Below are positions 1 through 26,212 of a stretch of DNA of 26,212 nt, one piece after another. The stretch spans positions 1 to 26,212 of the forward strand of contig JAOAKR010000002.1 in the NCBI GenBank assembly GCA_026419815.1. Direction: 5' to 3'. A program made the translations under genes and the position numbers. The notes under the pieces are model-generated. The model was not told the origin of the DNA. It searched no databases and was given only the letters and a program-made list of their open reading frames with translations. Each line of letters starts with the position of its first letter. Positions within the stretch are counted from its first letter, which is position 1. The stretch comes from Candidatus Micrarchaeota archaeon. GTDB lineage: Archaea > Micrarchaeota > Micrarchaeia > CAILAH01.

Positions 1-3000
1 AAATAATGGCATACCTTGCATCATCATCCAAATAATCTGAAATGCTTATGTTGGTATAGTTGAGGCCTAATGCATCGCCAATCAAGATTCCGCTCCCGTT
101 GGCGGATACGCTTGTCCCAGAAGGCGCGTACATCCAAAATGCCCACAAGCTGTTATTATAGAGGCTGATGTTGGAAATTGTAATGTTGCTTGAATTGTAA
201 TAAAGGGTTATTCCGTCGCCACCATTATATATTTGGCCACCGCTTATAATGCTGTCATTGCAGCTTGATATAGATATGCCATATGAATTGTTCGTAAGTG
301 TATTATTGATTAATGTGCTCCCTATGCATGCCCCACCATATAAAAATGGGGCTATGAAAAAGCCTCCCCTATTGCCATACACAGAATTGTTGAGGAACAG
401 GTTCCCCCCGCCAACAACCCTGAAGCCTTCTTCTTGAGTATTGTTGTAAACGGCATTTTTCTCAAAGACATTTCCATAAGAATGGTAAATGTAAAATCCA
501 TAGTAGCTGTTGTTGTAAACCTCATTCCCGTAGAATATGTTTTCGCCACTATCCTGTAATGACACACCTGCTTCACTGTTATTGTATATCTTATTTGATG
601 TGAAGTTATTGTGAAGGGAGCTAAGCGCATATAAGCCATATTGCAAGTTTGTACTTATTGTGTTGTTCAAGAGCGTGTTGTTCGTGCTCTGGTTGAGGTA
701 AATGCCCGCAATGCTTATGTTGTATATCGTGTTGTTGGCTATTGTGTTGTTGTGGCTGTCATCAAGCTTTATGCCGTAGTAATCGCTGCTGTATATATTA
801 TTGCCTATTATTGAATTGTTATATGAGGGGTCAAGGTAGATTGCGGTGCCGCACGAATAGATATCCATATCAGTTATAAGCGTGGTGTTTGAGCTTTCCA
901 CAAAAATGCAAGTACTGGTTTTGCGCACTGTGCCGTTCATTATGGTTATGTTCGTGAGGCCGGGTGCAACATAAATGCCTGTTGTGCCGTTCTCAATTAT
1001 GTGGCCGTTCAGGTCAAGTATGACATTGCCTGAGGTGATGCCGATTGCAGCATCGTACCCTTCCCCGGAATAGTCGCTTGTAAGCACAAACGTGCCTTCC
1101 GAGCTTATTTCATGTGCGTAGCCCGCCCCGGCACACATTATGTCATACTCGCAATCGCTGTCTGCACAGTCTGTGGCCGTGTCCTCATCATTGTCAACTC
1201 CGTCTTTGCAGTGGGTTTCAAACTCACAATCATCCGAACAGGCCTCACCGGGCTCACAGCCACCATTGCCGCAGTAGCAGTCAGCTGGGCAGGTGTCTCT
1301 GTTCTCGCCTTCCTTGTAGGCGCAGAATGTGTCGTTGCAGTATTTTATCTTGTATTCGCTAAACGAAGAAACATTGGCATAAAATACTCCACTCCCACTA
1401 TCATATGAAACGTTGCATTCTGGGCTCTCGCATAGCGTACCGTCCTTTAGTAAGCGGATCACGCTGTTATTGAAAGTATTGTAAAACTCAAGCGAGGCTG
1501 TGGTGTTCAGGTTGTCGTGTGCACCTGGAACTGGCGAGAATGCAATGCTCCTGGATGAAAGCTGTGGATTCTCTGTTGTCAGTGGGGATAATATTGAGAG
1601 ATTGCTTTTTTCCCAGCGGAGCAGCGATTCCATTGTTGAATATATAAGCCTGTTCAGCCCACCGCCATTGTCAGATATTACGGTAATATTGTTGTTTCTG
1701 AAATCGTTGTTTGACGGGGATTGGCCTGAAATGGGATTGGTGCTTATATAATGTACCGTGTTGCTGTCTAATTGGGTATAAGATACATTGCCGTTTAGGG
1801 AAATGCCGTATATGTAATTTCTCACAAACCAGCTGCCCTGTGACGGCCCATCTATTACTATTCCGTGTGCCGGGCTTACGAATACGTTGCCTTCAACAAA
1901 TAAGCTGTCCGCTTGGCTGATCTTTATAGGAGTGTTGAGTATGTTGTACATTAATACTGAATTGCTTGATCCTATGTTTAGTCCTTGTGATCCAGTATTC
2001 TCGCCTTCCCACGGACATTGTGTTATGGTGATGTTTGAGTTCAAAAGGGTGAAGCTTGCGCTGCCGCCAATTTCACGGCCACCGACCCACCAGTTCTGGC
2101 ACATACTTGTGTCATTTGAGTAGAACGTGAGATTATCAGCGTAAAATGTTGAGCCTCCCATAATTGTGAAGTTTGTCCTATTGATTGCCTGCCGAAGGTC
2201 TATGGTTGTGTTGTAAGCGTTGAATATTGAGCCGCTGCCGATTGTTACATTAATGGGGGATGCGCCCGGATAAAGCGTTATTGTAACATTGTTGAGCGTG
2301 AGGTTTGCCTGATAAAATTCTGGCTCGCTGTTGACAAAAGTCGTGCTAACCAATTCACCGTTCCCAGCGGGCATTGATGAAACCCTGAAATCGGTCCAGG
2401 GGGAGTTTACCTTGATTACTACTTCGTAAGTGTAAGGTGAGGCATCAGAGATGTTCACGTAAACTGTGTAGTTGTATGATGAGTCGCCGCATACCGCGCT
2501 CCCGCTTGAAATGCGCGTCATCCCATTGATGAGGCACGTTACATTTGCCAAGCCGAAGCCATTAAACGTCCCTATTGACATTTCGTAGCCGTATATGTTG
2601 TTTGAGGGGTTGTTGTCAAGATCAAATGCGTATAACGATTGGTCTTCCAGTGTCGTTGTAATAAACACCTTTATCGTGTGCTCAGACTCGTTCGCCATTA
2701 TCTTGAATACTGCATTGCTATTAGGTTCCCAATCACCAGTATAGTTTGGTTCATCGCCAATGCGATCTGGGATTTCAAGCGGGATGGGTGCCGAGTTCTT
2801 CGTTATTTGGTATATATTGTTTGCAAAATAGAAGAGTTCGGGGTTAGAGTTGAGTATTATGCTGCCGTCAACCGGTATGTTCTCATTTGAGCAGGAGACT
2901 GCAGAATCAATTACCCAGTCGCCCCCGTTGTATGCTCCGCCGCAATACCCTGAGGGCGGCAATCCACAATCGTTCGGGCAGGAATACGGTGTTTCATAAC

Positions 3001-3379
3001 TTTCACAAACAGTATTTCCACAGCACTGTGAGCTGCAATCAGGATCACCACAATCAGTGTATGAATCCTCATCGTTATTCACAAGGTCAAAACAATATTC
3101 CTCGGTTGGGCAGTCATCGCGGCATTGCTCGCCCTCCTCGCATATTGCATTAGGGCATTCCGCAAGTATACCCGGAAGGAAGCAGTCCTGCGGGCAGGAG
3201 GTCAGCTCGGAATATGCGTCGCAAACGTGGTTGCCGCACACCGGCGGTTTTGAACAATCCTGCGGGCAGGAAAACAGGTTCTCATCCCAATCACAGAAAC
3301 GGTCGCCACAGGAGAAGGCGAATGTGAAGCCTGAGAGCAACAGTATGAATGCGAGTAAGTATATTACGTTTGCGCGCAT
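1..3379 (-). CDS. Large secreted/surface protein (>1126 aa, 3'-truncated by the window edge): signal peptide, Cys-rich CGxxxC...CPxDC and DxNDxD modules, parallel beta-helix (NosD/PbH1-like) repeats
   Basis: Translated by hand from ATG at 3379; the frame is open to base 1 (absent from the ORF track because there is no stop). N-terminus MRANVIYLLAFILLLSGFTFA-FSCGDRFCDWDENLFSCPQDC. Beta-helix-like repeats such as GNVILDLNGHIIENGTTGIYV, YYGIKLDDSHNNTIANNTIYN and NNSYYGFYIY. Many N-x-S/T sequons. Confidence 0.85.
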   Translation of the reverse strand, partial: MRANVIYLLAFILLLSGFTFAFSCGDRFCDWDENLFSCPQDCSKPPVCGNHVCDAYSELTSCPQDCFLPGILAECPNAICEEGEQCRDDCPTEEYCFDLVNNDEDSYTDCGDPDCSSQCCGNTVCESYETPYSCPNDCGLPPSGYCGGAYNGGDWVIDSAVSCSNENIPVDGSIILNSNPELFYFANNIYQITKNSAPIPLEIPDRIGDEPNYTGDWEPNSNAVFKIMANESEHTIKVFITTTLEDQSLYAFDLDNNPSNNIYGYEMSIGTFNGFGLANVTCLINGMTRISSGSAVCGDSSYNYTVYVNISDASPYTYEVVIKVNSPWTDFRVSSMPAGNGELVSTTFVNSEPEFYQANLTLNNVTITLYPGASPINVTIGSGSIFNAYNTTIDLRQAINRTNFTIMGGSTFYADNLTFYSNDTSMCQNWWVGGREIGGSASFTLLNSNITITQCPWEGENTGSQGLNIGSSNSVLMYNILNTPIKISQADSLFVEGNVFVSPAHGIVIDGPSQGSWFVRNYIYGISLNGNVSYTQLDSNTVHYISTNPISGQSPSNNDFRNNNITVISDNGGGLNRLIYSTMESLLRWEKSNLSILSPLTTENPQLSSRSIAFSPVPGAHDNLNTTASLEFYNTFNNSVIRLLKDGTLCESPECNVSYDSGSGVFYANVSSFSEYKIKYCNDTFCAYKEGENRDTCPADCYCGNGGCEPGEACSDDCEFETHCKDGVDNDEDTATDCADSDCEYDIMCAGAGYAHEISSEGTFVLTSDYSGEGYDAAIGITSGNVILDLNGHIIENGTTGIYVAPGLTNITIMNGTVRKTSTCIFVESSNTTLITDMDIYSCGTAIYLDPSYNNSIIGNNIYSSDYYGIKLDDSHNNTIANNTIYNISIAGIYLNQSTNNTLLNNTISTNLQYGLYALSSLHNNFTSNKIYNNSEAGVSLQDSGENIFYGNEVYNNSYYGFYIYHSYGNVFEKNAVYNNTQEEGFRVVGGGNLFLNNSVYGNRGGFFIAPFLYGGACIGSTLINNTLTNNSYGISISSCNDSIISGGQIYNGGDGITLYYNSSNITISNISLYNNSLWAFWMYAPSGTSVSANGSGILIGDALGLNYTNISISDYLDDDARYAII

Positions 3380-3508
3380 AGTCTTTAATTGCCATATTAA
3401 ATATAAAAGCATTCCCATTTAACGCAGAATCCCGCTAATAAGGGTTGCGGGTTTTCAGCGTGCTGGGCTCGCTAACCCTTTTTAATTTTGCGGGGGGGAA
3501 TATGGGCA

Positions 3509-5530
3509 ATGCCAAACAGGCCGATGCTAATCATTGCTGAAAAGCCAAAGGTAGCCGAGAAAATCGCAAGATTCCTTGATGAGAATGCCAAGAAGAAGTA
3601 TGAGTCAAAGGTTGCATACTATGAGCTGGAACGGGGCGGCAAGAAGATTTACGTGGCGAGTGCTGTGGGCCACATATTCGCGTTAAAGGAGGCCGGTGGT
3701 GGGGTTGGCGAGATCCCGGTTTTTGATGTTAAGTGGGTGCCAGCACACCTTTCGGACAAGAGTGCGGCGCATACCAAGGATTACGTTAAGGCGCTTGAGG
3801 CGCTCGCAAAGAAGGCTGAGGTATACGTTTCTGCGTGCGACTATGATATTGAGGGCTCGCTTATCGGGTTCAACGCGATAAGGTTCATTGCGGGCACTGA
3901 GAAGGGCAAGAGAATGAAATTCTCGGCGCTCACAAAAGAGGACATCGTTAAGGCTTTTGAAGAGATGGGTGAGCTTGACTATAACAATGCATACGCCGGT
4001 GAAACCAGGCATATACTTGATTGGTACTGGGGCATCAATTTGAGCAGGGCGCTTATGCAGTCTATCAGGAATGCCGGGCTGTATAAAGTTATGAGCATTG
4101 GGAGGGTGCAAGGCCCAACGCTTGACATCCTAGTAAAGCGCGAGAAGGAGATCCAGGCGTTCAAGCCCGAGCCGTTCTGGCAGCTTTACGTTGAGAAGGA
4201 TGGGGTTAAATACCTGCACGAGAAGGATAAGTTCTGGGATGAGCGCGAGGCTGAAAGGGCATATGGGCGCACTACACTTGCAGGCAAAGTTAAGGAGATT
4301 GAAAGGAGCGAGGTGCGTGTTCCTCCCCCATACCCATTTGACCTTACGACGCTGCAGATAGAGGCATACAGAGCGTTCAAGATGGGCCCGAAGGAAGTGC
4401 TGCAGCTGACGCAAAATTTGTATGAGAACTCATACATCAGTTACCCGAGGACCAGCTCACAGCAGCTGCCGCCATCGCTCGGGCTGAGGGGGATACTTGA
4501 AAAGATTGCGAAAATTGAGGATTACTCAAAAGAGGCAAAGTTCCTGCTTTCAAATGGGCTGACCAAGCCCAAGGATGGCCCTAAGAGCGATCCTGCCCAC
4601 CCGGCAATACACCCGACTGGCATACACGGGAAAATGGGTGAGCGCGAGAAGAAGCTTTATGACCTGATTGTGAGGAGATTCCTTGCGTGCTTTGGTGAGG
4701 GCGCGGTTAAGGAGAGCACCAAGGTTACGCTTGATATGGGCGGAGAGCATTACATTGGGAAAGGTATGGTAGTAAAGAAGGAAGGGTGGATACCGCTTTA
4801 CGGGAAGTATTATGCGCCTGAGGAGGAGAGGCTGCCGCCGCTTGAGAGGGGGCAAGAGTTCCGCGCTGAGAGGAAGCATAATGAAAAGAAAATGACGCAG
4901 CCTCCAAAACGGTATACGCCCACATCGCTGGTGAAAGCGCTTGAGAAAAACAATTTGGGGACCAAAGCGACACGTGCCACGATAATAGAGACGCTTTTCA
5001 AGAGGGATTACGTCAGATCCGAGAGCATAGAGGTGAGCGAGTACGGGATGAAGGTGCACGAGGTGCTGCACAAGTATTGCCCTGAAATTCTTGATGAGAA
5101 CCTTACGCGGGCGTTTGAGGAGAAGGTTGAGAAGATACAGGAGGGCAAGGAACAGGAGGAGAAGGTGCTCAGTGAGGCGCGTGAGGTGCTCAAAAAGATA
5201 ATCAAGGAATTTATGCAGAATGACGATAAGATAGGGCCGGCGCTTGTTGAGGCGTTCAGGGGGAGTGAGCGGAGGCGCAATTTCATAATGAAATGTGGCA
5301 AGTGCGGCAAGGACCTGGTCGTGAAGAACACGCGGGATGGCAGGATATTCATAGGGTGCACTGGCTGGCCAAGCTGCAACAACGCCTATCCCATACCTAA
5401 TGATGTCAAAAAGGTGAGCTTCGTTAAGCAATGCCCAAAGTGCGGTGGTCCAGTGATTAGGTATAGGATGCGCAAGTTCACGGTCACGAGGTGTGCCGGG
5501 CGTGCCTGCGATTATAAGGAAGGTGCCTGA
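3509..5530 (+). CDS. topA: DNA topoisomerase I (type IA, archaeal) with C-terminal C4 zinc ribbons, 673 aa
   Basis: TOPRIM start IIAEKPKVA, ACDYDIEG, GRVQGPTL, FDLTTLQ, active-site YISYPRT, GLGTxATR-like NLGTKATRA, C-terminal CGKC..CTGWPSC and CPKC..CAGRAC. Start moved from 3488 to ATG 3509 (3524 also possible). Confidence 0.95.
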   Translation: MPNRPMLIIAEKPKVAEKIARFLDENAKKKYESKVAYYELERGGKKIYVASAVGHIFALKEAGGGVGEIPVFDVKWVPAHLSDKSAAHTKDYVKALEALAKKAEVYVSACDYDIEGSLIGFNAIRFIAGTEKGKRMKFSALTKEDIVKAFEEMGELDYNNAYAGETRHILDWYWGINLSRALMQSIRNAGLYKVMSIGRVQGPTLDILVKREKEIQAFKPEPFWQLYVEKDGVKYLHEKDKFWDEREAERAYGRTTLAGKVKEIERSEVRVPPPYPFDLTTLQIEAYRAFKMGPKEVLQLTQNLYENSYISYPRTSSQQLPPSLGLRGILEKIAKIEDYSKEAKFLLSNGLTKPKDGPKSDPAHPAIHPTGIHGKMGEREKKLYDLIVRRFLACFGEGAVKESTKVTLDMGGEHYIGKGMVVKKEGWIPLYGKYYAPEEERLPPLERGQEFRAERKHNEKKMTQPPKRYTPTSLVKALEKNNLGTKATRATIIETLFKRDYVRSESIEVSEYGMKVHEVLHKYCPEILDENLTRAFEEKVEKIQEGKEQEEKVLSEAREVLKKIIKEFMQNDDKIGPALVEAFRGSERRRNFIMKCGKCGKDLVVKNTRDGRIFIGCTGWPSCNNAYPIPNDVKKVSFVKQCPKCGGPVIRYRMRKFTVTRCAGRACDYKEGA

Positions 5531-5538
5531 AAAACATA

Positions 5539-5544
5539 TTTATA
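5539..5544 (+). promoter_or_regulatory. TATA box of tRNA-Gly
   Basis: TTTATA preceded by an A-rich BRE-like run, about 28 nt upstream of the tRNA 5' G at 5572. Confidence 0.55.
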
Positions 5545-5571
5545 GGTTTACGGCTGAATATTCCCCGTTAG

Positions 5572-5693
5572 GCGATTGTAGTCTAGCCTGGTAGGACATG
5601 GCCTTGCCATTGGCTTTTCTGTGGGATGCCACTAAAAGCCAGCAAAAGAAAATCAAAAAGGCTAAAACCCGGGTTCAAATCCCGGCGATCGCA
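5572..5693 (+). tRNA. tRNA-Gly (GCC) with 49-nt intervening sequence at 37/38 (5610-5658)
   Basis: Acceptor GCGATTG/CGATCGC plus discriminator A5693; D arm GTCTAGCCTGGTAGGAC; anticodon stem TGGCC/GGCTA with TT-GCC-A; T arm CCGGG-TTCAAAT-CCCGG; followed by a T run. Confidence 0.9.
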
Positions 5694-5705
5694 TTTTTTA
5701 TTTGG

Positions 5706-5984
5706 TTATGCCTTTTCGTCCACTTCTTTCTTGCCCTCAATGAGCTCGCGCTCCTGCTCCTTGTCAAGCCTGAGCAGGAGTGCCTGGAACTCGCCCACGT
5801 GCGTCTTCTCTTCCTTTGCAATGTCAAGGAGTATCCTGCGGATTTCTGGGCGCGTTGTCTTGGCTGCAAGCTGCTCGTACAGGCTGACTGCATCAAGCTC
5901 CGCAATTATGCCCACACGGAGTATCTCGCGGTCTACTTGCTCCTTGCCTACTTTGGATAGGTCGATTGGCAATGCTGACATCAT
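5706..5984 (-). CDS. Encapsulated-ferritin-type (EncFtn/Flp) ferritin-like protein, 92 aa
   Basis: ILRVGIIAELDAVSLYEQLA...ILLDIAKEEKTHVGEFQALLLRLD closely follows the EncFtn pattern (conserved E of AELDA and ExxH ferroxidase motif) recalled from the Pyrococcus furiosus cargo domain. Confidence 0.85.
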   Translation of the reverse strand: MMSALPIDLSKVGKEQVDREILRVGIIAELDAVSLYEQLAAKTTRPEIRRILLDIAKEEKTHVGEFQALLLRLDKEQERELIEGKKEVDEKA

Positions 5985-6074
5985 GCTGCTATTTATCCGC
6001 CAACCAATTTAAGCGTGAACGGTCGGGCTGAAAAAGGAAAAATTTAAAGTATGGTGTGTTGCGAATAATCGCTA

Positions 6075-7037
6075 ATGCAGCGTATTGCAACGTTCAATTA
6101 CAGGCAGGAAATACCTAAGAATACATACGGTTTCAGGGCAATGCTTGCAAAAGACGCAGCTGGGATTGACCCGGCTATGCTGTCGTTCTCAACATACAGC
6201 AGGCACCTGCCAGCGATTGTTATGTGCCGTACTCCAAAGGTCCTTAAATTCAGCAAGTGCCTGGATTCACTCCGTGTCTGCAGGCACTTCCCGGAGATAA
6301 TGCCCTCAGACTTTATCCCGATGGCTATAGACGCCTCTGACATTGATTTGGTGGCGCAAAAAATAGCAAGGAGCGGCCTGGCGTGGTATGTGAAGCCAGA
6401 TAAGTTTTTTGCGAGGGGGGACCTTGTGCACAGGATTGAGCCGAAGGGGAAGAGCATCTGCATATCCACATATGAAGACTCGCAGATAATCCCTCGCGAG
6501 CATCTACCTGAATTCCTGTCGGGCCTGGCTGCACGCGCGGCGGCCGGCAATGCGGGGCTGCTTCTCCAGCGTGAGGTTGAGCATTACGGTGAGGTTAGAG
6601 TGCTGCTCCAGAAGTATGAAGGCTTCTTGGTGCCCCAATATATGTATATGAAGGAAAAGAATGGGATAGGGTGCAACGTTGCAAAAGGTGCTCGCGTGCG
6701 CGAGTATTACGATAAGGCGCTTGAGGGGTACGCAACAGGAATCATAAACATGCTGATACGCGAGTATGCTGGCGAGCTTACAATTGCAAAGGCTGAATTT
6801 GTCAAGCTTTTTGCGACTGTTGCAGTTGATTTTATGGTCTCAAGGCGCGGCTATTTCTTCTGTGAATATAACACCGGGCCGGGCATGGAAGGGGTTAAGG
6901 CGCTCGCACCGCGCACATTCAGGAACATTATGCTCACTTACCTCTACAACATTGAGCTGTGCCTTGAGGGCATTTCAAGGATGGGAGAGGATGCGTTCTA
7001 CACGCACGCATTCTCCGGGAAGGAATTGCCAACTTAG
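6075..7037 (+). CDS. Divergent ATP-grasp fold protein (RimK/LysX-like), 320 aa
   Basis: Ordered ATP-grasp-like motifs: WYVKPD, LLLQREVE..GEVRVLL, AVDFMV....FFCEYNTGPGMEG (compare RimK GVD...VLEVNxxPG). BRE/TATA-like GAAAAATTTAAA about 25 nt upstream. Confidence 0.6.
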   Translation: MQRIATFNYRQEIPKNTYGFRAMLAKDAAGIDPAMLSFSTYSRHLPAIVMCRTPKVLKFSKCLDSLRVCRHFPEIMPSDFIPMAIDASDIDLVAQKIARSGLAWYVKPDKFFARGDLVHRIEPKGKSICISTYEDSQIIPREHLPEFLSGLAARAAAGNAGLLLQREVEHYGEVRVLLQKYEGFLVPQYMYMKEKNGIGCNVAKGARVREYYDKALEGYATGIINMLIREYAGELTIAKAEFVKLFATVAVDFMVSRRGYFFCEYNTGPGMEGVKALAPRTFRNIMLTYLYNIELCLEGISRMGEDAFYTHAFSGKELPT

Positions 7038-7044
7038 GTGTGTG

Positions 7045-7188
7045 ATGGCGGGCACATACACTTATTGCAACCACTGCATTGGCCAAGCTCGTGCTTGCGC
7101 GCTCCTTGGCGGTGGCAGGCGGACGTTTATACTGCGGGCTTGTTGTGGTGGCGGGCGCATATTCATAAGCTTGCGGGGGGTAAATTAA
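7045..7188 (+). CDS. Possible 47-aa Cys/Gly/Arg-rich small protein
   Basis: ATG at 7045 preceded by AGGTG; MAGTYTYCNHCIGQARACALLGGGRRTFILRACCGGGRIFISLRGVN; fills the gap between the ATP-grasp gene and fibrillarin. No family recognised. Confidence 0.3.
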   Translation: MAGTYTYCNHCIGQARACALLGGGRRTFILRACCGGGRIFISLRGVN

Positions 7189-7190
7189 TT

Positions 7191-7853
7191 ATGGGAAACA
7201 TAAAGGGCACTCAATTGGCAGGGGTTTACAATGCGGACGGCAAGCTAGCCACGCTAAGCATAAGCCCCGGCTTCAGGATACACGGGGAGATGGTTACCAA
7301 GGGCGGTGATAAGGAATACCGCATCTGGGACCCAAACAGGAGCAAGCTCGCTGCCGCGATAAAGAAGGGCCTTAAGAATTGGCCGTTTGCCCCTGGCAAG
7401 AACGTGCTTTACCTTGGTGCGGCGTCTGGGGTGACTGTGAGCTTCATATCTGATATTGTGGGTGAAAGTGGGAAGGTGTATGCGGTTGAGTTCTCCCCAA
7501 ATAGCATGCGCGACCTCCTGCTTAGGTGTGAGCGGAGAAAAAATGTGTGGCCTATACTTGCAGATGCAAGGCTTCCCGAGACTTATAGCTACGTCGGGCA
7601 GGTTGACGTCCTGTTTGAAGACGTGGCACAGCCCGACCAAGACAGGATACTGATTGAGAATGCGAGGTATCTTAAAAAGGGCGGTATTGCTATGATTGCG
7701 GTCAAGTCGCAGTCAATTGATGTGCGGCTCAAGCCAAAGGACATCTACAAGCGGGTGCTTGACAGCTTAGGAAAGCATTTTGACATCCTTGAGAAGCTTG
7801 AGCTGGACCCGTTTGAGAAGCACCATATGTTCATTGTTGCAAGAAAAAGATAG
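7191..7853 (+). CDS. flpA: Fibrillarin-like rRNA/tRNA 2'-O-methyltransferase, 220 aa
   Basis: EYRIWDPNRSKLAAAI, SAM motif VLYLGAASGVTVSFISD, YAVEFS, NVWPILADARLP, DVAQPDQ, KSQSID, LDPFEKHH. True start is ATG 7191; the upstream extension in the track is not fibrillarin-like. Confidence 0.95.
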   Translation: MGNIKGTQLAGVYNADGKLATLSISPGFRIHGEMVTKGGDKEYRIWDPNRSKLAAAIKKGLKNWPFAPGKNVLYLGAASGVTVSFISDIVGESGKVYAVEFSPNSMRDLLLRCERRKNVWPILADARLPETYSYVGQVDVLFEDVAQPDQDRILIENARYLKKGGIAMIAVKSQSIDVRLKPKDIYKRVLDSLGKHFDILEKLELDPFEKHHMFIVARKR

Positions 7854-9029
7854 CTATTGCACCAGCCCAAGGCCAGCCAGCAGGAAATATAGCGAGATGC
7901 AGGCGAGCGGGACTGTAAAATTATCGTCAAATTTTGGCGGCAGCGACTCAACGAGCGATGCCAGTGCGGCAAGTGCAATTGCCGCCCACGGCCCTATGAA
8001 AATTAACGAGAGCGCAGCGGTTGACCCAACGAACGCAAGTGTGCCCTCAAGCGTCTTCTCGGGGTTGAGCGGGTTCCTGTGCGTGCCGTGCATCCCTGCA
8101 ATTGTCGCGACCCCGTCGCCCACACCGAGCGCGACTATTGTTGCGGCAAGGAATGCCGTGTTTGGCAGGAACACAAATGCGAACAGTATCCCCATCCCGT
8201 ACCAGAATGCGCCGTAGCCGGGCCGCGACTTTTTGCGCTCAAACATCCCGAGCAGCCAGTGCAGCACGCCCCTGCCGCCCGTTGCGTGCCAATGGTTCAT
8301 CAGGAGCAGGATGCCAAGCAGCCCAACGAATATCACGAATTCAAGGTATATGCGGCCGTTCTCACCGTATTGCATTGCGGCTGCCTGCAGTGCTGCGACA
8401 AGTAGGATGCCTACTGCTATGTGCAGCAGCTGCCTGCGCAGCTCAAACTTGTGGTCGGCTGTGGGCGGCCTGTTGAGTGAGAGTGTGCCGCGCGAGCGCA
8501 GCCTGCTCACTATGTCATAAGAGAAAAACCCGATTACAAAGCCGGCGAGCACATCGTTCAGGAAATGCACGCCGAGGTTGATGCGCGAGAACCCTATCAT
8601 CAGGTTAAGCACAAAGAAGAATATGAATGCCGGCGAGCCGACCTGCGACGCAAGCAGTGTTGCTGCAATTGCACTGTGCCCACTTGGGAATGACGTGTCC
8701 GGCGCTGAGGGGCAAACATATACAGTGTAAGTTGGATCAATTGCGCAGGGGCGCGGTATCCCCGCAGCATACTTGAGCACAAAAGTTATTGTGAGTGAGA
8801 GTGCCATTGCGAGCACGAGGTTGACTGCCGTGCGCTCGCGCGCAAGCACCTGGCAGATGGTTGGCCTGCGCTTCCCAAACTTGCTGCGCACAATTACAAA
8901 TGCAAGGTATATGAGCGGCAATACGAGCAGCAGCTGCGCGTAATAGTCAAGGAAATAGGAGAATACCGTAACCAACGGGTCGTTTATGCCCGCAATTGCG
9001 CGCGTAATTGCGTCGAATGCCGGCCGCAT
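7854..9029 (-). CDS. PAP2 phosphatase fused to a CTP-dependent dolichol/phytol kinase-family (SEC59/CTP_transf_1-like) domain, 391 aa, polytopic membrane protein
   Basis: Complete PAP2 triad KYAAGIPRP / SFPSGHS / SRINLGVHFLNDV in the N-half. C-half has ELRRQLLHI, GVGDGVATIAG, NPEKTLEGT and LVESLP..DDNFTVP, typical of the dolichol-kinase family. Confidence 0.85.
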   Translation of the reverse strand: MRPAFDAITRAIAGINDPLVTVFSYFLDYYAQLLLVLPLIYLAFVIVRSKFGKRRPTICQVLARERTAVNLVLAMALSLTITFVLKYAAGIPRPCAIDPTYTVYVCPSAPDTSFPSGHSAIAATLLASQVGSPAFIFFFVLNLMIGFSRINLGVHFLNDVLAGFVIGFFSYDIVSRLRSRGTLSLNRPPTADHKFELRRQLLHIAVGILLVAALQAAAMQYGENGRIYLEFVIFVGLLGILLLMNHWHATGGRGVLHWLLGMFERKKSRPGYGAFWYGMGILFAFVFLPNTAFLAATIVALGVGDGVATIAGMHGTHRNPLNPEKTLEGTLAFVGSTAALSLIFIGPWAAIALAALASLVESLPPKFDDNFTVPLACISLYFLLAGLGLVQ

Positions 9030-9095
9030 ACGCCTATAAGGCTCAGGTAAACGTTAAAAACATTAGCAGAAACAACATAGGCAATAGGTGATGCT

Positions 9096-9248
9096 ATGGC
9101 GTATGGAGATGACGATTACGATGATGAGGAGGAAATTGAGGAAGAGGAGGAAGAGGACGAGGAGGAGTGGGACGAGGAAGACGAGGACTGGAACGACGAG
9201 TCCGAGGATGAGGAGGAAGAGGAAGAAGAGGAGGAAGAGGAGGAATAG
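9096..9248 (+). CDS. Hyperacidic microprotein, 50 aa, 40 of 50 residues D/E
   Basis: AGGTGA Shine-Dalgarno at 9086-9091, ATG 9096, TAG 9246-9248. MAYGDDDYDDEEEIEEEEEEDEEEWDEEDEDWNDESEDEEEEEEEEEEEE. Mixed GAG/GAA/GAT/GAC codons all keep one frame. Below the ORF-track length cut-off. Confidence 0.65.
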   Translation: MAYGDDDYDDEEEIEEEEEEDEEEWDEEDEDWNDESEDEEEEEEEEEEEE

Positions 9249-12200
9249 CTACTCGTAAGCCCTCTTCAGCGATTTTTGCAAATCGGAGCCGGCCTTGCCG
9301 CCCTCCCTCATTTTGATTACTATAAAGGAAAGGATTATTACGGCGATGCCTGCAAGGACGAGCGTGTAATCCTGCCCTTCGCTTGGCTGTGAGCCGAGCG
9401 CTTCAAGCATTCCAACAGCGGCGTCACGCGCGCTGGAATACCTGCCCTGCTCAAACAGCCGGTCAATATCCTTGGCCTTGGATTCAAGCTGGCTGCGCCT
9501 TGCATCATCCTGCACACCGGCTATTGAGCTGCGCAGCTCTGAGATTGCAAATACCGCGCCTTCCCTTAATGTCCTTATGTATGAGCCCACGGAGGAAGTG
9601 AGCTGCTCAATGCTTGTTGTGAAGGCGGGATAGTCTGAATCCTGCTGCGGGGACTGTGCAAGCGCGCGGTCTATCTCAGACAGCATCTCTTGCGGGCAGG
9701 ATGCGCCGCACGCTTTCACGAGCGCATCGCGCGCCGACTTTAAGGACGCCACCGCTGACTTGAACCGCTCCCTGAATGATGACGCCGCCGCCTTTGATGA
9801 GGATTTCGCTGATGAGAGTGATAGCTCAAGAGACTCTATGCGCGAGCTGATGCGGTCAAGTGCTGAAAACGTCTCGGAAGAAGGGACGCCTGATGATGCG
9901 GCTGATGAAAGCTCTGCCTCAACTTGCGAGATTTCCGGTGGAAGCGAATCCGCATATCCTAACGAGATGAGCTCAAGCCACCCCTTCTTGACATCGTTAA
10001 GCCTCTGTGACAAGGAATACGCCCGTGAATACGCCTCTGAGCTGAGCGAGTATGCCTCATCGCGCCCTTTCTCAAGCAGCCTGATGCGCTTCTCATCGTC
10101 ACCCTCATTAAGTGAGGAATCATAATATGACTGTATCCTTGAGAGCGATTCTGAAACCTGTGGGTCGCTCACATTGCCGAGACCGTTAAGCGTTGAGTTC
10201 AGGAGGCGCTTGAGCTTCTCCTCGTACTCCTTGCGCTGTTCACGCTGCCTTTTTTCGGCCTCGCAATCCGCAAGCGCCTTCTCGGCGAGCGTCACCTCCC
10301 GGTATGCGGTTGCCAGGTTGCCGGACTTGAGCTGTATCCCAGAAAGCTCTGCGTGCAGCCTGGCTTCCTGGCAGGACGTGAACAATGCTGATGAGTTCAC
10401 TGCGGATATGCGTGCACTTATCCGTGAAGACTCAAGGTCTGACTTTGCAGTCACCCTTATGCGGCACTGTGAGCCCGCCTGTATGCGGCTTACTGTGAAT
10501 GAAAGCGATGTGCTTTGCGATGTTGATGAGAGCGACAGTGAGGATGCAGCGCAATCTGAGGAGGACGCCTTTGCAGAGGTGGTGCGGCCCGGCAGCTCAA
10601 CCTGCGCAACATACCCCTCAACCGCGACTGGCGCAGTGTTCTCAACTATGACGTCCATCACCACATCGTCTCCTGAAGCCTGTACGCTTGATGCATATAC
10701 TCTCACAGGGCCCTGCATCTCGTAAACCTCGGTTATCGTGTGCTTCCCCTGCAAAATTTCCCTGGATATCCTGGCATTGCCGTAAAACTCGCCCAAAGGC
10801 TCGCCATCGTAAAGCAGTGTATATGTGCGGTTGAAGCGCGGCTGCACCCACAAGTGCGGCAGCACGCCGTAAGCGGTTGCCTGGCGCTCAACACGGATAG
10901 TAAGCAGTGTGGGTGATGAGAGGGATGATGACGTTTTTGATGAATCAATAGTCGCGAGCGTGCGGTTGTCCGTAAACGTTATCGTGTAAAGCTTGTTCGG
11001 CGTGTATGAGGGGATTAGCACTGAAAGCCTGCCGTTTGAGTAGCTGTGCTCAATGCCATCCTGCGCTGAAGCCTTTGACAGCGAGAGGTCATATGGCACC
11101 TGCACTTCATATGTTATCCCCCGCAATTCTATGCCTGGGTTGATGGTACTGAACGCTGAGTGCAAAACCTGCCTCTGCACTGGCTGCCCGAGGTATATCT
11201 CTCCTGAGTATAAGACGGCTGTCCGTGAGTTTCTGGATAGAGATGCGGATACTATTTGCCTTGCGCGCGAGCGTACTTCTCCTTCAAGCGCCGCGATATC
11301 TGATGCTATTTCCTTGTAATGACCGAGCGAGCGGTATGGGTCAAAACCTCCGGAAAGCGAGATGTATTGCTGGAGCCTTGGGCTTGCCTGTGGCGGTGTG
11401 CCGCCCATCGCCTCAATCTCTTGGATTGCCGGGCCAAGCTGCCTGTATTTTGCCCATAAGTATGAGTATTGCGCGGATGCACGGCTTACTATGAGCTCAG
11501 CAAGCTCAAGTGCCCGGGAAGATATTTCTGCGGCCTGTGCGGCATCAATGTTTTGGGAACTGAGTGCGGCCATCCCCCTCTTGTAATATGAATCAGCATC
11601 AGAAACATCCACACCATCGGCTCTTGCGAGTGCAGTAATGTTCTTCAGGTAGTCAAGAGACTGCCTTGCCATTGCAATAGCGTTGTCCTTCGCCGAATAG
11701 CTTGGCGAGAGGAGTGTGCGCGCGGTTGTGAGCATCATATGTGCCTTGCGCAGGTTTGTTATGCGCGCGCCCGCAGTTGCACCTGTTCCAATGAGCTTCT
11801 CTGCAGAATCTATGAGCGTGCGCGCCTGTTCCAGCCGAGATGCATCCTGCTCAGTTGCGGGCACAAATGCGGAAGCATCGGCCTTTGCCTGCGCAAGCAG
11901 CATAAGTGTTGCCTCGGATGCGGCCTTCTCAATTGCGCGGCCGGACTTATCTGCCTGCTCAAGCTCAAAAGATGCGGCGGTCAGGTGCTCCAAAGCCTCA
12001 TAATGCAGGCTTATGGCGTTCCCGACGTATCCGCGCCCTTTTGATGCATACGTGGCATCCGCCTGCGTGAGAAGTGACTGTGCGCGTGCAATCCTGAGTG
12101 CGGCGCTGTCAATGCGCATAGCCGGGGAATCCGTGCTGAATGACTGCACGCCAAAATATGCCGCATCTGCACCCGATATGCCGCTATATTCAGATGAGAG

Positions 12201-13100
12201 GCGGGTGGAAAGTTCTTGGGCGGACGAGAGCGCACGAAGTGACTGCGTGCGTGATGATGCATACTCGCCCTCAAGCGCGGATATCACCTCTCCTTGCAGG
12301 ACATACACATAATAAAGCTGTGACACTGTTGAGCCTGTGCCGCTTATGCACCCGAACGCATAATCCTTGAAATATGACGAGAGCTGCGAGTATTTTGAGC
12401 CCGATGACTCAGGTGAGAGCGACGCAATTATTGACTTAAGCCGCTCAGAGGTCTTAAGTAGTGATTCTGACTTTTGGGATGCTGTGCCGAGGCTGTTGCT
12501 AAGGTCAGCAATCCGGTTTGCCTGCACGCCGGTATATTTTGAGCCGCCACACATATTATCAAGCGTGCGCTGGCGCTCGGCAACTTTGGAGAGCATTGCA
12601 TTATGGGCCTCTGCCGCGTTTTCGGCAGCGATTGACATATGGGTATAATAATCGGACGCCTGCTCCATCACAGTGCGGCCCTCAACTGTCACGTCTATTG
12701 CCTCACCCACAAATATGATGAACATGCTTAATGGCATATTAACAAGCGCGGTCAGTATAACGGTAGCATCAACATCATCTTCAAGGCTCAATATCAGCCT
12801 GAGCGAGTGGAGCATCCTTTGCCGGGCTGCCTCCGCTTTTGAAATGTGCTCCTGCGACTCCTTCGCGCTTGAGATTACCCCTGCAAGGTCCCTGTCTCCT
12901 GACATCTGGGAGAGGTATGCAAGCGACGGCGGCGTTGATGAGTCTTCTGAGCCCACAACGGCCTCAATGGCGGGGAGGTTTAGGTATTGGAACGACTCCC
13001 ACGGGCGTGCAAACCTCTGCTCAAGGTAAGTTGCGTTGAATGCGTGCAGCTGCGTGAGCAGGAGCATAGACATAACTGCCAGGAAAATTGGTGAGCGCAT
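9249..13100 (-). CDS. Large membrane-anchored surface protein of unknown function, 1283 aa
   Basis: Signal-peptide-like start MRSPIFLAVMSMLLLTQLHA at ATG 13100 (the track's 13199 start lies inside the repeat array). Long Ala/Ser-rich helical regions flank a beta-rich Ig-like middle. C-terminal TM helix YTLVLAGIAVIILSFIVI followed by a basic tail. Confidence 0.8.
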   Translation of the reverse strand: MRSPIFLAVMSMLLLTQLHAFNATYLEQRFARPWESFQYLNLPAIEAVVGSEDSSTPPSLAYLSQMSGDRDLAGVISSAKESQEHISKAEAARQRMLHSLRLILSLEDDVDATVILTALVNMPLSMFIIFVGEAIDVTVEGRTVMEQASDYYTHMSIAAENAAEAHNAMLSKVAERQRTLDNMCGGSKYTGVQANRIADLSNSLGTASQKSESLLKTSERLKSIIASLSPESSGSKYSQLSSYFKDYAFGCISGTGSTVSQLYYVYVLQGEVISALEGEYASSRTQSLRALSSAQELSTRLSSEYSGISGADAAYFGVQSFSTDSPAMRIDSAALRIARAQSLLTQADATYASKGRGYVGNAISLHYEALEHLTAASFELEQADKSGRAIEKAASEATLMLLAQAKADASAFVPATEQDASRLEQARTLIDSAEKLIGTGATAGARITNLRKAHMMLTTARTLLSPSYSAKDNAIAMARQSLDYLKNITALARADGVDVSDADSYYKRGMAALSSQNIDAAQAAEISSRALELAELIVSRASAQYSYLWAKYRQLGPAIQEIEAMGGTPPQASPRLQQYISLSGGFDPYRSLGHYKEIASDIAALEGEVRSRARQIVSASLSRNSRTAVLYSGEIYLGQPVQRQVLHSAFSTINPGIELRGITYEVQVPYDLSLSKASAQDGIEHSYSNGRLSVLIPSYTPNKLYTITFTDNRTLATIDSSKTSSSLSSPTLLTIRVERQATAYGVLPHLWVQPRFNRTYTLLYDGEPLGEFYGNARISREILQGKHTITEVYEMQGPVRVYASSVQASGDDVVMDVIVENTAPVAVEGYVAQVELPGRTTSAKASSSDCAASSLSLSSTSQSTSLSFTVSRIQAGSQCRIRVTAKSDLESSRISARISAVNSSALFTSCQEARLHAELSGIQLKSGNLATAYREVTLAEKALADCEAEKRQREQRKEYEEKLKRLLNSTLNGLGNVSDPQVSESLSRIQSYYDSSLNEGDDEKRIRLLEKGRDEAYSLSSEAYSRAYSLSQRLNDVKKGWLELISLGYADSLPPEISQVEAELSSAASSGVPSSETFSALDRISSRIESLELSLSSAKSSSKAAASSFRERFKSAVASLKSARDALVKACGASCPQEMLSEIDRALAQSPQQDSDYPAFTTSIEQLTSSVGSYIRTLREGAVFAISELRSSIAGVQDDARRSQLESKAKDIDRLFEQGRYSSARDAAVGMLEALGSQPSEGQDYTLVLAGIAVIILSFIVIKMREGGKAGSDLQKSLKRAYE

Positions 13101-13131
13101 GAGTATTATAGGAAAGGAAAAATAAACTACT

Positions 13132-13565
13132 TTTCGGAAAAGAGCAAATACCAAAAAATAATTAATAAGGTGCTTACTTGCTCTGGAAGAAGTGAGCATT
13201 ATCGTGAGGAATCACACATCTTTCGGAAAAGAGCAAATACCAAAAAATAATTAATAAGGTGCTTATTTGCTCTGGAAGAAGTGAGCATTATCGTGAGGAA
13301 TCACACATCTTTCGGAAAAGCAAACCAAAAAATAATTAATAAGGTGCTTATTTGCTCTGGAAGAAGTGGGTATTATCGTGAGGAATCACACATCTTTCGG
13401 AAAAGCAAACCAAAAAAATAATTAATAAGGTGCTTATTTGCTCTGGAAGAAGGGGTATTATCGTGAGGAATCACACATCTTTCGGAAAAGCAAACCAAAA
13501 AATAATTAATAAGGTGCTTACTTGCTCTGGAAGAAGTAGGCGATTATCGTGAGGAATATCCACAC
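13132..13565. repeat. Tandem direct repeat, 5 copies of an 85-89-bp unit
   Basis: Units start at 13132, 13221, 13310, 13395 and 13480. Core TTTCGGAAAAG..CAAA..CCAAAAAATAATTAATAAGGTGCTTA(C/T)TTGCTCTGGAAGAAG..ATTATCGTGAGGAATCACACATC. The last copy overlaps the 3' end of the 13518-13877 gene. Confidence 0.92.
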
Positions 13566-13877
13566 GACTATGGACACAAGCGTAAGCTGGGCAAGCTGCA
13601 TTGGGTTGAACCACCATATTGCCGCGGCAATCAGGGCAGTCATTATTGTGCTGAGTATTATGCTGAGCGCAATGCGGAGCATATTGTCCTCTTCCTCAAC
13701 CTGCACGGCCTCCTTCACGTCTTCCTTTATTTCCGGGCGCAAGTCCTTCTCAATTATGGGCTCTATGCGCTCCACAATCTTCTTCTCAAGGGGTGAGAGG
13801 CGTGCCTGCGCCTTCCTTGCCGCGGGCTTCCTCTTTGCGACCTTTGCTTTTTTGGGTTTTGGCTTCTTTGCTGCCAT
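13518..13877 (-). CDS. Small membrane protein, 119 aa: Lys/Ala/Pro-rich basic N-terminus, acidic linker, two TM helices
   Basis: MAAKKPKPKKAKVAKRKPAARK..., then ALSIILSTIMTALIAAAIWWF and LTLVSIVVWIFLTIIAYFF. TATA-like TTTATAAATA upstream on the minus strand. Confidence 0.75.
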   Translation of the reverse strand: MAAKKPKPKKAKVAKRKPAARKAQARLSPLEKKIVERIEPIIEKDLRPEIKEDVKEAVQVEEEDNMLRIALSIILSTIMTALIAAAIWWFNPMQLAQLTLVSIVVWIFLTIIAYFFQSK

Positions 13878-13940
13878 ATAAATGCACCAAAATTACTTTG
13901 CAGTGCTTATTTATAAATCTTTGAAATAGATTAGGTATGT

Positions 13941-14309
13941 ATGGAAAAGCGGCAGGAGCTTGAGGCTATACTGGCTGACTTGCGCAAGGTCGGTGATGTT
14001 GATGCGAGCGCAATAGTGCGCAGGGACGGCCTTATGGTTGCGAGCGATATGCCAAATTATGTTGACGCGAGGACTATTGCCGCAATGACAGCCGCGCTTG
14101 TCGGCACTGCTGAAACGTCATCTGGCGAGCTCAAGCTCGGCACGTTCGGCCAGGTTATTGTTGAGAGTGGGGACGGCAAGCTTGTGGCGACCGGTGCTGG
14201 CGAGCTTGCAATAATCGCGTGCCTTGTCAGCAAGAATGCGAACCTTGGCCTTGTGCTGCTCAGCATGGACAAGGCGAGCAGGAAGGTTGCACAGGTAATA
14301 AAGGAGTAG
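13941..14309 (+). CDS. Roadblock/LC7 (MglB-like) domain protein, 122 aa
   Basis: DVDASAIVRRDGLMVAS, IAAMTAALVGTAE, QVIVESGDGKLV, ANLGLVLLSM: canonical roadblock pattern. Confidence 0.9.
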   Translation: MEKRQELEAILADLRKVGDVDASAIVRRDGLMVASDMPNYVDARTIAAMTAALVGTAETSSGELKLGTFGQVIVESGDGKLVATGAGELAIIACLVSKNANLGLVLLSMDKASRKVAQVIKE

Positions 14310-14316
14310 TGTGGCG

Positions 14317-14496
14317 ATGGCAACCCCAAGGGAGCTTATGAAGCGTGCAAGGAAAGTGCTCGGCCCCGTGGCTGAGACTATTGGGACTGAGCTCACAATC
14401 CAGGGGCTTGATGATGAGGAGTTTGAGAGGGAATACATTGAGCGGCTCGCCAAGATAACTGGGAACAAGAAGCTTGTGGAGAACATACTTAAGTAG
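14317..14496 (+). CDS. Small helical hypothetical protein, 59 aa
   Basis: Immediately follows the roadblock stop, GGAG upstream. MATPRELMKRARKVLGPVAETIG...EREYIERLAKITGNKKLVENILK. GTG 14311 is an alternative start. Confidence 0.65.
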   Translation: MATPRELMKRARKVLGPVAETIGTELTIQGLDDEEFEREYIERLAKITGNKKLVENILK

Positions 14497-14530
14497 CCGC
14501 TTCACCAAAATGCCGCATTAGGGGGATATT

Positions 14531-15565
14531 GTGGATGGCCTTATATTAAATGAGAGCGTGCTTTTGCCGGAGTTCCAGCCTGAGCGGCTGCCTGGCAGGG
14601 AAGGCGAGATTGAAGAGATTGCGCACAACTTCAGGCTTGCACTTGAGGGGAGAAAGCCGCAGAACCTCCTCATACACGGGCCGCCCGGCACTGGAAAGAC
14701 GGCGGTGCTCAAGCACGTTATGGGGCTTCTTGAGGAATACTCTTCAAAGGTAAGGATTGCATATGTCAACTGCTGGAATGCGGGCACGCGGTACGGCGTG
14801 CTCGGCGAGGTTGCGCGGAAGGTGGGCTTCATATCCCCAATGAAAGGGACAGCTGTTGAGGACCTGTTGAGGAGGATTGCTGAGATATCCGTAAAGAGGG
14901 GGCTGTATGTTGTTGTTGTGCTTGATGAGATGGACCGGCTTGTGGCAAGCGGGCACGGCGATGTGCTTTACGACCTGAGCAGGATGAATGAAGTGTACGG
15001 GGCGAGGGTAAGCGTCGTCGGGGTAGTCAATGATTTTGGGCTTGTAATGTCGCTTGACCCGCGGATCCGCAGCTCGGTCATAAGCAAGGATATTGAGTTT
15101 AAGGGATATACGGTGCCTCTTCTCAAGAGGATACTCATTGAGAGGGCACGGCACGCATTCAAGTCGGCAGATGATGAGGCGGTTGGGCTGTGTGCGGCGC
15201 ACGCATACAAGTGTGGCGGTGATGCGCGCCTGGCAATCAGCCTCCTGCTTGCCGCCGGCAGGATAGCCGAGAAAAAGGGCTTGCGGGAGCTTGACGTTGG
15301 CTCGGTAAGGGAAGCTGCATCCCAAAAGAGCTTTGTCCCGAAGCAGGAGAAGGCTGAGGTTTTACTGGGTGAAGTTGAGCGGATGATTGTTGATGCACTC
15401 AAGGATGGGCCACTGCAGAGCGGCGACCTATACAGGAAGCTCGGCTCAATCAACGAGCGCACGCTCAGGAATTACATAGCAAAGCTTGTTGAGTCTGGCA
15501 TAATAGTTGCAGAGGAGGCGGAGGGCAAAGGTAAGAGCCGTGTACTCAGGCTCAGGGGCAAGTAG
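14531..15565 (+). CDS. cdc6: Orc1/Cdc6 replication initiator, 344 aa
   Basis: PERLPGREGEI, Walker A HGPPGTGKT, YVNC, Walker B VVVLDEMD, LDPRIRSS, Y....L..IL..RA, GGDARLAI, C-terminal winged helix. Confidence 0.92.
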   Translation: MDGLILNESVLLPEFQPERLPGREGEIEEIAHNFRLALEGRKPQNLLIHGPPGTGKTAVLKHVMGLLEEYSSKVRIAYVNCWNAGTRYGVLGEVARKVGFISPMKGTAVEDLLRRIAEISVKRGLYVVVVLDEMDRLVASGHGDVLYDLSRMNEVYGARVSVVGVVNDFGLVMSLDPRIRSSVISKDIEFKGYTVPLLKRILIERARHAFKSADDEAVGLCAAHAYKCGGDARLAISLLLAAGRIAEKKGLRELDVGSVREAASQKSFVPKQEKAEVLLGEVERMIVDALKDGPLQSGDLYRKLGSINERTLRNYIAKLVESGIIVAEEAEGKGKSRVLRLRGK

Positions 15566-15602
15566 GCACTGCTTTTAAAATGTGCAACACTAATTCTACC
15601 CT

Positions 15603-23469: not shown

Positions 23470-24798
23470 TCATTTTTTGAGCTTCCTGCTCGTGCACTTA
23501 AACCCTAACTTTCTGAGTGTGTCGCACTCGCGTGCGGCCAGCACCCCGTTCCTACATACAACCACATACCGCTTTGCCTTGTCAAGCGACCCGTAGTCAA
23601 TTGGGCCGTCATCAAGGCGGATTATAACATCATTATTGGAATTGCCGGTTGTTTTTGCACTCTCAGCGGCATTTGTAACTATGGATACATCAGTGCCTTC
23701 AACGTCCCCCCTTATTTTCTCATATTCCGCATCAACCTCCCTAACATCAGCACTCGTGGCGACACTTCCCTCTGAGATATTGCACAGCTCCCCCATAAGT
23801 ATTGAGTGCTCATAAGTGCCAATCCTCTTTGCCTCGCGTATGGTGTCTTCCTTTGTATACGCTATAAGCGGCCTCAGCACCAGGCACCCTACCCCATTCT
23901 CAATTGCAGCAAGGTTCCTTATGGTTTGCGTTGACACCTGGCCAACACTTTCCCCCGTTACAATTGCATCACAGCCGAGCTTTCTGCACAGCCGTGCAGC
24001 AAGCGCATAAAAGGTCCTCTTTAGGACTACCTGCCTCAACTGTGGCCTGACCTTCTCCCTTATCGCATCAACAATCTTTTTCCCGTCAGCACAGTAAAAT
24101 CCCAAATCACCGCCGAAGGCCCATTCACACGAAAGTTTCCTGTATGTCCCGTAAGCCAGCCCAAGCGTTTCCTCACCACCGAGGTTGACAAACAAGAATG
24201 CAGGGGTGCACCCCCTTCTCATCATCGCCCAGGCAGCAACAGGTGAGTCAATCCCTCCGGAAAACAGCACCACAACTTTGCCTTCTGAGCCGAGCGGCAG
24301 GCCGCCAGGCCCACCCTCCTTTTTTGTGTATGCATAAGCATGTTTGCCCCGCACCTCAACGAAGACCTCAACCTCATATTCCTTAAGGCTGACTTTACCG
24401 CCAGCATCGCACAATGCGGCGCCCACAACCCGTTGGATATCCATAGAAGTAAAGCCGTGCTTTCCCTCCCTGCTTGCAGTCACCCTGAACCGCTTTCCTG
24501 AAACACTTGCCCCGAACCTTTCACGCACCTTCTTTGCAATATCGTCAATATCTTTGAACTCAAAAGCATTTGCACGGGAAAAGTTTGCAATCCCAAACAC
24601 CTTTCCCAGCCGGCCGGCCAGGCATTCCGCCTGCTTTTTATCCTTAGGGACGACAACAAGTTTCCCGAACTCACCGGTAACCGCCGCATCTTTGCCGCAC
24701 GCGCGCCTTATGTTGCCGGCGAGTGTCCTGACCATTTGCGCGCGCACAGGCCTCCCCTTTATTGCAATCTCTGATGATGAGACGATGAACACATCCAT
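23470..24798 (-). CDS. thiI: tRNA 4-thiouridine synthase ThiI (THUMP + PP-loop + C-terminal rhodanese-like domain), 442 aa
   Basis: SEIAIKG, FGIANFS, THUMP FRVTASR, GPGGLPLGSEGK, LFSGGIDSPVAAW, GESVGQVSTQT, LRPL, C-terminal RYVVVCRNGV....LRKLGF. Start at ATG 24798. Confidence 0.92.
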   Translation of the reverse strand: MDVFIVSSSEIAIKGRPVRAQMVRTLAGNIRRACGKDAAVTGEFGKLVVVPKDKKQAECLAGRLGKVFGIANFSRANAFEFKDIDDIAKKVRERFGASVSGKRFRVTASREGKHGFTSMDIQRVVGAALCDAGGKVSLKEYEVEVFVEVRGKHAYAYTKKEGGPGGLPLGSEGKVVVLFSGGIDSPVAAWAMMRRGCTPAFLFVNLGGEETLGLAYGTYRKLSCEWAFGGDLGFYCADGKKIVDAIREKVRPQLRQVVLKRTFYALAARLCRKLGCDAIVTGESVGQVSTQTIRNLAAIENGVGCLVLRPLIAYTKEDTIREAKRIGTYEHSILMGELCNISEGSVATSADVREVDAEYEKIRGDVEGTDVSIVTNAAESAKTTGNSNNDVIIRLDDGPIDYGSLDKAKRYVVVCRNGVLAARECDTLRKLGFKCTSRKLKK

Positions 24799-24851
24799 GC
24801 TAAGACTGCTCACAGCAAACATAATAATTGTTATCTGTGCCAACTCTTCTG

Positions 24852-26212
24852 GTGTGCGGCATTGTGGTCGCCGAATCATCTGACCCTAAGCTGGGCGATT
24901 ATGAGCGGCTAGTTGCGCATAGGGGCACTTCAGGCAGGGGCGCATGTGCCGTTAGCGGGCTGCATTTTTTACACCATCTCCACTCAATAGTGGGCAATAA
25001 TGTCCTGCAGCCATTCAAGGGGAGGGGCATACTTGTTGCAAACTGCGAAATCTACAACTGGCAGTCACTCGGCATTAAATACGGGATTACTGCACGGAAC
25101 GATGCAGAGCTCCTGTTCAAGATTTTGGAATCCAGTGACGACCTGAGCGCATCACTTGCAGGCATAATAAGCGAGCTTGACGGCGATTTTGCCTGTGTAT
25201 ATTACAGGGACGGCGTGCTTTATGCCTTCCGCGATCCGCTGGGCGTAAACCCGCTCTTTTACTCGCTCCGCCCGCTCCTGTTCACATCTGAGCGCGCAAG
25301 CGATGCACAGCGTGAGCTTCACCCACGCACAATACTCACTTACAATACTAAGTCAGGCGAGCTGCTCACACAATACACAGATTTCTTTGCGCGCGCACCG
25401 CCTTCCCAAGAGATTGCCGAGCTCTTGGGCCGCGCAGTTGACAAGCGCATTCCAAACGCCAAGTCCGGCCTCCTGTTCTCAGGAGGTGTTGACTCTGCAT
25501 ATATTGCGCTGCGCCTGCACGAAAACGGGGAGGCACTGCGGCTTTACACTGCATATGTAGGCAGCGATTCGCAGGACGCCGCGCAAGCACGCAGGTTTGC
25601 AAATGACTACGACCTTGACTTGCACGAAGTTCCGATAAGCCTTGCCGAGGCGAAGCGTTCCCTAAGCGAAATCTGCCTTACTATACATTCATCCGACCCG
25701 GTGAAGGTAGGCATTGCGCTCCCGTTCCATTTTGCCGCAAAGGCGGCTTCCAGTGACGGGTGCAAAGTCCTGTTCTCTGGGCTTGGCGCGGACGACATAT
25801 TTGCGGGGTATGCCCGGTTCAAGGGCGGCGCAAGCTTGCGCGGGGAGCAGCTGAGCTCGCTGCGGTGCATCTATGAGCGTGACCTTTACAGGGACAATAC
25901 TACGTGTATGCATCACGGGATTGAGCTTCGTGTCCCTTATTTGGACCATTCCTTAGTGCTCGCGTCGCTGAATGCCCCTGAGCAGGATATAATAGACAAA
26001 AAGCCAATCCGCGCGCTCCTCAAGTCGCACTATAAGGCATCCGAGCAGTGCTACGCCCGCCCAAAGAAGGCAGCCCAATACGGCTCAAACTCAATGAAGG
26101 CCGTGCGCGCTCTCGCAAAAAAGACCGGTGCAAGTCCGAGCGTGCACTTATACTCGCTCTCAGGCATACGCAACCTCCGCCTTGGTGCGCTTTATACCGG
26201 CGGCAAGGACAG
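24852..26212 (+). CDS. asnB: Asparagine synthetase B-like protein (Ntn glutaminase + PP-loop synthetase) fused in frame to a second PP-loop domain (Dph6/diphthine-ammonia ligase-like); 3'-truncated
   Basis: Hand translation from GTG 24852, open to the window end: MCGIV, AHRG, NCEIYN, LDGDFA, RDPLGVNPLFY, LLFSGGVDS, SGLGADDIFAGY, ELRVPYLD, RPKKAAQYGS, then LGALYTGGKD(S) at 26181-26212. Confidence 0.85.
   Translation, partial: MCGIVVAESSDPKLGDYERLVAHRGTSGRGACAVSGLHFLHHLHSIVGNNVLQPFKGRGILVANCEIYNWQSLGIKYGITARNDAELLFKILESSDDLSASLAGIISELDGDFACVYYRDGVLYAFRDPLGVNPLFYSLRPLLFTSERASDAQRELHPRTILTYNTKSGELLTQYTDFFARAPPSQEIAELLGRAVDKRIPNAKSGLLFSGGVDSAYIALRLHENGEALRLYTAYVGSDSQDAAQARRFANDYDLDLHEVPISLAEAKRSLSEICLTIHSSDPVKVGIALPFHFAAKAASSDGCKVLFSGLGADDIFAGYARFKGGASLRGEQLSSLRCIYERDLYRDNTTCMHHGIELRVPYLDHSLVLASLNAPEQDIIDKKPIRALLKSHYKASEQCYARPKKAAQYGSNSMKAVRALAKKTGASPSVHLYSLSGIRNLRLGALYTGGKD

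Follow-up and report, generated by a model that had tools for sequence, protein, structure and literature searches.

Reiterated gene ends in a spacer-free tandem array upstream of an archaeal surface-protein gene, a probable product of local duplication

The window analysed here, 26,212 nt long, is one whole contig of a short-read metagenome-assembled genome (MAG) of a Micrarchaeota archaeon from a hot spring (567 kb in 68 contigs, 61% complete, 2014-era data). It carries a tandem array between the gene of a 119-aa membrane protein and the gene of a 1283-aa surface protein, both on the minus strand, with a gap of 417 nt from the stop codon of the first to the start codon of the second at 13100 (Table 1). 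TRF reported one strong array between the two genes, at 13132-13557 (period 85, 4.9 copies, 95% matches, score 706), by far the strongest tandem array of the whole stretch. Its units stand head-to-tail and abut with zero unique spacers, the period being equal to the unit length, and a repeat search gave start-to-start spacings of 89, 85 and 85-86. Every unit downstream of the gene reproduces, in decayed form, the final ~16 codons of the 119-aa gene together with the stop codon and ~45 nt of the 3' tail. In the alignment this homology to the gene begins at GTG TGG, ~16 codons before the stop. The first-pass annotation had already described the unit as a copy of gene end, stop and T-rich tail, which was borne out except for its extent, put at ~13 codons. 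The unit lengths given there (89, 89, 85 and 85) agreed with the alignment and the repeat spacings, its list of plus-strand words (GTGAGC, GTGAGC, GTGGGT, GGGGT, GTAGGCG) was correct, and the lack of spacers was seen both by TRF and in the alignment. A CRISPR array, which would hold unique spacers of similar length between its repeats, was ruled out, since these units abut.

Table 1. Coordinates of the flanking genes, the repeat units and the sequence elements of the array.
Feature	Position	Strand	Description
119-aa gene (P0001)	13518..13877	minus	Lys-rich N-terminus, hydrophobic C-terminal half ending ...FLTIIAYFFQSK before the stop; ORF list and translation
1283-aa surface protein (P0002)	9249..13100	minus	Signal peptide, Ser/Ala-rich coiled-coil-like body, C-terminal membrane anchor
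Likely surface-gene TATA box	13118..13129	minus	TAGTTTATTTTT; -29 to -18 from ATG; just outside last unit
u0	13565-13477	minus	89 nt; real gene end, 16 codons (VWIFLTIIAYFFQSK plus one before), TAA 13520-13518, tail; repeat template
u1	13476-13392	minus	85 nt; word ACCCC, AAA-TAA pseudo-stop, T7, short tail (alignment)
u2	13391-13307	minus	85 nt; word ACCCAC, AAA-TAA, T6, short tail (alignment)
u3	13306-13218	minus	89 nt; word GCTCAC, AAA-TAA, T6, long tail (GGTATTTGCTCTTTT); junction words in Logan contigs
u4	13217-~13130	minus	~88 nt; word GCTCAC, AAG-TAA (ancestral G), T6, long tail; continues into unique flank
AT box, TATA-like, one per unit	13503..13512, 13428-13419, 13342-13333, 13257-13248, 13168-13159	minus	TTATTAATTA
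First T6 tract	13497..13502	minus	15 nt after real stop; then CTTTTCC 13490-13484
Recurrent oligo-T tract and CTTTTCC	13418-13412, 13332-13327, 13247-13242, 13158-13153	minus	In u1-u4

The units differ from one another in a variable word, in AAG or AAA before the (pseudo)stop, in a T6 or T7 tract and in a 4-nt difference in tail length. About 5 of ~12 inferred events fall in the variable word, within 7 columns of the unit alignment. The simulated p for this clustering was ~0.05, and ~0.19 for a narrower count among u1-u4. A mutational hot spot at this word is thus marginal and suggestive at most, not clearly beyond chance. The variants on which the first-pass annotation had based its claim of variation at one spot were real, but other differences exist and the clustering stays in a p range of ~0.05-0.2. 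The short palindrome it had pointed out (CTTTTCCGAAAG) is present as well, but forms a weak A-U stem that was unused in the predicted minimum-energy folds.

Both flanking proteins are poorly connected to known families. For the 119-aa protein only a weak match to DUF6594 was obtained, below the cut-off, with no family above it. Homologues of its gene were present in 7 of 8 genomes of the same family and in 0 of 32 other genomes of the class, so that among the genomes searched it is restricted to one family of Micrarchaeia, with carriers labelled Candidatus Micrarchaeia (DPANN). The 1283-aa protein had no family match in Pfam or NCBIfam. Its orthologue in a sister species (G001) uses the same start codon, is 60% identical at the N-terminus and has a TATA-like TTTTTATT at -28. 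The TATA box of the surface gene sits outside the repeat, so its promoter is not duplicated along with the units. Unit u4 contains an ATG (13199) in the reading frame of the surface gene, which gives rise to a spurious ORF of 1316 aa; the orthologue of the sister species supports the start at 13100. For annotators, the array therefore accounts for a spurious N-terminal extension of the surface protein. The neighbourhood is a housekeeping one, with genes for topoisomerase I, fibrillarin, a PAP2 enzyme, Roadblock/LC7, orc1/cdc6, a class-I tRNA synthetase, RtcA and ThiI. A nearby recombinase or reverse transcriptase, for which the first-pass annotation had advised a search, was absent from the ORFs of the window, as were integrase and cas genes.

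The only public DNA run that contains the sequence is a 2014 hot-spring metagenome in the form of Logan contigs (k=31), which may be the MAG's own sample. In these independent contigs, words across the unit-to-unit junctions were present with zero mismatches, and both junction types were recovered, the long-tail one (13202-13265) and the short-tail one (13267-13350). Junction words need at least two tandem copies; the tandem structure is therefore in the reads. Their Logan depth was 15.7-59.7 against 8.4-9.7 in the flanks, and words present once or twice in the assembled array sat at 1.6-6.3 times flank depth, a contig depth that is no copy count. This excess suggests more, or variable, copies, again with the reserve that depth in contigs does not count them. 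The Logan contigs broke up inside the array, because a k=31 graph must break there, none of them spans it, and variants specific to u1 and u2 fell in uncovered bins. The five assembled copies are probably the minimum path through a longer or heterogeneous array whose true copy number is above five, and the array is probably a site where short-read assembly under-counts copies. A genome that is truly single-copy, or an assembler that strung together units of different strains, would be an alternative in line with the fragmented short-read MAG of 2014-era data (68 contigs), with the array being unspanned and the u1 and u2 variants uncovered in the Logan contigs, and with the homopolymer-type differences between the units. 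The zero-mismatch junctions of both types, at a depth that speaks for more copies and not for fewer, leave a very small probability for such an origin, and they argue against the single-copy scenario raised in the first-pass annotation.

Comparison with relatives gave a polarity to the units. In the sister species G001, of the same genus, the orthologous genes lie 62 nt apart without any repeat, and an independent Logan contig of that species (L036) shows the same pair 60 nt apart, also repeat-free. The 118-aa orthologue in G001 is 83-84% identical to the 119-aa protein, and the end of its gene (…ATAATCGCCTACTTCTTCCAGAGCAAGTAG) differs little from u0. The gene end is therefore the ancestral form, from which the other units derive. 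A reiterated gene end is missing from all seven family relatives searched (G001 and six others), and in those where a signal-peptide-like gene follows, spacers are 31-74 nt. The array therefore arose within this lineage, and by this comparison it is young and lineage-specific. Conspecific strains were not found by an exact-protein look-up, among related loci or in a search of 5.8 billion proteins; only the 83%-identical, array-free sister species was. Nor did the unit occur elsewhere in its own 567-kb assembly (61% complete), and the exact 34-nt unit pattern had no match in 241 million metagenome records and the GTDB species genomes.

The AT box in each unit raised the question of promoter activity. 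Genome-wide, TATA-like hexamers form a sharp peak at -31 to -27 relative to start codons, which means that most mRNAs have no leader or almost none, and TTAATT and TAATTA are 10-11-fold enriched in the sampled upstream window of -42 to -16. The AT box scored 6.9 bits, above the median best score of 5.6 for real upstreams and in a range where 0.27% of genome positions reach 6 or more, with a matrix that was trained on the genome's own upstreams and is weak (~3.7 bits in total), which makes its scores only suggestive. Such boxes might fire short transcripts or a near-leaderless mini-ORF (ATGTGTGATTCCTCACGATAA, MCDSSR and a stop) ending at the next U tracts, or antisense RNAs against the gene end. 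In the 85-nt units the ATG created by the junction is indeed found 31-32 nt downstream of TAATTA/TTAATT, on the fringe of the genomic peak. In the 89-nt units, however, this spacing is 35-36 nt and exceeds the peak, which means that the two unit types do not share one geometry. A leaderless mini-ORF of 6 codons was rejected on account of this 4-nt difference between unit types, and a selected mini-ORF or promoter geometry in the units is unlikely. More simply, the AT box is the ancestral T-rich tail of the gene. An Rfam scan of 12900-13950 with E up to 10 returned chance-level hits only (best E 1.1-1.2, 20-21 bits against gathering scores of 50-80). RNA folds of single units had z-scores of -0.6 to -2.4, and that of the whole array -3.1, as expected for self-pairing repeats. 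None of the public RNA runs searched contains the array sequence. With neither an Rfam match (best E 1.1) nor a convincing fold of the unit, the small RNAs proposed in the first-pass annotation lost their footing, and we consider transcription from within the array improbable.

A protein-binding role, also put forward in the first-pass annotation, might be suspected from the orc1/cdc6 gene at 14531-15565, 1 kb from the array, which is the largest non-coding stretch nearby, and the plus strand reads CTCTGGAAGAAG(T)GGG(T), which we take to be faintly like an origin recognition box (ORB). The units could then form, for example, a nascent cluster of Orc1/Cdc6 sites; alternatively they could be scars left at the 3' end of the gene by successive site-specific integrations. 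Searched with an ORB pattern, the array contained no canonical ORB-like words, and it holds direct repeats only, with no inverted layout and no arrangement for duplex unwinding. The sister species, moreover, keeps the orc1 neighbourhood without the array. A replication origin was rejected on the lack of ORB words and of an inverted layout and on the absence of the array from the sister species. Between the copies there is no cargo DNA, and among the window's ORFs there is no integrase or recombinase domain; reiterated att sites were rejected for these reasons. We give binding sites and integration scar together a next to negligible chance. On the plus strand at 13941-15565, the Roadblock/LC7 gene, a 59-codon ORF (14318-14497) and orc1/cdc6 follow one another head-to-tail with almost no spacers, so that no sizeable non-coding region precedes orc1/cdc6 and no obvious origin adjoins it. 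The only good-looking ORB-like word of the genome is at ~7060 of contig C20, within what appears by eye to be an intron-bearing tRNA gene. This tRNA-like gene (C20:6920-7160; GGGCTCCTGTAGTCTAGTCCGG...), not called by ARAGORN, has two identical inserts of ~36 nt (CAGCCAACCAGAGGGGGAGAGCCCCCTCAGGTTTCC) that may be duplicated introns.

The differences between the units record part of their history. Compared with u0, units u1-u4 all lack 3 nt (GTGTGGATATTCC to GTGTGATTCC) and, in the variable word, one further nucleotide. Their common source is therefore a single spare copy that had decayed before its amplification. The outer units u0 and u4 keep the ancestral AAG-TAA, the inner units u1-u3 have AAA-TAA, and tails are short in u0-u2 and long in u3-u4. 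A mosaic with AAG outside and AAA inside would be expected from homogenisation or amplification of inner units, as slippage or unequal exchange produces it. We propose that a segment of ~89 bp, which began at codon 104 of the 119-aa gene and reached ~45 nt beyond the stop, was first duplicated in tandem, likely by replication slippage or template switching at a short similarity between the gene (...TCCATAGT...) and its tail (...TCCGAAAAGT...). The spare copy would then have decayed, and the decayed copy would have been amplified to at least four copies by slippage or unequal recombination, with later point changes and small indels. Where the first junction presumably formed, the two sequences are TCCATAGTCGTGTG (gene) and TCCGAAAAGTAG (tail), which share a short and imperfect similarity; today the junction reads AAAG-ATGTGTG instead of the expected AAAG-TCGTGTG. 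This imperfect microhomology counts against the duplication reading. The product may have persisted since a duplication spanning the stop leaves the first copy of the gene end intact and, as it halts just short of the TATA box of the surface gene, would harm neither gene. Polymerase leaving the 119-aa gene would now meet at least five U6 plus U4 modules instead of one, and the spacer to the surface-gene promoter would have grown from ~77 nt to 417 nt, with expression probably little changed. All in all, we think it likely that the array is a microhomology-seeded tandem duplication, later expanded and near-neutral, which stacked terminators as a by-product, and we favor this over a tuned device. 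Observed are the unit anatomy, the deletions in common, the lack of the array in relatives, further tandem duplications of the genome and the motifs of the units; the slippage mechanism, the neutrality and termination at the U tracts are what we infer from sequence.

Further tandem duplications in the same genome bear on this duplication history. TRF on the whole assembly returned ~8 others of high identity, with units of 42-62 bp in 2-3.4 copies, a count from a short-read MAG that may itself be affected by assembly. Unit lengths that are multiples of three (45, 48 and 51 bp) are found within long ORFs, other lengths outside them. One of them, on contig C22 (1406-1568, 61 bp x 2.6), directly follows the gene of a 170-aa membrane protein ending in ...LIYLCYIYIKKKYM, and its units repeat, with decay, the final ~16 codons of that gene, its stop and the first downstream bases. 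Unit 1 matched the gene end with a score that 0 of 2000 shuffles attained, and units 2 and 3 gave p values of 0.015-0.024. The first-pass annotation had called for a search for other gene-end reiterations; this one was found, and such reiteration therefore occurs at least twice in the genome. At C22:1330-1600 (locus L035:231-501), extra copies of AGCGATAATTGTATGAAATC lie at ~1383, ~1625 and ~1680. G001, sampled over 354 kb, has two arrays of comparable kind. Most simply, tandem duplication would be the mutational process at work and selection the filter on its products. With spacers of only 30-80 nt, a duplication of 85 bp can hardly avoid a gene, and where genes are packed so densely, duplications of any length other than a multiple of three would mostly be tolerated only across a gene end. 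In prokaryotes at large, tandem repeats are overrepresented immediately outside coding regions and are prone to collapse in short-read assemblies (PMC12418385); the survival of stop-spanning duplications agrees with this enrichment. The locus thus tells part of the natural history of tandem duplication in a very compact archaeal genome. It also calls for caution, as surviving stop-spanning duplications of other than multiple-of-three length mimic deliberately reiterated gene ends with stacked terminators. Three other arrays of the genome were seen close to tRNA-like sequence. A 42-bp x 3.4 array with 99% match (C16:1-230, locus L034) starts a few bases after a tRNA-like 3' end (GGGGTTCGAATCCCCGTGAGTCCA) at a contig end, where ARAGORN and Rfam called no tRNA. 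The near-perfect intergenic duplications at C2:5652-5769 (L032; 48 bp x 2.5) and C15:43-195 (L033; 62 bp x 2.5) are both near tRNA-like sequence, and within the C2 unit there is a word made of a hairpin and a T run, AAAAGAGGTGCAAACCTCCTTTTT. The arrays on C2, C15, C16 and C22 had no matches in tRNA and Rfam checks.

In terms of content, the array does resemble a series of transcription terminators. Every unit holds a U6/7 tract 15-17 nt after the (pseudo)stop and a U4 tract 6-12 nt further on, and all units thereby show the pattern of archaeal U-tract terminators, at least one and ideally two tracts of U4 or longer downstream of a stop. The first T6 tract with its CTTTTCC is likely the working terminator of the 119-aa gene. 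Across the genome, runs of T5 or longer are enriched in the first 20 nt after stops (56 of 509 genes) and occur within 80 nt after stops in 20% of genes, compared with 8.6% of random 80-nt windows. Work on Methanococcus has linked a larger number of U4 tracts to higher termination efficacy; the efficient layout, to which aCPSF1 binds, has two tracts, and termination sites often follow one another (PMC8716108). Judged by its sequence, a stack of at least five terminator modules is a fair description of what the DNA physically holds.

Whether such a stack was selected is a different matter. The U-tract modules might block read-through into the leaderless promoter of the surface gene, with copy number tuning the interference. 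This would be in line with the tracts in each unit, with the T runs that mark gene ends in this genome and with the reported gain in termination from additional U4 tracts at frequently consecutive sites (PMC8716108). The array also stops right at the border of the surface-gene TATA box, and k-mer depth hints at still more copies. The sister species and other relatives, however, run the same gene pair on 31-74 nt with one T-rich tail, and the first module alone already has the two-tract, high-efficacy layout that should suffice. About 45 of the 85 nt in a unit are copied coding sequence, which has no role in termination and is what plain duplication would leave behind. The C22 array, which copies a gene end as well, speaks for a mutational habit and not for a device. 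We therefore regard a selected terminator or insulator stack as unlikely. Of the stack tuning read-through that the first-pass annotation had put forward, the U6/7 and U4 content was confirmed, but the tuned, selected device was not, as the sister species manages with a spacer of 60-62 nt and the TATA box of the surface gene falls beyond the repeat.

The position upstream of the promoter of a large surface protein is a classic place for contingency loci. That the array lies directly upstream of this promoter counts against the neutral reading, and its copies, at least five against 2-3.4 in the genome's other arrays, could hint at a selected expansion. Terminator-plus-TATA units whose number changes by slippage might switch or tune a surface protein that mediates host-cell contact, and the proneness to duplicate would be of use to further membrane-protein genes, for instance that on C22; we see little chance for this. 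If copy number did vary and affect the surface protein, the locus would be a rare contingency locus in DPANN archaea.

Near-neutral local duplication places the array in a known class. Its units are head-to-tail without spacers, they derive from adjacent single-copy sequence, and close relatives lack them; it is a prokaryotic intergenic minisatellite made by local duplication, of a known kind, real but ordinary. It resembles intergenic VNTRs, for example the Wolbachia typing repeats with periods of 100-140 bp (PMC3287509), in its head-to-tail, spacer-free units of high identity, and prokaryotic VNTRs more widely (PMC3287509; PMC12418385) in its non-coding site by a stop codon, its lineage-specific presence and its likely collapse in short-read assembly. 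VNTRs are, however, defined in practice by copy-number polymorphism, whereas this array is known from one assembly, and its unit repeats the final codons of the gene next to it. Microhomology-mediated tandem duplication in S. pombe (10.1101/2020.03.03.972455; PMC8639346) likewise duplicates a local segment between short similar words, reversibly and with room for expansion; here the microhomology is short, imperfect and reconstructed after the fact, and the host is an archaeon. MIRUs (PMC12548453) share units of 40-100 bp, often in tandem, between co-directional genes whose stop and start codons they touch harmlessly. They are dispersed, apparently mobile and contain an internal ORF coupled to the downstream gene, whereas the present unit is gene-derived, confined to one locus and contains stops. 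A dispersed element of MIRU type was rejected since the unit, locally derived, occurs at one locus only in the 567-kb assembly (61% complete). With archaeal U-tract terminators (PMC8716108; Dar et al. 2016 as cited there) the array shares several U4-U7 tracts shortly after a stop, but consecutive terminators in nature do not repeat an exact 85-bp unit with coding sequence in it, and those of the array are predicted from sequence.

A second, much shorter repeat borders the surface gene on its other side. Just downstream of its stop, at 9126-9245, a 9-bp repeat of the GAGGAGGAA type occurs in 13 copies and corresponds to the acidic micro-ORF of the first-pass annotation.

What the first reader, a model, noticed from the sequence alone, without database searches (positions are those of the whole stretch)
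24852..26212. AsnB fused to a Dph6-like domain: possible glutamine-dependent diphthamide synthase
Seen: after a complete AsnB (N-terminal Cys2, first PP-loop at 25467-25496, RPKKAAQYGS end motif) the frame continues without a stop into a second PP-loop start, LGALYTGGKDS, which resembles the N-terminus of diphthine-ammonia ligase (xxLxSGGKDS). The glutaminase motif is altered (NCEIYN for NGEIYN). Known: Dph6 amidates diphthine on EF-2 using free ammonia, and AsnB generates ammonia from glutamine. Inference: one glutaminase feeding two amidation sites, or an AsnB repurposed as ammonia donor for diphthamide. Only 11 residues of the second domain are visible.
Basis: partly seen in the sequence, partly recalled or inferred. 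Interest (0 to 1): 0.65.

Follow-up and report, generated by a model that had tools for sequence, protein, structure and literature searches.

The report
Known AsnB-like–Dph6 fusion enzyme
This tiny archaeon has one gene joining a glutamine-splitting, asparagine-synthetase-like module to Dph6, the enzyme that finishes the diphthamide modification of elongation factor 2. The fusion is real, but it is common and was described in 2012, so only the job of the asparagine-synthetase-like half is still open.

Summary
An ORF starting at GTG 24852 (Cys codon 24855-57) runs open to the contig end. It reads in frame from an AsnB-like module into the Dph6 PP-loop (LGALYTGGKD).

- **Rest of the gene:** the window is the whole contig. 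The rest of Dph6 (179 aa, TIGR03679 232.7 bits against a cut-off of 197.3) lies at the end of contig C58, across a gap of about 22 nt.
- **Relatives:** all seven same-family Micrarchaeia genomes carry one unbroken ORF of 629-664 aa with the same neighbouring genes.
- **Novelty:** none in kind. De Crécy-Lagard et al. (Biol Direct 2012; PMC3541065) described this AsnB-DUF71 fusion and proposed that glutamine supplies the ammonia. The protein database search scored 1880 hits, and the best 120 all carry the fused architecture. NCBI names them diphthine--ammonia ligase. This scan has reported the fusion in at least 37 other genomes.
- **"Complete AsnB" does not hold:** Glu348, the Thr-Thr-Arg aspartate motif and Arg49 are all replaced, family-wide. 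The module scores below NCBI's AsnB cut-offs. NCEIYN is a family signature, not a lesion.
- **Extra finding:** relatives that lack the glutaminase, both fused and stand-alone, occur only in genomes that have dph2. This hints that the middle PP-loop domain has its own role linked to diphthamide.

Interest is low.

The parts
24852..26212 (+). 5' 1,361 nt (453 codons plus 2 nt) of the tri-domain gene. It is cut by the contig end. The full gene is about 1.92 kb (about 640 aa) by comparison with the same-genus ortholog.
24852..25350 (+). Class-II (Ntn) glutamine amidotransferase domain, short form. GTG start, then the Cys nucleophile at 24855-57. Arg30, Asn74, Glu76 and Asp98 equivalents are kept. 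The Arg49 equivalent is Leu.
   Evidence: Pfam GATase_7 residues 53-148; alignment with E. coli AsnB; invariant columns C2, R24, N64, E66, D84 in 60 fusions
25041..25058 (+). NCEIYN motif (Gly75 of E. coli AsnB replaced by Cys). This is a family-wide signature.
25410..26096 (+). Asn_synthase-like PP-loop (ATP pyrophosphatase) domain. ATP-site residues are kept (PP-loop, D351, K429 and K449 equivalents). Glu348 and the Thr-Thr-Arg aspartate motif are lost.
   Evidence: Pfam PF00733 2.6e-33; fold match to 1ct9 with TMt 0.75 for the ortholog model
25467..25496 (+). PP-loop 1, GLLFSGGVDS
26058..26087 (+). RPKKAAQYGS end motif of the AsnB-like domain. It contains the Lys449 equivalent.
26088..26177 (+). 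Linker of about 30 residues, predicted as two short helices in the ortholog model.
26178..26212 (+). First 11 residues of the Dph6 domain with PP-loop 2 (RLGALYTGGKD plus 'ag'). After a gap of about 22 nt it continues on G000:C58:2839-2303 (minus strand) to the stop codon.

Best explanation
The window ends inside the single gene for a three-domain enzyme of a known, widespread archaeal (mostly DPANN) family. The domains are a class-II glutaminase, an asparagine-synthetase-like PP-loop domain, and Dph6 (diphthine--ammonia ligase).

**Shown**
- The fusion is real and in frame.
- Its last 179 residues lie on contig C58.
- The C-terminal domain is an orthodox archaeal Dph6 with all signature residues. 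It is the only Dph6 found in these genomes.
- The N-terminal two domains have the AsnB fold and arrangement, but they lack the residues that bind and adenylate aspartate.

**Inferred**
- The Dph6 domain adenylates the carboxylate of diphthine on EF-2 and amidates it to diphthamide.
- The glutaminase domain has an invariant Cys1, Asn74, Glu76 and Asp98. It hydrolyses glutamine, or a close amide donor given Arg49->Leu, and delivers ammonia internally. I put this at roughly 50%.
- The middle PP-loop domain is not an asparagine synthetase. Its strictly conserved ATP site points to an ATP-dependent reaction of its own on an unknown acceptor, tied to the diphthamide pathway, rather than a passive linker.
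For: - **In-frame read-through:** and one search show the ORF running from the AsnB-like module into the Dph6 PP-loop.
- **Rest of Dph6 on C58:** this rests. The gap is 22 nt and the gene order is identical (divergent ThiI upstream, convergent AlaRS downstream) in the same-genus genome.
- **Unbroken fusions:** seven of seven family genomes have them. The database search scored 1880 hits, and the best 120 all carry the three domains.
- **Dph6 signature:** S44, Y45, E78, Y103, Q104, A149, E183, E186 and E188 of PF0828 are conserved.
- **Pathway context:** dph5 is present in this genome. dph2, and an EF-2 with the HRG target histidine, are present in congeners.
- **Active-site audit:**
- **Structure model of the ortholog:** pLDDT 93.2 and pTM 0.92. 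Residues 1 to about 440 match AsnB 1ct9 (TMt 0.75). The C-terminus matches PF0828 3rk1 (TMt 0.83, rmsd 1.2 Å).
- **Literature:** PMC3541065.
Against: - No enzyme of this architecture has been assayed, as far as the literature searches show.
- Arg49, which binds the glutamine carboxylate in E. coli AsnB (from my own knowledge of that enzyme's crystal structure), is Leu in all 110 sequences examined.
- Fused forms without any glutaminase exist (G025, G071, G166). So do stand-alone forms with Cys1->Ser. Ammonia supply therefore cannot be the only reason the AsnB-like module travels with Dph6.
- In G000 itself the join across the contig gap is inferred, not sequenced.
- dph2 and EF-2 were not found in this 61%-complete genome.
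Confidence: 0.7

Rival explanations
1. The middle PP-loop domain is itself a dedicated, so far unrecognised enzyme of the diphthamide/EF-2 pathway. The glutaminase serves that domain through its cognate AsnB-type tunnel, and Dph6 uses free ammonia as stand-alone Dph6 does. The fusion co-localises two EF-2-directed activities.
For: - Glutaminase-less fusions nest inside the glutaminase-bearing ones, which means secondary loss.
- Stand-alone homologs of about 250-280 aa keep the PP-loop, the K at the Thr322 position and the KKAxQYGS motif. Some carry a dead (Cys->Ser) or vestigial glutaminase.
- The short or fused forms were found in 58 genomes of the 121-genome Micrarchaeia sample. Fifty-six of these have dph2, and none of the 39 dph2-negative genomes has one.
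- In family f3 the stand-alone gene lies 3-6 kb from dph2. In G084 it lies 2.7 kb from dph6.
- Many polar residues of this domain are invariant across 60 fusions.
Against: - No second ATP-dependent step is known in diphthamide synthesis, and diphthine has a single carboxylate.
- Two large Dph6-positive families (f5, f9) mostly lack any AsnB-like gene, so it is not required for diphthamide.
- The phyletic pattern involves few independent events, because the dph-negative families may stem from one or a few losses.
- The gene-neighbour evidence comes from one family plus one genome.
Confidence: 0.25
2. One reading: a complete, genuine asparagine synthetase B whose glutaminase feeds both asparagine synthesis and diphthine amidation.
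For: All three domains are present, with Cys1 and PP-loop 1 intact. It is the only Asn_synthase-type domain in these genomes.
Against: - Glu348->Leu, Thr-Thr-Arg -> V-K-V-G and Lys376->Ser, in 8 of 8 family members and nearly all of the 102 distant fusions.
- It scores below the NCBIfam equivalog cut-offs: 182.2 against 267.1, and 133.3 against 499.
- E. coli AsnB sits on a branch of 2.5 changes per site from the whole family.
Confidence: 0.05
3. The AsnB-like synthetase domain is a non-catalytic scaffold or ammonia conduit that merely links the glutaminase to Dph6.
For: - The aspartate-binding and adenylation residues are lost.
- The model predicts a rigid three-domain body with pTM 0.92.
Against: - PP-loop 1 (S210, D214, S215), the K405 (Lys449) and K383 (Lys429) equivalents, and many other polar residues are invariant in 60 fusions.
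- The same residues persist in forms that have no glutaminase to connect.
Confidence: 0.1
4. Assembly artefact or two separate genes: the Dph6-like start at the contig end is not really continuous with the AsnB-like ORF.
For: The contig breaks exactly inside the gene, and the join to C58 is inferred.
Against: - The read-through from the AsnB-like end motif into the Dph6 PP-loop lies within contig C23, with no stop and no start codon.
- Seven independently assembled relatives, and all of the best 120 database proteins, are continuous.
Confidence: 0.01

Closest known systems
AsnB (GAT-II + Asn_Synthase_B_C)-DUF71 fusion proteins of Methanohalophilus mahii, Methanosalsum zhilinae and 'Ca. Nanosalinarum sp. 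J07AB56' (de Crécy-Lagard et al., Biol Direct 2012, PMC3541065)
   Same: Same three-domain order and the same proposed logic, in which the glutaminase supplies NH3. NCBI annotates such proteins as diphthine--ammonia ligase.
   Different: - This Micrarchaeia family form is shorter (629-664 aa, against about 670-720 aa).
- Its Dph6 tail after GEGGE[YF]E is only 10-22 residues, against 35-45.
- It forms its own clade in both the middle-domain and the Dph6-domain trees.
- I did not align it directly with the three named proteins.
Stand-alone archaeal Dph6 (PF0828, PDB 3RJZ/3RK0/3RK1; PH1257, PDB 2D13; NCBIfam TIGR03679)
   Same: - The C-terminal domain matches at 5e-53. Foldseek gives 47% identity and rmsd 1.2 Å.
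- All Dph6 signature residues are kept, and the score is above the equivalog cut-off.
   Different: - It is fused behind about 440 extra residues.
- It lacks roughly the last 25 profile positions.
- The fused Dph6 domains are separated from the stand-alone Micrarchaeia Dph6 by a branch with 97% support.
Asparagine synthetase B (E. coli AsnB, PDB 1CT9; human ASNS, PDB 6GQ3)
   Same: Same two-domain fold and arrangement (TMt 0.75). The Cys1 nucleophile, Arg30, Asn74, Glu76, Asp98, the PP-loop, Asp351, Lys429 and Lys449 equivalents are kept.
   Different: Arg49->Leu, Gly75->Cys, Glu348->Leu, Thr-Thr-Arg -> V-K-V-G and Lys376->Ser. It scores below the equivalog cut-offs and the domains are much shorter.
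Beta-lactam synthetase and carbapenam synthetase (PDB 1JGT, 1Q15): AsnB homologs that kept the PP-loop chemistry for another acceptor, with a non-functional glutaminase domain (the last point is from my own knowledge)
   Same: - They are structural neighbours of the N-terminal two domains (Foldseek E about 1e-18).
- They are a precedent for an AsnB scaffold re-used on a non-aspartate substrate, and for a decayed glutaminase like the Cys->Ser stand-alone forms.
   Different: Here the glutaminase keeps its Cys nucleophile in the fused form. There is no evidence of lactam chemistry.
Eukaryotic Dph6 with two C-terminal RidA/YjgF-like domains
   Same: In both cases Dph6 is fused to a domain proposed to generate ammonia locally (PMC3541065).
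   Different: The partner domain is unrelated, sits at the other end of the protein and works by a different chemistry.

Membership tests
Archaeal Dph6, diphthine--ammonia ligase (TIGR03679 / PF01902) | Score above the curated equivalog cut-off | tested here: met
   The genome's own C58 fragment scores 232.7 bits against 197.3. The same-genus full protein scores 259.5 bits.
Archaeal Dph6, diphthine--ammonia ligase (TIGR03679 / PF01902) | N-terminal PP-loop, SGGKDS type | tested here: met
   The window ends in YTGGKD(S) at 26193-26212, with Thr replacing the first Ser. G451, K452 and D453 are invariant in 60 fusions.
Archaeal Dph6, diphthine--ammonia ligase (TIGR03679 / PF01902) | Dph6-subfamily residues S44, Y45, E78, Y103, Q104, A149, E183, E186, E188 (PF0828 numbering, from PMC3541065) | tested here: met
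   All are conserved in the alignment of the G001 ortholog to 3rjz. The same motifs (HSYMFHT, GEKERE, YSEYQR, VAAEGL, GEGGEYET) can be read in the C58 translation.
Archaeal Dph6, diphthine--ammonia ligase (TIGR03679 / PF01902) | Co-occurrence with dph2, dph5 and an EF-2 bearing the target His | tested here: inconclusive
   dph5 is present in G000 (C13:2850-3593). dph2 and EF-2 were not found in G000, which is 61% complete. Both are present in G001, G002 and G006, and G001 EF-2 has HEDPVHRGPAQ.
Archaeal Dph6, diphthine--ammonia ligase (TIGR03679 / PF01902) | ATP-dependent amidation of diphthine on EF-2 | not testable with these tools
   This needs a biochemical assay.
Asparagine synthetase B, glutamine-hydrolysing (TIGR01536 / PRK09431) | Score above the curated equivalog cut-off | tested here: not met
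   The window protein scores 182.2 against 267.1 for TIGR01536, and 133.3 against 499 for PRK09431.
Asparagine synthetase B, glutamine-hydrolysing (TIGR01536 / PRK09431) | N-terminal Cys nucleophile plus the Asn74/Gly75 oxyanion hole and the Arg49, Glu76, Asp98 glutamine contacts | tested here: inconclusive
   Cys1, Asn74, Glu76 and Asp98 are kept. Arg49->Leu in 110 of 110 sequences. Gly75->Cys in 102 of 110.
Asparagine synthetase B, glutamine-hydrolysing (TIGR01536 / PRK09431) | PP-loop SGGxDS and ATP/PPi-binding lysines (Lys429, Lys449) | tested here: met
   SGGVDS lies at 25479-25496. The K383 and K405 equivalents are invariant.
Asparagine synthetase B, glutamine-hydrolysing (TIGR01536 / PRK09431) | Residues for aspartate binding and beta-aspartyl-AMP formation: Glu348 and the Thr-Thr-x-Arg motif (DVTTIRAS in E. 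coli). Their roles are from my own knowledge of the AsnB literature. | tested here: not met
   Glu348->Leu. DVTTIRAS reads DPVKVGIA in the window protein. The same replacements occur throughout the family.
AsnB-DUF71 fusion family (de Crécy-Lagard 2012) | GAT-II, Asn_synthase PP-loop and DUF71/Dph6 domains in this order in one polypeptide | tested here: met
   The first two domains, and the in-frame entry into the third, lie on C23. The full ORFs of G001-G007 have all three Pfam domains. In G000 the last 179 aa lie on C58 across an unsequenced gap of about 22 nt.

The most novel reading that the evidence does not exclude
The asparagine-synthetase-like PP-loop domain may be a distinct, uncharacterised ATP-dependent enzyme of the archaeal diphthamide/EF-2 modification system. 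It has lost the aspartate-binding residues but keeps an invariant ATP site and a new invariant Lys. On this reading Dph6 fusion is a Rosetta-stone clue rather than an ammonia-supply device.

Four observations fit this reading:
- The domain survives loss of the glutaminase at least twice.
- It exists as a stand-alone protein of about 260 aa in many Micrarchaeia.
- It was seen only in genomes with dph2.
- It sits next to dph2 in one family.
Probability: 0.25. Interest if true: 0.55.

Novelty: new member of a known kind. Interest (0 to 1): 0.15.

Why it matters
For this window it matters little. It is a correctly recognised but already published and very common architecture, split by a contig break.

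The open question is shared by the whole family and has stood since the 2012 reviewers' comments: what does the AsnB-like half do, and is diphthamide amidation glutamine-dependent in these archaea? A single enzyme assay would settle a 14-year-old prediction. It would also correct the many database entries that call the N-terminal part "asparagine synthase (glutamine-hydrolysing)".

Tried and rejected
- **Extending the contig.** This is impossible, because the window is the whole of C23. The ends of C23 and C58 share no overlap, so the join rests on homology and gene order.
- **Looking for EF-2 and dph2 in G000.** Neither was found in this 61%-complete genome. Congeners were used instead.
- **Long open frame (407 aa) around Dph6 in G070.** It is only an upstream open frame before an ordinary 216-aa stand-alone Dph6.
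- **In-frame stops flagged inside dph2 matches of the family.** They are the genes' true stop codons at the edge of the match, so the genes are intact.
- **A glutaminase remnant upstream of the GAT-less G025 gene.** None was found. An unrelated gene ends there.
- **Literature search for a biochemical test of glutamine-dependent Dph6.** Nothing was found beyond the 2012 prediction.
- **Structure model.** It gave confidence values and fold matches only. No coordinates were available, so no tunnel or inter-site distance could be measured.
- **Weak Pfam hits** (QueC, DUF7411, tRNA_Me_trans). These are generic PP-loop cross-matches below their cut-offs.

Full report
**Observation.** The ORF begins at GTG 24852, immediately followed by a Cys codon. 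That is the MCGI-type start needed by an Ntn glutaminase. It is open to base 26210, and two more bases reach the contig end.
- Pfam finds GATase_7 (residues 53-148) and Asn_synthase (from residue 187).
- After a 30-residue linker comes RLGALYTGGKD at 26178-26210, in frame. No ATG, GTG or TTG precedes it that could start a separate gene.

**The rest of the gene.** The window is the entire contig C23 of a 567-kb, 68-contig, 61%-complete genome.
- A search of that genome for PF01902 finds one strong match. It is cut off by the end of contig C58 and starts at profile position 23.
- Its 179-aa translation (LQRNYDVKCL...CPLFKR*) scores 232.7 bits on NCBIfam Dph6_archaeal, against a cut-off of 197.3.
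- Against the same-genus gene, the last base of C23 corresponds to nt 1361 and the first base of C58rc to nt 1384. About 22 nt, encoding SAYALYLM, are therefore missing.
- Gene order agrees: ThiI is divergent upstream and AlaRS convergent downstream, as in the relatives.
- In a tree of Dph6 domains, the C58 piece pairs with the same-genus fused domain (85% identity, support 98).

**Is the fusion real and how common is it?**
- All seven same-family genomes with a Dph6 match have one unbroken ORF of 629-664 aa. It starts MCGI and carries GATase_7, Asn_synthase and Diphthami_syn_2.
- The protein database search with the same-genus protein scored 1880 hits. The best 120 all show the same three domains. 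They come from Micrarchaeia, Woesearchaeota and Nanoarchaeota, and NCBI names them "diphthine--ammonia ligase". The closest hits place this genome in Ca. Micrarchaeia.
- In a 301-genome sample of the phylum, 234 have Dph6. Long fused frames occur only in this family (f1), in f13 and in f22. Elsewhere Dph6 stands alone at about 214-300 aa. That tally includes two unpublished genomes, G053 and G206. Both are ordinary stand-alone cases and no specific claim rests on them.

**What is known.** De Crécy-Lagard et al. (Biol Direct 7:32, 2012; PMC3541065) described exactly this AsnB(GAT-II + Asn_Synthase_B_C)-DUF71 fusion.
- They found it in Methanohalophilus mahii, Methanosalsum zhilinae and 'Ca. Nanosalinarum'.
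- They proposed that the glutaminase provides NH3 to both PP-loop domains.
- A reviewer asked which domain uses the ammonia and what the Asn-synthetase-like domain catalyses.
- I found no later biochemical test.
- This scan has already reported the same fusion in at least 37 other genomes, with the same verdict. It has also reported a glutaminase-less version.

**Is the N-terminal half a complete AsnB? No.** I aligned the window protein, its seven relatives and 102 distant fusions with E. coli AsnB.
- Glutaminase domain: Cys1, Arg30, Asn74, Glu76 and Asp98 are conserved. Arg49 is Leu in all 110 sequences. Gly75 is Cys in 102 of them, so NCEIYN is a family signature and not damage.
- Synthetase domain, residues kept: the PP-loop, Asp351, Tyr357, Asp384, Arg387, Lys429 and Lys449.
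- Synthetase domain, residues lost: Glu348 is Leu, Lys376 is Ser or Gly, and DVTTIRAS reads D(S/P)VKVG(V/I)A. That removes the Thr-Thr-Arg motif and introduces an invariant Lys.
- From my own knowledge of the AsnB literature, Glu348 and that motif are required for beta-aspartyl-AMP formation.
- Consistently, the window protein scores 182.2 bits on TIGR01536 (cut-off 267.1) and 133.3 on PRK09431 (cut-off 499).
- It is also the only Asn_synthase-type domain in these genomes.

**The Dph6 half is orthodox.** All nine Dph6-subfamily residues listed in the 2012 paper are conserved. dph5 is present in this genome. dph2, and an EF-2 with the HEDPVHRGPAQ target site, are present in congeners.

**Structure.** An AlphaFold2 model of the same-genus full-length protein was built on a 60-sequence alignment. 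It has mean pLDDT 93.2 and pTM 0.92, which suggests one rigid three-domain body.
- Foldseek aligns residues 1 to about 440 to E. coli AsnB (TMt 0.75).
- It aligns the C-terminus to PF0828 (TMt 0.83, rmsd 1.2 Å).
- No solved structure has all three domains.

**Beyond the finding: the AsnB-like PP-loop domain has a life of its own.**
- G025 and G071 (f13) and G166 (f22) carry fusions with no glutaminase at all. In the middle-domain tree they nest within glutaminase-bearing fusions, which means secondary loss.
- Many Micrarchaeia with a stand-alone Dph6 also have a stand-alone homolog of about 250-280 aa. It keeps the PP-loop, the Lys at the Thr322 position, GSGAEELF and RPKKAMQYGSG. Some of these proteins retain a dead glutaminase (MSSIFG, Cys->Ser) or only a vestige of it. 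They form a clade beside the fused forms, and E. coli AsnB lies far away.
- In one 121-genome sample these short or fused forms occur in 58 genomes. Fifty-six of those have dph2. One of the other two has dph6 and the other is 89% complete. None of the 39 dph2-negative genomes has such a form; those show only partial matches to ordinary AsnB-type genes of about 600-700 aa.
- In family f3 the stand-alone gene lies 3-6 kb from dph2, and in G084 it lies 2.7 kb from dph6.
- These patterns are not phylogenetically independent. Two large Dph6-positive families (f5, f9) mostly lack the gene, so the link is suggestive only.

**Mechanism.**
- I am most confident (over 0.9) that this is the known fusion and that its C-terminal domain is the organism's diphthine--ammonia ligase.
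- Glutamine-derived ammonia reaching Dph6 is plausible, at about 0.5. The glutaminase is under strong constraint, but Arg49 is lost and glutaminase-less forms work without it.
- The middle domain is very unlikely to make asparagine. Its conserved ATP site argues against a passive scaffold, and its acceptor is unknown.

**Verdict.** It is a new member of a known kind and of low interest. The remaining value lies in the still untested role of the AsnB-like module.

Noticed in passing
Micrarchaeia genome sample; families f2, f4, f7, f11 and several single-genome families: Whole families of Micrarchaeia, with genomes 88-97% complete, show neither dph2 nor dph6: f2 0/6, f4 0/9, f7 0/10 and f11 0/5 for dph2, and likewise for dph6. 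These DPANN lineages may lack diphthamide altogether. dph5 and the EF-2 target His were not checked there.
   Followed up: partly
L035:696-2027:+ (G013), L036:742-1959:+ (G157), L031:461-1291:+ (G033), L033:578-1357:+ (G030) and others: These are stand-alone homologs of the fusion's middle PP-loop domain. The G013 and G157 proteins begin MSSIFG, with the nucleophile Cys replaced by Ser. The G033 protein keeps only a vestige of about 25 residues of the glutaminase. Most of the others are about 250-280 aa with no glutaminase at all.
   Followed up: partly
L026:2197-3588:- (G025), L030:2161-3552:+ (G071), L028:1265-2884:- (G166): These are glutaminase-less Asn_synthase-like-Dph6 fusions in two other Micrarchaeia families. 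Their Dph6 PP-loop reads STGKDS instead of SGGKDS. G166 has an extra low-complexity N-terminal stretch of about 75 residues.
   Followed up: partly
G030:C1 (105.8 and 109.9 kb), G049:C1, G035:C8, G072:C25, G010:C2; L034 (G084:C3): In family f3 the stand-alone AsnB-like PP-loop gene lies 3-6 kb from dph2. In G084 it lies 2.7 kb upstream of the stand-alone dph6. The genes in between were not examined.
   Followed up: no
window 23470-24879 (-): A ThiI-type tRNA 4-thiouridine synthase gene lies divergent from the fusion gene. Its longest ORF (ATG 24879) overlaps the fusion gene's start by 28 nt. Relatives start near MD..., so the real start is probably the internal ATG near 24798. That would leave a divergent promoter region of about 55 nt.
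   Followed up: no
window 26212 / G000:C58:2839: The assembly breaks inside a conserved single-copy gene, and only about 22 nt are missing between the two contig ends. The cause (coverage, strain variation) is unknown.
   Followed up: partly
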